Below, one piece after another: positions 1 through 64,000 of a DNA stretch of 64,000 nucleotides (position 1 is the first letter of the stretch; every line of letters begins with the position of its first letter). The notes under the pieces were generated by a model that worked only from the letters and a program-made list of their open reading frames with translations, was not told where the DNA came from and made no database searches. The translations under genes and the position numbers were made by a program. This DNA is from an uncultured Faecalibacterium sp. (GTDB taxonomy: Bacteria > Bacillota > Clostridia > Oscillospirales > Ruminococcaceae): the NCBI GenBank assembly GCA_902463235.1, contig CABQER010000003.1, positions 9,297 through 73,296 of the forward strand. Reading direction: 5' to 3'.

Positions 1-799
1 CTACCTTCGCCAGCGCCTCAAGGCTGCGGATAGCCAGCACCTTGTCGCTGGGCATGGCCTCGTTCAGCAGACGGATGGCATCGGCGTTGGCCTTCTGCAC
101 AGCCAGAATGGCCTGTGCCTCGCCCTCGGCTTCCAGAATGCGCTGCTGCTTCACGGCATCGGCGCGCAGGATGGCGGCTTCCTTTTCGCCCTCGGCGGCA
201 GTGATGGCAGCCTGCTTTTCACCATCTGCCTTCAGGATGACGGCGCGCTTCTCACGCTCAGCCTTCATCTGCTTTTCCATGGCTTCCTGAATTTCGCGCG
301 GCGGGATGATGTTCTTCACCTCCACGCGGTTCACCTTGATGCCCCACTTGTCAGTGGCTTCGTCAAGGATGGCGGTGATCTTGCCGTTGATGACGTCGCG
401 GCTGGTCAGGGTGTGGTCCAGCTCCATCTCACCGATGATGTTGCGCAGGGTGGTGGCAGAAAGGCTCTCGATGGCGGCAATGGGCTGGTTGACACCGTAG
501 GTGTACAGTTTTGCGTCCATGACCTGAAAGAACACCACGGTGTCGATCTGCATGGTCACGTTATCACGGGTGATCACGGGCTGAGGGGGAAAGTCTGCCA
601 CCTGCTCCTTCAGGCTTACCTTTTTGGCAATGCGCTCAATAAAGGGGATCTTGACGTGCAGGCCGGCAGACCATGTATCGGAGTAGCTGCCCAGCCGCTC
701 GATGACATATACCTTGGACTGCGGTACGATGACGATGTTGGAAACAATGACCAGCACCAAAACAAAAACAAGCGCAAGGATGACAAAAAACAGGATCAT
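1..799 (-). CDS. SPFH/band 7 (stomatin/QmcA-like) membrane protein, 3' end beyond window edge
   Basis: Minus-strand frame from ATG at 799 (GGAG RBS) reads MILFFVILALVFVLVLVIVSNIVIVPQSKVYVIERLGSY; hydrophobic N-terminus, later PVITRDNVTMQIDTVVFF and MEKQMKAEREKRA, typical of SPFH proteins; follows an NfeD gene. Confidence 0.9.
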   Translation of the reverse strand, partial: MILFFVILALVFVLVLVIVSNIVIVPQSKVYVIERLGSYSDTWSAGLHVKIPFIERIAKKVSLKEQVADFPPQPVITRDNVTMQIDTVVFFQVMDAKLYTYGVNQPIAAIESLSATTLRNIIGEMELDHTLTSRDVINGKITAILDEATDKWGIKVNRVEVKNIIPPREIQEAMEKQMKAEREKRAVILKADGEKQAAITAAEGEKEAAILRADAVKQQRILEAEGEAQAILAVQKANADAIRLLNEAMPSDKVLAIRSLEALAKV

Positions 800-814
800 A
801 ATACATCTCCTTTG

Positions 815-1276
815 TCAGGTGGTTGTGTGGCGGTTGCGGCTTTCGGTCAGAACAGGCTCTACGATGAGCAGGGTGCTGTGGATCTCGGTAACGCGGCAGA
901 GCGCACCGGGCCCAAGGGTGTCGCCGGGGGTGGCGCAGCGGGCGTTCCAGTCCACGCCGTCCAGCCGCACCCGGCCGGGGACTTCGGCGGTGACAGGGGA
1001 AAGCACGATGGCTTCCCGTCCCAGATTGCGGTCGCCGTTGGTGGCGGTGTGCTTGAGCCGTAGCTTTGCCGCCAGCGGGCGGAAGGCTGCAAGGCACAGG
1101 ATGCTTACCACCAGAAAGACCACCGCCTGCACCCGGAACGACCCGGTGAACACGCAGCACAGCAATGCGGCGGCAGAGCCGATGGCAAACCAGATGGAGG
1201 TCATATTAAAGGTACTGGCCTCCAGTGCCAGAAAGCCCACGGCTGCAGCCAGCCAGAGAATAGGGGAGATCTGCAT
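815..1276 (-). CDS. NfeD family membrane protein
   Basis: 153 aa, hydrophobic N-terminal half and C-terminal GRVRLDGVDWNARC; GGAGG RBS; usual partner of SPFH genes. Confidence 0.88.
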   Translation of the reverse strand: MQISPILWLAAAVGFLALEASTFNMTSIWFAIGSAAALLCCVFTGSFRVQAVVFLVVSILCLAAFRPLAAKLRLKHTATNGDRNLGREAIVLSPVTAEVPGRVRLDGVDWNARCATPGDTLGPGALCRVTEIHSTLLIVEPVLTESRNRHTTT

Positions 1277-1536
1277 GGTATGTTACCTCCTTATGCTGCT
1301 ATTATACGGCATCCCCTTGGGGGAAGGTCAAGAGCTTTTTACTGGAACGTTGCACAGAAAACAAAATATAGACAAAAATGGAAAAAAAGCCCGTAAATCA
1401 CTGCGTCCCACCCTGTGAAAAAAGTAAGTCGGGAAGCTCCGCAGAGTTTCTCGACTTACAAATAAAGAATAGAATCCCGCTGTGGATGCTCAGAGCACAA
1501 GCGGAGAGCATTCAAATCGTTACAGCCTCGCAGGCA

Positions 1537-3393
1537 TCACTGGATATCGTAGTAGCTGTGGTTGGGGTTATGGCCGTTTTCCTCCACCACGATAGTAAAG
1601 CCCATGGGGTTTACCTCGGTGTGCTTGCCACTGGCCAGCGGCTCCACGATGATGTGCTCAGAGCGGTTCACGATGATCTCCGCAGTCTCGGTCTTACCGA
1701 TGCGCTGATAGTGCAGGATGCCGTCCTCAGCCCGCAGCACCCGCAGCTCGCCGGTGCGGAAGGCTTCGCAGCTGTGGCGCAGCTGCGCCAGCTGTGCCAG
1801 CACCGGGCGCAGCCGCTCCTCGTGGCTGTCCCAGCAGAAGAAGGCGCGGTTGAAGGGGTCGCGGTAGCCCTGCATCCCGATCTCATCGCCGTAGTACAGG
1901 CAGGGCACGCCGGGCAGGGTGTAGATGATGGCATACGCCATGCGCAGACGCAGCATCCCTTCCTCGTAGGCTTCGCCGGTCACGCTGCGGCCGCTCTGCC
2001 ACTCCCGGCCGCGTCCGTTGGCGGGCTCGTCCGCGATCACAGTCAGGGCGCGCTCGGTGTCGTGGGTGGACAGGAAATTCAGCGCCGTGTTGATGGCCGG
2101 GGCAGGGTAGTGCTCGCAGATGGAAAGGATCTCGTTGGCGGCCTGCTGGGCGGGCTTGCCCTTGACAAAATCCAGCACGGAGTTCTTGAAGGGGTAGTTC
2201 ATCACGCTGTCCAGCCCCTTGCCCAGCAGGTAGGTGCGGCGGTGGTCAAAGCCGAACTTGGTTGTGGCGTCCTCCCACACCTCGCCCAGCAAAAACTTCT
2301 CCGGGCTTACCCGCTTGACGGCGGTGCGGATCTTCTCGATGAACGCGTCCGGCAGCTCGTCGGCCACATCCAGCCGGAAACCGGCAGCACCACGGCGCAG
2401 CCATGTGTCGATGACGCCGCCCTCGCCGGTGATGAACTCCACAAAGGAGGGGGTCTCCTCGTTGACCTCCGGCAGGGTCTCGAAACCCCACCAGCTGCGG
2501 TAGCCGCCCTTGTACTTGGGGTCAAAATCGTACCAGCTGCGGTAAGGGGAGTTGGGGTCGCGGTAAGCGCCGCCCTCGCCGTAGCGTCCCTCGCGGTTGA
2601 AGTACCGGCTGTCGGAGCCGGTATGGCTGAACACACCGTCCAGCACGATGCCGATGCCGTACTTGGCGGCCTCGCGGCAGAGCACCTCGAACTCTTCGTT
2701 GGTGCCCAGCAGCGGGTCCACGTTCAGGTAGTCGGCGGTGTTGTAGCGGTGGTTGGAGTGCGCCTCAAAGATGGGGTTCAGGTACAGGTAGTCTACACCC
2801 ATCTCCCGCAGGTAGGGCAGCTTGATGCGGATGCCCTCTAAATCGCCGCCGAAATAGTCCTCGTTCAGGTGACCGCCGGTCTCATTGGGCTGCCAGAAGG
2901 GCTCGGCGTGCTTGTCGGCCTGATACAGCCGGTCCGGGAAGGGCATGGGCTTGTTCTCAATGCCCTCGCAGAACCGGTCCGGGAAGATCTGGTAGAACAC
3001 CTTGCCCTTGATGCATTCCGGCGTCTGGAAATCCGGCTCGTAGACCGTGATCTGCCAGCTTTCGCCCTGCTGCCAGCTGACCACGCCGCAGTTATCTGCC
3101 CCGCGCACGATGCGGCGGAAGTCGGTATACAGATCAAAGTAATAGAAGTATAAGCCCGGGTCGCCCAGCACAACATCCACCGAAAAGTGGTTCTGGTGCG
3201 GTGTCTGACCGTCAAATTTCATGCGGTAGTGCACGGGCACATCGTATTTGCCCTCCTTTTGCAGCACAAGGTGCGGGTCCACATAGCCCAGCTCCTCGGG
3301 GATGCACAGGGACAGGTGCACGGTCTGCCCGGCGCGCACGGCACCAAAGGGCTGCTTAAAGTAGGGGTCGTAGCTGTTGAACAGACAAGACAA
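1537..3393 (-). CDS. GH13 alpha-glucan hydrolase (neopullulanase/amylopullulanase-like)
   Basis: YQIFPDRF, GGDLEGI, SNHRY, LDGVFSH, GFRLDVADE, GEVW, FLSTHD, YYGDE motifs; TTG start uncertain. Confidence 0.92.
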   Translation of the reverse strand: MSCLFNSYDPYFKQPFGAVRAGQTVHLSLCIPEELGYVDPHLVLQKEGKYDVPVHYRMKFDGQTPHQNHFSVDVVLGDPGLYFYYFDLYTDFRRIVRGADNCGVVSWQQGESWQITVYEPDFQTPECIKGKVFYQIFPDRFCEGIENKPMPFPDRLYQADKHAEPFWQPNETGGHLNEDYFGGDLEGIRIKLPYLREMGVDYLYLNPIFEAHSNHRYNTADYLNVDPLLGTNEEFEVLCREAAKYGIGIVLDGVFSHTGSDSRYFNREGRYGEGGAYRDPNSPYRSWYDFDPKYKGGYRSWWGFETLPEVNEETPSFVEFITGEGGVIDTWLRRGAAGFRLDVADELPDAFIEKIRTAVKRVSPEKFLLGEVWEDATTKFGFDHRRTYLLGKGLDSVMNYPFKNSVLDFVKGKPAQQAANEILSICEHYPAPAINTALNFLSTHDTERALTVIADEPANGRGREWQSGRSVTGEAYEEGMLRLRMAYAIIYTLPGVPCLYYGDEIGMQGYRDPFNRAFFCWDSHEERLRPVLAQLAQLRHSCEAFRTGELRVLRAEDGILHYQRIGKTETAEIIVNRSEHIIVEPLASGKHTEVNPMGFTIVVEENGHNPNHSYYDIQ

Positions 3394-3466
3394 AAAAATC
3401 GTCCTTTCTCAAAAAAGCCCCGGCGGGCGAAACGCCACCGGGGCTTTGCGGTTTTACAGGGGAAAA

Positions 3467-5872
3467 TTACTTGCCCATGGGCACGGGGGAAGCGTACCAG
3501 ATATCGCGGGCGTAGTCCAGCACGGCGCGGTCTGCGCTGAAGATGCCGCTGTTGGCAATGTTCTTCAGGCTCATGCGGGCCCAAGTCTCGCGGTCAGCAT
3601 ACAGCTTCTGCAGGTCGGCCTGTGCACGGCGGTAGTCCTTGAAGTCGGCCATGACCATGTACGGGTCGCTGCTGCGCAGGTTCTCGGTGACCTCGTGGAA
3701 GTTCTCGCCGTTCCAGCCGCGCTCCAGGAAGTTCAGGGCGCTGTTGGCAACGTCATCGCCCATGATAAAGGCGTTGGGGTGGTAGCCCACATGCTTCAGG
3801 TTGTTCACCTCAGGGGTCAGCATACCGAAGATCAGCTCGTTCTCCTTGCCGGCAGCATCGGCGATCTCCACGTTTGCGCCGTCCAGCGTGCCCAGCGTGA
3901 TAGCACCGTTCAGCATGAACTTCATGTTGCCGGTACCGGAAGCCTCGGTGCCTGCCAGAGAGATCTGCTCAGAGACCTCGGCAGCGGGCATCAGGTGCTC
4001 GCTCAGAGAGACGCAGTACTCTTCCAGATAGACCACGCGCAGCTTGTCGCGCACAGCGGGGTCGTTGTTAATGAGGTCGCCCAGCTTGCAGATCATGCGG
4101 ATCATCTGCTTTGCCATGTAGTAGCCGGGAGCAGCCTTTGCGCCGAAGATATAGGTCTTGGGGATGAAGTCGGCGTTGGGGTTCTCCTTCAGGTACAGGT
4201 ACTGAGCCGCGATGTTCAGCGCATTCAGGTGCTGGCGCTTGTACTCGTGCATACGCTTGACCTGGCAGTCAAAGATGGAATTAGGGTCGATCACCTGACC
4301 GGTGCTCTTTGCCAGATAGCTTGCAAAGTCCTTCTTGTTGGCCAGCTTGATCTCGTTCAGCTTCTTCAGCACGGTCTTGTCGTCGGCGTACTTGTTCAGC
4401 TTGGTCAGATCAGAAGCATCGTGCTTGTAGCCGTCGCCGATGGTCTCGTCCAGCAGCTTGCACAGGCCGGGGTTAGAGGCCAGCAGCCAGCGGCGGTATG
4501 CAATGCCGTTGGTCACGTTCTTGAAGGCGTTGGGCTTGAACAGGTAGTAATCGTGGAAAACGCTCTCCTTGATGATCTCGCTGTGCAGCTTGGAAACGCC
4601 GTTGATGCTGTTGGCGGTGTAGGCGCAGATGTTGGCCATGCGCACCTGATTGTCGCCGATCAGTGCCATGTAGTCGATCTTGCCCTGATCGCCGGGGAAG
4701 GCCTTTGCCAGCTCCTCGCGGGCGCGGCGATCCATCTCCACCACGATCTGGTAGATGCGGGGCAGGGTCATCTTGAAGATGTCCACGTTCCACTTCTCCA
4801 GAGCCTCGGCCATAACGGTGTGGTTGGTGTAGGAGAACACCCTCTGGCAGATGCTGAAGGCCTTGTCCCAGTCAAAGCCGCACTCGTCCAGCAGGATGCG
4901 CATCATCTCGGGGATGGCCAGGGTGGGGTGGGTGTCGTTCAACTGGATGGCGACCTTGTCGGGCAGGTTTTCCAGCGTAGCGTAGCTGGACAAGTGGTTC
5001 TGCACGATATCGCCGATAGAAGCAGCGGACAGGAAGTACTGCTGACGCAGGCGCAGGATCTTGCCCTCAACGTGGTTGTCGTTGGGGTACAGCACCTTGG
5101 AGATGAGCTCGGCGTTGGCGTTCTTGCTCATGGCGGTGTTGTAGTTGCCCAGAGAGAAGCTGGACATATCAAAGTCCGGAGCCTTTGCCTGCCACAGACG
5201 CAGCTTTGCAACGCCCTTTCCATCGTAGCCCTGCACATACATATCGGAGGGGATGGCCATGACGCTGTTGTAGTTGGTGTGCTGGATGTAGTGGAAGCCG
5301 TTGTCCCAGTTCTCGTGGATCTCGCCGTCAAAGCGGATTTCCACAGCCTGATCCGGGTGGCTCTTCAGCCACACCTGACCGCCGGGCAGCCAGTTGTCGG
5401 CGCGCTCCTGCTGCCAGCCGTCCACGATCTTCTGCTTGAAGATGCCGTACTCGTACAGGATGGAGTAGCCGGTGCCGCAGATATCGGTGGTGGCCATGCC
5501 GTCCAGATAGCAGGCAGCCAGACGGCCCAAGCCGCCGTTGCCCAGACCTGCATCGGGCTCTTCCTCAAAAATGCTGTCCAGATTGATGTCAGCGTCGGCC
5601 AGTGCCTTCTTGGCAACCTCGTCCAGACCCAGATTGAACAGGCTCATCTTCAGGCTGCGGCCCATCAAAAACTCCATGCAGAGGTAGTAGACCTGCTTGG
5701 TGCCGGTGCCGATAGCCTTGGACTGGAACTTTTTGTGGTTCTCGCTCATCATCTGACGGCAGATCAGAGCCAGAGAGCGGTAGATCTGCTGGTTGGAGGC
5801 AACATTCAGCTCCACACCATACTCACTGGTGAGCTTGTCCTGAAGAATTTTGCCAAATTCTTTTGATGTCAT
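3467..5872 (-). CDS. glgP: Glycogen/maltodextrin phosphorylase
   Basis: GLGNGGLGRLAAC, QLNDTHP, KRMHEYKRQ, EASGTGNMKFMLNG (PLP lysine) motifs. Confidence 0.97.
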   Translation of the reverse strand: MTSKEFGKILQDKLTSEYGVELNVASNQQIYRSLALICRQMMSENHKKFQSKAIGTGTKQVYYLCMEFLMGRSLKMSLFNLGLDEVAKKALADADINLDSIFEEEPDAGLGNGGLGRLAACYLDGMATTDICGTGYSILYEYGIFKQKIVDGWQQERADNWLPGGQVWLKSHPDQAVEIRFDGEIHENWDNGFHYIQHTNYNSVMAIPSDMYVQGYDGKGVAKLRLWQAKAPDFDMSSFSLGNYNTAMSKNANAELISKVLYPNDNHVEGKILRLRQQYFLSAASIGDIVQNHLSSYATLENLPDKVAIQLNDTHPTLAIPEMMRILLDECGFDWDKAFSICQRVFSYTNHTVMAEALEKWNVDIFKMTLPRIYQIVVEMDRRAREELAKAFPGDQGKIDYMALIGDNQVRMANICAYTANSINGVSKLHSEIIKESVFHDYYLFKPNAFKNVTNGIAYRRWLLASNPGLCKLLDETIGDGYKHDASDLTKLNKYADDKTVLKKLNEIKLANKKDFASYLAKSTGQVIDPNSIFDCQVKRMHEYKRQHLNALNIAAQYLYLKENPNADFIPKTYIFGAKAAPGYYMAKQMIRMICKLGDLINNDPAVRDKLRVVYLEEYCVSLSEHLMPAAEVSEQISLAGTEASGTGNMKFMLNGAITLGTLDGANVEIADAAGKENELIFGMLTPEVNNLKHVGYHPNAFIMGDDVANSALNFLERGWNGENFHEVTENLRSSDPYMVMADFKDYRRAQADLQKLYADRETWARMSLKNIANSGIFSADRAVLDYARDIWYASPVPMGK

Positions 5873-5934
5873 AGTGTGCTCCTATCCGCATAAGCGTTTG
5901 CTTTGCTAAAATAATTGAGTAGATAATAGCAGCA

Positions 5935-6213
5935 GAAACGTTCCCTCTTTCGCCCGGCTGCCAACATAACACCGTTATTATAATATGAACGATTTATAAA
6001 TGCAAGGAAACAGGCGCTTTTTTTCCGTAACTGCTATTTTTTCAGGCCACTTTCTGACAAATATGCCGAAATTTCAAAAATTCCACTTTTTCTTGCGGCG
6101 TATTTATATTATAATAGAAGGCAGAACTGAGCAGCGAAACGTTTTTCGGGGAGTAATTCCGGCGGTAATGGGGCGGGAAACTCCATCGAAACGTTTTCGA
6201 ACACCGAAACGTT
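5935..6213. promoter_or_regulatory. Four GAAACGTT boxes, candidate LacI-family operators in the divergent glgP/zapA intergenic region
   Basis: GAAACGTT at 5935, 6136, 6188 and 6206; the 6186-6200 copy is the near-palindrome TCGAAACGTTTTCGA with central CG. Confidence 0.45.
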
Positions 6214-6298
6214 ACCGGGAACAATGTCAAATCCCGGCAAGATGCAGAACAAACGGCCTTGCGCCGTACAGATACAGGATAAAAAAGGGGAAAACACC

Positions 6299-6763
6299 AT
6301 GGTAAACAAGGTAAGGGTCAACATCGCGGGCACACCGTATGCCATCGCCACCACAGATTCGGAAAAATACATCCTGGGTCTTGCCAAAAAGCTGGACGAG
6401 GACATCACAAAGCTGCTGGACACCAACGATAACCTCTCGGTGACCAAGGCGGCGGTGTTCTGCGCGATGGATTATCTGGACGAATACCGCAAGAGCACCG
6501 GCAGCGCAGAGAATATGCGCAGCCAAATCCAGGACTACATTGCAGATGCAGCCCGGGCAAAGCTGGCCGAGGACAAGGCACTGGCGGAAAACGCCGTACT
6601 GCGCCGGGAAGCTGCTGCCCTGCGGGAGCAGCTTGCCAAGGAACGCCAGCGCGAGACCCGCCGGGAGGAGCGCGCCGCCCGCGCTGCGGCAGAGACTGCA
6701 CAGGAGCAGCCCGCCCCGGAAGCCCCGGCGGAAGAGAGTACGCAGACGGACGAGACCAATTGA
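6299..6763 (+). CDS. zapA: Cell division protein ZapA
   Basis: MVNKVRVNIAGTPYAI...YILGLAKKLDEDI...KAAVFCAM followed by a coiled coil; ATG at 6299 after AGGGG. Confidence 0.8.
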   Translation: MVNKVRVNIAGTPYAIATTDSEKYILGLAKKLDEDITKLLDTNDNLSVTKAAVFCAMDYLDEYRKSTGSAENMRSQIQDYIADAARAKLAEDKALAENAVLRREAAALREQLAKERQRETRREERAARAAAETAQEQPAPEAPAEESTQTDETN

Positions 6764-6799
6764 ATGTACCTTATATAAATAGAAGTCAGAAGGAGAACT

Positions 6800-8869
6800 A
6801 TGGCAAGGATCGAGATCTTAGCCCCGGTGGGCAGTGAAGAAATGCTCCGCGCGGCGGTGTTCAGCGGCGCGGACGCAGTATATCTGGGCTTTTCGGGCTT
6901 CAACGCCCGCACGGGTGCAGGCAACTTTGATGCAGACAGTCTAAAGGAGGCCGTGCGCTTTTGCCATGCCCGGGGCGTGGCGGTGCACGTTGCGCTGAAT
7001 ACGACCGTGTATGGCACCGAGCTGTCGGCACTGGAACAGGCTATCCGGGCGGTAGCAGCCAGCGGAGCGGATGCAGTCATCTGTCAGGATCTGGCGGTGG
7101 CTACCTTAATTGGTAAAATCGCCCCGCAGCTGCCCCGGCACGGCTCTACCCAGATGAGCGTCCACACCCTGCAAGGCGCACTGGAACTGAAGGAGCTGGG
7201 CTTTACCCGGGTGGTGCTGGCGCGTGAGCTGAGTCTGCCCGAAGTGGAGCACATCACAAAGCACTGCGGCATCGAGACCGAGTGTTTCATCCACGGTGCG
7301 CTGTGCATGAGCGTGAGCGGCCAGTGCTATATGTCCGCCTTTCTGGGCGGGCGCAGCGGCAACCGCGGCTCCTGTGCGGGCCCCTGCCGTCTGCCCTTTG
7401 AAGCCAATGCCTTGCCGGAAGGCAAGCCCGGGCGGCTGCATCACCTCTCCCTTAAGGATAACTCCGCCATCGACAAGCTGGACAAGCTGCAGGCGCTTGG
7501 CGTAGCATCTGCAAAGATCGAGGGACGTCTGCGCACGCCGGAGTATGTGGCGGCGGCGGTCAGCGCTTGTCTGGCAGGCCGCGAGGGCCGCGCCTACGAC
7601 TGTGACCTGCTGAAGAACGCCTTCAGCCGCTCCGGTTTCACCTCTGGCTATCTGGATGGAAAAATCGACGGCACCATGTTCGGTGTGCGCAGCGAAGCCG
7701 ATGCTGAGCTGACCAAAAAGACCCTGCCCATGCTGCGCGAGCTTTACCGCCGCGAACGCTCCCGCGTGCCGGTGCAGATGAAACTGGAAATCGAGGAGGG
7801 CGGCGAAAAGCTGACCGTTACCGATGCCGATGGCAACAAGGCCTTTGCCTACGGGGATGCCGAGCCGCAGCCCGCCCGCACCGACCCCACCGAGAGCCTG
7901 AACCGCAGCTTGGCAAAGACCGGCGGCACCCCCTTTACGGCAGAAAAAATCACGGTGGAAATGGACGGCGGGCCGTGGTTCATCCCCGGCAGCGCCGTAA
8001 ACGAGCTGCGCCGGGAGGCGTTGGATGCCCTGCTCAAAAAGCGGGAGGTGTTGCGTCCTTGGCCTACCACCGAGGAGCACGTCGCTGCCCTGCCGCAGCG
8101 CACTCTGCCGCCCCGTCGCACCTTGCGCGCCCGGTTCGAGCGCTGGGATCAGGTGCCGGAGCGGGCACTTGACGGGGTAGAGTACCTCATCCTGCCCATT
8201 GCGCAGGCCGACCGTGTGCCCCGGGAGTGGCGGGCAAAGACCCTTCTGGAGCTGCCCCGGGTCATGTTCGGTGCGCTGGAGCAGGATACCGCCCGCCGTA
8301 TTGCGGCTACGCAGGATGCGGGCTTTGCCGGGTACGAGGCTAGCAACATCGCCCATCTACGGCTGTGCCGTGGGCTGCCCATGACCGGCGGCTTCGGGCT
8401 GAACATCACCAACAATGTGGCGGCGCAGTTCTATGCAGAGCAGGGGCTTTCCAGCCTACTCATCCTGCCGGAGGTAAAAGACAGCGATATTGTGTCCATT
8501 GCGCCTGCCCGGAACGGTAAGCCTGTGCCCACGGGTGTGATGATTTACGGCCATATGCCGCTGATGCTCACCCGCGCCTGCCCGCTGCAAAATATCCACG
8601 ACTGTGCCCACTGCGATAAGACCGGCGTGCTGACCGACCGCAAGGCCAAAAAGTTCCCGGTGCGGTGCGGCCTTGGGGTGCGCACCATCTATAACCCGGT
8701 GCCCATCTATATGGGCGATAAGCCCGGCGCGCTGGCGGTGGACTACGGCGTGGCCTACTTTACGCTGGAATCCCGCGAGGAAGCAGCGCAGATTTTGGAA
8801 ATGATTCGTAGCCACGCCCCCTTTGAGGGCGATTTTACCCGCGGTCTGTATTTTAAAGGTACGAACTAA
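6800..8869 (+). CDS. U32 peptidase family protein (RlhA-like RNA hydroxylase, long form)
   Basis: EILAPVG, GADAVYLG, HGSTQMSV, HGALCMSVSGQC, SGNRGSCAGPCR, KIEGR motifs. Confidence 0.9.
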   Translation: MARIEILAPVGSEEMLRAAVFSGADAVYLGFSGFNARTGAGNFDADSLKEAVRFCHARGVAVHVALNTTVYGTELSALEQAIRAVAASGADAVICQDLAVATLIGKIAPQLPRHGSTQMSVHTLQGALELKELGFTRVVLARELSLPEVEHITKHCGIETECFIHGALCMSVSGQCYMSAFLGGRSGNRGSCAGPCRLPFEANALPEGKPGRLHHLSLKDNSAIDKLDKLQALGVASAKIEGRLRTPEYVAAAVSACLAGREGRAYDCDLLKNAFSRSGFTSGYLDGKIDGTMFGVRSEADAELTKKTLPMLRELYRRERSRVPVQMKLEIEEGGEKLTVTDADGNKAFAYGDAEPQPARTDPTESLNRSLAKTGGTPFTAEKITVEMDGGPWFIPGSAVNELRREALDALLKKREVLRPWPTTEEHVAALPQRTLPPRRTLRARFERWDQVPERALDGVEYLILPIAQADRVPREWRAKTLLELPRVMFGALEQDTARRIAATQDAGFAGYEASNIAHLRLCRGLPMTGGFGLNITNNVAAQFYAEQGLSSLLILPEVKDSDIVSIAPARNGKPVPTGVMIYGHMPLMLTRACPLQNIHDCAHCDKTGVLTDRKAKKFPVRCGLGVRTIYNPVPIYMGDKPGALAVDYGVAYFTLESREEAAQILEMIRSHAPFEGDFTRGLYFKGTN

Positions 8870-8893
8870 CAAAAAACGAAACGAGGTTATACG

Positions 8894-9340
8894 ATGGAAC
8901 CCATCACTGTAAAATATAAGGTACTGGATGCCCGGGCAAAGGTGCCCGCTTATGCCACCCCCGGCGCAGCTGCCGCCGACCTGTGCGCTGTGCTGGACGC
9001 ACCGCTGACCGTTGCCCCCATGCAGCGGGTGCTGGTGCCCACCGGTCTTGCCATCGAGCTGCCCGGTGCCCACAGTGTGGCGCTGGTGTACGCCCGCAGC
9101 GGCCTGTCCATCAAGCACGGCCTGTGCATGGCCAACGGCGTGGGCGTGGTGGACAGCGATTACCGCGGCGAGCTGAAGGTGCCCATGGTCAATCTGGGTG
9201 CCGAGGCCTATACCATCCAGCCCGGCGAGCGGGTGGCGCAGCTGTGCATCGCCCCGGTGTATACCGCTGCCTTTGTGCCCGCCGAGGAGCTGGGCGACAC
9301 CCAGCGCGGCGCGGGCGGCTTTGGCTCTACCGGCCGATAA
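8894..9340 (+). CDS. dut: dUTP diphosphatase
   Basis: AAADL, ARSGL, GVVDSDYRGE, RGAGGFGSTG motifs. Confidence 0.96.
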   Translation: MEPITVKYKVLDARAKVPAYATPGAAAADLCAVLDAPLTVAPMQRVLVPTGLAIELPGAHSVALVYARSGLSIKHGLCMANGVGVVDSDYRGELKVPMVNLGAEAYTIQPGERVAQLCIAPVYTAAFVPAEELGDTQRGAGGFGSTGR

Positions 9341-9358
9341 GGAAGGGACGCGGCAAAA

Positions 9359-9922
9359 ATGAAGGAGAATGAGTTGATTTTAGCTTCCGGCAGCCCCCGC
9401 AGACGGGAACTGCTCTCCCTGTATACCACTGATTTCACGGTCTGCGTCAGCGATTTTGACGAGAGCGCCGTCACTGCGCCCACCCCGGCGCAGCTGGTGG
9501 AGCAGCTGGCCATCGGCAAATGCCTTGCAGTGGCAAAGCAGCACCCGGATGCCGTGGTCATTGGCTGCGACACCGTGGTGGATGTGGACGGCACCGTATT
9601 CGGCAAGCCCCACGATGCCGAGGACGCCAAGCGGATGCTGCGCGCCCTCTCCGGCAAGACCCATCAGGTGCACACCGGTGTGTGCATTGCAAAAGGGGAC
9701 AGGGCAGAGCATTTTGTGGACAGCTGCAAGGTGACCTTTTTCCCGCTGGGGGAGGAGGAGATCGCGTTCTACACCGCCACCCCGGAACCCTACGATAAAG
9801 CCGGTGCCTACGCCATTCAGGGGCGCGCAGCCCTGTGGCTGGACCGCATCGAGGGCGACTACTACACCATTATGGGGCTGCCGGTCAGCCGCACCGTACA
9901 GCTGCTGGCGCATTTTTTGTGA
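9359..9922 (+). CDS. maf: Maf nucleotide pyrophosphatase
   Basis: ILASGSPRRRELL, IGCDTVV, GKP, DKAGAYAIQG, MGLP. Confidence 0.95.
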   Translation: MKENELILASGSPRRRELLSLYTTDFTVCVSDFDESAVTAPTPAQLVEQLAIGKCLAVAKQHPDAVVIGCDTVVDVDGTVFGKPHDAEDAKRMLRALSGKTHQVHTGVCIAKGDRAEHFVDSCKVTFFPLGEEEIAFYTATPEPYDKAGAYAIQGRAALWLDRIEGDYYTIMGLPVSRTVQLLAHFL

Positions 9923-10084
9923 GAAAAATGGAAAAATGATAGAAAACTTGCCGAAACGCTTGAGAAATGAAGCACTTGCGGCTATAATAGAACCGTGTTA
10001 TTCTGCGCAGGAGGGTCTGTTTGCAGCAGACTATCCGGCATTCTGGGATAGATTTAAGGAACGATCGTAAGGAGATTTGGAACA

Positions 10085-11107
<1,023 letters not shown>

Positions 11108-11281
11108 GAGCGGCTCTCTGCGGAGAGAGTTGCTTTAAATGCGGAAAAGTTTCAGACACAGCAGCTGTGCGTTTTTCCGCTGCAAACACTGCATCTTGCG
11201 CGGATGGCACGGCTGTCCGCGCTTTTTTCATGCAAAGGCCTGCGGTAGGGCGCGGGCATCCCGACAGGAGGGAAGGACCCT

Positions 11282-12112
11282 TTGAAAGATTTTTTTGATA
11301 CCTGGAAATTCAAGATCCTTGTGGCCGTGGCGGTATTTCTGGTGGGCATCATGGCCTATGCCGGTGCCAACGGCCGCCTGACCGCCGCCCCGCAGGAGCT
11401 GCTGGGCGTGATCCTGACCCCTTTCCAGAAGGCGGCGGCTGTGGTCAGCGGCGGCGTGGGTGCGGTGTGGGAAAAATACACCAGCATCGACGAGGTCATG
11501 GAGCAGAACGAGCAGCTGGAAGCGGAAAACGCTGAGCTGCGCCAGCAGATGGTGGACTACGACCGCCTCAAGGCCGAAAACGAAGCCTACAAGGCGCTGG
11601 CTAATATTCAGAAAAAGAACAGCAACGCCACCTATGTGTCCGGCTTTGTCATTGGACGCGACCCGCTGGATGAGTTCGGAGGCTTCACATTGGACAAGGG
11701 CACCGCAGACGGCGTAGCGGTGAACGATGCTGTCATCAGCGACCGGGGCTATCTGCTGGGTATGGTGGTGGAAGCCGACCCGACCAGCTGCAAGGTGATG
11801 ACCATCCTGCACCCCAGCTTCAATGCGGCGGGGGTGGTCTCCCGCACCCGGGAAAACGGCATCCTGAACGGCAACACCACCTATGCAGCGGACGGTCTGT
11901 GCACCCTGACCAATCTGGAACGCAGCACCGAGACCCGTGCGGGCGATCAGGTCATAACCACCGGTCTGGGCGGGGTGTTCCCGCCGGATCTTCTGGTGGG
12001 CACGGTGCAGGACGTGGTGCCGGAAGCCAGCGGCAAATCCTCCATTGCGGTGGTGCGCCCCGGTGCCGACCCCCGCACCGCCAAGCACGTTTTTATCATT
12101 ACTGCGTACTAA
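11282..12112 (+). CDS. mreC: Rod shape-determining protein MreC
   Basis: N-terminal TM, coiled coil, LDKG..DGV and VITTGLGGVFP; follows mreB; TTG start. Confidence 0.92.
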   Translation: MKDFFDTWKFKILVAVAVFLVGIMAYAGANGRLTAAPQELLGVILTPFQKAAAVVSGGVGAVWEKYTSIDEVMEQNEQLEAENAELRQQMVDYDRLKAENEAYKALANIQKKNSNATYVSGFVIGRDPLDEFGGFTLDKGTADGVAVNDAVISDRGYLLGMVVEADPTSCKVMTILHPSFNAAGVVSRTRENGILNGNTTYAADGLCTLTNLERSTETRAGDQVITTGLGGVFPPDLLVGTVQDVVPEASGKSSIAVVRPGADPRTAKHVFIITAY

Positions 12113-12127
12113 GGAGGGCACACTGCT

Positions 12128-12661
12128 ATGGAATCTCGCCGCAAGCGCAGCCGCAGCCAGCTGCTGAAGTGGGGCTGCTATGTGCTGGCGCTGTTTGTGT
12201 GCGCCGCTTTGCAGACCACGCCCGGGCTGTTCCAGCTGGGGGAGGCAAAGCCGCTGCTGGTGTTGCCGCTGTGTCTGGCGGTGGCAGTATTTGAAGGAGA
12301 GTTTGCCGGAGCACTGCTGGGCACGGTAGGCGGCCTTTTGTGGGACTACGCCGCCGGGCGCACGGTGGGTATGCTGGCGCTGGAACTGCTGCTGCTCTGC
12401 TTTGGGGTATCGGTGCTGGTGCAGCTGTATTTGCAGGTGAACCCCGGCAACTTTGCCGCCGTAAGCACCGTAACGGCGCTGCTGGTGCTCTCGCTGGACT
12501 GGCTGTTTTTCTACTATATGCCGGGTTATACCGGCGCTGCGCTGCGGTATGTTGCCTTTGTACTGCCCAGTGCGGTGCTGACCATCCCGGCGGCGCTGCT
12601 GGCTTTCTGGCTGGTGCAGCGCATCCATGACGGGTTTGGGATCGACAACGGTGTGGTCTGA
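12128..12661 (+). CDS. mreD: Rod shape-determining protein MreD
   Basis: 177 aa polytopic membrane protein (GGLLWD) between mreC and a PBP gene. Confidence 0.8.
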   Translation: MESRRKRSRSQLLKWGCYVLALFVCAALQTTPGLFQLGEAKPLLVLPLCLAVAVFEGEFAGALLGTVGGLLWDYAAGRTVGMLALELLLLCFGVSVLVQLYLQVNPGNFAAVSTVTALLVLSLDWLFFYYMPGYTGAALRYVAFVLPSAVLTIPAALLAFWLVQRIHDGFGIDNGVV

Positions 12662-12680
12662 CCCGTAAAAGGAGAACCAG

Positions 12681-14918
12681 ATGAACGAAAATGAACGCAA
12701 GGTCGTGGTGCGGCGGATGCTGCTGCTCATCGCAGTGGCCTGTATCATCATGGGGCTGTATACCTTCCGGCTGATCTTTTTGCAGCTGGTCAATGGGGAC
12801 AGCTTCAAGGCAAAAGCCACCAACACCACGGATTATAAGTTCACGGTCACCGCCGCGCGCGGCAATATCGTGGACAGCACCGGCAAGCGCATCGCCACCA
12901 CCAGCACCGGCTATAATGTGGTGCTGAACAAGCTGCAGATGGGGGATCAGGATCTGGACACCATGCTGCAGCAGATCGTGGAACTTTTGCGCCAGAACGA
13001 TGAAAAATGGCTGGACACCCTGCTCATCAGCGAGCCGGATGCCGCTGGAAACTATACCTTTACGGACAGCGCCGACAGCACCAGCGACCAGAAAACGCTG
13101 GCAGACATGAAGGAGACGCTGGGCCTGCAGCAGTACGCCACCGCCAACGATGTGATGGAGATGCTGGTGGAAAAGAACCATCTGGAAAGCTTCTCCCTGC
13201 CGTGGCAGCGGGTGCTGGCGGGCATCCATTACGAGATGGACCGGCAGGCCTTTTCCAACGTGAATAACTTTGTTATGGCGGAAAATGTCAGTCAGGTGAC
13301 GGTTGCTGCCATCAAGGAGCATTCCCTTACTTTGCCGGGCGTGGAGATCGTGGAGACCAGCACCCGCAGCTATGAGCAGGGAGATATTCTCCCCGCTGTG
13401 TTGGGGCGCGTGGGCAAGATCACCGCCGAAAAGTGGAAGGTGACCGACGAAAACGGTCAGGTGACCTATCCGCTCAAGGAAAAAGGCTATAACATGAACG
13501 ATGTGATCGGCATCTCCGGCCTGGAGTCCGTGTACGAGGACGAACTGCGCGGCAAGGACGGCGTGGAGACCATCACCCGCAATTCGGACGGTGTGATCGT
13601 GGACACCAAGATCACCACCGTGCCGGAGCCGGGACATACCGTGCAGCTGACCATCAACAGCGACTTTCAGCGTGCGGTGGATAAGGCCCTTGCCAACAAC
13701 ATCGATATGATCAACCGGGTGTACAACACCGGCGATATGAAAGCTGCCGCCGGTGCTGCGGTGGTGCTGGATGTGAAGGACGGCAGCGTGCTGGCGGCTG
13801 CGAACTACCCCAGCTTTGACCAGAATCTGTACGCCACAAACTATTCTGAGTACAGCGCCGACCCCAGTCTGCCCCTGTTCAACCGGGCGCTACAAGGCCT
13901 GTACACCCCCGGCTCTACCTTTAAACCGGCAGTGGCGGTGGCGGCGCTGGACAGCGGCCTGATCAACCAGTACTCCACTGTTAACTGCACCGGCGTGTAT
14001 ACCTATTATAAGGACTACCACCCCCGCTGCACCCGCCACGGCCACAGCGGCAACATTGATGTGGTAACCGCCATCAAGTGGAGCTGCAACATCTTCTTCT
14101 ACGATGTGGGACGCCGCCTGACCAGTGACGTCTACGATGCCTACGCCTACAAGCTGGGTCTTGGCCAGCGCACCGGCGTGGAGGTAAACGAGGCCGTGGG
14201 ACGTCTGACCAAAAAGACGGATAAAAACTACACCTCATCGCTGGATATTCAGGCCGCCATCGGGCAGGGCAACACGGTGGTAAGCCCCATCCAGCTGGCT
14301 ACCTACGCCGCCACGCTGGCCAACAACGGTGTGCGCTACCGCACCCACTTTGTCAAGGCGATTCTGGATACCAACACCGGCGAGGTGCTCAGCGAGACCC
14401 AGCCGGAGGTGATGGATATCATCGAGGGCAACGGCAACACCTTTGATCTTGTGCGGCAGGGCATGACACTGGTGCCCAGCACCATCAGCGGCAAGATCTC
14501 CAGCTACCCCATTGCCATCGCCTGCAAGACCGGCACCCCCCAGCGCAGTGAGACCTACGCCTCGGGCAAGCACTACCTGAACGCTATAATGATCGCCTAC
14601 CTCCCGGCAGACGACCCGGAGATCGCCATCGGCATCACGGTAGAGTACGGCGGCTACGGCGCCCGCACCGGCGATCTGGTGGTGGATATCGCCAACGCCT
14701 ACTTTGCCATGAAGGACGGCACGCTGGAGGTTGACCCCTATGTGGACCCGCGCACCGTGGCGCAGGAGGATGCCGCAGCATCGGATACCACTGCCCAGAC
14801 CGCCCCGGATGCTGCGAATGATGCACAGACCGCTGCCGCCGCCGCAGAACCGCAGCAGACGACTGCCCCCGCAGGGGTGACAGAGGAAGAAAACAACGAT
14901 GCAATGCTTGCGCAGTAA
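12681..14918 (+). CDS. mrdA: Class B penicillin-binding protein (PBP2/MrdA-like)
   Basis: ARGNIVD, PGSTFK (SxxK), SCN (SxN) and KTG motifs; N-terminal TM. Confidence 0.9.
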   Translation: MNENERKVVVRRMLLLIAVACIIMGLYTFRLIFLQLVNGDSFKAKATNTTDYKFTVTAARGNIVDSTGKRIATTSTGYNVVLNKLQMGDQDLDTMLQQIVELLRQNDEKWLDTLLISEPDAAGNYTFTDSADSTSDQKTLADMKETLGLQQYATANDVMEMLVEKNHLESFSLPWQRVLAGIHYEMDRQAFSNVNNFVMAENVSQVTVAAIKEHSLTLPGVEIVETSTRSYEQGDILPAVLGRVGKITAEKWKVTDENGQVTYPLKEKGYNMNDVIGISGLESVYEDELRGKDGVETITRNSDGVIVDTKITTVPEPGHTVQLTINSDFQRAVDKALANNIDMINRVYNTGDMKAAAGAAVVLDVKDGSVLAAANYPSFDQNLYATNYSEYSADPSLPLFNRALQGLYTPGSTFKPAVAVAALDSGLINQYSTVNCTGVYTYYKDYHPRCTRHGHSGNIDVVTAIKWSCNIFFYDVGRRLTSDVYDAYAYKLGLGQRTGVEVNEAVGRLTKKTDKNYTSSLDIQAAIGQGNTVVSPIQLATYAATLANNGVRYRTHFVKAILDTNTGEVLSETQPEVMDIIEGNGNTFDLVRQGMTLVPSTISGKISSYPIAIACKTGTPQRSETYASGKHYLNAIMIAYLPADDPEIAIGITVEYGGYGARTGDLVVDIANAYFAMKDGTLEVDPYVDPRTVAQEDAAASDTTAQTAPDAANDAQTAAAAAEPQQTTAPAGVTEEENNDAMLAQ

Positions 14919-15075
14919 AGTGCAGCTGCGTGCAAAGTGCTGAACTTGAACGAAAATTTGAATATTGTGTCCAAAAACCTGTTGTAAATGAGTTGCGTTT
15001 GTGATATCATGTATAACAAAGGAAATTTATCAAGTTTTTTATATACAAATGTTTCAATAGAGGAGAGATCTACAG

Positions 15076-15480
15076 ATGACGATTGCCCTGATCGCGCATG
15101 ACTCCAAAAAGGAGCTGATGGTTCAGTTCTGCACGGCGTACTGCCGTATTCTGAGCCAGCATAAATTGGTGGCGACCGGCACGACCGGCAAACTGATTTC
15201 CGAGGCCACCGGCCTGCAGGTACAGCGCTTTTTGGCCGGGGTGCAGGGCGGCGACCAGCAGATCGCGTCCCGCATTGCCTGCAACGAGATCGACCTGCTG
15301 CTGTTCTTCCGCGACCCCATCAATGCAAAGCCCAGCGAGCCGAATGAGATGACCTTGCTGCGCCTGTGCGATGTGCACAACATCCCCATGGCTACCAACA
15401 TCGCTACTGCTGAGGTACTGATTCACGGACTTGAGCGCGGAGATCTGGACTGGCGCGATATCGTGCACCCGCAGAACTAA
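15076..15480 (+). CDS. mgsA: Methylglyoxal synthase
   Basis: [42 protein letters not shown]. Confidence 0.95.
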
Positions 15481-15487
15481 AATATGC

Positions 15488-15527
15488 AAAAAAGAAGCGC
15501 TGCATCGTACAGATGCGGCGCTTCTTT
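15488..15527. terminator. Bidirectional intrinsic terminator between convergent genes
   Basis: AAAGAAGCGCTGCATC...GATGCGGCGCTTCTTT inverted repeat with A and T tracts. Confidence 0.7.
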
Positions 15528-15565
15528 GCTTCTCAGGTGAAATGCAATGCGGATTTTCCGCTGGG

Positions 15566-16108
15566 TCAGACCGTGCCGTTTACCTTAAAATCCTGTGCCA
15601 TCTCCTGCACATCGGCGGCGGTAAACTCGCCCAAGGGCAGCAGCAGCCGGGCAAGGGTGTCCTGCGGCAGCGCCGCCAGTGCGGCGCTTTCGTCCAGTGC
15701 AGCATCCACGGCGGGGCAGACGGTGTGCACGCCGTCGCTGCCCAGCTCCACCCGGGCGTGGTGCCCGGTGGCAATGTACTGGATGCCCAGCTTGTCGGCA
15801 GCGGTCAGCAGGGCGGCAAACCGGGCGTCGTTGCCGCTGCCCAGCACCTCGGCGGGCTGGTCTGCCAGTGCCTCCGCCTTCAGCACGATGCACTCGATGC
15901 CAAGAGCCTCGGCAGCCTGCCGTGCGGCTGCTGCCCATGCGCTCTGGTCAGCGGCCAGCTGCACCACAGCCCCGGCCACGCCAAAGCCCTGCTGCTGCAA
16001 AATGCGCACCACAACGCCGCAATCTACGGTGCCGTCCATGCTGACAAGCACCTTGTCCTGTGTTTCGTAGGTGTCGAACCCGTTGCCGGGCAAAAATGCG
16101 TCGCTCAT
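15566..16108 (-). CDS. Degenerate MnmA-like (PP-loop/HUP domain only) protein
   Basis: [22 protein letters not shown] and [25 protein letters not shown] parallel the MnmA N-terminal domain; only 180 aa; ATGA overlap with the rnhA stop. Confidence 0.6.
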
Positions 16109-16569
16109 GTTCCTTGCCTCCCGCCATGTGCTTTGCTTTGCGCTACGGCCAGCTGGTCGCAGCGTTCGTTTTCCGGGTGGCCTGCATGGCCTTTTACCCA
16201 GACGTAGGTGATCTTGTGCCGTGCCTCCTGCTCCAGTGCCTGTGCCCATAAGTCCGGGTTCAGGGCGGGAGAGCCATCGGCCTTTTTCCAGCCCCGGCGC
16301 TTCCAGCCCTTGGCCCAGCCCTTTTCCAGCCCGTTGATCACATACTGGCTGTCAGAGCACAGCCGCACCTCGCAGGGTTCCTTGAGCTGGCGCAGCGCCT
16401 CGATAAAGGCTGTCAGCTCCATGCGGTTGTTGGTGGTGCTGGCGTCGCCGCCGCTCAGTTCCTTTTCGTACACTTTGCCGTCAAAGCGGTAGCGCAGCAC
16501 CGCACCCCAGCCGCCCGGGCCGGGATTGCCGCTGCAAGCGCCGTCTGTGTACACCTCTACCTGTTTCAT
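16105..16569 (-). CDS. rnhA: Ribonuclease HI
   Basis: [44 protein letters not shown]. Confidence 0.97.
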
Positions 16570-16670
16570 GGGGTTCTCCTTATAGAATAGAATACCTTTA
16601 TTTAGCGCTATTTTACCCGGGATGTCAAGAGCCAATGTATACGTCGGCCCAGTTTTGCCAAACCTTGGAA

Positions 16671-16699
16671 TTGACAAAACCGGTGCGAGATACTATACT
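16671..16699 (+). promoter_or_regulatory. sigma70/sigmaA promoter of rnj
   Basis: TTGACA-17 nt-TATACT. Confidence 0.7.
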
Positions 16700-16971
16700 T
16701 AGCGTAACAAAATGCGTATAGGGGTGCACCAAAGGCGTGCGCCCGGCTGTTCCGGCAGAAACGCCACAGTCGCATCGAACAGATGGACTTACATGGCCAA
16801 GAATCTCTTGCGGAACCAACAGCGCTGCTGCAAAAAGCGCGCTGAACGATAAATTCTATACGATGCATCAACCGGAAGCCGATGCAGTTTCAGGTGCTTC
16901 CCCTGTGCAAGGTGCGGCTGCTCTCCCCGGCGGGGCGCGGTCTGGCTTGCAATTGAATCTGGAGGTAAAGA

Positions 16972-18801
16972 ATGGCTCAAACAAAAGAAAATAACCCCGC
17001 ACCCCGCGCAAAAGCCCCGGCAGCGCCCAAGGCAGCCGCCGCAAACGGCACTGCTCCCGCAGGGGAAAAGCATACCCGTCCCACTACCCGCCGTCCCTAC
17101 TATAACCGCCGCCCGCGCCGTGCGCAGCAGCCCAAGGAGGCAGCGACCCCCATCCATATCTACCCGCTGGGCGGTCTGGGCGAGGTCGGCAAGAACATGA
17201 CCGTCTACGAGTGCAACGGCGATATGATCATCGTGGACTGCGGCTTGGTGTTCCCGGACAGCGAGATGTTCGGCGTGGACATGGTCATCCCGGACTTCAC
17301 CTTTGTGGTGCAGAACAAGGACAAGATCAAGGGCCTGCTCATCACCCACGGTCACGAGGATCACATTGGCAGCATTCCCTATCTGCTGCAAAAGATCAGC
17401 CTGCCGGTGTACGGCACCCGCCTGACCTGCGGCCTGATCAAGAATAAGCTGGAGGAGTTCGGCCTTGCCGGCAAGACCAAGTTTGTGGAGATCGTGCCCC
17501 GGCAGAAGATCAAGCTGGGCTGCTTTACCGTGGAACCTATCCATGTGAACCACTCTATCCCGGATGCCGTGGCCTTTGCCATCGACAGCCCCGCCGGTAC
17601 CATCATCCAGACCGGCGACTTTAAAATTGATTACACCCCGCTGGCCTGCGGCGTGACCGACCTGTCCACCCTGTCCGAGTACGGGCAGCGCGGTGTGCTG
17701 GCTTTGCTGAGCGATTCTACCAACGCGGAGCGCCCGGGCTTTACCGCCACCGAGCAGAAGGTGGCCGCCGGTGTGCGCAGCCTGTTTGCCCGCGCCCGCA
17801 ATAAGCGCATTATCATTGCAACCTTTGCGTCCAACATCTACCGCGTGCAGCAGATCATTGATCTGGCCGTGGAGGATGGCCGCAAGGTGGCCTTCAGCGG
17901 CCGCAGCATGGTCAACAACACCGCCATGGCGCAGGAACTGGGCTATATGCACATCCCGGAGGGCACTCTGATCAGCGTGGACGAACTGAACCAGTACCCG
18001 CCGGAGCAGGTGGTGCTGGTGACCACCGGCAGTCAGGGCGAGCCCCTGAGCGCGCTGAGCCGCATGGCCTCCTGCAGCCACCGTCAGGTGCGGGTAGGCC
18101 CCGGCGACTTCATCATCATCTCCGCCAACCCCATCCCCGGCAACGAAAAGAGCGTGACCAAGATCGTCAACGGTCTGCTGCTGCTGGGCGCAGAGGTCAT
18201 CTACGAGAGTATGTATGATGTGCACGTTTCCGGCCACGCCTGTCAGGAGGAGCAGAAGCTGATGCTCACCCTGACCAAGCCCAAGTACTTCCTGCCCGTG
18301 CACGGCGAGTATAAGCAGCTGAAAAAGCACGCCCTCACCGCTGCAAGTCTGGGCATCCCCACCAGCAATATCCTCATTGCGGAGAACGGCTCCAATGTTA
18401 TCCTCTCGCAGGACGAGATGAAGCTGGGCGAGCCGGTGACCGCCGGTGCCGTCATGGTGGACGGCCTTGGTGTGGGCGATGTGGGCAACGTGGTGCTGCG
18501 GGACCGCAAGCACCTCTCCGAGGATGGCCTTGTCATCATCGTGGCTACTGTGGACAGCAAGACCGGCAAGGTGCTGGCCGGACCGGATCTGGTAAGCCGG
18601 GGCTTCGTGTATGTGCGCGAGAACGAGAGCCTGATGGACGGTGCCCAGAGCATTGTGGAAAATGCACTGGAGCGCTGTGTGGATGAGCACGTCCGGGACT
18701 GGAACAGCGTAAAGACCCGTGTGCGTGAGGCACTGAGCAGCTATATCTACCGGCGCACCAAGCGCAGCCCGATGATCCTGCCGATCCTGATGGAGGTCTG
18801 A
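16972..18801 (+). CDS. rnj: Ribonuclease J
   Basis: PLGGLGEVGKNM, THGHEDHIG, TGDFK, DSTNAE, TTGSQGEP, HVSGHA. Confidence 0.96.
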   Translation: MAQTKENNPAPRAKAPAAPKAAAANGTAPAGEKHTRPTTRRPYYNRRPRRAQQPKEAATPIHIYPLGGLGEVGKNMTVYECNGDMIIVDCGLVFPDSEMFGVDMVIPDFTFVVQNKDKIKGLLITHGHEDHIGSIPYLLQKISLPVYGTRLTCGLIKNKLEEFGLAGKTKFVEIVPRQKIKLGCFTVEPIHVNHSIPDAVAFAIDSPAGTIIQTGDFKIDYTPLACGVTDLSTLSEYGQRGVLALLSDSTNAERPGFTATEQKVAAGVRSLFARARNKRIIIATFASNIYRVQQIIDLAVEDGRKVAFSGRSMVNNTAMAQELGYMHIPEGTLISVDELNQYPPEQVVLVTTGSQGEPLSALSRMASCSHRQVRVGPGDFIIISANPIPGNEKSVTKIVNGLLLLGAEVIYESMYDVHVSGHACQEEQKLMLTLTKPKYFLPVHGEYKQLKKHALTAASLGIPTSNILIAENGSNVILSQDEMKLGEPVTAGAVMVDGLGVGDVGNVVLRDRKHLSEDGLVIIVATVDSKTGKVLAGPDLVSRGFVYVRENESLMDGAQSIVENALERCVDEHVRDWNSVKTRVREALSSYIYRRTKRSPMILPILMEV

Positions 18802-18849
18802 TCCGGGCGCACCGCAAAGCGGTGCAGCGTCTGAGGAGGCAAAAAACCA

Positions 18850-20847
18850 ATGAAACGTAAACCAAGATGGACACTGGAAATGCTCACGGCCAGTCTGGCG
18901 GTGCTGTGCGGCCTTTTGCTGCTGGTGCTGCTGGTGCAGCGCCCTACGGCATGGCCGCTGCTGGCCGTGCTGGTGGTGCTGTGGGGCATAGGGGCAACCT
19001 TGTTCCGCTGCAAGCTGCGCAGCTGGGTGGTGCGCTGGACAAGCGGCACCACGTTTGAAAAATCCAAGGTGCAGTTCAGTCTGGAGCCCCTTTCCCAGCC
19101 TGCGGCGCTGCTTTCCGGCGAGACGGTGCTGTGGTACAACAGCCAGTTCCGCACCCGCCTGCTGGGCGGGCAGGATGTGCTGGCCAGCCGGGTGCAGAAG
19201 CTGCTGCCCGGGCTGGATCTGCAGCTGTGCCGCAAGCGTGAAGGGCAGTTGCTGACCCTTGCCGACGGCTACTGGAGCGTGCACAGCTCCACCGTGCCCG
19301 GCGAAGCCGAAAGCATGACCCTGCTGGTGCTGAATGAGGAGACCGAGCTGCGCCGCATTGAGGCAGAGTATAAGGCCAGCCGTCCGGGGTATCTTGCCTT
19401 TCAGCTGGATGGCTACGACGATGTGTTCGGGGATCTGATGGACAGTGAACGCGCCCGCCTGCTGGAGGGCGTCAACCGCATTCTGGAGGATATGATCGGG
19501 CGCGGCAGCGGCTTTCTGCGCCGGGTAGGCAGCGGCGGTCGCTACATCGCAGTGGTGGAGGAGCGCCAGCTGGAGCAGTTCTCCAACCGTGGTTACGATG
19601 TGCTGGATAAGATCCGCGCACTGGACCCCGGCGTGAGCCTTTCGATGTCCATTGGTATCGGACGCGGTGCACGCACCCTGCGGGAAGCGCAGGATATGGC
19701 CGAGCACGCGTTGGATATGGCGCAGGGACGCGGCGGCGATCAGGCCGCTGAAATGACGCTGGACGGCTTTACCTTCTACGGCGGCGTGAGCCATGGTGTG
19801 GAAAAGCGCAGCAAGGTGCGCAGCCGCCTTGTGGCTGACCAGCTGGTCAAGCTGATCAAAGAGGCTGACCATGTGGTCATCATGGGTCACCGCATGAGCG
19901 ATCTGGATGCCATCGGCGCAGCCGAAGGCGTGCTGCGCATTTGCAAGATCTGCGATGTGCCGGCGGTCATCGCCGTCCGGCGGGACGCTACGCTGGCGGC
20001 CAGCCTGATCGATGCGCTATGCAAGGCGGGGCAGAAGGATGACTTCATTGACCCCAAGGACGCCCTGCCCATTATCTCCAAGCGTACCCTGTGTATCGTG
20101 GTGGATACATATCAGGTGGGCCTTGTGGAGAGCAAGGACATTCTGGAAAAATGCGGCAAGGTGGCCGTCATCGACCACCACCGCAAGGGCGTGGGCTACA
20201 TCGAGAACCCGGCGCTGGTCTGCCACGAGCCCTATTCTTCCTCGGCCAGCGAGCTTGTCACCGAGCTGTTGCAGTATGTGGGCGAGCGGGACGACAAGCC
20301 CAACCGCGTGGAAGCCGAAGGTCTGCTTGCCGGTATCCTGTTGGATACGCAGGACTTTACCCTGCACACCGGCGTGCGCACCTTTGAAGCCGCCGCTGCC
20401 CTGCGCCGCTACGGCGCAGAGACCGAGCGGGTGCGCAGGCTGTTCGATGTGACCATGGTAGAGTACAACGCCAAGGCCGATCTGGTGGAAAAGGCGCAGA
20501 TGTACAAAAACTGTGCCATCTCCATTGGCGGCGAGGTCGCCCCGGAGGCCCGGGTCGCCATTGCGCAGGCCGCCAACGACCTGCTGCGCATTCAGGGCGT
20601 GGACGCCAGCTTTGTGGCAGTGCAGGTGGGCAACGGGGTCAACGTCTCTGCCCGCAGCATGGGTGCCGTGAATGTGCAGGTGATCATGGAGGCGCTGGGC
20701 GGCGGCGGTCATCAGACCATGGCAGCAGCCCAGTTAAAGCATATCACCCCGCAGGCGGCACGCAGCCGCATTCAGGATGCTATCGACCAATATTATCTCT
20801 CCCAGAAAAAGACTACGCCGGAAGCACGACCGGCAAAAGGGGAATAA
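18850..20847 (+). CDS. gdpP: GdpP-like cyclic-di-AMP phosphodiesterase (DHH/DHHA1)
   Basis: Two N-terminal TMs, degenerate GGDEF region (RGGDQA), MGH..SDLD, IDHHR, SARS and GGGGH motifs. Confidence 0.88.
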   Translation: MKRKPRWTLEMLTASLAVLCGLLLLVLLVQRPTAWPLLAVLVVLWGIGATLFRCKLRSWVVRWTSGTTFEKSKVQFSLEPLSQPAALLSGETVLWYNSQFRTRLLGGQDVLASRVQKLLPGLDLQLCRKREGQLLTLADGYWSVHSSTVPGEAESMTLLVLNEETELRRIEAEYKASRPGYLAFQLDGYDDVFGDLMDSERARLLEGVNRILEDMIGRGSGFLRRVGSGGRYIAVVEERQLEQFSNRGYDVLDKIRALDPGVSLSMSIGIGRGARTLREAQDMAEHALDMAQGRGGDQAAEMTLDGFTFYGGVSHGVEKRSKVRSRLVADQLVKLIKEADHVVIMGHRMSDLDAIGAAEGVLRICKICDVPAVIAVRRDATLAASLIDALCKAGQKDDFIDPKDALPIISKRTLCIVVDTYQVGLVESKDILEKCGKVAVIDHHRKGVGYIENPALVCHEPYSSSASELVTELLQYVGERDDKPNRVEAEGLLAGILLDTQDFTLHTGVRTFEAAAALRRYGAETERVRRLFDVTMVEYNAKADLVEKAQMYKNCAISIGGEVAPEARVAIAQAANDLLRIQGVDASFVAVQVGNGVNVSARSMGAVNVQVIMEALGGGGHQTMAAAQLKHITPQAARSRIQDAIDQYYLSQKKTTPEARPAKGE

Positions 20848-20850
20848 AAC

Positions 20851-21954
20851 ATGAAACAGTACGATTATCTCATCGTTGGTGCCGGCCTGTTCGGTGCCGT
20901 GTTTGCCCACGAGGCCAAAAAGGCGGGCAAAAAGTGTCTGGTCATCGATAAGCGCGACCATATCGCGGGCAATATCTACACCGAGAATGTGGAGGGCATC
21001 AACGTGCACCGCTACGGCGCGCATATCTTCCACACCAACAACAAGGCTGTGTGGCAGTATGTGAACCAGTTTGCAGAGTTCAACCGCTACACCAACAGCC
21101 CGGTGGCCAACTACCATGGTCAGATCTACAACCTGCCCTTCAACATGAACACCTTCAACAAGATGTGGGGTGTTGTGACCCCTGCCGAAGCCAAGGCCAA
21201 GATCGAAGAGCAGAAGGCTGCCGCGGGCATCACCGACCCGCAGAACCTCGAAGAGCAGGCCATCAGCCTTGTGGGCACCGATATCTACGAAAAGCTCATC
21301 AAGGGCTACACCGGCAAGCAGTGGGGACGCCCCTGCACCGAGCTGCCCGCCTTTATCATCAAGCGCCTGCCGGTGCGCTTTACCTACGACGACAACTATT
21401 TCAACGCCCTGTATCAGGGCATCCCTAATGGCGGCTATACTGCCATGGTGGAAAAGATGCTGGCTGATACCGAGGTGCGCCTGAACGTGGATTATCTGGC
21501 CGACAAGGCTGCGCTGGACGCACTGGCCGAAAAGGTGGTCTACACCGGCCCGGTGGATGCCTACTTCGGCTACCGTCTGGGTGCTTTGCAGTACCGCAGC
21601 GTCCGCTTTGAGACCGAGGTGCTGGACACCGACAACTATCAGGGCAACGCGGTGGTCAACTACACCGATGCCGAAACGCCTTATACCCGCATCATCGAGC
21701 ACAAGCATTTCGAGTTTGACACCCAGCCCAAGACCGTTATCAGCCGGGAGTACAGCGCCGAGTGGAAAAAGGGCGATGAGCCTTATTATCCCGTCAACGA
21801 CGAGAAGAACGGTGCGCTGTATGCACAGTACAAGGCGCTGGCCGATGCCGAGCAGGGTGTGATCTTCGGCGGCCGCCTGGGCGAGTATAAGTACTACGAT
21901 ATGGATAAGGTCATCGAGGTAGCGCTGGACGTGGCCGCAAAGGAGCTGGCTTAA
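20851..21954 (+). CDS. glf: UDP-galactopyranose mutase
   Basis: GAGLFG, HRYGAHIFHT, YTGKQWG, EPYYP, GRLGEYKYYDM. Confidence 0.96.
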   Translation: MKQYDYLIVGAGLFGAVFAHEAKKAGKKCLVIDKRDHIAGNIYTENVEGINVHRYGAHIFHTNNKAVWQYVNQFAEFNRYTNSPVANYHGQIYNLPFNMNTFNKMWGVVTPAEAKAKIEEQKAAAGITDPQNLEEQAISLVGTDIYEKLIKGYTGKQWGRPCTELPAFIIKRLPVRFTYDDNYFNALYQGIPNGGYTAMVEKMLADTEVRLNVDYLADKAALDALAEKVVYTGPVDAYFGYRLGALQYRSVRFETEVLDTDNYQGNAVVNYTDAETPYTRIIEHKHFEFDTQPKTVISREYSAEWKKGDEPYYPVNDEKNGALYAQYKALADAEQGVIFGGRLGEYKYYDMDKVIEVALDVAAKELA

Positions 21955-22205
21955 GAGGTTTTTAATGGCCGACGCGTTCGCTTTGGCCATCTTCAGAGGA
22001 AAAATCTTTTGGTAAAAATGTGTTTATCGCGGCCTACAGGCCGCGATAAACACGAAAAAAGAAAAAATTCCTTGCAGAATGTCCAGAGCGCAGCGGAGGA
22101 CATTTGAAATGCTGACCCGCTTCCTCTTGCCCAAAAACGACAAATGCGCTATACTATTACCATAAGACTGCACCGGTTTTCCGGTGAGAAGTGAGGGATA
22201 CTATC

Positions 22206-22661
22206 ATGAAAGTGATTTTGAAGCAGGATATCAAGGGCATTGGTAAGAAGGACGAGATCCACGAGGTCTCCGACGGCTACGCCCGCAACTACCTGTTCCC
22301 GCGCAAGCTGGCCGCTGTGGCGGATGCCAGCGCTGTGAACATGGCGCGCGGCAAGGAGGCCGCAGCCGATTTCCACGAGGCTGAGAATGTGGCAGCCGCC
22401 AAGGCTCTGGCTGCTAAGATCGAAGGCAAGACCGTGACCATCAAGGCCAAGGGCGGCGCATCCGGCCGTCTGCACGGCAAGGTGACCGGCAAGGAAGTTG
22501 CCGAAGCACTGGCTGCGCTGGCAGGTGCACCCATCGACAAAAAGAAGATCGAGCTGGAGACCAAGGACATCAAGGATGCCGGCGTGTTCAACGGCAAGGT
22601 CCGTCTGTACGTTGGCGTCGTGGCTTCCTTCAAGATCCAGGTGGAAGTGGAACAGGCCTGA
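22206..22661 (+). CDS. rplI: 50S ribosomal protein L9
   Basis: [32 protein letters not shown]. Confidence 0.97.
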
Positions 22662-22747
22662 TCTGTGTGCCGTTTGCGCCCCCTCACAGCAGGGGGCGCT
22701 TTTTGGCTTTACAGGATGCTTTGGATTTTGGATAAGGACAAACTACT

Positions 22748-24148
22748 ATGCCGAACGAACGACGTTATTCCAATGAACTGAATCTGGAGAGCGTGGGCAT
22801 CAACCTGCCCTACAATATGCAGGCAGAGCAGAGCGTGCTGGGCGCGGTGCTGCTCAAGCCCGACACCCTGACCGATCTGGTGGAGATCCTCAAGCCGGAA
22901 ATGTTCTACACCCGGCAGAACGCCCAGATCTGGACGGAAATGCTGCGCCTGTTCACCAACGACCAGACCATTGATTTTGTCACCCTGCTGGATGCAGTGG
23001 TGTCCGATGGCGTGTTCCCCAGTGCAGACGAGGCCAAGATCTACCTGACCGGTCTGGCAGAAACGGTGCCCAGTATCTCCAACGTAAAGGCTTATGCCCA
23101 GATCGTGCAGGAAAAATATCTGGTGCGCCAGCTGATGGGCGTTGCCAAGGACATCTTGCAGGACGCCGGGGACGAGCCGGACGCCGACCTTCTGCTGGAA
23201 AACGCCGAGCAGCGCATCTACGAGATCCGCTCCGGCCGCGATTCCAGCGCTCTGACCCCGCTTTCGTCCAGCATGGTGGAAACGCTGACCAACCTGCAAA
23301 AGATCAGCGGCCCGGATGCGGATAAGTACAAGGGCATTCCCACCGGCTTCCGTCTGCTGGATACCGTGCTTACCGGCCTTGGCCGCGGCGATCTGGTCAT
23401 TCTGGCAGCCCGTCCCGGTATGGGCAAGACCAGCTTTGCGCTGAACATCGCCACCCGCGTGGCCATGCAGCAAAAGGTGCCGGTGGCCATCTTCAGCTTG
23501 GAAATGACCAAGGAACAGCTGACCAACCGCATCCTCTCGTCGGAGGCAGGCATCGACAGTCAGGCATTCCGTACCGGTGCGCTGCGCGCCGAGGACTGGG
23601 AGTATCTGGCACTGGCTACGGAAAAACTGCACGATGCACCGATCTATATGGACGACACCTCCGGCATTACCATCACCGAGATGAAGGCCAAGATCCGCCG
23701 GGTGAATCAGGACCCTGCCCGCCCCAATGTGGGCCTGATCGTCATCGACTATTTACAGCTGATGACCACCGGCCAGCGCAGCGAGAACCGTGTGCAGGAG
23801 ATCAGCTCCATCACCCGTAACCTGAAGATCATGGCCAAGGAGCTGAATGTGCCCATCATCGCGCTGAGCCAGCTGTCCCGTGCGGTGGAAAAGCAGGGCA
23901 ACAACTCCAGCCACCGCCCGCAGCTTTCTGACCTGCGCGACTCCGGTTCCATCGAGCAGGACGCAGACTGCGTTCTGTTTTTGTACCGCGATTCCTACTA
24001 CGCCAGCCAGAACCCGGACGGTGCCGAGGTGGATGCCGATACCGCCGAGTGCATCGTGGCAAAGAACCGTCACGGCGAGACCAGCACCGTGCCGTTGGGC
24101 TGGGATGGTGCCCACACCCGCTTTATGGATGTGGACTTCAAGCGCTGA
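22748..24148 (+). CDS. dnaB: Replicative DNA helicase
   Basis: AEQSVLG, AARPGMGKT, FSLEM, IDYLQL, LSQLSR, DLRDSGSIEQDAD, KNRHG. Confidence 0.97.
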   Translation: MPNERRYSNELNLESVGINLPYNMQAEQSVLGAVLLKPDTLTDLVEILKPEMFYTRQNAQIWTEMLRLFTNDQTIDFVTLLDAVVSDGVFPSADEAKIYLTGLAETVPSISNVKAYAQIVQEKYLVRQLMGVAKDILQDAGDEPDADLLLENAEQRIYEIRSGRDSSALTPLSSSMVETLTNLQKISGPDADKYKGIPTGFRLLDTVLTGLGRGDLVILAARPGMGKTSFALNIATRVAMQQKVPVAIFSLEMTKEQLTNRILSSEAGIDSQAFRTGALRAEDWEYLALATEKLHDAPIYMDDTSGITITEMKAKIRRVNQDPARPNVGLIVIDYLQLMTTGQRSENRVQEISSITRNLKIMAKELNVPIIALSQLSRAVEKQGNNSSHRPQLSDLRDSGSIEQDADCVLFLYRDSYYASQNPDGAEVDADTAECIVAKNRHGETSTVPLGWDGAHTRFMDVDFKR

Positions 24149-25584
24149 TGGATACCGCAATTCTTGCCCGGGTGGAGGATTTCTGCACCCGCGAGGGGCT
24201 TTTGCAGCCCGGCGCACCGCAGCATTTGGCAGCAGCAGTCTCCGGCGGGGCAGACAGCATGGCGCTGCTGCTCTTGCTGCGGCAATTGCAGCCGAGGTTC
24301 GGCTATACGCTCTCTGCCTGCCATGTGAACCACGGTCTGCGCGGGCAGAGCGCTGACCGGGATGAGGCCTTTGTGCGGGCAGAATGCGCCCGCTTGGGCG
24401 TGCCGCTGCGGGTGTTCCACGCCGCAGAGCTGGCCTCGCCCCCGGCACACGCCGGGGAGGACTGGGCGCGCCGTCTGCGTTACACGGCCTTTGCGCAACT
24501 GCAAGGGCAGGGGATAGATGCCATCGCCACGGCCCATACTGCAAATGACCAAGCGGAAACGCTGCTGCTGCGGCTGGCGCGCGGCACCGGGCTGCACGGT
24601 GCGGGCGGCATCCGGCCAAGACGCGGGTGCTACCTGCGCCCGCTGCTCTGCCTGAGCCGCTCCGAGACCGAGGCTGTCTGCCGGGCAGCGGGGCAACCGT
24701 GGGTCACCGACGAGACCAACGACACCGATGCCTACGCCCGCAACCGGCTGCGCCACAGCGCCCTGCCTGCGCTGGAAAGCACCAACGCGGCGGCGGTGCA
24801 GAATCTGGCGCGGTTCTGTGAAAAGGCCGCGCGGGTGGATGCCTACCTTGCCGCAGGGGCTGCAAAGCTTTTGGCGGCGGCACGCCTGCCCGGCGCAGAA
24901 CCGGCGTGGCAGCTTTCGCCTTTGCAGGCGGCAGACCCGCTGCTGCTGGAGACCGCGCTGCACAGCCTTGTGGCTCCGGTGCGGGATGCAGAGGAAAAAT
25001 ATGTGCAGCTGCTGTGCGCCGTGGTGCGGCAGGGCAGCGGCGCAGTACAGCTGACCGGACAGGTGCGCTTTTGCGCCGGGAACGGTTGTCTGCGGCAGGA
25101 AACATTGCCGCAAGCACTGCCCCGGCAGCCGGAGAGAGCGCCGCAGCAGCTGCCCTTTTTGCCCGAAAAACAGCCGGAATTCCGGCTGCGCGGGAGCTGG
25201 AAGGGGAAAGCGGAGCTGTTAAAAGCCGATTTTGAAGAAAAAATACAAGTCGTTCATAAAAAAGACTTAAAAAATCGGGCGGATTATGCTAGAATAACTA
25301 CGTTGTACACTGGCCTTGTACTGCGCGCCCGTCAGCCGGGAGACCGCTTCCGTCCTGCGGGGCGGGGCTTGAGCAAACCGCTGCGCAAGTGGATGAACGA
25401 GGCTGGTGTCCCGAACGAACTGCGGGATACGCTGCCGCTGCTTGCCAGCGGAAGCGAAATTTTATGGGTGTGTGGAGAAGGCTTTGCCGATGGCCTTGCA
25501 CCGGACACGGAAAGCAGATGGATCCTGCACTTGGATGCAGAGATCGAAACACAGGAGGAAAAAACAAATGAGTATGCACGATGA
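24148..25584 (+). CDS. tilS: tRNA(Ile)-lysidine synthetase
   Basis: AVSGGADS, HVNHGLRG, TAHTANDQAET, RPLL, RNRLRH; TGATG coupling with dnaB. Confidence 0.93.
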   Translation: MDTAILARVEDFCTREGLLQPGAPQHLAAAVSGGADSMALLLLLRQLQPRFGYTLSACHVNHGLRGQSADRDEAFVRAECARLGVPLRVFHAAELASPPAHAGEDWARRLRYTAFAQLQGQGIDAIATAHTANDQAETLLLRLARGTGLHGAGGIRPRRGCYLRPLLCLSRSETEAVCRAAGQPWVTDETNDTDAYARNRLRHSALPALESTNAAAVQNLARFCEKAARVDAYLAAGAAKLLAAARLPGAEPAWQLSPLQAADPLLLETALHSLVAPVRDAEEKYVQLLCAVVRQGSGAVQLTGQVRFCAGNGCLRQETLPQALPRQPERAPQQLPFLPEKQPEFRLRGSWKGKAELLKADFEEKIQVVHKKDLKNRADYARITTLYTGLVLRARQPGDRFRPAGRGLSKPLRKWMNEAGVPNELRDTLPLLASGSEILWVCGEGFADGLAPDTESRWILHLDAEIETQEEKTNEYAR

Positions 25585-26116
25585 TATCAAGACCGTTCTG
25601 GTCAGCGAAGAGCAGCTGAAGGCCAAGGTGGCAGAGCTGGGCGCTCAGATCAGCCGGGACTATGCCGGTAAAAATCTGGTGCTGGTGTCCATCCTCAAGG
25701 GCTCGGTGGTCTTTATGGCCGATCTGATGCGGGCTGTGAGCATCCCCTGCAACATCGACTTTATGGTGGTCTCCAGCTACGGCGGCAGCAACACCACCAC
25801 CAGCGGTCTGGTCAAGATCATCAAGGATCTGGACGGCGATCTGTCCGGTAAGGATGTGCTGATCGTGGAGGACATTCTGGACACCGGTGTCACCCTGTCC
25901 AACCTTGTGCCCATGCTCAAGATGCGCAACCCGAACTCCGTTAAGATCTGCACCATCCTTGATAAGCCCAGCCGCCGCAAGGCCGATATCCAGCCGGATT
26001 ACGAGGGTTTTCAGGTACCGGACGAGTTTGTGGTGGGCTATGGTCTGGACTACGATGAAAAATACCGCAACCTGTCCTATGTCGGCGTGCTGAAGCCCGA
26101 GGTCTACACGAAGTAA
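25568..26116 (+). CDS. hpt: Hypoxanthine phosphoribosyltransferase
   Basis: ILKGSVVFMADL, LIVEDILDTG, FVVGYGLDY. Confidence 0.96.
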   Translation: MSMHDDIKTVLVSEEQLKAKVAELGAQISRDYAGKNLVLVSILKGSVVFMADLMRAVSIPCNIDFMVVSSYGGSNTTTSGLVKIIKDLDGDLSGKDVLIVEDILDTGVTLSNLVPMLKMRNPNSVKICTILDKPSRRKADIQPDYEGFQVPDEFVVGYGLDYDEKYRNLSYVGVLKPEVYTK

Positions 26117-26146
26117 CCTGTCCATTATAAAAATCCAGAACTGGAG

Positions 26147-28291
26147 TTGATTTTTTTGCAACCGAAGAAACCCCGTTTCAATCCGCTGGTGATCGCCATT
26201 GTGCTGGCAGCCGTGCTGATGGTGTGGTCGGTGCTGGGCGGCACCGGCGGCAGCGCCAACGGCTCCTCTATGGCGTATTCCACGGTGGTACACTATTTTG
26301 AGAGCAATCAGGTCACCAAATTCTCGCTGGATCTGAATACCGGCGTGATCACCATGACCCTGAAGGAGGGCGCACAGGAGCTGCCCAACGCTGCCGAGCA
26401 GAGCACTGCCCAGTCCACGGGCGGGCTGCTTTCCGGCCTGTTGTCCTCCTCTTCCTCTGCCCCCACCGGGGTAAAGAAGAACGAGGACGGCACCGAGACA
26501 GTCAGCTACAAGCTGCCCTATGCCCGGATGTTCGTGGACCATGTGTCGGACTACATCGCCCAGTACGATGCAGCCAACCCCGACGCGCCCATGGTGTACG
26601 ACTATGTGCCCGCCAAGGAGACCATCCCTTGGATGGAGATCCTGTTCTATCTGGCTATGCTGGGCTGCACCGGTTTCCTGCTGTTCTCCATGATGCGCGG
26701 CGGCGCCGGTGGCGGCGGCATCATGAACGTGGGCAAGGCCAAGGTAAAGGACGAGCACGAGAACAAAAAGACTGCCACCTTTGCCGATGTGGCCGGTGAG
26801 GACGAGGAAAAAGAGGAACTCAAGGAAGTTGTGGAGTTCCTCAAGAGCCCGGATAAGTTCAATACGCTGGGTGCCCGCATCCCCCACGGCGTGCTGCTGG
26901 TGGGCCCTCCGGGTACCGGTAAGACCCTGCTGGCGCGTGCCTGTGCAGGCGAGGCCGGGGTGCCCTTCTACTCCATCTCCGGCTCTGACTTTGTGGAGAT
27001 GTACGTCGGCGTGGGCGCATCCCGCGTGCGCGACCTGTTCGATAAGGCCAAAAAGACCATGCCCTGCATCATCTTTATCGATGAGATCGATGCCGTGGGT
27101 CGTCAGCGCGGCGCAGGTCTGGGCGGCGGTCACGATGAGCGCGAGCAGACCTTGAACCAGCTGCTGGTGGAGATGGACGGATTTGAAGCCAACGACGGCA
27201 TCATCGTCATGGCCGCCACCAACCGTGCCGACATTCTGGATAAGGCGCTGCTGCGCCCCGGCCGCTTTGACCGTCAGGTCTATGTGGGCCTGCCGGATGT
27301 CAAGGGCCGCGAGGAGATCCTGAAAGTGCATACCCGCAATAAGCCTCTTGCGCCGGACGTCTCCCTGAAGGTTATCGCCCAGCGCACCGCCGGTTTTGCC
27401 GGTGCAGACCTTGAGAACCTTGTCAATGAGGCCGCGCTGCTGGCAGCCCGCCGCAACCGCAAGGCCATTACCATGGAGGATATCGAGGAAGCATCCATGA
27501 AGGTGATGGCTGGCCCCGAGAAGAAGAGCCGCGTGGTCACCCCGGAGGAGAAAAAACTCACCGCCTACCACGAGGCCGGTCACGCAGTGGCAGGCTTCTA
27601 CTGCAAGCACCACCCCCGCGTGCACGAGATCACCATCATCCCGCGCGGTCAGGCCGGTGGCTATACCATGTATCTGCCTGAGAAGGACCGCAGCTATGTG
27701 ACCAAGGGCGAGATGTTTGAGGACATCGTGTCCAGCTTGGGCGGCCGCGTGGCCGAGCAGCTGATCCTGGAGGACATCTCCACCGGTGCTTCCAACGATC
27801 TGCAGCAGGCTACTAACATCGCCCGCCAGATGATCACCCGTTACGGCTTCTCCGAGCGTCTGGGCCCTGTGGTCTACGGTACCTCGCAGGAGGAGACCTT
27901 CCTTGGCCGCGATTTGGGTCAGGGCAAGGGTTACAGCGAGACCACCGCTGCTGAGATCGACAGCGAGACCCGTGATATCATCGATGAAGCCTATGAGACC
28001 TGCCGCCGCACCCTGACCGAGCACATCGACCAGCTCCATGCGCTGGCCAAGGCTCTGATGGAGCGCGAAAAGCTCAACGAGGAGCAGTTCAACACCATTA
28101 TGGCCGGCGGCACCCTGCCCCCCTGCGAGGACGCAAAGCCCGAGCAGGCGCAGCCCGACCAGACCGTGCAGTCTGCCCCGGTGCAGCCCGCAGAGCCTGC
28201 GGAAACTGCTGAGCGTGCCGAACCCGCCGAGCAGGCTGAGCCTGCCCAGCCGGAAGTGCCGCAGCCGGACGCCCCGGAGCAGCAGGACTAA
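26147..28291 (+). CDS. ftsH: ATP-dependent zinc metalloprotease FtsH
   Basis: Two TMs, [34 protein letters not shown] start uncertain. Confidence 0.97.
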
Positions 28292-28317
28292 GCTTTTTTA
28301 GGAAAGGAGCGAGCATC

Positions 28318-29376
28318 GTGGAGGAAAATTTTAACCCGGTCGCCCAGACCCGTGCAAACTATTATACTCCCGGCAGCCCGGTGCAGTTCGTCTGCGTGGA
28401 GCTGCTCAAGGGGGACGTCAGCGGCGAGCACGCTGTCTGCCTGACCTTCAAGAATATTTCCCGCGTGACCCTGACCGCACTGGAGATCCACTTCAAGTGC
28501 AAGGGCGTGGACGGTGTGATCCTGTGCGAGGATAAGTTCGAGTACCGGGATCTTCAGGTAAAGCCCGGCGAGCTGTTCGGGCAGGACGATGCCGTGTTCA
28601 TCACGGCAAAGGCCATCACCAGCGTGGATGTTTCGCTGTGCAATGTGTACAACGGCAAGCGCGTGGTGCATCTGGACGGCATCAAGCGTGTGCGCCTGCC
28701 TGCACCCCGCCGTTTGGCTCCGGAGCTGCAAAAGGCGCTGGAAGCCCGCATGAACCGCACCGGGCTCAAGTATCAGCCGCAGGTGTTCGAGAACGGCTGG
28801 TACTGCGCCTGCGGTGCCTTCCACCCCACCGAGGAGGACACCGTGTACTGCTCGGAGTGCGGCTGTGACCGCATTCTGCTGCAGAACGCGCTGAACACCC
28901 TGTTGCAGCCCGCCGCCCCGGCAGACGAGATGGAAATGCCTCTCAGCGCCCCGGCGGCTCCCGCAGCGCCCGCTGCGGTGGAGGAGCCTACCCGCATCGT
29001 GGGTGCAGCCCCTGCCGCCCCGGCAGCGCCCGTAGAGGAGCCCACCCGGGTCATGGGTGCAACGGCTTACCAGCCTAAGGCTGCCCCCGTCCAGCCCATC
29101 TCGGAGCCTACCCGGGTGCTGGATGCCTCTGTCCGCACACCGTATTCCGGCGCTGCTGCGGCAGACGAGGGCACCCGTGTGATGCCTGCCGCCGCCCGCC
29201 GTCCGGCACCGGCTCCGGTGCGTCAGCCCGAGCCCATGGAGGAGGAGTACGAGGAGTACGAGGACAGCCGGGACAGCGTGGCAGAAGCGCTGATCCGCTG
29301 GGTGCCGCCCATTACGGCCATCCTGTGCGCAGCCATCGCGCTATGCGGCTTTGTGTACTACCAGTTCGTGCTGTAA
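28318..29376 (+). CDS. Hypothetical protein with zinc ribbon, Pro/Ala-rich repeat linker and C-terminal TM
   Basis: WYCACG...YCSECG; repeated (E/D)(E/G/P)PTR-like motifs; hydrophobic C-terminus; GTG start after GGAG. Confidence 0.8.
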   Translation: MEENFNPVAQTRANYYTPGSPVQFVCVELLKGDVSGEHAVCLTFKNISRVTLTALEIHFKCKGVDGVILCEDKFEYRDLQVKPGELFGQDDAVFITAKAITSVDVSLCNVYNGKRVVHLDGIKRVRLPAPRRLAPELQKALEARMNRTGLKYQPQVFENGWYCACGAFHPTEEDTVYCSECGCDRILLQNALNTLLQPAAPADEMEMPLSAPAAPAAPAAVEEPTRIVGAAPAAPAAPVEEPTRVMGATAYQPKAAPVQPISEPTRVLDASVRTPYSGAAAADEGTRVMPAAARRPAPAPVRQPEPMEEEYEEYEDSRDSVAEALIRWVPPITAILCAAIALCGFVYYQFVL

Positions 29377-29451
29377 TATAAGTTCATCCCGGCGGAGGGG
29401 GCAGCGTGCCTTCTCCGCCTTTTGTGTACATTGCACAGAAAGGAAAATACT

Positions 29452-30249
29452 ATGCCGGAACAAGCTTTACAGGTGGCTTTTGAGATCAAGACTGCCTGCG
29501 ATGAGATCAGCCGCCGCCTGCTGCGCTGGCACTGGGAGCGCAAGCCCGGGGCGCACAGTCTGGATGCGTTGCTGGAACATATCGCCGCCCGCAAGCAGGA
29601 AAGCCCGGATTACTACGACCGTATGCCGGACCTTTCCGGCAAGACCAGCTGGCAGCAGCTGGATACCACCCTGTGTATGCGGGTGCTGCTGGACCCGGAA
29701 ACTGACGCCGCCCGCCCGCTGGACCTGCTGGGCAACACGGTGCATCCCTCTGCCGCCCGCCATGCCTGCAACGCCATCCGCACCGCCCGCAACGAAGCTG
29801 CCCACGCGGCAGTTGCAGCGGACGGCGCACAGGCAGCCCTGCTGTTCAATGAAGCCATCGAGGCTTTGGAAGAGGGCTACGCCGGCACCGCCTTTAAGGA
29901 AAACGAGCTGGCGCAGTATTACCGCGAAGCCGAGGATTACCTGAGCCGGTGCAGCGAGGGCAAGCCACTTAAGGCACGCCAGAGCCGCCCGCAGAACGCG
30001 CAGCAGGGGAAAACAGCCGCCCGCAGCAAGCCCCGCAGCGCACAGCAGCCCCGCAGCACCAAAAGCACTGCCGGGCGGCAGAACACCTCTGCACGCAGCC
30101 GCAGCACCGGTACAAAACAGAGCCGCAGCACGGCGTCCCGTGGTAAAAAGCAGCAGACCGGCGGCGAGAGCAAGGTGGTACTGGGCATTATTCTGGCGGC
30201 GCTGGTGCTGGGGCTTATCGCACGCGCTATCAGCATGGGACTTGTGTAA
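29452..30249 (+). CDS. Hypothetical tail-anchored protein with possible Swt1-like HEPN domain
   Basis: LDTTLCMRVLLD...AIRTARNEAAH (RxxxxH) in a helical context, basic linker, C-terminal TM. Confidence 0.6.
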   Translation: MPEQALQVAFEIKTACDEISRRLLRWHWERKPGAHSLDALLEHIAARKQESPDYYDRMPDLSGKTSWQQLDTTLCMRVLLDPETDAARPLDLLGNTVHPSAARHACNAIRTARNEAAHAAVAADGAQAALLFNEAIEALEEGYAGTAFKENELAQYYREAEDYLSRCSEGKPLKARQSRPQNAQQGKTAARSKPRSAQQPRSTKSTAGRQNTSARSRSTGTKQSRSTASRGKKQQTGGESKVVLGIILAALVLGLIARAISMGLV

Positions 30250-30362
30250 GCGCAACGGTTTTCGCAATTCTGGTGGTAAATCGGAATGCAAAATCGTTTG
30301 GGTTGTGTAAAATCACCAAAAATGCAGCGGACAGCCCCGCAGAAAAACGGTCATTGCACCTC

Positions 30363-30410
30363 TTGCGGGAAATGTGAAACGGATTTATAATAAGCATGAA
30401 AACGTTTACA
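30363..30410 (+). promoter_or_regulatory. Promoter plus LacI/cre-type operator of the LacI gene
   Basis: TTGCGG-17-TATAAT (30363-30391) followed by near-palindrome TGAAAACGTTTACA (30397-30410). Confidence 0.65.
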
Positions 30411-30445
30411 CATTGCCACCGGAGAGGGAACGGAGAAAATACCCC

Positions 30446-31438
30446 ATGACCATCAGTGATATTGCAAAGATGGCAGGCGTTTCCAGTGCTGCGGTCAGCC
30501 GCTATTTGAACGGCGGGCCTCTCAGCGAGCAGAAGCGTGCCGTGATACAAGCCGTAGTGGAAAAAACCGGTTACAGCCCGGACACTGCCGCCCAGACCCT
30601 GCGCACCGGCAAGGTGCGTCAGGTGGGGGTCGTTGTGCCCAGTATCAGCTCCCAGTCGGTGGGACAGATCATCAGCGGCATTGCAACCGAGCTGAGCGCA
30701 AGCCGCTACCTGATGCTGCTGGCCGACACCGAGTTGGACGAGCAGATGGAGCTGGAATATCTTACAGCATTGCAGCGCAACCATGTGGCGGGTATCATTC
30801 TGCTGGGCTATGATAACAGCCCGCAGTTGTGCATGGCATTGAAAGACTGCCGCGTGCCTGTGGTGGTAACAGGGCAGCGCTTTGCAGACCTGCCTTGCGT
30901 TTATAACGATGACCGCTCTGCCGCCCGCGACCTGACCCGGAAGATGCTGGAGCATGGCCGCAGAAATATCGTGTACATCGGTGGCAGCGAGCAGGACGCC
31001 GCCACCGGCATTGCACGCCGTCAGGGTGTGCAGGATGCGTTGCGGGAGGTGGGACTAAACGCGGACGGTCTGCCCCGCGCCTGCTGCACCGCCTTTTCCA
31101 TGGAAGAGGGACACCGCTGCATGGAGGAACTGCTGGCGCGCTGCCCGCAGCTGGACGGTGTGGTCTGCGTGACCGACACCGTGGCCTTTGGTGCGTTGCA
31201 GGTACTGCGTGCTGCCGGGCGCAAAGTAGGGCAGGATGTCGGCCTTGCCGGCATCGGAGACAACTGGGCAGGCAAGGTGGTGGAACCCGGCCTGACCACC
31301 ATCCGCTTCTACCAAAAGCAGGTAGGGCAGGAGGCCGCCCGGATGCTGCTGCAAAGTTTGGAACACACCGGGCCGGACGCTGCGCCGGTGCGCCAGACCA
31401 CGCTGGGCTATACATTGGTAGAGCGCGGCTCACTGTAA
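30446..31438 (+). CDS. LacI family transcriptional regulator (ScrR-like)
   Basis: MTISDIAKMAGVSSAAVSRYLNG HTH followed by a sugar-binding domain (PGLTTI). Confidence 0.93.
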   Translation: MTISDIAKMAGVSSAAVSRYLNGGPLSEQKRAVIQAVVEKTGYSPDTAAQTLRTGKVRQVGVVVPSISSQSVGQIISGIATELSASRYLMLLADTELDEQMELEYLTALQRNHVAGIILLGYDNSPQLCMALKDCRVPVVVTGQRFADLPCVYNDDRSAARDLTRKMLEHGRRNIVYIGGSEQDAATGIARRQGVQDALREVGLNADGLPRACCTAFSMEEGHRCMEELLARCPQLDGVVCVTDTVAFGALQVLRAAGRKVGQDVGLAGIGDNWAGKVVEPGLTTIRFYQKQVGQEAARMLLQSLEHTGPDAAPVRQTTLGYTLVERGSL

Positions 31439-31451
31439 AAAAGAGGAACGA

Positions 31452-32294
31452 ATGAAACAAAAACTGATTTTTTTAGATATTGACGGCACCCTGCTGCCCC
31501 CGGGCGAGATGCTGATCCCCCAAAGCACGGTGGAGGCGCTGCGCAAGGCACACGCCAACGGCCACAAGCTGTTTCTGTGCACCGGGCGCAATCTGCGTAT
31601 GACCCAGCCTCTGCTGGACTACGGCTTTGATGGCGCAGTGTGCAGCGCCGGCGGCTATGTGTTCTGCGGGGACAAGGTGCTGGTAGACCTGCCCATGGAG
31701 CCGCAGCTGGCGCAGGGCGTGCGCAGCGCCATGGAGCGCCACGGCGTGGAGTGCACGCTGGAAGCGCGGGATGCCACCTACGGCAGCCTGAAGATGATCG
31801 AGCGCTGGAGTTTCACCCACCGGGATGCAGGCCCCCTGAATAGCGAAGCCGCCCGCTGGCGCAAGGCCATGGAGGACGGCATGACCATCAGTCCGCTGGC
31901 TGATTACAAGGGCGAGCCGCTGTATAAGATCGTGTATATCGCGGAGCACAGCGAGGACTTGGACGAAGCCAAGCGCCTGTACGAGGATCGCTTTGTGTTC
32001 TGCGAGAGCAAGCTGGACGGTCTGGACGGCGGCTATGTGAACGGTGAACTCATCAACCGCAGGTTTGATAAGGGACGCGGTATCAAGGCCGTCTGCGATT
32101 ATTTGGGCGTGTCCCTGCAGGACAGCATCGGTTTTGGCGACAGTGACAACGACCTGCAAATGACCGACGTGGTCGGCATCAGCGTTTGTATGGCCAACGG
32201 CTCTGCAAGCCTGAAGCAGCGCTGCGACCGCATTGCCCCCTCGGTGTACGAGGACGGCATCGCCAAGGAGTTTGCCGCCTTGGGGCTGATTTGA
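31452..32294 (+). CDS. Cof-type HAD hydrolase
   Basis: FLDIDGTL, CTGR, GFGDSDND motifs. Confidence 0.92.
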   Translation: MKQKLIFLDIDGTLLPPGEMLIPQSTVEALRKAHANGHKLFLCTGRNLRMTQPLLDYGFDGAVCSAGGYVFCGDKVLVDLPMEPQLAQGVRSAMERHGVECTLEARDATYGSLKMIERWSFTHRDAGPLNSEAARWRKAMEDGMTISPLADYKGEPLYKIVYIAEHSEDLDEAKRLYEDRFVFCESKLDGLDGGYVNGELINRRFDKGRGIKAVCDYLGVSLQDSIGFGDSDNDLQMTDVVGISVCMANGSASLKQRCDRIAPSVYEDGIAKEFAALGLI

Positions 32295-32436
32295 GATTTC
32301 TTTTAGTAAAAACAGGGCAGGGGAACGTCCGCAGACGTTCCCCTGCCCTAAAATTATAAATAATACTTTCGCATCATTTTGTGACAAAAAGAGCGCTGCA
32401 CGGTATTTTGTGCGGCGCTCTCTTTATATTGACAAA

Positions 32437-32889
32437 TCAGTAGTGCAGATCCTCTGCGGTCAATGCTTCCAGCACAGGCAGCATGGCAGCAGCTTCGACC
32501 TTGGCGGCGGGCAGATCCATATCGCGGTAGTTGCCGCACTCCACCTCACTGGCACCGGGCACAGCGCCCTCAAAGCCAGCCATAAAGCGGTAGGCATCCA
32601 CCGTCAGCTGCAATGCCTGCGCCGGGGTCAGACCCCGGGTAAGCAGGTAAAAGCCGGTGCGGCAGCCCATGGGGCCAACATAGATCACCCCGTCCTTCAC
32701 AGCGCTGTTGCGCGCGTAGGTGGCAAACAGGTGCTCCAGCGTGTGGGCGGCAGCGGTGGTCAGGTAATCGCCCTGATTAGGCTTCTTCATGCGGATGTCC
32801 CAAGTGAGCACATCGCCGTCCTGACGGCTCAGGTGCATTCCGCGCTCCAGCCGGGTGTGATCCACGCAAAAGCTTGCGATACGTTCCAT
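32437..32889 (-). CDS. luxS: S-ribosylhomocysteine lyase
   Basis: IASFCVDH, HTLEHL, GPMGCRTGFY, ECGNY. Confidence 0.96.
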   Translation of the reverse strand: MERIASFCVDHTRLERGMHLSRQDGDVLTWDIRMKKPNQGDYLTTAAAHTLEHLFATYARNSAVKDGVIYVGPMGCRTGFYLLTRGLTPAQALQLTVDAYRFMAGFEGAVPGASEVECGNYRDMDLPAAKVEAAAMLPVLEALTAEDLHY

Positions 32890-32911
32890 ACTACGGTTCT
32901 CCTTTTATGTC

Positions 32912-34663
32912 TTAGCCCTGCAGGCGCTGCACACTGCCGTGTGCGCAGTCCACAGCCACCATCAGACCATCACGGATGTGGCTGGTAGCACCGGCGGCAC
33001 CCACAACGGTGGGCTTCAGCAGTGCCTTGCCGGCAATGGCAGCGTGGCTGTTCAGGCCGGGCTCCTCTACCACCAGAGCGGCAGCGTCGCGCACAAAGCT
33101 CAGCATCTCGTTGCTGGTGGAGGGCACCACCAGCACCATGCCGGGCTTGAACTTGGCGCGCACCTCGTCCATGGTACGGCAGACGCAGGCCTTGCCGCTG
33201 GCAACATCGTTGTTCTCGGGGCCGACACCCACGCCGGTGGCCAGACAGTTGCCCACCATGTGGATCTTGATCATGTTGGTGGTGCCGGAAACGCCCACAG
33301 GCACGCCTGCGGTCACAACAGCCAGCTCGCCGTTGTGCAGGTAGCCGTTCTCCTTGGCCAGAGCAGTGGACATCTCGATCAGCTCATCGGTGCTGTGTGC
33401 CAGAGACATCATCAGCGGGGTGATGCCCCAGCTCAGGGACAGCTGACGCTGCACCTGCTCGCGCATGACGCAGGCGATGATGGGCTGCTGCGGGCGGTAC
33501 TTGCTCAGCAGGCGGGCGGTGGTGCCGGACTCGGACACGGTCACGATGGCGGCGGCGTTCACATCCCGTGCGGTCAGGCAGGCGGCATGGGCGGTAGCGT
33601 CGGATACGCTGATCTTGCCGGGGTTGAAATCCATCGTGCGGCCGCGCAGATGGAAGCCCTCCTGCTCGGTGCGCTCAGCAATGGCGGACATGGTCTTGAG
33701 CGCCTCCACGGGGTAGGCACCGGCAGCGGTCTCACCGGACAGCATAATGGCAGAGGTACCGTCGTAGATGGCGTTTGCCACGTCCGAGATCTCGGCGCGG
33801 GTGGGGCGGGGGTTCACGATCATGCTGTCCAGCATCTGGGTAGCGGTGACGATGGGCTTGCCGAAGGAGAAGGAGCGGTCGATGATGGTCTTCTGGATGC
33901 CGGGCAGCTCAGTGAAGTCGATCTCCACGCCCAGATCACCACGGGCCACCATCACGGCATCGGCAGCAGCCAGAATGCTGTCGATGTTGTTCACGCCCTC
34001 GCGGTTCTCGATCTTTGCAATGATGCGGATGTTGGAATCGTACTGGTTCAGCAGGTTGCGGATATCGTACACGTCCTGTGCGGTGCGCACAAAGGAGGCA
34101 GCGATGAAATCGTAACCCTGCTCGATGCCGAAGATGATGTCATCCTTATCGCGCTGGCTCATATACGGCATGGACAGGTGCACGCCGGGCACGTTGACGC
34201 CCTTCTTGTTCTTGATCTTGCCGCTGTTCAGTACGGTGCAGACGATGTCGGTGTCGTTCACGGTCTGGATCTGCAGCTTGATCAGGCCGTCGTCCAGCAT
34301 GATGGTGCCGTTCGGCTCCACGTCCATGGGCAGATCCTTGTAGGTGATGGAGCAGATCTCGTTGGTGCCCTCCACATCGCGGGTGGTCAGGGTAAAGGTC
34401 TGGCCGGCAACCAGATTCTCAACGCCGTTCTTGAAGTCCTTCAGGCGGATCTCGGGACCCTTGGTGTCCAGCAGTGCGGCCACGGGCTTACCCAGCTCCT
34501 CGCGCAGAGCCTTCAGCTTTTCAAGGCGACCCAGATGCTCCTCGTGGGAACCGTGGGAAAAATTGAAGCGGGCTACGTTCATGCCGTTGGCGATCAGATC
34601 GCGCAGCACGCCTTCCTTATCGGTGGAAGGGCCAAGGGTGCAAATAATTTTCGTCTTTCTCAT
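32912..34663 (-). CDS. pyk: Pyruvate kinase with C-terminal PEP-utilizer swivel domain
   Basis: MRKTKIICTLGP, RFNFSHG, DTKGPEIR, MVARGDLG, TATQML, MLSGETA; SHAAI tail; GGAGG RBS. Confidence 0.97.
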   Translation of the reverse strand: MRKTKIICTLGPSTDKEGVLRDLIANGMNVARFNFSHGSHEEHLGRLEKLKALREELGKPVAALLDTKGPEIRLKDFKNGVENLVAGQTFTLTTRDVEGTNEICSITYKDLPMDVEPNGTIMLDDGLIKLQIQTVNDTDIVCTVLNSGKIKNKKGVNVPGVHLSMPYMSQRDKDDIIFGIEQGYDFIAASFVRTAQDVYDIRNLLNQYDSNIRIIAKIENREGVNNIDSILAAADAVMVARGDLGVEIDFTELPGIQKTIIDRSFSFGKPIVTATQMLDSMIVNPRPTRAEISDVANAIYDGTSAIMLSGETAAGAYPVEALKTMSAIAERTEQEGFHLRGRTMDFNPGKISVSDATAHAACLTARDVNAAAIVTVSESGTTARLLSKYRPQQPIIACVMREQVQRQLSLSWGITPLMMSLAHSTDELIEMSTALAKENGYLHNGELAVVTAGVPVGVSGTTNMIKIHMVGNCLATGVGVGPENNDVASGKACVCRTMDEVRAKFKPGMVLVVPSTSNEMLSFVRDAAALVVEEPGLNSHAAIAGKALLKPTVVGAAGATSHIRDGLMVAVDCAHGSVQRLQG

Positions 34664-35086
34664 GCAATATACCTCCGTCAACTCTCTCTTACCTATATCC
34701 GGCACAGCATCCCTGCAGGCTGCTGTGTATGACCAATGGGAGCAAAAGCTCTCGGTACAGCGGGTTGGTTTGTATGGCAGAGCGGGAAAACCCAAAACTC
34801 TACCAACTATTATTATAATCATTCCGGTGCAAGAGAGCAAGAGGAATTTTTGCTTGAATACAAGTTTTTACATCTGCTGATGCCCAAAGGAAAGATTGCA
34901 AAACTTTTAACGATGCGCCGCGGCTTTCCGTACGCTGCCTGACAGGGGAAAACTGCTGCAAAACGTAAAAACTGATTAGAGCGCACAAGGCCGCTTCCTC
35001 TTGCATCCGAGGGGCTTTTTGCTTATAATAAGAATAATAAAGTAGTACTGTTCCGGGGTGCGCCCCGGAGAAATGGAGTGACCACT

Positions 35087-36265
35087 ATGGAAAAACGCGT
35101 TTTTCTGATCGTGCTGGACAGCTTTGGCATCGGCGCAGAGCCGGACGCCGCCGCCTTCGGCGATGCAGGCACCAACACCTTGGGTGCCATTGCGAACCAC
35201 CCCAATTTCAACTGTCCCAACCTGCGCAAGCTGGGCTTGTTCAACATTGACGGCGTGACCGCAGGGGAAAAAACGGATGCCCCGGCGGCTGCCTTTGCCC
35301 GCCTGCAGGAGCAGAGCATGGGCAAGGATACCACCATCGGCCACTGGGAGATCGCCGGTGTGGTCAGCCCGGAGCCGCTGCCCACCTTCCCTGAGGGCTT
35401 CCCGGAGGAGCTGATCCGGGAGTATGAGCAAAAGACCGGCCACAAGGTGCTGTGCAACAAGCCCTATTCCGGCACGCAGGTACTGAAGGACTACGGCGAA
35501 CAGGCCATGCGGGAAAACGCCCTCATCGTCTACACCAGCGCCGACAGTGTTTTTCAGGTCGCTGCCAACGAGGAGCTTGTGCCGGTGCAGGAACTGTACC
35601 GTTACTGCGAGATCGCCCGGGAAATGCTCAAGGGCAAATACGGCGTGGGACGCGTGATCGCCCGCCCCTTCCTTGGCAACAGCGCGGATACCTTCTACCG
35701 CACCACCAACCGCCACGACCTGAGCCTGAAGCCGCCCCGCGCTACCATGCTGGATCTGCTGAAGGATGCCGGTAAGGACGTGATCGCCGTGGGCAAGATC
35801 TACGATATCTTTGACGGCGAGGGCGTGACCGAAAAGATCAAGACCACCGGCAACACCAATGGCATCGCCTTTACCAAGGCTCTGCAGACCCGGGATTTTG
35901 AAGGCCTTGCCTTCGTAAATCTGGTGGACTTTGATATGCTCTACGGCCACCGCCGTGACGTGGCAGGCTACGCTGCCGCCGCCACCGAGTTCGACCGTTT
36001 TCTGGCCGACTTCCTGCCGGGGATGCGGGAGGGCGACCTGCTCATGATCACCGCCGACCACGGCTGCGACCCCTCCTACACCAGGACCACCGACCATACC
36101 CGCGAGTATGTGCCGTATCTGGTCTGCGGCAAGGGCGTAAAGGCGGGTACGGATCTGGGCACAAAGCTGTGCTTCGGCACCATCGCAAAGACCATCTGCG
36201 AGTATCTGGAGGTGGACGCTTCCACGCTGGACGGCCAGAGCGTATGGCAGGAGATCCGGGCATAA
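35087..36265 (+). CDS. deoB: Phosphopentomutase
   Basis: RVFLIVLDSFGIG, GKDTTIGHWE, YTSADSVFQ, NLVDFDMLYGHRRD, TADHGCDP. Confidence 0.96.
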   Translation: MEKRVFLIVLDSFGIGAEPDAAAFGDAGTNTLGAIANHPNFNCPNLRKLGLFNIDGVTAGEKTDAPAAAFARLQEQSMGKDTTIGHWEIAGVVSPEPLPTFPEGFPEELIREYEQKTGHKVLCNKPYSGTQVLKDYGEQAMRENALIVYTSADSVFQVAANEELVPVQELYRYCEIAREMLKGKYGVGRVIARPFLGNSADTFYRTTNRHDLSLKPPRATMLDLLKDAGKDVIAVGKIYDIFDGEGVTEKIKTTGNTNGIAFTKALQTRDFEGLAFVNLVDFDMLYGHRRDVAGYAAAATEFDRFLADFLPGMREGDLLMITADHGCDPSYTRTTDHTREYVPYLVCGKGVKAGTDLGTKLCFGTIAKTICEYLEVDASTLDGQSVWQEIRA

Positions 36266-36302
36266 AACGCCCCAAAAGCTATAAGAACAGGAGCGTGAAA
36301 CG

Positions 36303-37622
36303 ATGCGTATTTATGATCTGATCGCAAAAAAGCGGGATGGCGGCACCCACACCCGGGAGGAGTTGGAGGCCATTGTCAACGGCTTTGTCTGCGGGGATGT
36401 GACCGACTACCAGATGGCCGCATGGATGATGGCCGTGTACCTGCGCGGCATGACCAACGAGGAGACCGCCGAGTTGACCGATGTAATGGCGCACAGCGGC
36501 GTGATGGTAGACCTTTCGCCCATTCCGGGCATCAAGGTGGACAAGCACTCTACCGGCGGCGTGGGCGATAAGACCACGCTGGTCATTGCGCCCATCGTGG
36601 CAGCCTGCGGGGTAAAGATCGCTAAAATGAGCGGACGGGGTCTGGGACACACCGGCGGCACCATTGATAAGATGGAGAGCGTGCCCGGCACAAAGACCGC
36701 CCTCTCTCAGGAGGAATTTTTTGCACAGGTGAACCGGATCGGCCTGTCGGTCATTGGCCAGAGCGAGGGCATCGCCGTGGCAGATAAAAAAATGTATGCC
36801 CTGCGGGACGTTACCGCCACCGTCAGCTGCATTCCGCTGATTGCCTCCAGCATCATGTCCAAAAAGCTGGCCTCCGGCTCAGACGCCATCCTGCTGGACG
36901 TCACCACCGGCACCGGTGCTTTTATGAAAACTGTGGACCAGAGCATTGAGCTGGCGCAGCTGATGGTTGCCATCGGCACCCACCATGGCCGCCGGGTAGC
37001 CGCCATGATCACCGATATGGACACCCCGTTGGGGCACAACATCGGCAACAGTCTGGAAGTGATGGAGAGCATGGATGTGCTCAAGGGCCACGGCCCGGCA
37101 GACCTGACCGAGGTGTGCCTGCAATTGGCAGCCAACATGCTGGTGCTGGCAGGCAAGGGCGATGCCGCCCACTGCCGCGCTATGGCCGAGGCTGTCATTG
37201 CGGACGGCTCTGCCTTTGAAAAGTGCAAGGAAATGTTTGCCGCACAGGGCGGCGACATCCGTGTGCTGGATGATTACAGCCTGTTTGCACAGCCCGCCGC
37301 CAGCTATGAGCTGCTGGCCGAGCAGGACGGCTACATTGTGGCCAACGATGCCGAAAAGATCGGCTCTGCCAGTGTGCTGCTGGGCGCAGGCCGCCAGAAA
37401 AAGGGCGACCCGCTGGACTTTGCCGCTGGTATCACCCTGCACAAAAAGCGCGGCGACTATGTCCATAAGGGCGAAAGCCTTGCTACTTTTTACGGCGCAG
37501 CGGACAAGTTTGAAGCTGCCGCCGCCGAGTACCGCAGCGGCCTTGTGTACGGCGCGGAAAAGCCGGAGGAAGCCCCGCTGGTGTACGCCCTTGTCACCAA
37601 GGACGGCGTAGAGCGGTACTGA
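36303..37622 (+). CDS. pdp: Pyrimidine-nucleoside phosphorylase
   Basis: DKHSTGGVGDK, KMSGRGLGHTGGT, SSIMSKK. Confidence 0.95.
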   Translation: MRIYDLIAKKRDGGTHTREELEAIVNGFVCGDVTDYQMAAWMMAVYLRGMTNEETAELTDVMAHSGVMVDLSPIPGIKVDKHSTGGVGDKTTLVIAPIVAACGVKIAKMSGRGLGHTGGTIDKMESVPGTKTALSQEEFFAQVNRIGLSVIGQSEGIAVADKKMYALRDVTATVSCIPLIASSIMSKKLASGSDAILLDVTTGTGAFMKTVDQSIELAQLMVAIGTHHGRRVAAMITDMDTPLGHNIGNSLEVMESMDVLKGHGPADLTEVCLQLAANMLVLAGKGDAAHCRAMAEAVIADGSAFEKCKEMFAAQGGDIRVLDDYSLFAQPAASYELLAEQDGYIVANDAEKIGSASVLLGAGRQKKGDPLDFAAGITLHKKRGDYVHKGESLATFYGAADKFEAAAAEYRSGLVYGAEKPEEAPLVYALVTKDGVERY

Positions 37623-37933
37623 GACCGGACAGCAGGGGAGACCTGCTTTTCGCAAAAATGCAAGGCCGGGCAGCCCGCAGGCGGCCCGGCCTTGCTCCTA
37701 TAACAATAATTTTTTCGGTTGCTCCAAGGGGCTGCTGCACAAAAGCTGTGCGGCAGCTTTTTTTTTGCGCTTTCACGCTGAAAACAGGCCTTTTTGCACA
37801 AAGGAACGGTCGCTTTTTAAGCATTTCGCTGTATTTGCGGGTCAAACGGTAGAACTTTGCAAAGGGATATGGTATACTGTACTGTACTTGTATGCCCCGG
37901 GAAAAGGGGCTGCCAAAGGAGAAAGGACTTGTT

Positions 37934-39286
37934 ATGAAGATCATTCTGGTGGGCGGCGGCAAGGTCGGTACGGCTCTGGCACGCCAGCTCAGCGAGGAAG
38001 GCCACAACGTGACTGTGGTGGACACCAACAAGGCGCGCGTGGAGCACCTGACCGAAAGCTACGACGTGCTGGGCATCGTGGGCAATGGCTCGTCCATCAC
38101 CACCCTGTCCGAGGCGGGCATTGAGGATGCGGACGTGTTCATCGCGGTCACCGGCTCGGACGAACTGAACCTGCTTTGCTGCATGTTTGCCAAAAAGGCG
38201 GGTCACTGCCATGGCATTGCCCGTGTGCGCAACCCGTCTTACAGCCATGAGCTGGACTTTATCAAAAAGCAGATCGGCATTTCCGCCATCATCAACCCGG
38301 AAATGGCAGCCGCAAAGGAGATCTCCCATCTGCTGCGGTTCCCCGGTGCCAGCAAGATCGATACCTTTGCGGACGGCCGTGTGCGGCTGATCAAGTTTGC
38401 GCTGCCCGATGCGCTGGACGGCGTAGCCATCCGCGAGATCCCCACCCGGCTCAAGAGCGATATTCTGGTGTGTGCAGTAGAGCGTGAGGGCGGGGTCATC
38501 ATCCCCAACGGTAACTTCGTGCTGCAAAAGGGCGATCAGGTCACCTTCCTTGCCACGCAGGAAAAGGCGCACGCCTTCTTCCAGCAGCTGCATCTGCCGG
38601 TGCAGCCGGTGCGCAACGCCCTCATCGTGGGCGGCGGTGCCATTGCCTACTACCTCAGTCAGGAGCTGCTGGAAAACCACGTGCGGGTGCGTATCGTGGA
38701 GCGGGATGCAGCCCGCTGCGTAGAGCTGGCTGAGCAGCTGCCCGGTGCACAGATCCTGAACGAGGACGGCTCCAACCGCGAGTTTCTGCTTTCCGAGGGT
38801 CTGGAATCCACCGAAGCTTTTGTGGCGCTGACCAACATCGACGAGGAGAACGTGCTGCTGACCCTGTTTGCCAAAAAGCACTCCAACGGCAAGCTGGTGA
38901 CCAAGGTCAACCGTCTGGAATTTGACGATATTCTGGCCGGGCTGGATCTGGGCAGCGTGGTCTACCCCAAGTACATGACCTGCGACTACATCGTGCAGTA
39001 CGTCCGCGCCCTGCAAAACGAGGCGGGCAACAACATCAAGACCCTGTACCGCATTCTGGACGACCGCGTGGAGGCGCTGGAATTTACGGTGCACGAGGAG
39101 AGCGCCGCTACCGGTGTGCCCCTGAGCCAGTTGCACCTGAAAAAGAACCTGCTGCTGTGCTGCATTACCCGCGGCAGCAAGATTTTGATCCCCCGCGGCG
39201 GCGACCAAATTCAAGTGGGCGACAACGTCATCGTGGTCACGCTGGAGCATGGTCTGCACGACCTGCGCGATATCGTGGAGCACTGA
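37934..39286 (+). CDS. trkA: Trk potassium uptake NAD-binding subunit
   Basis: Two RCK domains (GGGKVG, GGGAIA), DELNLL, IPRG. Confidence 0.93.
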   Translation: MKIILVGGGKVGTALARQLSEEGHNVTVVDTNKARVEHLTESYDVLGIVGNGSSITTLSEAGIEDADVFIAVTGSDELNLLCCMFAKKAGHCHGIARVRNPSYSHELDFIKKQIGISAIINPEMAAAKEISHLLRFPGASKIDTFADGRVRLIKFALPDALDGVAIREIPTRLKSDILVCAVEREGGVIIPNGNFVLQKGDQVTFLATQEKAHAFFQQLHLPVQPVRNALIVGGGAIAYYLSQELLENHVRVRIVERDAARCVELAEQLPGAQILNEDGSNREFLLSEGLESTEAFVALTNIDEENVLLTLFAKKHSNGKLVTKVNRLEFDDILAGLDLGSVVYPKYMTCDYIVQYVRALQNEAGNNIKTLYRILDDRVEALEFTVHEESAATGVPLSQLHLKKNLLLCCITRGSKILIPRGGDQIQVGDNVIVVTLEHGLHDLRDIVEH

Positions 39287-39298
39287 CGGAGGCGGACT

Positions 39299-40741
39299 AT
39301 GAATTATGCGATCGTTTTCCGTCTGCTGGGCTATGTGCTGATGATCGAGGGCGCGCTGCTGCTGCTGCCCGCCGCCGCCAGCTTAGTGTATGGCGAGTGG
39401 ATGGTGCTGGGCGTGTTTCTGCTCACAGCTGCGGTCAGCGCCGGCATTGGCTACGCCCTGCACACCATCAAGCCCCGCAGTAAGGTGTTCTATATGCGCG
39501 AGGGCTTTGCGGCTACCTCGCTGTGCTGGGTGTTCATCTCGGTGATGGGCGCGGTGCCCTTTGTGCTCACCGGCTGCATCCCGAACCCCGTGGATGCCCT
39601 GTTTGAGACGGTCTCCGGCTTTACCACCACCGGTGCCAGCATCCTGCCCGCCGTGGAGGGGCTGCCCAACGGTATTCTGTTCTGGCGCAGCTTCACCCAC
39701 TGGATCGGCGGCATGGGCGTTCTGGTGTTTCTGCTCTCGCTGCTGCCGCTGACCGGCGGCTCTCACGTCAACCTGATGAAAGCCGAAAGCCCCGGCCCGC
39801 AGGTGGACAAGCTGGTGCCCAAGGTACAGTCCACCGCTAAAATTCTGTACGGCATCTACTTTGCTCTTACCATGCTGGAGCTGGTGTTCCTGCTGCTTGG
39901 CGGAATGCCCCTGTTCGAAGCCCTGCTCACCGCCTTTGGTACGGCAGGCACCGGCGGTTTCGGCTTCCGTAACGACAGCTTTGCCAGCTTTTCGCCCTAC
40001 ATCCAGTGGGTCGTGACCATCTTCATGATCCTGTTCGGCGTCAACTTCAACGCCTACTTCCTGCTGCTCATGCGCAAGTTCCGCCGCGCTGCTGCCAGCG
40101 AGGAAGTGCGGGGCTACTTTGTGGTCATCGCAGTGGCAGTAGGCATCATCACTGCCAATATTTATAGTATGTACAACAGCTTTGGCGAGGCGCTGCGGCA
40201 GGCCGCTTTTCAGGTGGGCTCCATCATCACCACCACCGGCTTTTCCAGCTGCGATTTTGACCTGTGGCCGACCCTCTCTAAAGAGATTCTGGTCATGCTC
40301 ATGTTCATTGGCGCCTGCGCCGGCAGTACCGGCGGCGGCATCAAGGTGAGCCGTTTCCTCATTCTGGGTAAGACCCTGGCCAAGGAGCTCAAGACCGCCC
40401 TGCACCCGCAGGTAGTAGCGCCCGCCCGCATGGACGGCAAGCTGCTGAACCATGAGACCATCCGCACCACCAACGTGTTCATTGCAGCGTATATCTTTAT
40501 CTTTGCGGCCTCCTTTTTCCTGATCAGTCTGAACGGCTTTGATATGGTGACGAACTTTACCGCCGTGGCTGCTACCCTGAACAACATCGGCCCGGGCTTG
40601 GAAATGGCAGGCCCAATGCAGAACTTCGGCTGCTTTGCAGACCCCGCAAAGCTGGTGCTGATCTTCGATATGCTGGCCGGTCGTCTGGAGATCTTCCCCA
40701 TGCTGGTGCTGTTCATGCCGGATACATGGCGGCGGTTCTAA
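39299..40741 (+). CDS. trkH: Trk potassium uptake membrane subunit
   Basis: SGFTTTG, WIGGMG, TTTGF, GSTGGGIK, NNIGPG, GRLE. Confidence 0.94.
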   Translation: MNYAIVFRLLGYVLMIEGALLLLPAAASLVYGEWMVLGVFLLTAAVSAGIGYALHTIKPRSKVFYMREGFAATSLCWVFISVMGAVPFVLTGCIPNPVDALFETVSGFTTTGASILPAVEGLPNGILFWRSFTHWIGGMGVLVFLLSLLPLTGGSHVNLMKAESPGPQVDKLVPKVQSTAKILYGIYFALTMLELVFLLLGGMPLFEALLTAFGTAGTGGFGFRNDSFASFSPYIQWVVTIFMILFGVNFNAYFLLLMRKFRRAAASEEVRGYFVVIAVAVGIITANIYSMYNSFGEALRQAAFQVGSIITTTGFSSCDFDLWPTLSKEILVMLMFIGACAGSTGGGIKVSRFLILGKTLAKELKTALHPQVVAPARMDGKLLNHETIRTTNVFIAAYIFIFAASFFLISLNGFDMVTNFTAVAATLNNIGPGLEMAGPMQNFGCFADPAKLVLIFDMLAGRLEIFPMLVLFMPDTWRRF

Positions 40742-41011
40742 GTGCTTTTGTGGCACGGGACAAGCATAAAAATATTATTTCGGAACACCGGAGTCTCTAT
40801 GGACGCTCCGGTGTTCTTTTTTGTGAAAGAAGCTACAAAGGCAGGTGGCAACGGTTAGAAATGCCTTGCGTTCAGCGCCGCATTGCAGTATGATTATAAT
40901 ATCAATTATCTGACCCTTACCCCTGAGCAGGCAGAACCTTTTTACAAACGAACTCGTTCTGCATGATAAAGAAGAGAGCAAAAACAATAAAATGTACAGG
41001 AGGAAATTACT

Positions 41012-42421
41012 ATGGGTTTGATCAAAGCAGGTATGGGTGCACTGGGCGGAACGCTTGCAGACCAGTGGAAGGAATTTTTCTATTGCGATTCTCTGGACAA
41101 AGATGTGCTGATGGTCAAGGGTCAGAAGCGCACCTCCCGCCGCAGCTCCAACAACGGCGAGGATAACATTATCACCAACGGCAGCGGCATCGCTGTGGCC
41201 GATGGTCAGTGTATGCTCATCGTGGAGCAGGGCCGGGTGGTGGAGGTGTGCGCCGAACCGGGCGAGTATACCTTCGATTCTTCCACTGAGCCCAGCGTGT
41301 TCACCGGCAACTTCGGCGACAGTCTGGCCGCTACCTTCCAGACCGTAGCCAAGCGCTTTACCTACGGCGGCAACACCGGCAAGGATCAGCGGGTGTACTA
41401 CATCAACACTAAGGAATTGGGCGAGATCCTGTACGGCACCGCCACCCCCATCCCCTTCCGTGTGGTAGTCAGCGAGGAGCGGGGCTACAAGCTCTCGGTC
41501 AATCTGCGCTGCAACGGCAGCTTTACCTATCGCATCTGCGACCCGCTGCTGTTCTACACCAATGTGTGTAGCAACGTTTCCAACCAGTACGATGCCTCGG
41601 AGCTGGCTCCCCGCCTGAAGAGCGAGCTGATGAACGCTTTGCAGCCGGCACTGGCCACCCTTTCTGCCAACAAGGTGCAGTATTACGAGATCCCCGCCCA
41701 CACGCTGGAGATCTCGGACGCCCTGAACGAGCAGCTGTCCAATGTCTGGCGCAAGAAGCGCGGCATTGAAGTGTTCTCCTTCAACATCAACTCTCTGTCC
41801 ATCCCGGAGGAGCAGCAGAAGAAGATCACCGAATGGGAAGAGAACGCCATGACCACCGACCCCACCACCGCCGCAGCCCGTCTGGTGGGCGGCCAGATCG
41901 ATGCCATGAAGACCGCCGCCGGGAACACCGCCGGTGCTATGACTGGCTTTATGGGCATGGGTATGGCTGCCGGTGCAGGTGGCATGGGAGGCATGAACGC
42001 CCAGAACCTGTTTGCCATGGGCCAGCAGCCCGCAGCACCTCAGCAGCAGACTTCTGCCGCCGACAGCTGGAAGTGCAGCTGCGGCGCTACCGTCACCGGT
42101 AAGTTCTGCCCGGAATGCGGCAGCAAAAAGCCGGAGCCGAAGCCCGCTGCCGACAGCTGGACTTGCAGCTGCGGCGCTACCGTTACCGGCAAATTCTGCC
42201 CGGAGTGCGGCAAGCCCCGCCCGGCGGCAGCAGAAGGCTGGACTTGCAGCTGCGGCGCAGTGAACAAGGGGAAGTTCTGCTCCGAGTGCGGCAAACCCAA
42301 GCCCGCCGGTACGCCCAAGTATAAGTGCGACAAGTGCGGCTGGGAACCGGCCGACCCCGCCCACCCGCCCAAGTTCTGCCCGGAGTGCGGCGACCCCTTT
42401 GACGACAACGACCGCAGCTAA
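41012..42421 (+). CDS. SPFH-domain protein with tandem C-terminal zinc ribbons (YdjI-like)
   Basis: ADQWKEFF, IITNGS, RVYYINTKE; three W.CSCG....GKFC.ECG repeats plus a fourth CDKC...FCPECG. Confidence 0.85.
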   Translation: MGLIKAGMGALGGTLADQWKEFFYCDSLDKDVLMVKGQKRTSRRSSNNGEDNIITNGSGIAVADGQCMLIVEQGRVVEVCAEPGEYTFDSSTEPSVFTGNFGDSLAATFQTVAKRFTYGGNTGKDQRVYYINTKELGEILYGTATPIPFRVVVSEERGYKLSVNLRCNGSFTYRICDPLLFYTNVCSNVSNQYDASELAPRLKSELMNALQPALATLSANKVQYYEIPAHTLEISDALNEQLSNVWRKKRGIEVFSFNINSLSIPEEQQKKITEWEENAMTTDPTTAAARLVGGQIDAMKTAAGNTAGAMTGFMGMGMAAGAGGMGGMNAQNLFAMGQQPAAPQQQTSAADSWKCSCGATVTGKFCPECGSKKPEPKPAADSWTCSCGATVTGKFCPECGKPRPAAAEGWTCSCGAVNKGKFCSECGKPKPAGTPKYKCDKCGWEPADPAHPPKFCPECGDPFDDNDRS

Positions 42422-42515
42422 GCCCGGCGCACAGCCCGCTGCACAATAACTGAACACACTGCGGGGCAGGGAAGAAGCCGAAGCCCCTGCTCCGCAGATT
42501 ATAGGAGGAAACGCT

Positions 42516-43607
42516 ATGGCAGGAATGCTGGAATATAAATGCCCCTGCTGCGATGGTGCCATCCAGTTCGACAGCACCACCCAGAAGATGAAATGTCCCT
42601 ACTGCGACACCGAGTTTGAGGTGGACGCACTGAAAGGCTACGATGAGGACCTGAAAGACCAAAAGCCCAGCGAGATGAACTGGGCCACCCCCGGCGGCGG
42701 CTGGGAAGAGGGCGAGACCGCCGGTCTGCATACTTACGTCTGTAAGAGCTGCGGCGGCGAGATCGTGGGCGACGACACTATGGCTGCCTCCGCCTGCCCC
42801 TTCTGCGGCAACCCCATCGTTCTGACCGGACAGTTTGCCGGAGACCTGCGCCCCGACCTCATCATCCCCTTCAAGCTGGATAAAAAGGCCGCCAAGGCCA
42901 AATTGCAGGAGCACCTCAAGGGCAAGACCCTGCTGCCCAAGGTGTTCCGCAGCCAGAACCATATCGACGAGATCAAGGGCGTGTATGTGCCTTTCTGGCT
43001 GTACGACAGCGACGCCGACGCCCAGCTGCGCTTTACCGCCACCCGCACCCGCTGCTGGTCGGATGACGACTACGATTACACCGAGACCAGCTACTACTCC
43101 GTGCGCCGGGACGGCGTGCTGGGCTTTGACGCAGTTCCGGTGGACGGCTCCTCCAAGATGGAGGACGAACTGATGGAATCCATCGAGCCGTTTACCATGA
43201 GCGATGCCGTGCCCTTCCAGACCGCGTATCTGGCAGGCTATGTGGCCGATAAGTACGATGTGGACGCCCAAAAGAGCATCGAGCGCGCCAACAAGCGTAT
43301 CCGTCGGTCCACAGAGGACGCCTTTACCCAGACCGTTACCGGCTACGACTCGGTCAAGATGGAGAACAGCAGCATCCAACTGCACGGCAGCAAGGCAAAA
43401 TATGCCCTGTTCCCGGTGTGGGTGCTGAGCACCAGCTGGCGCGGCAACAACTACATTTTTGCCATGAATGGCCAGACGGGCAAGTTTGTGGGTGACCTGC
43501 CGGTAGATAAGGCCGCCGCCCGCAAGTGGACGCTGGGCCTTACCGCAGCCGTTGGTGCCGCATCCTATGCGGTGATGTGGCTGCTGTGGCTGGCCGGGAT
43601 TCTGTAA
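42516..43607 (+). CDS. Zinc-ribbon membrane protein (YdjG-like)
   Basis: CPCC, CPYC, CKSC, CPFC; GVYVPFW, AMNGQTGK; C-terminal TM. Confidence 0.8.
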   Translation: MAGMLEYKCPCCDGAIQFDSTTQKMKCPYCDTEFEVDALKGYDEDLKDQKPSEMNWATPGGGWEEGETAGLHTYVCKSCGGEIVGDDTMAASACPFCGNPIVLTGQFAGDLRPDLIIPFKLDKKAAKAKLQEHLKGKTLLPKVFRSQNHIDEIKGVYVPFWLYDSDADAQLRFTATRTRCWSDDDYDYTETSYYSVRRDGVLGFDAVPVDGSSKMEDELMESIEPFTMSDAVPFQTAYLAGYVADKYDVDAQKSIERANKRIRRSTEDAFTQTVTGYDSVKMENSSIQLHGSKAKYALFPVWVLSTSWRGNNYIFAMNGQTGKFVGDLPVDKAAARKWTLGLTAAVGAASYAVMWLLWLAGIL

Positions 43608-43621
43608 AGGAGGGACGGAAG

Positions 43622-44467
43622 ATGAAAAACACTGCTACCCGACTGCGCTCCCTCTGTGCTGCGCTGGCCGCACTGGTGCTTTTGCTGGCGCTGGCTGTAC
43701 CGGCCTTTGCCGCAGACGGCTTTGCCGACCTGTATTACCGTATGAACGACAGCGCGGAAGTTCTGACCGAGGACGAGGACAACGAGCTGGAAGCTTCGCT
43801 GGAGGAGCTGAGCGTCCGCCAGAGCTTTGATGTGGTCGTTGCCACCATCGACTCGCTGGAAGGCGAGGGTTACACCAGCATAGAAGAATACGCCGATGAC
43901 CTGTACGATTACTGCCAGTTCGGCTACGGTGAAAACCGGGACGGCGTGCTGCTGGTGGTAAGCATCGGCGACCGCAAATGGCATATCTCCACCTGCGGCT
44001 ACGGCATTACCGCCTTTACGGATGCCGGTATCCAGTACCTTGGCGAGCAGATGACCCCCGACATGGCAGACGGCGATTACGCCGCCGCCTTCCGCACCTT
44101 TATCCAGTGGACGGACACATACGTTACCGCCGCCCGCGAAGGCCACCCCTACGATGTAGACAATATGCCGCATGAGCCCCTCTCTATTATGTATCTGGGT
44201 CTGGCACTGGTCATTGGTCTGGTGACGGCACTCATCGTGACCGGCGTGATGAAGAGCCAGCTCAAGAGCGTAGCACCGCAGCAGGATGCAACCAGCTATG
44301 TGCGGCAGGGCAGCATGAAGCTGACCAACCAGCGGGACCTGTATCTGTACCGTGACGTGCACCGCACCGAGCGGCCGAAGGCGTCCAGTTCCGACGATTC
44401 CGGCGGCAGCTCCACCCACACCTCCTCCAGCGGCACTACCCACGGCGGCGGAGGCGGTTCGTTCTGA
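43622..44467 (+). CDS. TPM domain protein (YdjH-like)
   Basis: Signal peptide, DSAEVLT, YADDLYD, DGVLL, TM, Ser/Gly tail HTSSSGTTHGGGGGSF. Confidence 0.85.
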   Translation: MKNTATRLRSLCAALAALVLLLALAVPAFAADGFADLYYRMNDSAEVLTEDEDNELEASLEELSVRQSFDVVVATIDSLEGEGYTSIEEYADDLYDYCQFGYGENRDGVLLVVSIGDRKWHISTCGYGITAFTDAGIQYLGEQMTPDMADGDYAAAFRTFIQWTDTYVTAAREGHPYDVDNMPHEPLSIMYLGLALVIGLVTALIVTGVMKSQLKSVAPQQDATSYVRQGSMKLTNQRDLYLYRDVHRTERPKASSSDDSGGSSTHTSSSGTTHGGGGGSF

Positions 44468-44653
44468 AAACATTCCCTCGCAAGATAAAATCTCAAAAAC
44501 CGATCCGCAGCAGCCGGACGCACCCGCGCCCCGGCAACCGCTGCGGATCGGTTTTTACTTTTCTGCCGCCCGACACAAACGACTGATTTTTTCTGCGCCT
44601 TTGGGGCTATACTTCCAGTGCAGACGATTTTATATGCAGCAAGGAGCAGACAC

Positions 44654-46951
44654 ATGGGCATTTGGGAAAATCTGGGCATGGGCGGTTACCGGGGCTTTTC
44701 GCGCCCGGCGGCGCGGCTGTTGCAGCAGGCAGTGCAGCTGGCGGGAGATTTGGGCTGTGAGCAGGCGGATACCAGCCACCTTTTGCTGGCAATGCTGCGG
44801 CAGCAGGGCGCTGCGGCGCAGTTCCTTACCCGGAAAAACATCACCGAGCCGGAGGTGCGCCGCCAACTGGCGCAGCGCCGCAGCGCCCCGGCACAGCGGC
44901 TGGAGCGGCAGGCTATGGCACCGGACCTGCGCCGCACCATGGACTACGCGCTCATTGGGGCGCAGAACGCCCACGTCAGCCGGGCAGAGCCGGAGCACCT
45001 GCTCTGCGCCATGCTGGAAGATGACGGCTGCGCCGCCGGGCTGCTGCTGGCGGAGATGGGGCTTTCACTCACCGAGGCGGTGCGGGAGTGCCGCCAGCTG
45101 AGCGGACAGTTTGTGCTGCCCGCCCAGCCCCGGGTGTCGGCAAGCATTCCCCGGGGCAGCCGCGCCAGCGATAAATACTGCCGCGATTTGACCCGCCGCG
45201 CCGCAGAAGGGGAGCTGGACCCGGTGTTCTGCCGGGAAGCGGAACTTGACCGCATGGTGGAGATCCTGTGCCGCCGCCAGAAAAACGACCCCTGTCTGAT
45301 CGGCGAGCCGGGCGTGGGCAAAACGGCGCTGGCTGAGGGGCTGGCGCTGCGCATTGCCGCCGGGCAGGTGCCCAGAGCGCTGCAAGGGCGGCGGCTGCTG
45401 GCGCTGGACATGGCAAGCTTGGTGGCGGGCACCAAGTACCGGGGCGATTTTGAGGAGCGGCTGAAAAACCTGCTGGAAGAGCTGGTGCGGGACGGCACCG
45501 CCATCCTGTTTATCGATGAATTCCACACCATCGTGGGTGCCGGTGCCGCCGAGGGCGCTATCGACGCCGCCAGCATCCTGAAACCGGTGCTTGCCCGGGG
45601 CGAATTGCAGCTCATCGGCGCCACCACCAATCAGGAGTTCCGCACCCATATCCAGAAGGACGCCGCGCTGGAACGCCGCTTTGGCCGGGTGCAGGTGGAG
45701 GAACCTACCCCCGCACAGGCGGTGGAGATCCTCAACGGTCTTGCGCCCCGCTACGAGCGCTACCATAACGTGCGCCTGCCGCCCCAGACCTTGCAGGCGG
45801 CGGTGGAGCTTTCGGTGCGGTATCTGCCCGGGCGCTGCCTGCCGGATAAGGCCATCGACCTTGTGGACGAAGCCTGTGCGGCGGCGCGCATCCTTGCCGA
45901 AAAGGAGCAGCGCACCCAGCCGGTGCTCAGCCCGGAGGACATCGCCCGGGTGGTGGCAGCCGCCAGCGGTGTGCCCGCCCAGCGGGTGGGCGAGCAGGAA
46001 CGGGAGCGTCTGGACAAGCTGGAAAGCCGCCTGAACGCGGAAATCGTCGGCCAGCAGCGGGCGGTGGCGGCCGTGGCGGGAGCTATCCGGCGCAGCCGCA
46101 CCGGCTTGGGCGAGCCGGGACGTCCCATCGGTGCCATGCTGTTTTTAGGGCCTACCGGTGTGGGCAAGACCGCACTTGCCCGGGCGCTGGCGGTCAGCTG
46201 GTTCGGCAGCGAGAAAGCACTGCTCAAATTTGATATGTCGGAGTATCAGGAGCAGCACACCGCCGCCCGGCTGCTGGGTGCGCCGCCGGGCTACCTTGGC
46301 CATGACGAGGGCGGTCAGCTGACCGAAGCCGTGCGCCGCCGCCCGTACAGTGTGGTACTGTTTGATGAGATCGAAAAGGCACACCCGGATATCCAGAATA
46401 TTCTGTTGCAAATTTTGGAGGACGGTCAGCTGACCGATGCCATGGGACGCAAGGCGGATTTCCGCAACACCATCGTGCTGCTCACCTCCAACTTGGGCGC
46501 ACGGTTTTTGGCGGGGCAGAACGCGCCGCTGGGCTTTGCCGCCGGGGCAGAAGCCGTGTTTGAAAAGCAGTCCGCACAGGCTGTGGAGGAAGCCAAAAAG
46601 TGGTTCCGACCGGAGCTGCTGGGGCGGCTGGACGAAGTGATCGTGTTCCGCCCATTGGCAGAGGAAAACCTTTGCGCCATTGCAGAAAAAATGCTCTGCC
46701 AGCTGGAGCAGCGCGCCGCCCGCAGCGGCTACCGCCTGCGCCACACCCCGCAGGTGGGTGCAGCACTGGCTGCTCGGGCGCAATCGGCCTACGGTGCGCG
46801 GGAACTGCGCCGTCAGGTGGACAGGGCAGTGGAGCAGGCGCTTGCAAACCGTATTGCCGCCGGAACTGCCTGCGTAGGGCAGCACTGGACAGCAGACTGC
46901 GCCGCCGATGGCAGCATCGTTTTGCGGGAGGATGAGACCATAACCTTATAA
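44654..46951 (+). CDS. ClpA/C-family AAA+ ATPase
   Basis: Clp N repeats, GEPGVGKT, FIDEFH, GPTGVGKT, DMSEY, FDEIEKAH, LGF loop, GARELRR. Confidence 0.92.
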   Translation: MGIWENLGMGGYRGFSRPAARLLQQAVQLAGDLGCEQADTSHLLLAMLRQQGAAAQFLTRKNITEPEVRRQLAQRRSAPAQRLERQAMAPDLRRTMDYALIGAQNAHVSRAEPEHLLCAMLEDDGCAAGLLLAEMGLSLTEAVRECRQLSGQFVLPAQPRVSASIPRGSRASDKYCRDLTRRAAEGELDPVFCREAELDRMVEILCRRQKNDPCLIGEPGVGKTALAEGLALRIAAGQVPRALQGRRLLALDMASLVAGTKYRGDFEERLKNLLEELVRDGTAILFIDEFHTIVGAGAAEGAIDAASILKPVLARGELQLIGATTNQEFRTHIQKDAALERRFGRVQVEEPTPAQAVEILNGLAPRYERYHNVRLPPQTLQAAVELSVRYLPGRCLPDKAIDLVDEACAAARILAEKEQRTQPVLSPEDIARVVAAASGVPAQRVGEQERERLDKLESRLNAEIVGQQRAVAAVAGAIRRSRTGLGEPGRPIGAMLFLGPTGVGKTALARALAVSWFGSEKALLKFDMSEYQEQHTAARLLGAPPGYLGHDEGGQLTEAVRRRPYSVVLFDEIEKAHPDIQNILLQILEDGQLTDAMGRKADFRNTIVLLTSNLGARFLAGQNAPLGFAAGAEAVFEKQSAQAVEEAKKWFRPELLGRLDEVIVFRPLAEENLCAIAEKMLCQLEQRAARSGYRLRHTPQVGAALAARAQSAYGARELRRQVDRAVEQALANRIAAGTACVGQHWTADCAADGSIVLREDETITL

Positions 46952-47038
46952 GGAAATAGCAAAATAGCGTTTTTGCTTGCAACCGGCGCGGTTTTCGACT
47001 ATTATAGAGGAAATAGAGTTACAACAGGGAGGATCCCG

Positions 47039-48022
47039 ATGCACACGCTGTTTCTTCTCAACCCCGCAGCCGGAAAGGCCGACTGTACCTGCACCCTGCC
47101 GCAGCGGATCGCGGCGGCGGCTGCCGGTGCCGGGCTTGCCCCGGAGGATTACACCATCCGCGTCACCACCCACGCAGGCCACGCCCGGGAGCTGTCCCGC
47201 GCTGCCGCCGCTGCTGCCCAGAAGGCGGGGGTGGAGCTGCGCATTTTTACCGCCGGCGGTGATGGCACCTTCAACGAGGCGCTCACAGGTGCCCACGGCT
47301 TTGATAAGACCGCCGTGGGCTGCCTGCCCTATGGCAGCGGCAACGACTTTCTGCGCACCTACGGTACAAAAGAGGAGTTTCTGGATCTGGACGCCCAGCT
47401 GGCCGGTGGGGTAGTGCCCATCGACCTGATGCGCACCAGTCTGGGGCTTTCTGCCACCATCTGTGCCGCCGGTCTGGACGCACAGGTGGCCTACGGCATC
47501 CCCAAGTTCCGGCGCATTCCGCTGTGCGGCGGCGAGGCAGCCTATGCGCTGTCCATCGTCCAGCAGCTGTGCGGGCATATCGGCCGCAGGGTGGAGTACG
47601 TCATTGACGGCGAGGTGCTGACCGTGGACTGCCTGATGTGCGCAGTGTGCAACGGCCGCGCCTACGGCGGCGGCTTTATGGCTGGGCCGGAGGCACAACC
47701 GGATGACGGCTGGCTGGATGTGTTCATCGTGCGCAAGGTCAGCCGCCGGGTCATTGCAAAGCTGCTGATGCTGTACAAAAACGGCCAGCACTTTCAAAAC
47801 GGTCAGCTCACCGAGGCCGCAAAGCCCTACTTTATCTACCGCCGCGCAAAATCGGTCAGTCTGCGGGCAGCAGATGGCCGTGGGCCCATCATTGCCACTG
47901 TGGACGGCGAGTGCGCCCCCTGCAAGCAGGTGTCGGTGCAGGTGCAGCCGCTGGCGGGCCGCGTGCTGCTGCCGCAGCCCGCTTACCAGCGCTTTACCGC
48001 CCAAAAAGCGGCTGTGAAGTGA
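47039..48022 (+). CDS. Diacylglycerol/lipid kinase family protein
   Basis: NPAAGK, GGDGTFNE, PYGSGNDF, NGRAYGGG, VDGE. Confidence 0.92.
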   Translation: MHTLFLLNPAAGKADCTCTLPQRIAAAAAGAGLAPEDYTIRVTTHAGHARELSRAAAAAAQKAGVELRIFTAGGDGTFNEALTGAHGFDKTAVGCLPYGSGNDFLRTYGTKEEFLDLDAQLAGGVVPIDLMRTSLGLSATICAAGLDAQVAYGIPKFRRIPLCGGEAAYALSIVQQLCGHIGRRVEYVIDGEVLTVDCLMCAVCNGRAYGGGFMAGPEAQPDDGWLDVFIVRKVSRRVIAKLLMLYKNGQHFQNGQLTEAAKPYFIYRRAKSVSLRAADGRGPIIATVDGECAPCKQVSVQVQPLAGRVLLPQPAYQRFTAQKAAVK

Positions 48023-48091
48023 GTAATAAACCATCAGACCCAAACAAGGCCGCTGCACAGAACAATGCGCAGCGGCCTTGCATTTTGTTTG

Positions 48092-49174
48092 CTAGGTGGC
48101 AGCTTTGGCGTGGCGCTGCCGCACCCGGCATTCCAGCGCCTTGTAAAAGCTGCTCAGGCAGAGCGTGAGCAAAAGTACGGTCAGGGTCCAGACCACGGGA
48201 TGTACCGTAAGGTTAAACTTGTCCGCGAACCACTCCATATACCGGATCAGCACCTGATGGATCAGAAAACCGTAAGGAGACAGCCCCGCCAGCCACAAAA
48301 ACGGCTTTGCGGAAAACAGCCGGGAAATGAACCCCTTGCCCACGGCAAGCAGCCAGACCAGCAGCACCGCAGAGGGGATAAACAGCACATTGTACCGGAA
48401 GGCCGCTGCACCCAGAACCCCCACCTGTCTGGCGGCGATAAACAGGCAGCCGCCCGCAAGCAGCACAGCGGCAAGTTCCAGCAGGGAGAAAACACCGCGC
48501 GGCAGGGTGCTTACCTGTTTGCGGCTGTGGTAAAGACAGCCCATGCAGCAGCTGATGGTAAAATTTCCCGCCCGGAAAAGCGGGCACAGATAGGTCAGGT
48601 AAAAGACTGTCGTTTCATTGAACCCGGCCTTCCAGAAAACAAAGGACGCAAGGCACTGTGCGCAGAAAATCACCGCGGCTATGCAGCGCAGCCTGCGGGC
48701 ATCTGCTTTTTTCAGCACGGCGAGTAGCGGGGGGAAGATGGCATACAGAAAAGCCTGTAACGAAAGATACCACGCCACCCCGTTCAGGCAGAACCAGAAA
48801 CGGTTGGAAGGAACCCATGTCTGCAGCAGGAAAATGCTTACCAAAAGCTGCGCTGCACAGGATAGCGCTCCACGGACAGAGGGCTGCGCCAGAAGCCCCT
48901 TCAGCACAAATAACAGCGCGGCAGTCATCATAATAAGGTGCAGCAGGTACAGCTTGCGTATTTTTTGCAGGGAAAAGGCGATGGCAGACCGCACCCCCGG
49001 TGCTGTGGGAGGACGGTCGTAATGGTTGCAGGTCATCAGGAACCCGGACAGCGCCACGAACACCGTGATCGCCCACGGGCTCAGCCACGGCAGCCCGCAA
49101 TGGGAGAGGACGATGCACAAAAATGCGACTGCCCGCAGTCCCTGTAAAGATGAGATCAGCTTTTTGTCTGTCAA
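48092..49174 (-). CDS. Acyltransferase family 3 (OafA-like) membrane protein
   Basis: SLQGLRAVAFLCIVLSH, FVALSGFLM, NGVAWYLS, GFLIHQ; TTG start after GGAGG. Confidence 0.85.
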   Translation of the reverse strand: MTDKKLISSLQGLRAVAFLCIVLSHCGLPWLSPWAITVFVALSGFLMTCNHYDRPPTAPGVRSAIAFSLQKIRKLYLLHLIMMTAALLFVLKGLLAQPSVRGALSCAAQLLVSIFLLQTWVPSNRFWFCLNGVAWYLSLQAFLYAIFPPLLAVLKKADARRLRCIAAVIFCAQCLASFVFWKAGFNETTVFYLTYLCPLFRAGNFTISCCMGCLYHSRKQVSTLPRGVFSLLELAAVLLAGGCLFIAARQVGVLGAAAFRYNVLFIPSAVLLVWLLAVGKGFISRLFSAKPFLWLAGLSPYGFLIHQVLIRYMEWFADKFNLTVHPVVWTLTVLLLTLCLSSFYKALECRVRQRHAKAAT

Positions 49175-49337
49175 AGTATCCTCCGTTCTGCCGCAAAGCG
49201 CGGCAGCTGTGTTTTTGCAATGCATTATAAGTATAAAAAAGGTGGCGCGTCCTGTCAAGAACACGCCGCTTTTTTGCGTGGCAGGGTGCGATTTTTGAGC
49301 GTCATAAATTCTTAACAAAGAAAAATTGCAAAACCCC

Positions 49338-49397
49338 TTGATTTTTCAGGGCAAGATGAGTACAATACACTTAGCACTCAGAGAAAAGGAGTGCTAA
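49338..49397 (+). promoter_or_regulatory. groE promoter and CIRCE (HrcA operator)
   Basis: TTGATT-17-TACAAT (49338-49366); perfect TTAGCACTC-N9-GAGTGCTAA at 49371-49397. Confidence 0.95.
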
Positions 49398-49478
49398 ACC
49401 ACTGCGGAGCATACACGAAGCCCCCGCAGGACGCAACAAAGTTTCAAATAAATTCAATATAATTGGAGGGCAAGAATT

Positions 49479-49766
49479 ATGAAGATCATTCCTCTTGCAG
49501 ACCGTGTTGTCATTAAGACTGTTGAAGTCGAGGAGACCACCAAGGGTGGCCTGATCCTGACCGGCAGCGCAAAAGAGAAGCCGCAGGTGGCACAGGTCAT
49601 CGCAGTTGGCCCCGGCGGTGTCGTGGACGGCAAGGAAGTCAAGATGACCGTCAAGGTCGGCGACAAGGTCCTCACCAGCAAGTACTCCGGCACCGAGGTC
49701 AAGGTGGACGGCGAAGAGTGCACCATCGTGCGCCAGAGCGACATTCTGGCTGTTGTGGAAGACTGA
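49479..49766 (+). CDS. groES: Co-chaperonin GroES
   Basis: PLADRVVI, TKGGLIL, AVGPG, KYSGTEV. Confidence 0.98.
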   Translation: MKIIPLADRVVIKTVEVEETTKGGLILTGSAKEKPQVAQVIAVGPGGVVDGKEVKMTVKVGDKVLTSKYSGTEVKVDGEECTIVRQSDILAVVED

Positions 49767-49790
49767 AACTGATTTTTCCTTTTCAATTGA

Positions 49791-51452
<1,662 letters not shown>

Positions 51453-51506
51453 TAGCTGCCAAAAAACCGCATGAATCCTTGATTTTTGGAGTGCGCAAGA
51501 GCGGAT

Positions 51507-51534
51507 TTACGCCAAACTTACGCCACTTACGCCA
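51507..51534 (+). repeat. Three TTACGCCA direct repeats (candidate integrase arm-type sites)
   Basis: Exact copies at 51507, 51518 and 51527, about 55 bp after the groEL stop. Confidence 0.7.
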
Positions 51535-51560
51535 AAAATCAAAGCGCACTATAGGGTAAC

Positions 51561-51598
51561 AAAATCGGCACTCGCTGAAAAGCGGGTGCCGATTTTTT
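51561..51598 (+). terminator. Intrinsic terminator downstream of groEL
   Basis: AAAATCGGCACTCGCT-GAAA-AGCGGGTGCCGATTTTTT. Confidence 0.8.
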
Positions 51599-51741
51599 GC
51601 GTCTAGGGGATTTGAAGACTCATGAAACACACTGATGGATTCTGCGAGCGGCAGACTGTCAGCGGCTTTATTGTTGACGAAAAACAAAGGTAGGGATACA
51701 ATAATAAAAAAGAATGTAAAACCGGAAGGGAGCGTGCCGCC

Positions 51742-51957
51742 ATGGAAAATCAGAGGGATTTCTGCACAGAATGCCGCAGAGAAACAAACTACACCTTGAA
51801 GAAAATCAAAAGCAACCAGACTATTCGGGGTAAAGAGTACACTTTTGAGATCGCGGCTGCTTTCTGCAACGAATGCGGCGGCGAAATGGGGATTCCCGGC
51901 CTGATAGACTACAACATAAAGGAGATAGACGAGCAGTACCATAGCATCAGAACGTGA
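51742..51957 (+). pseudogene. Truncated MqsA-like zinc-finger antitoxin N-terminus
   Basis: FCTECRRE...IRGKEYTF....AFCNECGGEM; stops after 71 aa, before any HTH; GGAAGGGAG RBS. Confidence 0.55.
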
Positions 51958-52015
51958 GATGGGTTAAAGAAGCGTACTGCAACAATGATATAAAAGTAGT
52001 TTCTTTTCGTGTGAG

Positions 52016-53716
52016 GTGAAATCAATGAATGCTGACTATGTTGAAAATATCATTCGAAATATTGATGAGAAGTTTTATACCTATAAGTGCATCTTGGTTG
52101 ATGGTACTTGGGGCATTGGAAAGTCCTATATGGTAAGAAAAGCATTAGAGGACAAGAAAGATAAGGCTTTTTATGTATCGCTGTTTGGGCTGGAAAGTGC
52201 TCAGCAAATATATCATGATATTTTATATCAACTGCTTCTTCATACAGAGAATGGTGGAAAATTAGTTGAGTGGTGTAAGGATATAACTAAGATTTTTGGA
52301 AATTTCAATGAAAAGATAAAAAATATAAATACTATTTTGGAAAGTCATTTTTCAGAACGGGATTTGCTGAAAACGATAATCCAAAAATTTGAAGGACATT
52401 GTATTATTGTGGTTGATGATTTAGAAAGGCATAAAAAAGGAGTGAACTTTGAGGAAGCTTTGGGAATAATTGAAAACCTGAAGCAATTTGAACAAGTTAA
52501 AATCATTCTTATTGCGCATTCTGGAGAAATTCGTAGTGAGGATAAAGATATTTATGACAAATTCAAAGAAAAGGTAATAGATAGAATATTTGAGGTGACG
52601 GAACATTCAAATTCTATCAAGTGGGATAGAATGGGAAAGCAGGAATTTATTGCGAATTTCTTGTCTCAGCATAATGTGAAAAATTTGCGAACATTACAAA
52701 AAGCAAGATGTTTTTTTAATGATGTGGAACGGTGCTGCTTGGAGATTAAGGACGAGAAATTTATCGATGAAATACGGCAGATATGTTTTGCGGTAGTAGT
52801 TGAAGATACGGATAAGCTTTATTATAGAGAGCTTCCTGAATTTTCAGAACAGGATGCCTCAAATCCTCAAAAGCGAGTGACGAGGATTTTGGCAGAAAGT
52901 GAAAATAAGATAGAATCAAGGCTGGGACAGTATACTAAAAAATTGAAGTCGGGAGAGGCATTGGTAAAATGTATTTACAAATATTATAAAAATGAAAAGA
53001 TATTGACGAAAGAGGAGATGGAAATACATTACAAAATATATCGAAAAGCGGGAGACATACCTAATAATTATAAGTCTGAAAAAGAAATGAGACAATATAT
53101 TAGCGTGTGGAAAACTGAATTTGATGAGGCAAAGGGGAGCACTGAATTAACTTTTTTGGCGGGAGAATATGATCGATGGTATCAGGTTTTAGGGGAGGAT
53201 GACAAAGAGCTGATAGAAACCTATGAAAAAAAGCTTGAGAAGTTCTTTGTTGACGAAGCAAAGAAAATAATGCCCAATCCTTTGGATCACTATAGTGGAG
53301 GTAAATTTGACAATGCCACACAAACGGTAAGAGAAATATATAATGAAGTGCTCAAAAGAGCAAAATGCAGATTGGTGCAGGATTATATAGAGTATCTTTG
53401 TGAAAAGACAAATGACGAGACAGCTTGGAAATATTCAGGACAGCTTAGGGACTGGTATACAGATAGCACGGATATAGGAAAGTATATTGAAGATAATCTG
53501 GAAAGGCTTTTTACTGAAAAATCGTTCCCTGTATTTGGTATGAATGATTGTAAATATTATACCTGCTGCAACATTATTAAGATGCTGTATCAGAAAGATA
53601 GTGAGCATTTTGTTGAACGGTATAAAGAGCTGAAAACAAGTTTTGACCGCATGAGCATTTACCGAACGGAGATGATTCTCAGAGAACTCGAAATCCTAAA
53701 TCAAATCAATAAATAA
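52016..53716 (+). CDS. KAP-family P-loop NTPase
   Basis: GTWGIGKS Walker A, YVSLFG, IIVVDDLER Walker B, FKEKVID, NLRTL; AT-rich. Start may be ATG 52025. Confidence 0.85.
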   Translation: MKSMNADYVENIIRNIDEKFYTYKCILVDGTWGIGKSYMVRKALEDKKDKAFYVSLFGLESAQQIYHDILYQLLLHTENGGKLVEWCKDITKIFGNFNEKIKNINTILESHFSERDLLKTIIQKFEGHCIIVVDDLERHKKGVNFEEALGIIENLKQFEQVKIILIAHSGEIRSEDKDIYDKFKEKVIDRIFEVTEHSNSIKWDRMGKQEFIANFLSQHNVKNLRTLQKARCFFNDVERCCLEIKDEKFIDEIRQICFAVVVEDTDKLYYRELPEFSEQDASNPQKRVTRILAESENKIESRLGQYTKKLKSGEALVKCIYKYYKNEKILTKEEMEIHYKIYRKAGDIPNNYKSEKEMRQYISVWKTEFDEAKGSTELTFLAGEYDRWYQVLGEDDKELIETYEKKLEKFFVDEAKKIMPNPLDHYSGGKFDNATQTVREIYNEVLKRAKCRLVQDYIEYLCEKTNDETAWKYSGQLRDWYTDSTDIGKYIEDNLERLFTEKSFPVFGMNDCKYYTCCNIIKMLYQKDSEHFVERYKELKTSFDRMSIYRTEMILRELEILNQINK

Positions 53717-53719
53717 GAC

Positions 53720-53765
53720 AAGCCGCCCAGCGACCTTACGGTCTCGCTGGGCGGCTTATTTTTTG
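53720..53765. terminator. Terminator between convergent KAP NTPase and XRE genes
   Basis: AAGCCGCCCAGCGA...TCGCTGGGCGGCTT followed by a T tract. Confidence 0.75.
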
Positions 53766-54058
53766 CGTTTCCACAACAGATATTCTTCGTAGCGGTGCAT
53801 CTCGTTCTGTTCTTCTTCGGTCAGGCGCTGGCGCTGTTTGCGGGCTTCGTCCGAGGGGTCGATGTCGGTCAGACCCAGTAGGTAGTCGGCAGAGGTGCCA
53901 TAACGCTTGCAGAGTGCAATCAAAACTTCATGGCTGGGAGATGCTTTGTCGCGTTCCCATGTGCGGACGGTAGGCACTGAAACATGAAATGCTTTTGCTA
54001 AATCTTCTTGCGTTTCACCGTTTAATTTGCGTAATTCCGCGAGCCGTTCGCCAATCAT
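53756..54058 (-). CDS. XRE/Cro-family HTH regulator
   Basis: IGERLAELRK...TQEDLAKAFHVSVPTVRTWERDKASP...SADYLLG. Confidence 0.92.
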   Translation of the reverse strand: MIGERLAELRKLNGETQEDLAKAFHVSVPTVRTWERDKASPSHEVLIALCKRYGTSADYLLGLTDIDPSDEARKQRQRLTEEEQNEMHRYEEYLLWKRKK

Positions 54059-54235
54059 CCTAATCCCTGCCTTTCTTTGCTATCAGTATAAATAATATTG
54101 TCGCTTTTGACAAAAACCGATAATCCCGTTGTCAGTTTTGCTTAAAAGTGATAATATTATTATCATAATAGTGCGAAAGTGATAAGAATACTGACACTTC
54201 CGCCACAACGCTAAGGCAAAGCGAGGGAATCCCCG

Positions 54236-56251
54236 TTGGAACAACTGATCGACTTTCACGCACCGGAAGTACAGGCGGTGCTGGATACGCTACTAAAAGA
54301 TAAATCCACCGGTAAAAACATCATCTGGGCAACCGACCCGCCGGAAGAACTGCAAACGGTAATGTACGAACCGGTGACGGATAAATCCCAGATCACTGCG
54401 CAGCAGCTCTGGCTGACCCACTACGAGGTGGTGCTGCCCCGGATGATGAAGCAGACCGACACCCAGCAGCAGCGCACCCGCAAAAAAGGCGAGGTGTTCA
54501 GCCCTGCATGGGTCTGCAACAAGATGAACAACGCACTGGACGCCGACTGGTTCCGTGCGCTGGGGGCAGAGGAGAGCGCCGGGCAGTTCACGGTGGAGCT
54601 GCCCCAAGGCTGGCAGACGGTGGAAACGCCGGTGCAGTTCCCAGCGTGCAAGGGCAGGACCACGGCATGGGTGCAGTATGTGCAGAGCCGCCGTTTGGAG
54701 GTGACCTGCGGCGAAGCCCCCTTTCTGGCATCCCGGTACGATGCCGCCACCGGCGAGATGATCCCGGTAGCCCGGCGCATTGGTATTCTGGACCGCAAGC
54801 TGCGTGTGGTAAGCGAGAACGCCGCCACAGAGGACGAGTGGCGCAAATATGCCACCCATGCAGTGCAGTCCACCTACGGCTATGAGTATCAGGGAGATAA
54901 TCTTTTGTTGGCGCGGGTCAACCTGCTGCTGACCTATGCAGAGCATCTGCAAGCCTGCTGGCAGCGCAAACCCACAAAAGAAGAGTTACAGCCTATCGCC
55001 ACCATCATCAGCTGGAACCTGTGGCAGATGGACGGCCTGCGCCTGTCCGTGCCCGGCGGCAAGCCCCAGCCGGAGGCAGAACAGCTTGACCTCTTTTCCA
55101 TGTTCGGGGCGGCAGAGCCGCAGCCGCCCACGGTATCCTGTAAAGTGAAAAACTGGCGCAAGGGCAGCCATGGAACCGCCCAGAACTTTGAAACCATTCA
55201 GGAAGGGAGTACCAGCATGAAGTTTGATTATGTCATCGGAAACCCGCCGTATCAGGATGAAACCCTTGGCGATAATGGAACGTTTGCACCGCCAGTATAT
55301 AACAAGTTTCTGGATGCGTCTTATGAGATAGCAGAAAAAGTAGAGATGATTCATCCGGCACGCTTTCTGTTCAATGCTGGTTCTACGCCGAAAGCATGGA
55401 ATGAAAAAATGCTGAATGACGACCATCTCAAAATTCTTTATTATGAAGCTGATAGTAGCAAAATGTTTGTGAACACAGACATTAAAGGCGGTATTGTGGT
55501 TTCGTATCGCAATATGTTAGAGCAATATGGTGCAATAGGAACATTTACACCCTATGAAGAATTAAATAGGATTCTTTGCAAAGTCAAGCCTGCAATAAAA
55601 GTACCATTGAGCACCATGATTTCAGGCAGAGGTGTATATAAACTATCCGCTGCGGCTTTGGAAGAACACTCGGAAATTGAAAGGATTCAATCAAAAGGCC
55701 ATAAATACGATGTGGGGTCGGGTGCTTTTAAAATTCTGAAAGACATTGTGTTTTTTGAAGAAAAGCCCGTAGATACTAACGAATATGTTGCATTTCTCGG
55801 ACTTGTAAATTTGAAAAGAGTGTATTATTGGACAAAGTTGAAGTATCAAAACCCACCCAAAAGCTTTGCGGAATATAAAGTGTTCATTCCTCAGGCAAGT
55901 GGAAGCGGAGCACTGGGCGAAGTAATGTCAAGCCCGCTTGTTGAAGCTCCCTTTGTTGGAGCAACTGAAACATTCCTTTCAATTGGTGGCTTTGAAACTC
56001 GAAGCGAAGCGGAAAACTGTCTGGCTTACATAAAGACTAAATTCGTGCGAGCAATGCTTGGAGTGTTGAAGATTACGCAAGCAAATACCCGAGAAAAATG
56101 GAAATACGTTCCCCTTCAGGACTTTACCGCCCATTCCGACATTGATTGGAGCAAGTCGGTGGCGGAAATTGACCAGCAGCTTTACCGCAAGTATGACCTG
56201 ACTGCGGACGAAATCGAATTTATCGAGACCCATGTAAAGGAGATGGCATAA
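54236..56251 (+). CDS. Amino-methyltransferase (Eco57I-like, NPPY) with C-terminal specificity region
   Basis: KKGEVFSP, RLEVTCGEAPFL (motif I-like), YGYEYQGDNL, FDYVIGNPPY (motif IV), MIHPARF, WKYVPLQDF; TTG start after GAGGG. Confidence 0.88.
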   Translation: MEQLIDFHAPEVQAVLDTLLKDKSTGKNIIWATDPPEELQTVMYEPVTDKSQITAQQLWLTHYEVVLPRMMKQTDTQQQRTRKKGEVFSPAWVCNKMNNALDADWFRALGAEESAGQFTVELPQGWQTVETPVQFPACKGRTTAWVQYVQSRRLEVTCGEAPFLASRYDAATGEMIPVARRIGILDRKLRVVSENAATEDEWRKYATHAVQSTYGYEYQGDNLLLARVNLLLTYAEHLQACWQRKPTKEELQPIATIISWNLWQMDGLRLSVPGGKPQPEAEQLDLFSMFGAAEPQPPTVSCKVKNWRKGSHGTAQNFETIQEGSTSMKFDYVIGNPPYQDETLGDNGTFAPPVYNKFLDASYEIAEKVEMIHPARFLFNAGSTPKAWNEKMLNDDHLKILYYEADSSKMFVNTDIKGGIVVSYRNMLEQYGAIGTFTPYEELNRILCKVKPAIKVPLSTMISGRGVYKLSAAALEEHSEIERIQSKGHKYDVGSGAFKILKDIVFFEEKPVDTNEYVAFLGLVNLKRVYYWTKLKYQNPPKSFAEYKVFIPQASGSGALGEVMSSPLVEAPFVGATETFLSIGGFETRSEAENCLAYIKTKFVRAMLGVLKITQANTREKWKYVPLQDFTAHSDIDWSKSVAEIDQQLYRKYDLTADEIEFIETHVKEMA

Positions 56252-59200
56252 TGGCTGGCATAACCCTGCGCACTGCCCGGCAGGTAGTGCCCATGATCTA
56301 CGCCTATACCACCCCGGAAATTGCCCGGCACAACGGCTGGACGAAGATCGGCTACACCGAGCAGTCGGTGGACAAACGTCTGAAACAGCAGACTCACACC
56401 GCCGATGTGCTGTTCCACGAGGAGTGGCGGGGCAATGCCGTCTACGATGACGGCAGCGGCGAGGTGTTCACCGACCACGATTTCCACGCCTACCTCCGTA
56501 AGCTGAACGTGGAGAATGACCGCAAAAACGAGTGGTTCCATCTGGATGGGCAGCAGTCCCGGCGGTATTTTCAGGATTTCCGCATGAACCGGGGCCGGGT
56601 GCAGCTGGATGCCGCCATCGCCTACACCCTGAGGGAGGAACAGGCAAGGGCTGTCCGCGACACTAAAACCTATTACTGGAGCCACCCCGGCGGAGAATAT
56701 CTCTGGAATGCCAAGCCCCGCTTTGGCAAGACTCTCTCCGTCTACGATTTCTGCAAGCAGGTCGATGCACAGACGGTGCTTATCGTCACCAACCGCCCTG
56801 CCATTGCCAATAGCTGGTACAGCGATTATGTGCGCTTTCTGGGCAGAGAGTCCGGCTATCTCTTCGTCAGTCATGTGGATGCCCTTGCCGGGCTGCCCCA
56901 TGTGCTGGACGAGCAGGGCTATCTGGACGCCGCCGCACAGGGCGAGGAGCTGTATAAGCGCATTGAGTTCGTCAGCCTGCAGGATATGAAAGGCTCGAAA
57001 TATTTCGGCGGCGAGTACGACAAGCTGCGCCACCTGACCGAGCTGAACTGGGATGTGCTGGTCATCGACGAAGCCCACGAGGGCGTGGACACCTACAAGA
57101 CCGACCTTGCCTTTGACCGCATCCACCGCCGCTTCACGCTGCACCTGTCCGGCACGCCCTTCAAAGCGCTGGCGAACGATAAGTTTGCCGGGAATGCCAT
57201 CTTCAACTGGACCTACGCCGACGAGCAGGCAGCCAAGCGGAGCTGGCAGGGCGCACCGGGGCAGCAGAACCCCTACGCAAACCTCCCCATGCTCAACCTC
57301 TACACCTACCAGATGTCCGAGATCATCCGGGACGAAATTCAGCAGGGCGTGGAGATCGACGGCGAAACGCAGGAATTTGCCTTTGACCTGAACGAGTTTT
57401 TCAAGGTAAAGCCCAGCGGCAGCTTTGAACACGACGCCGAGGTAGACCGCTTTCTGGATGCCATGACCACCCAGAACAAGTTTCCGTTTTCCACCCCGGA
57501 GCTGCGGGCCGAACTGAAGCACACCTTCTGGCTGCTGAACAGGGTGGACAGCGCCAGAGCGCTGGCAAAAAAGCTGCAGGCGCACCCGGTGTTCCGGGAC
57601 TATGAGGTGATCCTTGCCGCCGGTGACGGCAAGCTGGACGACACGGACGAGAACCAGAAGAGCTTTGACCGGGTAAAAGCCGCCATCGCCCACCACGAAA
57701 AGACCATCACCCTGTCGGTGGGGCAGCTCACCACCGGTGTCACCATCCCGGAATGGTCGGCGGTGCTGATGCTCTCCAACCTGAAAAGCCCGGCGCTGTA
57801 TATGCAGGCGGCGTTCCGTGCCCAGAACCCCTGCCTTTTCCACGAAAACGGCACCTTCCGCCGCAAAGAGAACGCCTATGTGTTCGATTTTGACCCTGCC
57901 CGCACTCTGCTGATCTATGAGCAGTTCGCCAACGACCTTTCTCAGAACACCGCCAGCGGCAAGGGCGACACCGAGGAGCGCAAGGCGCACATCCAGACCC
58001 TGCTCAATTTCTTCCCGGTCATCGGCGAGGACGAGGAAGGGGAGATGATCCCGCTGGATGCAGAAAAAGTCCTCAGCATCCCCCGGAAGATCAAGTCCAA
58101 AGAAGTGGTGCGGATGGGCTTCCAGAGCAATTTCCTGTTCCAGAACATTTCCAACGTGTTCAGTGCGCCGCAGGAGGTGCTGGACATTCTGCAAAACTTC
58201 CAGCCCATCAGCGAAGCCAAGGCAAAGCCCATTCAGATCACCCCGGACACCGGCGCAGACCTTTCCCTGAACGACAAGGGCGAGGTGGATCTGGACGAGG
58301 GCTACGTCATCGGCAAGGCAGCGGATGTGTTCGGGGAAAAAATTTATGAGAGCATCCCGGCGCTGGACACCGCCTTGCAAGACCTGACCGATGCCCCGGC
58401 GAAAGAGGAGCATCTGGAGCCCCTGAAAAAGAGCATCACCAAGGAGATCATCACCCCCATGGTGGAGCAGGCAAAGCAGGAGTATGGGCGGGACCTGAAG
58501 CTGTCCGACCAGAAGCGGTTCGAGAGCGCCGCCAAAGCCAAGATGGACGTGGCGGTGAACAAGGTGGTGGACAACTACCGCATCGACCAGAGCCAGTTGG
58601 AGACCCAGCGCACCCAGCAGCTGCAAAGCTGCACCACCGCCCAGCAGCGCCAGCAGGTGAACCGGGAGTTTGACGCAAAGCAGCAGCAGAGCACCGCCGC
58701 CCTCATGGAGACGTTGCAAACCACCATCCAGCAGACGGCGCAGGAAATGCAGCAGACCATCGTGCGCACCGTGGAGACCAACCAGAAGGAGCAGGAGAAA
58801 AAGGGCTACGAGGACACCGTCCGTGACCACCTCCGGGGCTTTTCCCGCACCATCCCGTCCTTCCTCATGGCCTACGGCGACGAGACCGTGACGCTGGCAA
58901 ATTTTGACCAGATCATCCCGGACAAGGTCTTTCAGGAGGTCACCAGCATCACGCTGGAACAGTTCCGCTTTTTGCGGGACGGCGGGCCGTACATCAACCA
59001 AGCCACCGGACAGGAGGAGCACTTTGCAGGCCATCTGTTCGACCCGGTGGTGTTTGACGATTCGGTGAAGGAGTTCTTGAACCTGAAGGTCAAGCTGGCG
59101 GATTACTTCGACGAGAGCCGCACCGAGGATATCTTCGACTACATCCCACCTCAGAAAACCAACCAGATCTTCACTCCCAAGTGGGTGGTGAAAAAGATGG

Positions 59201-59553
59201 TGGACTTGCTGGAGCAGGAAAACCCCGGCTGCTTCGATGACCCCGGCAAGACCTTTCTCGACCCCTACATGAAGTCCGGTCTGTATATTACCGAGATCGT
59301 CAAGCGGCTCTACCGCAGCGAGAAAATGCGGCAAACCTTCCCGGATGATAACGCCCGGCTGGAACATATCTTTGCCAAGCAGGTCTATGGGCTTGCGCCG
59401 ACCGAGATCATCTACCGCATTGCTATCAGCTACATTCTGGGCTTTGCAAAGGGTCACGGCATCACCGCCCACCATATCCGTCAGGCGGATACGCTGGAAT
59501 TTGCCAAGGCGGGCACCATGGAAAGGGAACTGGATAAGATTTTCAGAGACTGA
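56251..59553 (+). CDS. GIY-YIG-like nuclease + SF2 (DEAH) helicase + C-terminal partial methyltransferase
   Basis: IYAY...KIGYT...RLKQQ...NEWF; AKPRFGKT, IDEAH, SGTP, QAAFRAQNP; Gln-rich coiled coil; QIFTP...FLDPYMKSGLY...VYG with no NPPY; TAATG coupling to the MTase gene. Confidence 0.88.
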   Translation: MAGITLRTARQVVPMIYAYTTPEIARHNGWTKIGYTEQSVDKRLKQQTHTADVLFHEEWRGNAVYDDGSGEVFTDHDFHAYLRKLNVENDRKNEWFHLDGQQSRRYFQDFRMNRGRVQLDAAIAYTLREEQARAVRDTKTYYWSHPGGEYLWNAKPRFGKTLSVYDFCKQVDAQTVLIVTNRPAIANSWYSDYVRFLGRESGYLFVSHVDALAGLPHVLDEQGYLDAAAQGEELYKRIEFVSLQDMKGSKYFGGEYDKLRHLTELNWDVLVIDEAHEGVDTYKTDLAFDRIHRRFTLHLSGTPFKALANDKFAGNAIFNWTYADEQAAKRSWQGAPGQQNPYANLPMLNLYTYQMSEIIRDEIQQGVEIDGETQEFAFDLNEFFKVKPSGSFEHDAEVDRFLDAMTTQNKFPFSTPELRAELKHTFWLLNRVDSARALAKKLQAHPVFRDYEVILAAGDGKLDDTDENQKSFDRVKAAIAHHEKTITLSVGQLTTGVTIPEWSAVLMLSNLKSPALYMQAAFRAQNPCLFHENGTFRRKENAYVFDFDPARTLLIYEQFANDLSQNTASGKGDTEERKAHIQTLLNFFPVIGEDEEGEMIPLDAEKVLSIPRKIKSKEVVRMGFQSNFLFQNISNVFSAPQEVLDILQNFQPISEAKAKPIQITPDTGADLSLNDKGEVDLDEGYVIGKAADVFGEKIYESIPALDTALQDLTDAPAKEEHLEPLKKSITKEIITPMVEQAKQEYGRDLKLSDQKRFESAAKAKMDVAVNKVVDNYRIDQSQLETQRTQQLQSCTTAQQRQQVNREFDAKQQQSTAALMETLQTTIQQTAQEMQQTIVRTVETNQKEQEKKGYEDTVRDHLRGFSRTIPSFLMAYGDETVTLANFDQIIPDKVFQEVTSITLEQFRFLRDGGPYINQATGQEEHFAGHLFDPVVFDDSVKEFLNLKVKLADYFDESRTEDIFDYIPPQKTNQIFTPKWVVKKMVDLLEQENPGCFDDPGKTFLDPYMKSGLYITEIVKRLYRSEKMRQTFPDDNARLEHIFAKQVYGLAPTEIIYRIAISYILGFAKGHGITAHHIRQADTLEFAKAGTMERELDKIFRD

Positions 59554-59576
59554 GAAATAGAATACGGCATAAAACC

Positions 59577-59616
59577 AAAGGCGGCTGTCTGCATGGGTGC
59601 AGATGGCCGCCTTTTT
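59577..59616. terminator. Terminator between convergent helicase and DUF262 genes
   Basis: AAAGGCGGCTGTCTGCA-TGGG-TGCAGATGGCCGCCTTTTT. Confidence 0.75.
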
Positions 59617-59628
59617 GTGCTATGCCTG

Positions 59629-61485
59629 TTACAAAAATGAAAGCTGTTGAACGTCCGGCAAATCGTTTTCAGGTGTGGAATGATTGGCTTTTTTCATCAT
59701 GTTTCCAATGGTTTTTTTGATGGTGGACTTGGTTTCGATCCCTTGCTTGCGCATCTTTGTATCATTGGTGTTTTTTTGAACCGAGCAGATACTGGATTTC
59801 AAGATACGATTGTAGAAGTCCATTGCCATGATATTCGTCCGCTCATTTATATCAATCGTGGACTTTCCAGCATATCGCTGAGCGATATTCCGTGCGGTAT
59901 GAAACATTGATGTTTCATAAATTTTAAGTTTGCTGGCGAAATCTTTTCCATTGCACCGTGAATTTAGGCTGTCTTCAAGAGGAATCAAATTCCCAATAAT
60001 GCCATTTTCAGGGGAATTTGTATCATCCAAGATATGTTCGATCGTGAAGGCAGCACACTGCTTACTGGCACATTTGTATCGTTCAAGGACTTCCAAAACA
60101 ACTTGCACACGTTCCTTGTTTCGGTCATCGTCGTAATACCCAGCGTGATGTGACCACCCTAAATTGGAGAATGCTTTGAGAAAGACTTCTTTGCTGGGAA
60201 GTTTATTCTTTAACTCTGAGATAAAGCATTCCAATGCGGAGTCGGAGTAGTGGTTTTCGAGAATACTGGAATTTTTGTAAATCGCATTTGTTATTTTGTT
60301 CGAATTTTCTTGTCCAATAATGGTATAGCAGATGAAAAAATCATAGAGAAACAGAAGGGTCTCCTCGTACTTCTCTTGGCTGAGGTGACCGAGTTCATAT
60401 TGATGAATTAGACTTAAAAGGATAGGACGAATTTGTTCTTGCCGATGCTTTTTGAAAAAAGCATATACTTTAAATTCAACATTCGAACAGTTAGCAGATT
60501 CCTCAGATTGAGAAGGAGAAAGAAGGCGGTTGTAGTAGATGGACTTCTGATAAATATCGTCAAGAAGCGGAACAGTTGGAATGCCTTTGTTGGAATCACG
60601 AATGAGTTTATAATCGCTGATACCTTCCTGAACAGAGGTTCTATATTTGTGGGTTGCATAATGTTTTACAAAGCGTTCGATGTTGTTACCTAAAAGCGAT
60701 TCGATCTCCGACCAAGTGGTTTTCGCAGTGTCGACATCTCCATCGGGTCTAATGCCTCTTAGAATAAAGTTCTTTAATAGTTCATGCCCTTCCAATGCTG
60801 AGCCGCGAGCGTTTAAAATCTCAAAAATCGTGTACGCATCTTCCTCGGAAGATGCGGTAATATCAACGTATAGCAGATTGTCCGTGATGGCGGTTCGTAA
60901 ATTGAGTAGGACCTGAATTGGAGAAAGAGCAGATTCTTCAATATGTTTATAAATGCTGTTTATGAAAAACACAAAGGCAGCTGCGAGATTCTTGTTGTTT
61001 CGAGAATACTGCTTTACAAGTGCTACGGTTTCAAAACACTTTGCCATATTTGGAGAAATTGAAAAGAGCCCGGTAATAATTCGCTCCAGTGCAATATATT
61101 GCTCAGACTTGATGACCATAGTTTCCTGATTTAAATCATCACGAGTGAACAAATACTGCTTTGTTCCTCGAAATTCGTCGTCAAATTCATAGCAATGAAG
61201 GCAAAAGGCTACACTTGCAAGAAAAATTGTTAGGGAAATAATCCGTTGTTGACCATCTACAATTGTAAAATAGGAGATGCCGTTTTTGCGGTCGTTCTCT
61301 TTGTAAAGAACGATACTTCCGATGAAGTGGGTTGCTTCTTTTCCGGTAGCAACGAGCAAGACATCATCAAATAACTCTTGCCAGTTTCTTTTGTTCCATA
61401 CATACTGTCGCTGGTTTCGGGGTGTTCCATAACAACGCTTGGTGAAAAGGTCGTAGACGTGTTTGTCATCTGCTTCAAAACTCAA
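59629..61485 (-). CDS. DUF262 + DUF1524(HNH) GmrSD-like protein
   Basis: PRNQRQYVW, HFIGSIV, IVDGQQR, FEILNARG, TIEHIL...IGNLIPL...N; AT-rich; TTG start after GAGG. Confidence 0.87.
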   Translation of the reverse strand: MSFEADDKHVYDLFTKRCYGTPRNQRQYVWNKRNWQELFDDVLLVATGKEATHFIGSIVLYKENDRKNGISYFTIVDGQQRIISLTIFLASVAFCLHCYEFDDEFRGTKQYLFTRDDLNQETMVIKSEQYIALERIITGLFSISPNMAKCFETVALVKQYSRNNKNLAAAFVFFINSIYKHIEESALSPIQVLLNLRTAITDNLLYVDITASSEEDAYTIFEILNARGSALEGHELLKNFILRGIRPDGDVDTAKTTWSEIESLLGNNIERFVKHYATHKYRTSVQEGISDYKLIRDSNKGIPTVPLLDDIYQKSIYYNRLLSPSQSEESANCSNVEFKVYAFFKKHRQEQIRPILLSLIHQYELGHLSQEKYEETLLFLYDFFICYTIIGQENSNKITNAIYKNSSILENHYSDSALECFISELKNKLPSKEVFLKAFSNLGWSHHAGYYDDDRNKERVQVVLEVLERYKCASKQCAAFTIEHILDDTNSPENGIIGNLIPLEDSLNSRCNGKDFASKLKIYETSMFHTARNIAQRYAGKSTIDINERTNIMAMDFYNRILKSSICSVQKNTNDTKMRKQGIETKSTIKKTIGNMMKKANHSTPENDLPDVQQLSFL

Positions 61486-62030
61486 TGAAAGTCACCTCTT
61501 TTTCAGTGGATGGATTTGACCATTTGCTAATTAAGTTCATTTTAACCCATGAGAGCCAGAAAATCAACATTAACGCTATGATTTGGAAGTTGCGGTTTAC
61601 CGATGAAAAAACGGAATGGACTGAAAAGCTAATAATATAGAAAAACCAATACTGACTTCTACATAATCGCAAGCGACAGTTATGCGACAGTATGCTAGTG
61701 CAGGCTTCATCTAACGGATGCGGTTTACGGGTTTAGGTGTTCCCAATAAACATTCCGCAAAACGAAATGCCGTTTATATGCTGACGAATTGTTGGCTTAC
61801 GCTACGGAGACTCCTAGGGGACTTTCCAAATTTCAAAGCCATTTTGTAAACCAGACCGTCAGCTTTCAACTTTGACTTGAAACTGGCGGTTATTTCATAA
61901 CCTAGATGATTTTCGAGTTCACAACACCATATCAAACAGGATAGGCTACCTTGTTCTCTATCTTTTTGCCAAAGTTTTCAGCGTGTTTTCTTGCACACTG
62001 CCGAAAGTGGCGTGTTTTCAAAACTTTTTG

Positions 62031-62059
62031 TTGACATGGCTCGATTTTTGTGGTAATCT
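62031..62059 (+). promoter_or_regulatory. sigma70-type promoter with extended -10, pointing into the hairpin array
   Basis: TTGACA (62031)-17 nt-TAATCT (62054), with TG at 62051-62052. Confidence 0.65.
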
Positions 62060-62356
62060 ATCCCAACAATTTAATATAACATATTTACTTAGAGTTCCAG
62101 CTCGGCTCCCGAAGGAGTCGGAGCAAGTTTTTGACTTTCTTATCGCTACATAACGAATCCGAACCAAGGCCATCCCAGAAGGGACGGTCAGGTTCAGGTT
62201 GTTGTGTGGCGATTTTTTATTGCAAAATCAGCAACGAACCTTGAAAACCGCATGACCGTCTGCATGGAATACACGGCGATGACCCCGCAAGGGAGAGCCG
62301 GAAAACGCCGCCGGAAGGGGGCAGGAAAGCCATGCAGGGAGAACGGCGCACCCAAT

Positions 62357-63757
62357 ATCAACTTGTCAAAATGGCCAGTTGATGTGGTGAATGACACAAA
62401 GCGTCATTCACCAGAAAAACCTTATGCGTTACGGCTCACCTCATGTGGACAATTTGTCTACATGAGGTAACCTGTCGCAGCCTAATTCAATGTGTTCAAA
62501 CTGAGCACATTGACTCTGTCCGTGTTACAGCTGACCTCGACTTGACATTTTGTCAAGCCACGGTGAAATTCGGTAAGTGCTGCTTTTCAGTACTTACCAA
62601 ATGACCGTAACACGGTCGCTCTGTGGTGGGTTACGAAAACCGTAACTCACCACTTGGAAGTGGTAAATGGACAAAATGTCCACTTACCACTCAACCATAA
62701 CAGAGGAAGCTTGGTTGGTGGTCATTTTGATCACCAACCAGACAATCGTAACGCTTTACTGTGTAAAAGTGGCTGTTACCATTTTGATAACCGCCACGCA
62801 TCTGTAACGTTTGGGCAAATAATGCTTTTCATTATCCACCACACACCCGTAACAACCAAAGGAGGATTCCTATGACAACAGAACAATGGGAACGCGAAAA
62901 TCAGGACACCTTGATGGAATATTTCATTGATGGCGACCCCAGTGTGCGCAGAATCCAATGTGAATACTGCCGCAAGGTCATCTACACCCAGACCCGAAAC
63001 CGCAAATATTGCAGCTTCCAGACCTGCGGTCACAAGATGCTGAATCTGCGGAAAAGCCTTAAAAAGCGTGCCGACCGTGGAACTTACACCTGCGTCTGCT
63101 GCGGGGAACAGTTCCTACCAATTCGGGCAGATGCCAGATATTGCAACAATGCCTGCCGGCAGAAAGGCTACCGCCAGCGTAAAATAGCTGCACACACTTC
63201 TCTTTGAGGAACTTGATAAAGTTTGTCGAGTTCCTTATCTACGCTCGCTTTTATCCAGTAAAGTGGCACTTCCCAGAATGGGAAGTGCCAAAATACCGTA
63301 ACTCTTAATCGCTCACTCCCAAATCCCCAAAGTGGGAATTTGGGCTGTCATCTGAAATCAGGTTACGCTTTCCGTAACTTGATTTGTAACTCCTGCCGAA
63401 TCAAGTTCCCACTTTGGGAACTTGATTGTAGCCGTATCAAAATCAGGTTGTCAAAATGATAACTTGATTTCATCTGCAACGAAGCCACCGGAGTTATCAT
63501 TTTGAGAACTTCGGCTTTATCTGTTACGCGTCGCGCCCACTCCGTAAAAATCAGGTGGTCAAAATGATCACTTGATTCTACCCGTAACGACTCAAGGTCG
63601 TTGAAAATTAGGTGCCGCACCCGGCACTTGATTTTACCCGTAACAGAATCAGTGGGTCAAAATGGCCCGCTGAAAAAGCCGGACGAGCTGCGGGCAGGGA
63701 TTCGCAAATCTTTGCCTGTCAGCTTGCCAAAATCAACGGGCCAAAATGGCCCGTTGA
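62357..63757 (+). repeat. Array of about 23 heterogeneous hairpins/palindromes with 5-nt A/T-rich loops and interspersed GTAAC motifs
   Basis: Mostly 10-14 bp stems, e.g. AATCAAGTTCCC-ACTTT-GGGAACTTGATT (63399), TGGCACTTCCC-AGAAT-GGGAAGTGCCA (63264), TCAACGGGCC-AAAAT-GGCCCGTTGA (63733); 11 before and 12 after the 62872 ORF. Confidence 0.85.
62872..63207 (+). CDS. Small double zinc-finger protein embedded in the hairpin array
   Basis: GGAGG RBS; CEYC...KYCSFQTC and CVCC...RYCNNACRQKGYRQRK; basic. Confidence 0.8.
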   Translation: MTTEQWERENQDTLMEYFIDGDPSVRRIQCEYCRKVIYTQTRNRKYCSFQTCGHKMLNLRKSLKKRADRGTYTCVCCGEQFLPIRADARYCNNACRQKGYRQRKIAAHTSL

Positions 63758-63907
63758 AGGGAGTCAAGGGGGAACGCCTTACCCAGTGATATGATGCTGT
63801 GCGTCATATCCTACTGGGTATTATCTGGCGCACCGCAGGCGGCAGATTCAGCAGCAAAGCTGCTGCGCACCCACCCCGCCAAGCTGTTGAAATGGAGGAA
63901 TGTCTAT

Positions 63908-64000
63908 CTGAAATTAACACGACACAACGGACGAGCCGGGACCCACGGCACCTATAACCCCAAGCACAATGACCGGAGTTTCAACCTTGTCAACAGTGAG
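63908..64000 (+). CDS. Probable mobilization protein/relaxase (Pre/MobV-like), 5' part only
   Basis: After GGAGG (63894) the frame reads (C)TG-KLTRHNGRAGTHGTYNPKHNDRSFNLVNSE; HNDR recalls the MobV H-N-x-R motif; only 31 codons visible. Confidence 0.55.
   Translation, partial: MKLTRHNGRAGTHGTYNPKHNDRSFNLVNSE

Follow-up and report, generated by a model that had tools for sequence, protein, structure and literature searches.

A DrdVI-type split-methylase locus in Faecalibacterium and its candidate shared recognition module

Two adjacent genes in a 64,000-nucleotide stretch of DNA from an uncultured Faecalibacterium sp. (hereafter, the window) raise the question of how a helicase-nuclease that ends in half a methylase, with neither an NPPY motif nor a specificity domain behind it, could read its DNA target. 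The original prediction, in which both open reading frames and every named motif proved to be correctly placed, held that this restriction subunit must borrow an NPPY-TRD module in trans. Below, aM denotes the modification-side SAM half of the methylase, aR the second half, beta the NPPY-TRD module, and R the GIY-YIG-SF2 motor.

The locus and its kinship with DrdVI

The features of the locus are the following:

54236..56251, plus strand: gene 1 (open reading frame), 671 aa with a TTG start, an aM-beta fusion
54236..55216, plus strand: aM, N-terminal half of a gamma-class amino-methyltransferase (GEVFSP, motif I LEVTCGEAPFL, motif II YGYE, QMDG), homologue of M1.DrdVI
55200..55219, plus strand: internal Shine-Dalgarno-like (SD) site (55200-55209) and in-frame ATG (55217-55219), predicted start of a free 344-aa beta
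55217..56251, plus strand: beta, catalytic half (GNPPY) and target-recognition region, a swappable allele with a low-GC centre
56251..59553, plus strand: gene 2, 1100 aa, comprising a GIY-YIG/T5orf172 nuclease, an SF2 ATPase, a helical coupler or coiled region, and the degenerate half-methylase aR
56296..56556, plus strand: GIY-YIG-like nuclease domain, Pfam T5orf172 and MUG113 above cut-off
56611..58050, plus strand: SF2 helicase-like ATPase core (residues about 121-600) with Walker A AKPRFGKT and DEAH, Pfam ResIII
59098..59553, plus strand: aR, the second half-methylase (motif I D-x-x-x-K-S-G, motif II without its acid), predicted docking site of beta
53756..54058, minus strand: divergent Xre/HTH_3 gene (Pfam HTH_3, E 6e-13), candidate controller
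54091..54161, no strand: 33-nt imperfect inverted repeat overlapping divergent promoter-like sites, candidate operator

The two genes meet in a TAATG overlap at 56251. The motifs of gene 1 lie at 54488 (GEVFSP), 54695 (LEVTCGEAPFL), 54875 (YGYEYQGDN), and 55217 (MKFDYVIGNPPY), and those of gene 2 at 56344 (KIGYT), 56710 (AKPRFGKT), 57067 (DEAH), 59164 (QIFTP), 59254 (FLDPYMKSGLY), and 59383 (VYGLAP). Pfam recognizes Eco57I in gene 1 (residues 316-411) and T5orf172/MUG113 together with ResIII in gene 2, and PADLOC places MTase_II PDLC03390 and PDLC03375 on gene 1 residues 13-310 and 546-670, respectively; NCBIfam returned nothing useful for the window genes. Residues Y17, K32-IGYT, R43, D75, and E94-W of the nuclease domain are invariant or nearly so in two homologue alignments, and the nuclease and ATPase motifs of gene 2 are kept across 60 homologues, down to 36% identity. 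The DNA of the Xre/HTH_3 gene is common to 16 of 17 close loci, the 17th being cut short; the inverted repeat is 79% complementary and the longest in 49000-64000, with promoter-like matches at 54085-54113 (minus strand) and 54129-54158 (plus strand). According to Pfam and PADLOC, defence-type cargo surrounds the locus.

Three short strands (1002-1004, 1045-1049, and 1075-1078) close the AlphaFold model of gene 2 (mean pLDDT 83.8), as would be expected for half a Rossmann sheet. The model's best Foldseek match is the Type ISP enzyme LlaBIII (4xqk; E 3e-14, 13% identity), although the fit is loose (rmsd 17-30; residues 122-1100 superpose on LlaBIII 49-1010 with an rmsd of 17). Structural matches span residues 121-600, with RadD at Z 22.9 (rmsd 3.2, 331 aligned). 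Sequence searches of the PDB gave no match to gene 1 or gene 2 at E 1, LlaBIII included; profile searches gave none for beta and just helicase-type and weak matches for gene 2.

By homology, the window genes are an intact rearrangement of the DrdVI "split methylase" system, comprising an M1 homologue, an M2 homologue in two pieces, and a fused GIY-YIG nuclease-translocase. DrdVI, from plasmid pDrdVI of Deinococcus wulumuqiensis 479, was cloned as a "split methylase" together with MaeIV of Methanococcus aeolicus, and PMC4996451 reports M1 and M2 alongside a translocase and REase fused in one GIY-YIG-related protein. In E. coli, M1-M2.DrdVI and M1-M2.MaeIV produce m6A at asymmetric motifs, with m6A listed at GCAGCC, assigned to M1-2.DrdVI (PMC6430315), and at GCACY (PMC10113651). 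Residues 149-277 of gene 1 match the 212-aa pDrdVI protein M1 (30%, E 5e-9); the two pieces of M2 correspond to aR (gene 2 residues 950-1058 against M2 7-119; 30%, E 8e-14) and to beta (gene 1 residues 327-670 against M2 200-534; 25%, E 2e-29); and the DrdVI helicase-nuclease matches gene 2 residues 14-672 (31% over 755 columns, E 8e-79). DrdVI M1 is an aM and M2 an aR-beta; this would account for an M2 that looks complete being accompanied by M1.

As in the window, the aR motifs of M2 are degenerate in the same way, and an SD-ATG precedes its NPPY. The window departs from DrdVI in layout (aM-beta and R-aR against the three genes aM, aR-beta, and R), in an identity of only 25-31%, and in the long form of aM (327 versus 212 aa); because the gene boundaries differ, we file it as a DrdVI-type variant and not as a member with the DrdVI layout. 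Likeness to MaeIV is by description, the sequence comparison being with DrdVI alone. The available literature passages on the family amount to a few sentences and offer no mechanism, and those on DrdVI and MaeIV neither show restriction nor state that M2 alone is inactive. A remark on "split DNA methyltransferases" in PMC4335053 concerns a Campylobacter IIG gene; passages of PMC3936762, cited there, describe no DrdVI-type layout, and those of PMC5608340 and PMC12707154 do not treat the family.

Module layouts and the two half-methylases

We surveyed 180 loci and classed 139 as complete, the presence of aM being part of that definition; because loci were chosen by likeness to gene 2 or its fused relatives, and near-duplicates and broken alleles were included, the counts are not independent. 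All complete loci hold both halves and at least one beta, and the four modules are found in four fusion arrangements and, besides these, in a one-chain form: 69 loci have three genes, with aM and beta separate and beta a gene of its own, 50 are of the window type, 16 combine aM with R-aR-beta, and 4 consist of aM, aR-beta, and R. Beta is thus found fused to either half, and aM is present in most contig-edge-free loci as well. Since R-aR-beta is accompanied by a separate aM gene (16/16 complete loci and 7 more), the methylase is split there too. The five one-chain R-aR-aM-beta genes all come from one bacterial family and therefore count as roughly one event. A helicase tree of 92 rows shows 22 or more layout switches; 9 changes of aM-beta state are forced by starred branches, and fused and split forms interleave.

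The loci come from at least seven phyla, including one archaeon, and a GTDB pattern scan yielded an estimated 820 or so stored stretches. The system is carried by 74 of the 262 genomes of one family and by plasmids of lactic acid bacteria and enterococci; within Faecalibacterium its distribution is patchy, with any match in 23 of 60 genomes.

No NPPY or TRD was found in gene 2 after aR, and this end, as originally described, is real. Homologues continuing into an NPPY-TRD, which would have marked this copy as truncated, do exist among distant relatives (32 of 95 long representatives read GIY-helicase-aR-beta), but 43 of the 95 end after aR, as do 80/80 loci of the GTDB scan; this shared end point, with aR conserved like the helicase, rules out a truncation. 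A frameshift or assembly split in the relatives of gene 1 was likewise rejected, unrelated genes or insertion elements lying between aM and beta in several loci. No extra beta was recognized in these gaps, whose open reading frames appeared, by eye, to be toxin-antitoxin, HTH, and other cargo-like genes.

The two halves form separate clades, with M1.DrdVI on the aM side. aM keeps the first Gly of motif I in 149/149 copies and the motif II acid in 148/149, although it too departs from the standard, with Ala for the second motif I Gly in 130/149. In aR, the first Gly is replaced in every copy (by Lys in 146 and Thr in 3) and the motif II acid is present in 0/149, with the same losses in a divergent clade, whereas the motif I Asp and second Gly (149/149 each) and the motif III Asp (140/149) are retained. 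Nevertheless, aR is as conserved as the motor, with a median identity in distant loci of 71% versus 70% for the helicase. Profile comparison of aR with gene 1 is weak (probability 18.7), and their kinship is drawn from the multiple alignment and from BLAST to DrdVI. Lacking the motif I Gly and the motif II acid, aR likely binds no SAM; since aM is itself atypical and aR keeps several motif residues, we infer this loss rather than take it as given. The earlier label of a second "SAM-binding half" therefore stands for the fold and not for the function, two usual SAM-contact residues being absent, and is used here as a fold label.

A predicted shared beta and its alternatives

The explanation that we favour, and hold to be rather probable, is a DrdVI-type system in which one beta serves both aM, for methylation, and aR, for restriction by recognition only. 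The aM-beta product of gene 1 is the likely methylase, acting on a single adenine in an asymmetric site. Free beta, likely translated separately from 55217, would complete aR to give a nuclease-motor that reads the same site and is probably unable to methylate it; binding to an unmethylated site would trigger ATP-driven translocation, and cleavage would occur where two motors meet, by analogy with Type ISP enzymes. A swap of beta would alter restriction and modification together, because both would read DNA via one beta. Such alleles are exchanged: the window beta shares 29-97% identity with 14 close alleles, against 97-98% for the accompanying helicase, and the GC content of its centre is 0.40, against 0.59-0.60 in aM and gene 2.

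The start signal supports a shared beta. The SD site at 55200-55209 has a calculated anti-SD duplex energy of -7.9 kcal/mol, and ATG plus SD occurs at 42/42 distinct aM-beta junctions (39/39 in a second tally) versus 13.5% of 458 other internal ATGs; median energies are -7.9 at aM-beta junctions, -8.3 at 67 free beta starts, and -2.4 at the 458 controls. At aR-beta junctions, start codons are present in 30/30 and an SD in 23, and 6 of the 7 without one belong to AT-rich loci, whose ordinary starts mostly lack an SD too. The one-chain genes, by contrast, have lost the ATG (0/5), one retaining a TTG with an SD of -6.4 at -13. Free beta is thus likely made from a hidden start inside gene 1. Further support is lent by the layouts, with beta fused to either half, and by a locus (L105) with two additional beta cassettes, each with its own SD-ATG; by the motif loss in aR despite helicase-level conservation and the composition of DrdVI M2 and M1; and by the gene 2 model, which matches LlaBIII best. 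Borrowing of an NPPY-TRD in trans, as originally proposed, thereby stands as the best reading, given a separate beta gene in 69/139 loci and the retention of a start signal by all aM-beta fusions examined.

Several points weigh against a shared beta. The one-chain genes have their sole beta next to aM and show no clear free one, and therefore aR either shares beta in cis or needs none. About 70 aa separate QMDG from NPPY in gene 1, a linker of sufficient length to bring beta to aR even if no internal start were used, and the start signal may be a leftover of many recent fusions, because fused and split forms interleave. By analogy, a similar methylase-helicase-T5orf172 cluster that gave no phage protection in B. 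subtilis would also speak against it.

Some of these points would suit an alternative that we regard as unlikely, in which aR acts as an adaptor docking the entire aM-beta in the manner of Type III Mod and Res, aR and beta never join, and the internal start is a relic or merely tunes subunit amounts. The one-chain genes do set a complete methylase directly after aR, with the internal ATG gone, aR has lost the typical SAM contacts, and frequent flips of fusion state mean that junction signals may be young. However, beta directly follows aR through a short helix-sized linker in R-aR-beta and in DrdVI M2, and docking offers no reason why the start signal should persist where all members of a deep group are fused, as in six aM-beta rows with end branches of 0.18-0.37.

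Less probable still, and doubtful in our view, is that aR-beta itself methylates by way of an unusual SAM pocket, R-aR plus beta being bifunctional and ISP-like and aM-beta a back-up methylase that protects the host more quickly. Motif I is variable among gamma-class enzymes, the retained Asp and Gly residues and strong conservation of aR would fit, and PADLOC calls the fused form a Type IIG restriction-methyltransferase. Against this stand the uniform replacement of the first Gly and absence of the motif II acid, in the divergent clade as elsewhere, the presence of aM in all complete loci (by definition) and in most contig-edge-free ones, and the assignment of DrdVI and MaeIV methylation to the M1-M2 pair.

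That the locus methylates without restricting, its motor-nuclease idle or in another role, as concluded for DnmA-YeeB-YeeC, is very improbable: the comparable set of parts there did not protect B. subtilis from phage, and the available literature passages on DrdVI and MaeIV contain no restriction assay, but the nuclease and ATPase motifs persist across 60 homologues, beta alleles vary widely beside a motor at 97-98% identity, the system is patchy in the genus, sits among defence-type cargo, and occurs on plasmids, and PMC9973331 cites protection by Vibrio homologues.

Returning to the shared beta, a broader form of it strikes us as evenly balanced between true and false: a very widespread ATP-driven restriction system with labour split between half-domains, in which beta is always made free through a conserved gene-within-gene start and completes either an active SAM half, giving the methylase, or a SAM-blind pseudo-half on the motor, giving a pure sensor. 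Such a system would stand between Type I and Type ISP as a subtype of its own, masked in databases by the Type IIG label, and it would account for the "split methylase" behaviour seen in DrdVI and MaeIV.

Comparison with known restriction systems

The earlier claim that the architecture does not fit classical Type I, IIG, III, or ISP is borne out. Type III systems have a beta-class Mod with NPPY/DPPY before motif I and a Res with a C-terminal nuclease; in the window, motif I lies ahead of NPPY and the nuclease is N-terminal. A classical Type IIG enzyme is one chain without an ATPase, whereas here an SF2 ATPase is present and the methylase is split. Databases nonetheless label relatives IIG, the PADLOC profile for the fused form being Type IIG restriction-methyltransferase. 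Type ISP nucleases are typically Mrr-like, and that of gene 2 is GIY-YIG-like. With the Type ISP enzymes LlaBIII and LlaGI, the system shares the order nuclease, SF2 ATPase, coupler, methylase, TRD (PMC7049714), as indicated by the model and its loosely fitting Foldseek match to LlaBIII; unlike these single polypeptides, it is divided between two genes, with two half-methylases in place of one whole domain and a gene 2 that lacks NPPY and TRD.

The B. subtilis cluster DnmA-YeeB-YeeC comprises an m6A methylase, an SF2 helicase, and a T5orf172/GIY-YIG protein (PMC9973331). Unlike the window locus, it has a whole MmeI-like methylase and separate helicase and nuclease genes, and the account of it in that paper describes no second half-methylase; DnmA-YeeBC gave no phage protection in B. 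subtilis (PMC9973331).

Type I systems share the logic of a separate, swappable specificity subunit, here predicted to be common to modifying and restricting complexes and sometimes multi-copy (L105). A Type I system comprises an HsdS with two TRDs, a whole HsdM, and an HsdR, whereas the predicted common subunit of the window is an NPPY catalytic half joined to one specificity region; Pfam, NCBIfam, and PADLOC gave no HsdS or HsdR family match, and N6_Mtase fell below cut-off.

The DrdVI-type family is common; our literature search turned up a few sentences about it. If the shared-beta reading is right, it shows a way in which an ISP-like motor avoids methylating the DNA it is due to cut, it allows restriction and modification to be reprogrammed through one gene, and it points to a probable obstacle to transformation in Faecalibacterium and other gut anaerobes, one that carries the wrong label in annotation tools. 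The split-methylase kind was already known from DrdVI and MaeIV; the window adds a differing fusion layout and, with it, the proposal of an internal start and a shared beta.

Genes, modules and genomic surroundings

The ORF and motif check returned the 2 open reading frames, their one-base overlap and every quoted motif as originally predicted, and the gene 1/gene 2 system is real and intact. Its parts and flanking genes are as follows:

54236-56251 (+), gene 1, 671 aa
gene 1 aa 1-327, aM, the first half-methylase
gene 1 aa 328-671, beta, NPPY and specificity region
56251-59553 (+), gene 2, 1100 aa
gene 2, R, nuclease, ATPase and helical region
end of gene 2, aR, the second half-methylase
52016-53716 (+), KAP-family NTPase, GC 0.34, PDC-S49 match (PADLOC)
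59629-61485 (-), GmrSD/DUF262-DUF1524 gene, GC 0.40, HEC-06 match

Pfam matches comprise Eco57I (gene 1 aa 316-411) and, for gene 2, T5orf172, MUG113, and ResIII. PADLOC assigns separate MTase_II profiles to the first and second halves of gene 1, and the second half is also covered, along with part of the helicase, by a IIG profile of 1359 positions. Each gene is single copy in the window's assembly (61% complete), and the nearest named loci are from Faecalibacterium (97-98%). The pair sits in a variable region downstream of groEL; the KAP NTPase and the GmrSD/DUF262 gene accompany it in only part of the close loci and differ between relatives. Of 60 other genomes in the genus, 23 contained a match, fragments and other layouts included. 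Candidate regulatory elements of the operon lie upstream of gene 1: a divergently oriented HTH gene and an inverted repeat.

Two further features were observed in the window. A short zinc-ribbon ORF after groEL (51742-51957), with weak Pfam zinc-finger matches only, resembles by eye the beginning of an MqsA-type antitoxin. Palindromic repeats of ~30-45 nt (62350-63760; core AATCA...CAAAATG...TTGATT, spacing 42-108 nt) may mark where a protein binds at an origin or in a mobile element.

Module layouts and the end of gene 2

Residues 600-1100 of gene 2 were matched by 7314 of 7997 scored candidates, and the ends of 24 aligned homologues fall within 2 residues of one common column. The original prediction had named continuation of gene 2 homologues into an NPPY-TRD as the sign of a truncated copy. 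Among close relatives none continues: all 80 GTDB-scan loci, the best 80 of 573 confirmed and biased toward close relatives, stop after aR, and this common end, with that of the 24 homologues, rules out truncation. Nor is aR decaying, because its median identity in non-Faecalibacterium loci (71%, n=68) matches that of the helicase (70%, n=67) and exceeds that of aM (46%, n=57). Continuation does occur farther afield. The 95 representatives of at least 780 aa in a 50% library (from the best 150 of 3080 hits) comprised GIY-helicase-aR (43), GIY-helicase-aR-beta (32), helicase-aR-beta (8), GIY-helicase (6), helicase-aR (3), and GIY-helicase-aR-aM-beta (3); fused forms are therefore common among more distant relatives.

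We sorted 180 loci, 139 of them complete and 41 incomplete, the latter mostly cut off at contig ends and, in a few cases, deletion alleles or loci whose halves had diverged too far for the profiles. The complete loci, near-duplicates and some broken alleles included, showed three separate genes (69), the window type aM-beta + R-aR (50), aM + R-aR-beta (16), or aM + aR-beta + R (4), and gene order varies too on annotated plasmids. On a FastTree phylogeny built from 92 helicase domains, left after redundancy reduction of 138, the layout switches at least 22 times; for the aM-beta state, 16 changes are required, and starred branches force 9 of them. A fifth layout, the one-chain R-aR-aM-beta, was found in one family; these proteins of ~1450-1590 aa carry both half-methylases (L183, L184, L185, L189, L209; P0158, P0161, P0169).

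Beta behaves like a swapped specificity cassette, as judged from allele comparison: 14 close alleles are 97-98% (helicase), 96-99% (aR), and 90-97% (aM) identical to the window and only 29-97% in beta. DNA identity between close alleles is lost just past NPPY and regained near the beta end, and GC is 0.40 at the beta centre versus 0.59-0.60 around it.

Several loci depart from these layouts. After its R-aR-beta gene, L105 (8351-10660) has two additional beta cassettes that share nearly the same sequence at the SD-ATG junction, a possible specificity repertoire or product of recombination shuffling. Deletion alleles that lose much of beta or fuse aM to the helicase in frame (L017, L046, L050, L088) are likely inactivated copies. 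Numerous 991-aa forms of gene 2 (P0029-P0062; L143), ~98% identical, align to just 82% of the C-terminal query, which points to a frequent, internally deleted allele. Small gene pairs resembling toxin-antitoxin systems, judged by eye to be of nucleotidyltransferase-HEPN and PIN types, are inserted between aM and beta in L038, L047, L053, L054, L061, and L062. On an Enterococcus plasmid (L008, NZ_CP097062.1), an aM + R-aR-beta system adjoins optrA, and many further Enterococcus plasmids carry a near-identical match to gene 2.

Degenerate aR, the internal start and a candidate mechanism

The first Gly of motif I and the acid of motif II contact SAM. We jointly aligned 298 distinct segments, 149 aM and 149 aR, the classes being set first by gene position and then widened by profiles made from them. 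This Gly is present in 149/149 aM, and aR has Lys (146) or Thr (3) in its place. An acid (E/D) in motif II is present in 148/149 aM and 0/149 aR, where Ala (141), Ser (6), or Gly (2) replaces it. A divergent clade has the same Lys and likewise misses the motif II acid. The changed Gly and missing acid suggest that aR has lost SAM binding; running counter to so simple a picture, aR still has the Asp of motif I as well as its second Gly, a position that is Ala in 130/149 aM. A branch with support of 100, at which, as the tree tool warned, long branches meet, parts aM from aR; in the cloned "split methylase" system DrdVI, M1 groups with aM and the start of M2 with aR.

Inside gene 1, an SD-like site (55200-55209) precedes an in-frame ATG (55217) at the point where free beta genes start. 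ATG and SD occur at 42/42 distinct aM-beta junctions (median -7.9 kcal/mol), compared with -8.3 kcal/mol at free beta starts (n=67, 66 pass) and -2.4 kcal/mol at control internal ATGs (n=458, 13.5% pass); a second count by motif, covering more loci, found 39/39. At aR-beta junctions, a first tally found a start codon in 17/17 and SD in 11/17, and the recount, DrdVI M2 included, 30/30 and 23/30; 6 of the 7 without SD are in AT-rich loci where ordinary starts mostly lack it. The junction ATG is found in 0/5 one-chain genes, which are kin rather than independent cases, so that a formal p-value exaggerates the contrast: 3 have no start codon, 1 has TTG without SD, and 1 has TTG with SD at -13. By these readings, the one-chain junction start is eroded, and the overall pattern fits selection for free beta wherever one half has none in cis. 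The junction start could in part be a remnant of recent fusions, but the signal is retained in deep all-fused groups of the helicase tree.

The gene 2 model (pLDDT 83.8, pTM 0.73) contains a nuclease and an SF2 core along with long helices, and ends in three strands. Its top Foldseek match is the Type ISP enzyme LlaBIII (E 3e-14, 13% identity, TM 0.25); with a second aligner, the best match of the ATPase core was RadD, and LlaBIII, aligned across 122-1100, ranked 50th. We consider it probable that aM-beta methylates the site and that free beta, in a predicted pairing, completes aR, yielding a motor that would read the same site without methylating and then translocate and cut like Type ISP enzymes, for which PMC7049714 describes translocation followed by cleavage. 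The one-chain form favours docking of the entire aM-beta by aR, an arrangement we regard as unlikely overall. An aR-beta that is itself an active methylase appears more doubtful still, and a system that does not restrict, for which DnmA-YeeBC (PMC9973331) offers a comparison, is the least plausible.

Relationship to DrdVI

Beyond the texts that mention DrdVI, the search of open-access literature recovered no study of this gene family, and those texts give no mechanism for the DrdVI kind. M1-2.DrdVI is listed as GCAGCC, m6A, "IIG," cloned in E. coli (PMC6430315), and its plasmid pDrdVI, from Deinococcus wulumuqiensis 479, was among the plasmid matches. With the 212-, 539-, and 851-aa genes of pDrdVI assigned as M1, M2, and R by gene order and content, the window's aM corresponds to M1 (30% identity) and its R to DrdVI R (31%), and M2 combines counterparts of aR (at its start, 30%) and beta (at its end, 25%). 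The window is a new layout variant, mechanistically undescribed, of this named kind: at the level of sequence correspondence, every window part maps onto DrdVI, and the kind is already known and named.

Follow-up and report, generated by a model that had tools for sequence, protein, structure and literature searches.

About 23 differing, same-shaped DNA hairpins beside the transfer gene of a Faecalibacterium mobile island

The 64,000 nucleotides of an uncultured Faecalibacterium analyzed here (the window) contain, close to a relaxase gene, a region in which a sequence-only reading had listed 23 inverted repeats. The locus raises the questions whether these hairpins are real, and what they might be doing at this place. 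DNA folding yielded a hairpin at each of the 23 listed start positions. The weakest were those at 62819 (6 bp, -2.6 kcal/mol), 62357 (-5.1) and 62541 (-5.6), and the remaining 20 had energies from -6.4 to -14.2 kcal/mol. A strict scan (minimum of 8 pairs, maximum of 2 mismatches, loop of 3-7) detected 17 hairpins, 8 of them in 62341-62870 and 9 in 63208-63760, while 300 dinucleotide shuffles of each half gave means of 0.22 (maximum 2) and 0.17 (maximum 3). Folding of the two halves as single-stranded DNA (ssDNA) resulted in -115.9 and -135.5 kcal/mol (z = -12.5 and -12.1), and none of 100 shuffles matched this stability in either half. The shuffled controls that had been suggested earlier were thus far exceeded in hairpin density as well as in fold stability (z of about -12). 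The whole genome (1,575,087 bp) has 665 hairpins with 10 or more pairs, or 0.42 per kb. Among windows of 600 bp, the four richest, with 8, 8, 6, and 6 hairpins, all lay inside the array region, and the next best had 4. The array is therefore the densest hairpin region of the 1.57 Mb genome, and the feature, about 23 differing hairpins of the same shape beside the transfer gene of a mobile island, is real. It is apparently new to the literature: a search for comparable hairpin arrays found no description, and the terms hairpin, palindrome, inverted repeat, and stem-loop had zero occurrences in the main text of one survey. The coordinates are compiled in Table 1.

Table 1. Positions of the two half-arrays, their units and motifs, and neighboring features (window coordinates)
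Feature	Position	Strand	Remarks
Left 16-bp direct repeat	51437..51452	+	at groEL 3' end; element boundary
GmrSD-type restriction gene	59629..61485	-	last cargo gene before the array-bearing non-coding region
Hairpin array A	62357..62850	no strand	11 palindromic units; scan, folding, covariation on alignment A1
Array A, unit starts	62357, 62387, 62438, 62487, 62541, 62572, 62623, 62659, 62712, 62769, 62819
Array A, GTAAC	62467, 62607, 62642, 62748, 62804, 62849
Array A, GTTAC	62428, 62524, 62630, 62775
Zn-ribbon ORF, 111 aa	62872..63207	+	two CxxC...C...C motifs; between the half-arrays
Hairpin array B	63207..63757	no strand	12 palindromic units; scan, folding, covariation on alignment A2
Array B, unit starts	63207, 63264, 63318, 63355, 63399, 63440, 63488, 63549, 63604, 63649, 63693, 63733
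Array B, GTAAC	63298, 63374, 63386, 63584, 63640
Array B, GTTAC	63362, 63523
Mob_Pre (MOBV-type) relaxase gene, 450 aa, divergent	63791..64000 (5' end)	+	runs off the window, to L001 6143
Right 16-bp direct repeat	beyond the window, equivalent of 68480		bounds the ~17 kb element with the left copy

The units are discrete, non-overlapping palindromes of 27-35 bp with near-perfect stems, which are separated by 20-60 nt and share the conserved tip GT(G/T)NNCA-WWW-TGNN(A/C)AC. The outer arms vary between units, yet they are complementary within each unit, and a single-stranded unit forms a hairpin of 12-17 bp with a loop of 3 nt. The constant geometry that had been noticed from the sequence was confirmed; the loops, then read as 5 nt long, are better described as A/T-rich loops of 3 nt that a conserved CA...TG closes. 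In 12 related arrays, which yielded 113 unique hairpins, the tips CAtttTG (23), CAaaaTG (22), CAaatTG (8), and CAattTG (6) were the most frequent, so that AAA and TTT loops were balanced. Between orthologous units the loops flip between AAA and TTT in place. A proposed subfamily with the outer arms AATCA(G/A)GT...ACTTGATT was also recovered. The GTAAC motif is real as well, with 11 GTAAC and 6 GTTAC in 62200-63900, compared to 24 and 29 in the whole window and a genome background of about 0.3 per kb each.

Eight homologous arrays were aligned for both halves, and 90.8% (A1) and 93.2% (A2) of the cells were paired, in contrast to 23-53% for slid partners. Double-sided pair changes were found 10 and 6 times, and the covariation score was reached by none of 500 shuffles in both alignments. 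The earlier view that stems vary under a constant structure and a short motif is thus borne out, with the tip as the motif, by compensatory changes across homologous arrays. Modularity was likewise verified: whole units are present in one homologous array and absent from another, hybrid units have formed between neighboring units, and metagenome contigs skip 37-55 nt, which is about one unit.

The hairpins could be structured RNA, i.e., the array could be transcribed together with the Zn-ribbon ORF and mob, and the hairpins could serve as processing sites, stabilizers, decoys, or guides. The array lies upstream of, and between, two ORFs of the same strand, and stem mismatches in the window are mostly G.T on the + strand (13 vs. 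5 A.C). However, the numbers were 40 vs. 25 in the family of the window and 21 vs. 25 in the other family, and thus the mismatches reveal no consistent bias for a folding strand across families. Together with the equally frequent and flipping A3 and T3 loops, this speaks against the guide or decoy RNAs suggested by the sequence-only reading. A permissive Rfam search, a check that had been proposed, gave no family match (three hits of 14-16 bits with gathering thresholds of 40-99, E 1.6-5.8). In a consensus scan, promoter-like sites on the + strand upstream of the array reached at most 9 of 12, and no terminator-like site followed a unit. Promoter-like sites numbered 7, versus 3.2 +/- 1.7 in shuffles; the two best were on the - strand inside hairpin tips and were given no weight. 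The array also precedes different genes in other elements, and a function as RNA is considered highly improbable.

The array is a non-coding region of an integrative mobilizable element (IME) of about 17 kb, which is inserted at the 3' end of groEL. That the region belongs to a mobilizable island with defense cargo had been recognized before, and the cargo was verified to comprise a KAP NTPase, an Eco57I-type methylase, T5orf172-ResIII, and GmrSD. The array ends 34 nt before the start codon of the Mob_Pre gene, the product of which matched Pfam Mob_Pre weakly (E 4.6e-4). Downstream of the relaxase gene VapE, a GGTTAC iteron cluster, a Tn916-type Xis, and Int follow. The protein encoded between the half-arrays had weak matches to zf-CGNR (Pfam, E 0.0078) and PHROG 1271 (E 1.4e-6) and no match in NCBIfam. 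Its ORF is kept with the array even in an element devoid of a relaxase (L125), and the protein is a candidate binder of the GTAAC motif. A plasmid collection (blastn, distant mode) contained no match to the array. A phage collection contained one, MT836903.1, an unannotated 8.3 kb "Bacteriophage sp." scaffold without terminal overlap. It turned out to be another copy of the element core with the array, the Zn-ribbon ORF, VapE, and a serine recombinase, and it has a 494-aa ORF without Pfam match at the relaxase position.

Similar arrays precede two Mob_Pre clades that are only 24% identical, and were found only in Faecalibacterium. A covariance model of the units (R1) had matches in 59 of 90 other Faecalibacterium genomes, compared to 13 of 150 genomes in the rest of the order, with one or two sites each, and none of 9 from other genera of the family. 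Arrays were present upstream of Mob at 8 of 11 Faecalibacterium loci and at none of 69 loci of other genera, the Mob proteins of which are 50-93% identical. In five complete genomes seven arrays (defined as 3 or more sites) were detected. Six of them lie at most 1.3 kb upstream of a Mob_Pre gene, while the seventh precedes RepA_N and a DnaC/IstB-like loader in an element without relaxase. Taken together, one hairpin family accompanies two Mob_Pre clades, three integrase types, and three replication modules, and therefore a reader encoded by the elements themselves is unlikely. The arrays are facultative, e.g., neither of the two relaxase genes of this type in genome G114 has one.

Several known classes of repeated elements could be dismissed. 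Like a CRISPR, the array is serial, non-coding, and located on a mobile defense island. As had been stated before, it is nevertheless different, because the units are differing palindromes; identical direct repeats with unique spacers are absent, and Tandem Repeats Finder reported 0 rows for the array at a minimum score of 30. The lack of direct repeats also speaks against RNA repeats of the type III antitoxin kind. Rho-independent terminators were rejected, as the stems are not followed by 3' T tracts and only one terminator-like site was present in the array, on the - strand (63627-63612). With REP/BIME elements the array shares short, taxon-restricted palindromes clustered in both orientations. 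REPs are described as usually occurring in more than 100 copies per genome and chromosome-wide (according to a passage in PMC2817692), whereas the source genome (G000) has 13 sites, 11 of them in the array, and each of the five complete genomes has 5-19, in mobile elements, and a REP/BIME identity was therefore rejected. The attC sites of integrons are separated by cassettes and have conserved motifs at the stem base, extrahelical bases, and imperfect stems. Like attC clusters, the array consists of serial hairpins of variable sequence, which would be recognized by shape, if at all, and for which the folded single strand would matter, as outlined for attC in part of PMC2727003. An attC cluster was rejected because of the conserved tip, the near-perfect stems, the 20-60 nt spacing without cassettes, and the absence of an integron integrase from the element.

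The units could be multiple sites similar to oriT or a relaxosome, with the hairpin and the downstream G/TAAC as MOBV nick, termination, or accessory-protein site, which would offer redundant initiation and termination of transfer, or mobilization in trans by co-resident relaxases. The position of six of the seven arrays immediately upstream of Mob_Pre fits this proposal. Eight hairpins of the window are followed by (C/T)GTAAC 0-13 nt 3' of the stem, which contains G/T and mimics the geometry of the MOBV1 prototype pMV158, where the G/T nick is found 8 nt downstream of a hairpin (as given in part of PMC5863519). Moreover, the relaxase-less element retains the array, the GTAAC motifs, and the Zn-ribbon ORF, as would be expected of an oriT used in trans. 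However, the oriT of pMV158 consists of three overlapping inverted repeats, with the nick 8 nt 3' of IR1. Overlapping, mutually exclusive repeats within a site of about 40 bp, which define a MOBV1 oriT, were not found, and many separate units over 1.4 kb stand against one 41-bp site. In addition, the hairpin nearest to mob is devoid of GTAAC, no common motif follows the hairpins in arrays of the second family, and the same tips occur with two relaxase clades so different in sequence that their specificities should differ. The hairpin-free cluster of 10 GGTTAC copies between vapE and xis resembles protein-binding iterons rather than nick sites, and one nick does not need about twenty sites. A multiple-oriT function is thus rather unlikely, though it ranks next to the preferred reading.

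Alternatively, the array could be read as double-stranded DNA. The inner dyad GT(G/T)NNCA-N3-TGNN(A/C)AC would then serve a dimeric protein, ParB-like or with an HTH, of the host or a co-resident element, as an operator- or centromere-like site, and the array could recruit or titrate this protein in partition, silencing, or hitch-hiking. The captured protein-binding sites suggested by the sequence-only reading come close to this alternative, as its ssDNA recognition sites do to the preferred reading given below. Each arm is indeed partly conserved over its inner 7 bp, and 93% of 160 arms have A/T at position 6, counted from the loop. Arrays adjoin replication modules. Two genes of the ParB family contain single units, one at L107 3599-4543 and the other being the ParB_N gene of L122, and MOBP-type relaxase genes are located at a distance of 1.4-1.8 kb from 8 single sites. 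A precedent is parS, which can lie within parB. In contrast, recognition of double-stranded DNA does not explain arms that are complementary over 12-17 bp, compensatory changes in their outer parts, and sequences specific to each unit, and no common DNA-binding gene accompanies the arrays. Such binding sites are considered unlikely.

A low probability is likewise assigned to the possibility that the palindromes maintain themselves with little or no function, being spread by template switching or an unknown enzyme in tolerated non-coding DNA and kept perfect by arm-to-arm templated correction. The in-place loop flips, whole-unit losses, neighbor hybrids, and unit-sized skips are in line with this possibility, as are the facultative occurrence and the confinement of the family to one genus. 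Near-copies of single units are also found in isolation on other mobile elements of the genus, one of them in a ParB-like gene, namely in a variable linker in which homologs differ by indels. Against it, the units of one array are very different from each other (80 unique units in 16 arrays), unlike a recent burst of copies, and the arrays are constant in place and order between elements with an overall identity of only 82-93%. Furthermore, the tip motif is conserved, and the few sites per genome (about 5-20) are all in mobile elements, rather than numbering hundreds.

The preferred reading, put forward tentatively and with well under even confidence, takes the array for a host-specific module that acts as ssDNA, similar to a single-strand origin (sso), at the end of the transferred strand that enters last. 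It would be a cis-acting non-coding module of the MOBV-type IME. During transfer the element would be single-stranded, and each unit would fold into a hairpin. By analogy to pMV158, the mob-coding strand would be transferred, and the array would be the final 1.4 kb or so to arrive in the recipient, immediately ahead of the nick site. Priming on the array would allow the whole strand to be copied in one run. The stable hairpins would stay free of SSB, their tips might be read by a priming factor of Faecalibacterium or a helper element, and they might thereby prime synthesis of the complementary strand. The many non-identical units would provide redundancy and limit recombination between repeats. 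Because of the last-entering position and the copying in one run, the array is proposed as a new, host-adapted sso. Its presence next to rep genes in the element without relaxase fits a function needed by every element that is transferred as ssDNA.

The observations behind this proposal are the strong, non-random ssDNA structure, the compensatory conservation, the turnover of units, the adjacency to mob or rep genes, and the restriction to one genus. Known sso elements are long, imperfect structures, and ssoA has the conserved CS-6 loop motif TAGCG(T/A). On neither strand was TAGCGW found within 62340-63790, and the nearest copy was at 62143-62148. In pMV158 the coding strand is the one transferred (part of PMC5863519), the mobilization cassette is flanked by ssoU and ssoA (part of PMC5737340), and an oriT-mob-ssoA cassette is present in an IME, IMESag-rpsI (part of PMC5090054). 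An sso is described as active only as ssDNA, with structure mattering more than sequence, as host-dependent, and as working in one orientation only (passages in PMC4595007). The array resembles these elements and sso1 of ICEBs1 in being non-coding, strongly structured as ssDNA, and adjoined by a Mob_Pre/MOBV cassette (parts of PMC5737340, PMC5090054, and PMC4595007), its own activity being putative. It differs in having about 23 short units with a shared tip instead of one long imperfect structure, in lacking the CS-6 motif and any evident orientation, and in being confined to one genus. The near-perfect palindromes, the balanced AAA and TTT loops, and the inconsistent strand bias count against an sso, which has one orientation, and the single units inside ParB-like genes are not predicted by such a role. 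Also counting against it, the choice of strand depends on pMV158, while the Pfam match of the relaxase is weak. Finally, not every element has an array, and relatives in other genera had no comparably structured region upstream of mob (z of about +1 to -6, like coding controls, for the 45 of 70 loci that were folded), so that the notion that an sso always sits at this place is not supported.

Beyond the sso-like module, it is tempting to speculate about a genus-specific code in which the fixed tip is recognized on ssDNA by a host or helper factor, whatever the stem sequence; this is considered improbable. Readers could be a primase, an SSB partner, a coupling protein, or a ParB-like clamp. If true, small elements would gather libraries of non-identical hairpins for acceptance, priming, or carriage in the host. 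The array would then be a shape-read compatibility array for conjugative establishment, attC-like in principle, and a new class of cis-element. A conserved, genus-restricted array at a relaxase gene points to a host-specific step of processing or establishment after transfer. The conversion of ssDNA to duplex after transfer of integrative elements was called poorly known in a passage of PMC4595007, and the array is a concrete, testable candidate for this step.

The same features might instead reflect a decoy or buffer against defense, in which hairpins of the incoming ssDNA titrate or block a nuclease or sensor of Faecalibacterium, or stop exonucleases at the 3' end. The limitation to one genus, the probable site at the end of the transferred strand, and the defense cargo of the carrier elements would agree with such a role, and its sequence features do not distinguish it from the sso reading. 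No candidate target is known, however, and with the geometry of pMV158 the array would enter last, too late to protect the leading DNA, which makes this role quite doubtful. For surveys of metagenomes, R1 marks array-bearing elements, and the hairpins may break assemblies: one contig of the source genome ends in such hairpins.

The hairpin array is real and far beyond chance expectation. With DNA folding parameters, all 23 starts that the sequence-only reading had listed between 62357 and 63757 folded into a hairpin in place, the weakest being those at 62819 (-2.6 kcal/mol), 62357 (-5.1 kcal/mol) and 62541 (-5.6 kcal/mol). A strict scan requiring 8 or more pairs, no more than 2 mismatches and a loop of 3-7 retrieved 8 hairpins from 62341-62870 and another 9 from 63208-63760, while 300 dinucleotide-preserving shuffles per half gave means of 0.22 and 0.17 and maxima of 2 and 3. 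Folding of each half as ssDNA yielded z values of -12.5 and -12.1, and the four most hairpin-rich 600-bp windows of the 1.57 Mb assembly all lay within the array region, which has a G+C content of 47% compared with 58% for the genome. A tandem-repeat search detected no direct repeats in the region, and thus a CRISPR array was ruled out, as had been argued from the sequence. Rfam gave no usable match, which ruled out a known RNA family. An integron attC cluster was also rejected: in contrast to attC, the conserved part of the array is the hairpin tip and the stems are near-perfect, and neither cassettes nor an integron integrase are present. REP/BIME elements were dismissed because there are about 5-20 sites per genome, located in mobile elements.

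The anatomy of the units was derived from 80 unique units pooled from 16 related arrays, with a CA...TG closure as selection criterion. Each unit is palindromic, its arms spanning 11-20 bp (in most cases 12-15) on either side of a 3-nt, A/T-rich loop; the closure, invariant in these 80 units selected for it, was also dominant without selection (CAtttTG 23, CAaaaTG 22, CAaatTG 8 and CAattTG 6 of 113). Conserved 5-nt loops in a constant architecture had been described previously; the architecture is indeed constant, but the 5 nt comprise the 3-nt loop plus the closing A.T pair. Counting outward from the loop, position 6 was A/T in 93% of the arms and positions 5 and 7 were partly conserved, so that the tip reads GT(G/T)NNCA-WWW-TGNN(A/C)AC. 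The outer arms belong to subfamilies (ATCAAGT..., TGG..., CAATGTG...) or are unique, and complementarity is kept. Arms that vary and yet stay complementary imply that intrastrand pairing of the units must occur in vivo.

The entire array was present in seven other Faecalibacterium genomes with 82-93% identity. Alignments of the homologous arrays bore out the proposed modular organization, as units were present or absent as wholes; in addition, neighbouring units gave hybrid units, and loops changed in place from AAA to TTT. Metagenome contigs skipped 37-55 nt of the array region, about one unit. Pairing was kept in 90.8% and 93.2% of cells, compared with 23-53% for slid partners, and the covariation score of both alignments was matched by 0 of 500 shuffles. 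Pair changes on both sides numbered ten in the first alignment and six in the second, the six not being significant alone (133 of 500 shuffles). The flipping of loops, the turnover of units and the facultative presence of arrays (in five complete genomes, some relaxases of these clades lack an array) would also fit self-maintaining palindromes without function, an explanation considered rather improbable. The idea of guide or decoy RNAs was not supported, because loop sense was random (22 AAA versus 23 TTT) and flips between orthologs, and the strand bias of stem mismatches was inconsistent (13 versus 5 in the window, 40 versus 25 in its family, 21 versus 25 in the other family). An RNA function appears unlikely on these grounds, and a structured RNA is given hardly any credence.

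The contig extends 14.7 kb past the window, and two copies of a 16-bp direct repeat delimit an element of ~17 kb. Its order according to Pfam is KAP NTPase, Eco57I-type methylase, T5orf172-ResIII, GmrSD, array A, a double zinc-ribbon ORF, array B, a divergent Mob_Pre relaxase (450 aa), VapE helicase, a GGTTAC/GTAAC cluster and Tn916-type Xis and Int. By this gene content, the suspected mobilizable defence island is an integrative mobilizable element (IME) carrying defence cargo. The relaxase start codon follows 34 nt after the end of the array. A CTTACGCCA motif is repeated just inside both element ends and may represent arm-type integrase sites. In the VapE gene, a 13-bp direct duplication (GATCTATGCCTTT twice) shifts the frame, and a 364-aa ORF continues as one of 102 aa. 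The homologue in the public sequence MT836903.1, by contrast, is intact (450 aa); this VapE helicase is probably broken. The non-coding segment 5' of the array also contains a purine-rich stretch and may represent a small RNA or leader; its conservation extends to 6 of 7 homologous loci.

Coordinates of the features (window positions unless a locus is named; L001 is the locus sequence running past the right end of the window)
Feature	Position	Remark
16-bp direct repeat, first copy	51437-51452	groEL 3' end (stop codon)
16-bp direct repeat, second copy	L001 9480-9495 (~68480)	
Non-coding segment	61983-62340	5' of array
Promoter-like TTGACA-17-TAATCT	about 62033-62061	
Two G+C-rich stem-loops	about 62100-62140, 62160-62220	T runs after them
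Array A	62357..62850	
Zn-ribbon ORF	62872..63207 (+)	111 aa
Array B	63207..63757	
Duplication in VapE gene	L001 7170-7240	past window end
GGTTAC/GTAAC cluster	L001 7505-7700 (66505-66700)	vapE-xis interval, past window end
Second-family arrays with longer module	L026 2250-3500; L050 2550-3500	
ParB-like gene	L107 3599-4543 (-)	MOBP-type mobilizable elements
Palindrome in ParB-like gene	L107 4130-4164	35 nt, near-perfect
Two adjacent family hairpins	L106 (contig C40 of the window's assembly) 7917-8064	downstream of uvrB and uvrA

The GTAAC spacer motif was recovered as well: (C/T)GTAAC lies 0-13 nt 3' of 8 hairpins in the window and GTTAC 3' of three further ones, and together they reach 17 copies in 1.7 kb, compared with ~0.3 per kb in the genome for each motif. 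Where Mob and VapE are absent, as in the relaxase-less element L125, GTAAC still accompanies the array and its Zn-ribbon ORF, which points to the Zn-ribbon protein as the most likely candidate GTAAC binder. The vapE-xis cluster comprises ten motifs in both orientations flanking an A/T-rich stretch, shares its 5-mer with the motif interspersed in the array, and resembles an origin or operator of the iteron type.

A second array family was traced from short matches to the array. Its order is CHC2 primase, D5-like helicase, 8-15 hairpins of the same design, a canonical Mob_Pre (337 aa), Xis and Int, and the relaxases of the two families are 24% identical. Among 80 loci with relatives of the second relaxase, taken from species-representative genomes, at least 4 hairpins within 1.5 kb upstream of Mob were found at 8 of 11 loci labelled Faecalibacterium and at 0 of 69 others (Mob 50-93% identical; 5 of the 69 with less than 500 bp upstream); one locus, whose Mob is 93% identical, lacks ~800 bp of array between flanks that are conserved. 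Fifty units were used to build a covariance model (R1), which found 13 sites in the window's genome (11 in the array, one at a contig end and one weak). It also matched 59 of the 90 further Faecalibacterium genomes and, with one or two sites apiece, 13 of the 150 genomes from the rest of the order; none of the 9 genomes from other genera of the family was matched. In five complete genomes 33 loci had R1 sites. Seven were arrays, six of which precede a Mob_Pre gene by at most 1.3 kb; the seventh, in L125, is the same array with the Zn-ribbon ORF, and RepA_N, a DnaC/IstB-like loader, Xis and Int come next. Eight single sites lay 1.4-1.8 kb from MOBP-type relaxase genes, within a ParB-like gene, and further ones 5' of D5_N or VapE helicase genes. 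Units within ParB-family genes and the conserved inner dyad would suit an array of dsDNA dyad sites recognised by a dimeric protein, ParB-like or otherwise, but such a protein would not enforce complementarity of the outer arms, and this reading is judged unlikely.

The same tip occurs in elements with different relaxases, replication proteins and integrases (Tn916-type, another tyrosine type and the serine recombinase of MT836903.1), and the family is confined to one genus; together this makes a host or helper factor the more likely putative tip reader, over a protein of the element. In pMV158, the MOBV1 prototype, it is the mob-coding strand that is transferred, and the G/T nick is located 8 nt 3' of a hairpin (PMC5863519); the plasmid's mobilization cassette is flanked by single-strand origins (sso; PMC5737340), and an sso accompanies oriT-mob in an IME (PMC5090054). 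An sso is active solely as ssDNA, and its structure counts more than its sequence (PMC4595007). By analogy with the pMV158 geometry, the array would form the 3' end of the transferred strand, the part that enters last, and one primer there could copy the whole strand. This geometry, combined with the position, ssDNA-only activity and structure dependence of sso, tentatively favours an sso-like, host-adapted module active as ssDNA, at less than even probability. Multiple oriT-like or relaxosome sites, with which the hairpin-plus-G/TAAC geometry and the retained array of L125 are consistent, are thought doubtful, and an anti-defence decoy or buffer very improbable.

The ssoA family carries a CS-6 motif, TAGCG(T/A). 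This motif is absent from the array, the array's architecture differs from that of ssoA, and relatives in other genera show no comparably structured region at that place (45 of 70 loci folded upstream of mob); membership in this family was therefore rejected. A 2025 survey of conjugative and mobilizable elements of Faecalibacterium described MOBV1 IMEs, and the words hairpin, palindrome, inverted repeat and stem-loop do not occur in its main text (PMC12084326). Full-text literature searches did not retrieve a description of such arrays. The array may, with the same reserve, be a cis element that acts as ssDNA in the processing of conjugative DNA, in a form not found described; that it is a new class of shape-read element has a minority chance.

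The second-family arrays of L026 and L050 additionally hold a longer module in two or three copies. It consists of an 18-bp hairpin GCTATGTACG...CGTACATAGC, then GAAAA and a conserved spacer of ~45 nt, and includes TAGCGA; L031, which lacks an array, retains one such hairpin. The module may be the true oriT or an ssoA-like element. The palindrome in the ParB-like gene, which belongs to the same family as the array units, sits in a variable linker just before the helix-turn-helix; homologues have indels at that linker, some with deletions beside the palindrome. Contig C40 stops directly after its two hairpins. Arrays may break short-read assemblies, so that counts from draft genomes are lower bounds. 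MT836903.1 (8309 bp, human faeces), labelled 'UNVERIFIED: Bacteriophage sp.', is by its gene content in fact a mobilizable-element core, with an array, the Zn-ribbon ORF, a 494-aa ORF without Pfam match at the relaxase position, VapE, a large serine recombinase and an adjoining Maff2 gene.

Follow-up and report, generated by a model that had tools for sequence, protein, structure and literature searches.

Does a small zinc-finger gene embedded in a dense array of DNA hairpins encode the protein that acts on this array? The locus that raises this question lies in a window of 64,000 nucleotides from an uncultured Faecalibacterium sp. (contig CABQER010000003.1), to which all coordinates below refer. 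According to the original prediction, the gene is co-transcribed with the array, and its product may bind or process the GTAAC motifs or the hairpins. The locus forms the head of a mobilisation/replication module in a 17-kb integrative mobilisable element that is inserted at the 3' end of groEL. In order, the module consists of promoter, structured leader, array, zinc-finger gene (ZnF), array, putative oriT hairpin, Mob_Pre-like gene, VapE and Tn916-type Xis/Int. Within the window, the following features were assigned:

62031..62059, plus strand: predicted promoter, read from the sequence, with TTGACA (62031-62036), a 17-nt spacer and TGg-TAATCT (62051-62059)
62100..62219, plus strand: leader part A, two terminator-like hairpins (approximately 62100-62124, and 62142-62212), then T runs
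62236..62350, plus strand: leader part B, a structured element of approximately 115 nt with P1 (62256-62268 / 62331-62347), a variable P2 and a P3 hairpin
62357..62855, plus strand: array 1 of hairpins and GTAAC/GTTAC motifs, 10 of each
62860-62865, plus strand: ribosome-binding site AGGAGG, read from the sequence, six bases 5' of the ZnF ATG
62872..63207, plus strand: ZnF gene, encoding helices with WExxNQ at the N terminus and then two zinc-ribbon (treble-clef-like) units, with a basic helix after each
63207..63760, plus strand: array 2 of hairpins (11) and GTAAC/GTTAC motifs (7)
63780..63820, plus strand: long inverted repeat TACCCAGTGATATGATGC-TGT-GCGTCATATCCTACTGGGTA, putative oriT nick hairpin, a role suggested by its position
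63791..64000, plus strand: 5' part of a Mob_Pre-like (MobV-type) relaxase-like gene that extends to window-equivalent 65143; the start is uncertain, possibly TTG at 63887

The list of open reading frames and homology both identified 62872-63207 (+) as a real and conserved gene, which starts with ATG and encodes 111 amino acids. Its two cysteine units follow the patterns C30-x2-C33...Y46-C47-x4-C52 and C74-x2-C77...Y90-C91-x3-C95, the second leading into the basic tail CRQKGYRQRK, and all eight cysteines are kept in the alignment of homologues. The ribosome-binding site, both CxxC...YC...C units and the tail are as originally described. The accompanying claim that ZnF is the only convincing open reading frame in 61500-63900 has to be dropped, because the Mob_Pre-like frame also opens there, at 63791. 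At E<=1e-3, 172 of 173 candidate homologues were retained, and the family comprised 1234 cluster representatives at this threshold and 62 at E<=1e-10.

AlphaFold2 with alignment A4 yielded a confident two-ribbon model of ZnF (mean pLDDT 94.9); an earlier AlphaFold model from a shallow alignment was poor (pLDDT 67), and a Foldseek search with it was uninformative. The confident model retrieved nothing from the PDB at E<=0.001 in Foldseek, the best row being a DUF1470/CGNR protein with E=0.24. Fold matches were weak (YacG, Z 4.2; FCS finger, Z 3.0; dsRNA-binding finger, Z 2.4), and the YacG value, the top Z of the wide VIA-align search, is below the meaningful level. Searches against Pfam, NCBIfam and PDB sequences gave sub-threshold zinc-finger matches only. 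The plasmid collection contained no match, and each of the four matching records in the phage collection is unannotated or called "hypothetical protein". ZnF residues 4-103 aligned with profile positions 159-246 of 361 in phrog_1271, a family of phage HNH endonucleases (E=1.4e-6), with which ZnF has a double-ribbon DNA-binding module in common. Ribbons of this type are also fused to HNH (in a crAss-phage homologue) and LAGLIDADG nucleases. ZnF itself has no HNH nuclease domain, since the 111-aa protein stops after the second ribbon helix, and it matched no nuclease family. No support was found for the "processing" role that had been suggested for the protein.

Several named families were considered and rejected. 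The CGNR zinc finger (PF11706) reached 16.4 bits (E=0.0078) over residues 30-56 only, compared with a gathering score of 24 bits. The NinG/Rap junction endonuclease (PF05766) gave E=0.74 over profile positions 8-40 of 193 only, which do not include the nuclease body, and phrog_171 gave E=0.99. Cys_rich_VLP (PF14194) gave no match at E<=10, and the ConAn1 processivity factor (pXO2-34; listed as PF17362 in PMC8191782) was absent from the six Pfam families matched at E<=10. A literature search found no published account of a pair of ZnF protein and array.

The array itself is the densest hairpin cluster of the genome. With a strict definition (stem of at least 10, at most two mismatches), 19 hairpins were found in the 1.4 kb of 62357-63733, compared with a genome mean of 0.47 per kb and six hairpins in the next densest 1.5-kb window; looser settings gave 22 hairpins in 62357-63810. 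GTAAC/GTTAC occurs 17 times in 62428-63644 and not once within the ZnF reading frame, against approximately 0.7 expected and a genome-wide rate of 0.57 per kb. The last motif of array 1, at 62849, is located just 5' of the ZnF ribosome-binding site (CGTAAC, 62848-62853), and the hairpin AGGAACTTGATAA-AGT-TTGTCGAGTTCCT (63207-63235) starts on the last base of the ZnF TGA stop codon, both as originally described. In array 2, several units have in common the stem AATCAGGT...ACTTGATT with a conserved G.T pair.

Array 1 differs between close loci by insertion or deletion of whole units bounded by CCGTAAC(A), and changes in the stems are compensatory. Among the close loci, the motif columns are more conserved (0.93) than the remaining linker columns (0.84). 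The loops were found reverse-complemented between close relatives (GAA/TTC, ACAAAGC/GCTTTGT, AAA/TTT), which shows ongoing template switching or recombination between the arms, and means that the loops are not recognised by their sequence on a single strand. A CA/TG tip was present in 87 of 159 unique hairpins, compared with 268 of 3014 in the background. In the same 159 hairpins, G.T mismatches outnumber A.C mismatches on the plus strand (118:70), which, as a counterpoint to a site in duplex DNA, fits folding of the plus strand as RNA or single-stranded DNA; the hairpins of loci L013-16 have no such bias. The stems of 12-15 bp are variable in sequence yet complementary. Such stems are needless for a duplex-DNA site and demand an explanation in terms of the folded strand.

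Gain and loss of whole units, loop inversions and confinement to one place would also suit selfish or mutational palindromes (REP/MITE-like, or products of template switching) that have piled up without function in a tolerant non-coding stretch. We consider this very improbable. The 1.58-Mb assembly (61% complete) contains no further copies of the array, so the repeats are not dispersed; moreover, pairing is kept through compensatory changes, the CA/TG tip is enriched over the background, and the unit design recurs at 34-43% protein identity.

Other assignments of the repeats were rejected as well. GTAAC is not over-represented across the genome, as a Chi-like site would be, and the integrase arm sites are the TTACGCCA(A) repeats at both ends. 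The attC core sites of integrons read RYYYAAC / GTTRRRY; CCGTAAC/GTTACGG deviates from them at two positions and has only GTT/AAC in common, and the integrase is of the Tn916 type (PF02920 + PF00589), not of the IntI type. As for ToxIN-like repeats of type III toxin-antitoxin systems, the units vary in sequence and length, the largest family of direct repeats has four copies of 65-84% identity, and ZnF matched no nuclease family.

Arrays and gene also go together in other loci; the outcome that would have spoken against the original prediction, homologues that mostly lack arrays, was not observed. Among the close homologue loci with full flanks, which are not independent of one another, 65 of 66 have at least eight hairpins and at least six motifs. 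GTAAC/GTTAC units adjoin the gene in all five full-length lineages (window type, L013 type, L042, L129 and L130/131), although flanking DNA and neighbouring genes differ between them. Protein identity is 63% for the L013 type and 34-43% for L042, L129 and L130/131. Across the distant full-length homologues it is 32-43%; these lie on unrelated backbones, next to clpX, a sigma-like gene, a D5 primase-helicase, or a serine recombinase together with a ParM-like actin. Loci L013-16, on serine-recombinase or Mob_Pre backbones, contain GTTAC-hairpin-GTAAC units, with ACCGTAAC 31 nt 5' of the ATG. In L042, from another bacterial family, two GTTAC-hairpin(GGTCA NNN TGACC)-GTAAC units directly follow the ribbons; its motif count over approximately 1.1 kb (5 observed vs 2.45 expected) is not significant (P=0.1), and four of the motifs lie within approximately 140 nt. 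In L129 the array separates the ZnF gene from the gene for an actin-like ParM homologue, and in L130/131 arrays flank the gene on both sides, beside clpX.

Shorter ribbon proteins (L168, L152 and L186) also adjoin dense GTAAC arrays. L168 has, in order, a D5 primase-helicase, a 76-aa double ribbon, 15 CGTAACG/CGTTACG motifs in approximately 200 nt, spaced by 8-13 bp, and an AT-rich stretch. L152 has 10 motifs near the gene vs none in 4.2 kb elsewhere. In L186, 10 motifs lie in or around the ribbon reading frame, six of them within approximately 80 nt just upstream of the ribbon and inside the frame; its remaining 1.9 kb also has nine motifs, so that the enrichment is valid against base composition only. 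L152, L174 and L186 were chosen after the motif counts in 57 loci had been seen, and on correction for this selection the enrichment was lost for L174 and kept for L186 against base composition only. GTAAC is the top-ranked 5-mer in four of the nine lineages, with Poisson P values from 1e-9 to 6e-3 in eight of nine. In every lineage the motif occurs in both orientations, and one copy always lies 14-31 nt 5' of the start codon. The only gene common to the array-bearing lineages is that of the ribbon protein. This co-occurrence is partly simple linkage, because the arrays touch the gene. GTAAC arrays were absent from the control loci L044, L045, L146 and L173 (a LAGLIDADG fusion) and from the crAss-phage HNH fusion. 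Of 57 viral ribbon loci, 46 have at most five motifs near the match, and many proteins with the YCSNACRQ signature lack an array; thus, the signature does not predict the motif. The picture is that of a short motif clustered at its own gene and kept across divergent homologues, as in iteron- or centromere-type systems, and the arrays beside distant homologues on unrelated backbones support the predicted two-part module of protein and array.

The array borders directly on the relaxase-like gene and its putative oriT hairpin, and could be read by other proteins of the element. The repeat at 63780-63820 is assigned a putative oriT role because it is located upstream of the relaxase-like gene; it is near-invariant in nine of ten aligned homologue loci, those with a Mob_Pre-like gene, and L009 lacks both gene and repeat. 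The relaxase assignment is weak, as the Pfam Mob_Pre match (E=4.6e-4) is below the cut-off; a sequence search against the PDB gave no match, and the HxDE..PHxH stretch aligns with the bona fide Mob_Pre protein of L016. On the 3' side of vapE, eight GGTTAC/GTAACC iterons (4+2+2), spaced by 11-12 bp, surround an AT-rich spacer (window-equivalent 66512-66694) and look like a replication origin. SaPI origins, which are of the satellite type, have iterons with an AT-rich spacer, and HUH and relaxase enzymes read a hairpin plus a short conserved single-stranded word. The hairpin-then-word layout and the vapE-proximal iterons would fit cis-acting DNA structures for these other proteins, either additional relaxase hairpins of the oriT or single-strand-origin kind, or origin iterons read by the VapE helicase, with ZnF as an unrelated small regulator. 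To this explanation we assign a low probability. Arrays lie beside the ribbon gene in L013 (serine recombinase), L042 (sigma-like), L129 (ParM-like) and L130 (clpX), where the flanks examined contain neither VapE nor a relaxase, no such arrays accompany Cys_rich_VLP genes at bona fide Mob_Pre loci, and the oriT-like repeat at 63780-63820 contains no GTAAC.

Upstream of the array, the predicted promoter has a counterpart in L013 (TTGACG-17-TGgTATACT at the equivalent position); a consensus promoter scan did not list the site at 62031-62059. The RNA fold of 62072-62352 has a free energy of -101.5 kcal/mol (z = -4.6). Leader A is 93-97% conserved among close loci, and leader B retains 83-86% identity even at 63% protein identity, with compensatory changes in six of 19 predicted pairs. 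Among 401 genomes of the family, 18 contain leader B, and these represent 16 of 166 genera; its P2 domain in other genera carries one or two hairpins with a CA-NNN-TG tip as in the array. An Rfam scan of 61400-64000 (E<=10) returned five matches (E 1.4-9), all far below gathering scores and none in leader B. Contigs of four sequencing runs were compared with the locus, and those of the three RNA runs did not cover the array. One RNA run has small contigs, from a related element, that span 61956-62229 and extend into leader-B-like sequence; they do not count as evidence of transcription, since DNA carry-over is possible. From the conserved promoter-like site and the gene order, we infer that ZnF is co-transcribed with the array.

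These features bear on a third alternative, in which 62060-63880 is one structured mRNA leader/intergenic RNA and ZnF binds its hairpins or GUAAC linkers, controlling translation, stability or read-through of the mob operon. It would resemble the conAn system of antitermination by protein plus RNA, lambda N-boxB, or a CsrB-like multi-hairpin RNA. The promoter-like site, the two terminator-like hairpins and the covarying leader B all lie upstream on the same strand, and the P2 tips, the G.T excess, the conserved G.T pair repeated in array-2 stems and the constant motif copy 5' of the start codon would suit such a module. So would the order of leader, small gene, structured intergenic region and long operon, in which the ZnF locus matches conAn, the bipartite antitermination system of pLS20-type conjugative plasmids, and is also similar to canT of Tn916: ahead of the transfer operon of a Gram-positive mobile element come an extended leader, a small gene and a long stretch of structured intergenic sequence (PMC8191782, PMC11658703). 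Yet conAn2 and canT, as outlined there, are each a single complex RNA, whereas the ZnF array consists of hairpin-plus-motif units with the motif in both orientations, and ZnF has no match to ConAn1 (PF17362) at E<=10. Furthermore, GUAAC and GUUAC are distinct RNA words and both orientations occur in every lineage, loops flip to the reverse complement between close relatives, and the dense arrays of L168 and L152 follow the gene, with helical-turn spacing and an origin-like AT-rich flank. We therefore regard control at the RNA level as unlikely.

The locus shares parts of its layout with known DNA-binding systems. In the iteron/centromere modules of plasmids, such as ParR-parC of R1, TubR-tubC and the Omega protein with its heptad arrays, a small, autoregulating DNA-binding protein is encoded by a gene that is flanked by its own repeated sites, direct and inverted. 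The ZnF gene is likewise flanked by short repeats in both orientations, and the L129 array is located exactly upstream of the ParM homologue. The known proteins, however, have ribbon-helix-helix or HTH folds instead of zinc ribbons, their repeats are contiguous, whereas long variable hairpins intervene here, and unlike partition modules the 17-kb element contains no partition NTPase. The relaxosome accessory proteins F TraM (with its sbm sites), TraY, MobC and NikA are encoded by small genes next to oriT and the relaxase gene and have several binding sites around their own gene. ZnF resembles them in its position beside the putative oriT and the relaxase-like gene, and autoregulation would be expected, but no similarity in sequence or fold was found. 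Since homologues also lie beside primase-helicase, ParM-like and terminase genes, the ZnF family is not tied to conjugation. Replication origins of phage satellites and primase-helicase modules have iterons and an AT-rich stretch behind the rep/primase gene, and the helicase or Rep itself reads the iterons. L168 and the vapE-proximal region of the ZnF element have a comparable arrangement. In contrast to the known origins, the candidate reader is a zinc-ribbon protein distinct from the helicase, and in the ZnF element the main array surrounds the ZnF gene at a distance of 3 kb. Cys_rich_VLP genes of clostridial mobilisable elements follow the conserved leader B that also precedes ZnF, and themselves precede RepA_N/Mob_Pre genes; the L022 protein, whose gene takes the position of ZnF, matched PF14194 at E=1.2e-27. 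ZnF has the C-terminal CxxCGxxF...YCxxC ribbon in common with these proteins and, instead of their domain, a second ribbon and WExxNQ helices; unlike at ZnF loci, GTAAC motifs are absent around their genes and just 0-3 hairpins occur. By title or abstract, the literature yielded no functional work on cysteine-rich VLP proteins, and nothing relevant on GTAAC/GTTAC in the contexts of iterons, zinc or phages.

Because distant relatives have the same motif arrays beside the gene, it is likely that ZnF binds the DNA of the array as its partner protein. We give somewhat better than even chances to the explanation that it binds DNA in a sequence-specific manner, with the GTAAC/GTTAC motifs of the array, and probably also the conserved (G)GTCA-NNN-TGAC(C) hairpin tips, as its sites. 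Recognition of duplex DNA fits better than recognition of RNA, since the motifs occur in both orientations and, in places, with helical-turn spacing (8-13 bp in L168, 11-12 bp in the vapE-proximal iterons), and since ribbons of this type are fused to HNH and LAGLIDADG nucleases. Protein and array would then form an iteron-type DNA-binding protein with its cognate sites, likely organising or regulating the oriT/ori region of the element. ZnF would coat the motif array and, with the array just upstream of the putative oriT hairpin, mark or shape the transfer-origin region. As one motif invariably precedes the ribosome-binding site at a short distance, ZnF would also exert feedback on the operon that encodes it, and it may bind the eight iterons 3' of vapE. 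More speculatively, the palindromic units may let one and the same site occur in double-stranded DNA and also in the folded single strand that arises in rolling-circle transfer or replication.

A broader and more tentative proposal, which we hold to be possible rather than probable, is that a widespread, unnamed zinc-ribbon family reads (C)GTAAC and serves as the site-defining subunit for mobile-element DNA machines as diverse as relaxase, VapE/D5 helicase, ParM-like partition and terminase. Its palindromic-unit sites would be readable in duplex DNA and in the folded single strand of transfer or rolling-circle replication, and in Faecalibacterium elements the gene would have come to be surrounded by over 20 copies of the unit through amplification. 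Should the protein indeed read GTAAC, many "hypothetical" small zinc-ribbon genes of gut-bacterial mobile elements and phages would gain a testable function, and the motif arrays would mark cis-acting sites (oriT, ori, centromere or pac), a class difficult to locate in Clostridia. The hairpin-plus-motif unit would offer a simple system for one site that works in double- and single-stranded DNA. The conserved leader RNA is a separate candidate for a regulatory RNA of clostridial mobile elements, and the compact pair of protein and site could serve as a tool in Faecalibacterium, a genus with few genetic tools.

The gene for a 111-aa protein with two zinc ribbons and N-terminal WExxNQ helices (ZnF protein) lies between two arrays of hairpins and GTAAC/GTTAC motifs. 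The features of the region are as follows:

52016–61485: cargo with genes for a KAP-family NTPase, an Eco57I-like methylase, a T5orf172/ResIII helicase-like protein (1100 aa) and a GmrSD-type nuclease
62031–62059: promoter-like site
62100–62219: leader A
62236–62350: leader B
62357–62855: array 1
62872–63207, plus strand: ZnF gene
63207–63760: array 2
63780–63820: long inverted repeat, putative oriT

The original prediction had proposed the ORF at 62872–63207, a ribosome-binding site, a CGTAAC upstream of the latter and a hairpin starting at the final base of the stop codon. All of these were confirmed: the 111-aa frame begins with ATG and is preceded by AGGAGG (62860–62865) and by CGTAAC (62848–62853), and the hairpin spans 63207–63235. 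The translation likewise contains the two predicted C-x2-C…YC-x3/4-C units and the basic tail.

Hairpins with stems of at least 10 bp and at most two mismatches number 733 (0.47 per kb) in the 1.58-Mb, 61%-complete assembly. Under the same settings, 62357–63733 holds 19 hairpins, compared with six in the next densest 1.5-kb window of the genome. Looser settings yielded 22 hairpins in 62357–63810, 10 upstream and 12 downstream of the ZnF gene; 15 of the 22 are closed by CA…TG, and the loop is 3 nt long in 15, with the sequence AAA or TTT in most cases. Of 159 unique hairpin variants across 17 loci, 87 showed the CA/TG closure, versus 268 of 3014 in the genome background. The GTAAC/GTTAC motif occurs 17 times in 62428–63644, never within the ORF, against a genome rate of 0.57 per kb. 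Since hairpin density, CA/TG closure and motif count all exceed the background, the array did not arise by chance. On the minus strand, TTGTCA/TGACAA hairpin tips give strong sigma-70-like matches at 63425–63454 and 63631–63660 (TTGACA-18-TACAAT, 11/12), which could be fortuitous or could give rise to antisense transcripts.

In a 90%-clustered protein collection, 172 of 173 candidates were homologues of the ZnF protein at E ≤ 1e-3, and several of the clusters have hundreds of members. An exhaustive HMMER search recovered 1234 cluster representatives at E ≤ 1e-3, of which 62 reached ≤1e-10 and 15 reached ≤1e-30. All eight cysteines and the N-terminal W-E-x-x-N-Q are kept down to ~30% identity. 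The AlphaFold2 model, built with a diverse homologue alignment (A4), was confident (mean pLDDT 94.9) and predicts two N-terminal helices followed by two copies of a beta-hairpin zinc knuckle with a long basic helix. We conclude from the homologue counts, the conserved cysteines and the confident model that the gene is real. No curated family in Pfam or NCBIfam covers the protein; zf-CGNR membership was rejected, as this best Pfam match reached only 16.4 bits against a 24-bit cut-off. Sequence searches of NCBIfam and the PDB gave no match, and residues 4–103 aligned to the middle of a PHROGs "HNH endonuclease" family (E = 1.4e-6). Foldseek returned no significant match for the model, and in a second structure search YacG was best with a Z of only 4.2 (FCS finger, 3.0). 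Multi-ribbon proteins with up to seven repeats are present in the protein library. Mobile elements widely carry this uncharacterised zinc-ribbon family.

Close relatives of the locus come from Faecalibacterium genomes. The array was predicted to accompany homologues of the gene, and among relatives with 88–98% protein identity at least eight hairpins and at least six motifs were present in 65 of 66 fully flanked loci from metagenomes and viruses. In the one exception, L073, the upstream part has mostly been lost. According to the alignments, units are gained or lost whole, with break points at CCGTAAC(A), and stems stay paired via changes in both arms. Loops invert to their reverse complement (GAA/TTC, AAA/TTT, ACAAAGC/GCTTTGT), so their sequence is not read strand-specifically. 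Column conservation was 0.93 for the motif (n = 54) and 0.84 for other linker positions (n = 355). The features kept are the paired stems and the motif.

Among distant homologues, L013–L016 (63% identity) occupy backbones encoding either a serine recombinase or a true Mob_Pre protein; three GTTAC-hairpin-GTAAC units lie upstream, with ACCGTAAC 31 nt before the ATG. L042 (profile match E = 1e-45; nearest to the ~35%-identical branch of P0149/P0159) comes from a different bacterial family and has two GTTAC-N8-hairpin-N7-GTAAC units with a GGTCA-NNN-TGACC tip, the first beginning within the 3' end of the ORF, and a sigma-like gene downstream. The order in L129 (39%) is serine recombinase, ZnF, array and actin-like ParM homologue. 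This large recombinase (L129:679–2460), directly upstream of the ZnF homologue, itself bears two extra C-terminal zinc ribbons of the same YC..C type. In L130/131 (34%), arrays flank the gene on both sides and clpX adjoins. A 76-aa double-ribbon protein in L168 overlaps the stop of a D5-type primase-helicase; its gene is followed by 15 CGTAACG/CGTTACG in ~200 nt (8–13-nt spacing) and an AT-rich stretch. The single-ribbon loci L152 and L186 each have 10 motifs beside or just inside the gene. The rest of L152 has none in 4.2 kb; the rest of L186 holds nine in 1.9 kb, so that L186 is enriched against base composition only. In L174, a cluster of seven motifs spanning ~110 nt follows a ribbon; the genes on either side of this ribbon look, from their sequences, like those of small and large terminase subunits.

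GTAAC was the top-ranked 5-mer in four of nine lineages, with Poisson P values of 4e-7, 5.5e-3, 0.1 (L042), 3.4e-3, 6.5e-4, 1e-9, 7.5e-7, 6.1e-3 and 1.4e-4; L152, L174 and L186 were picked after inspecting 57 loci, and L174 would fail correction for that. V-T-D follows the last ribbon helix in 8 of 17 distant full-length homologues (V-T-N in one more), encoded by GTTACnGA in L042, L129 and L130. Arrays were absent from L044, L045 and L146, whose double ribbons lack the N-terminal helices, from two ribbon–nuclease fusions (LAGLIDADG in L173, HNH in a crAss-phage protein) and from Cys_rich_VLP loci. Cys_rich_VLP proteins have gene position, C-terminal ribbon and upstream leader in common with the ZnF protein, which, however, lacks the Cys_rich_VLP domain. 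Five or fewer motifs lay near the match in 46 of 57 viral ribbon loci. The ribbon protein is the sole gene common to array-bearing loci. Array anatomy, conservation and the cross-lineage association of ribbon gene and motif are direct observations; under the homologue test put forward in the original prediction, they support the proposed two-part module of protein and array, whereas the suggested processing role found no support.

A 16-bp direct repeat, GGGCGGCATGTACTAA, at 51437–51452 and L018:7480–7495 (window-equivalent 68480–68495) marks the ends of a 17-kb element whose insertion site is the groEL 3' end. Inside both ends lie TTACGCCA(A) repeats, which look like integrase arm sites. The cargo is a defence-type set, with GC falling to 37–40% in parts. 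The core runs from the promoter-like site through the leaders, array 1, ZnF gene, array 2 and long inverted repeat to a Mob_Pre-like gene, VapE and Tn916-type Xis and Int. Bounding repeats and core gene order identify an integrative mobilisable element whose mobilisation/replication module begins with the ZnF gene. The Mob_Pre-like gene scored below the Pfam cut-off (E = 4.6e-4); an HxDE..PHxH stretch of its product aligns with a true Mob_Pre protein. At the relaxase-like gene start (63884–63910), GGAGG is immediately followed by the three-codon ORF ATG-TCT-ATC-TGA, and the only candidate starts of the long frame are TTG (63887) and ATG (63791, within the oriT-like repeat). A 13-bp tandem duplication (TGATCTATGCCTT twice; L018:5188–5213, window-equivalent 66188–66213) splits VapE into ORFs of 364 and 102 aa, representing either real inactivation or an assembly error; the frame is intact in L003 (449 aa). 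In a deletion variant (L020:1280–1760 and L037; genome G276, same genus), the ZnF gene and the arrays are gone, as is most of the relaxase-like gene. The variant retains leaders A and B, one hairpin, CCGTAAC and a ribosome-binding site, joined directly to the C-terminal 80 codons of the relaxase-like gene and vapE.

In leader B, a conserved structured element (~115–190 nt), the P1 stem covaries, the P2 domain varies and the core GCCGC...GGGGCAGGAA...GGAGAACGG is conserved. Besides the window copy, the element was found at L013:3585–3701, L022:1390–1554, L027, L036 and L039, and across 16 genera of the family (18 of 401 genomes), mostly 30–90 nt upstream of Cys_rich_VLP/zinc-ribbon genes and once before xis-int (L029). 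It had no Rfam match and is a candidate for a new cis-regulatory RNA in mobile elements of clostridia. Leader A, between the promoter-like site and leader B, contains two strong terminator-like hairpins with T runs, kept in L013 with compensatory differences, and might act as an attenuator or small RNA.

Between vapE and xis (L018:5512–5694, window-equivalent 66512–66694), four GGTTAC (spacing 12, 12 and 11) are followed by two GTAACC, an AT-rich spacer and two GGTTAC, ending 8 nt before the xis ribosome-binding site. This cluster is origin-like and shares its 5-mer core with the ZnF-flanking array.

Judged from sequence, the ligand of the ZnF protein is likely DNA, and duplex DNA is the likeliest form, because the motif occurs in both orientations in every lineage, its copies in L168 and the vapE–xis cluster lie roughly a helical turn apart, and this ribbon type is the non-catalytic part of homing-type nucleases. 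The presence of both orientations also speaks against binding to RNA, a minority alternative. Folded single-stranded DNA may be bound as well: the array stems (12–15 bp) vary in sequence yet stay complementary, and a duplex site needs no such stems. Plus-strand G·T mismatches outnumber A·C ones (118:70), but L013–16 lack this bias. In the archetypal unit (L013, L042, L129), GTTAC and GTAAC converge about the hairpin, so that a folded strand would bring the two together as one duplex GTAAC site at the base of the stem.

In its working, the module would resemble the iteron/centromere-binding pairs ParR-parC, TubR-tubC and Omega and the oriT accessory protein TraM; membership of these families was rejected, since the ZnF fold differs and no sequence match was found. 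The layout recalls conAn and canT as described in PMC8191782 and PMC11658703, respectively; identity with ConAn1 was rejected. No pair of zinc-ribbon protein and GTAAC array was found in the literature searched.

With duplex DNA as the favoured ligand, the ZnF protein likely binds the GTAAC words, probably via the basic helices after each zinc knuckle, and perhaps also the conserved palindrome tip. A multi-copy nucleoprotein complex would form beside the putative oriT and over the ZnF translation start. There, it would support or gate the relaxase/VapE machinery and provide autoregulation of the operon.
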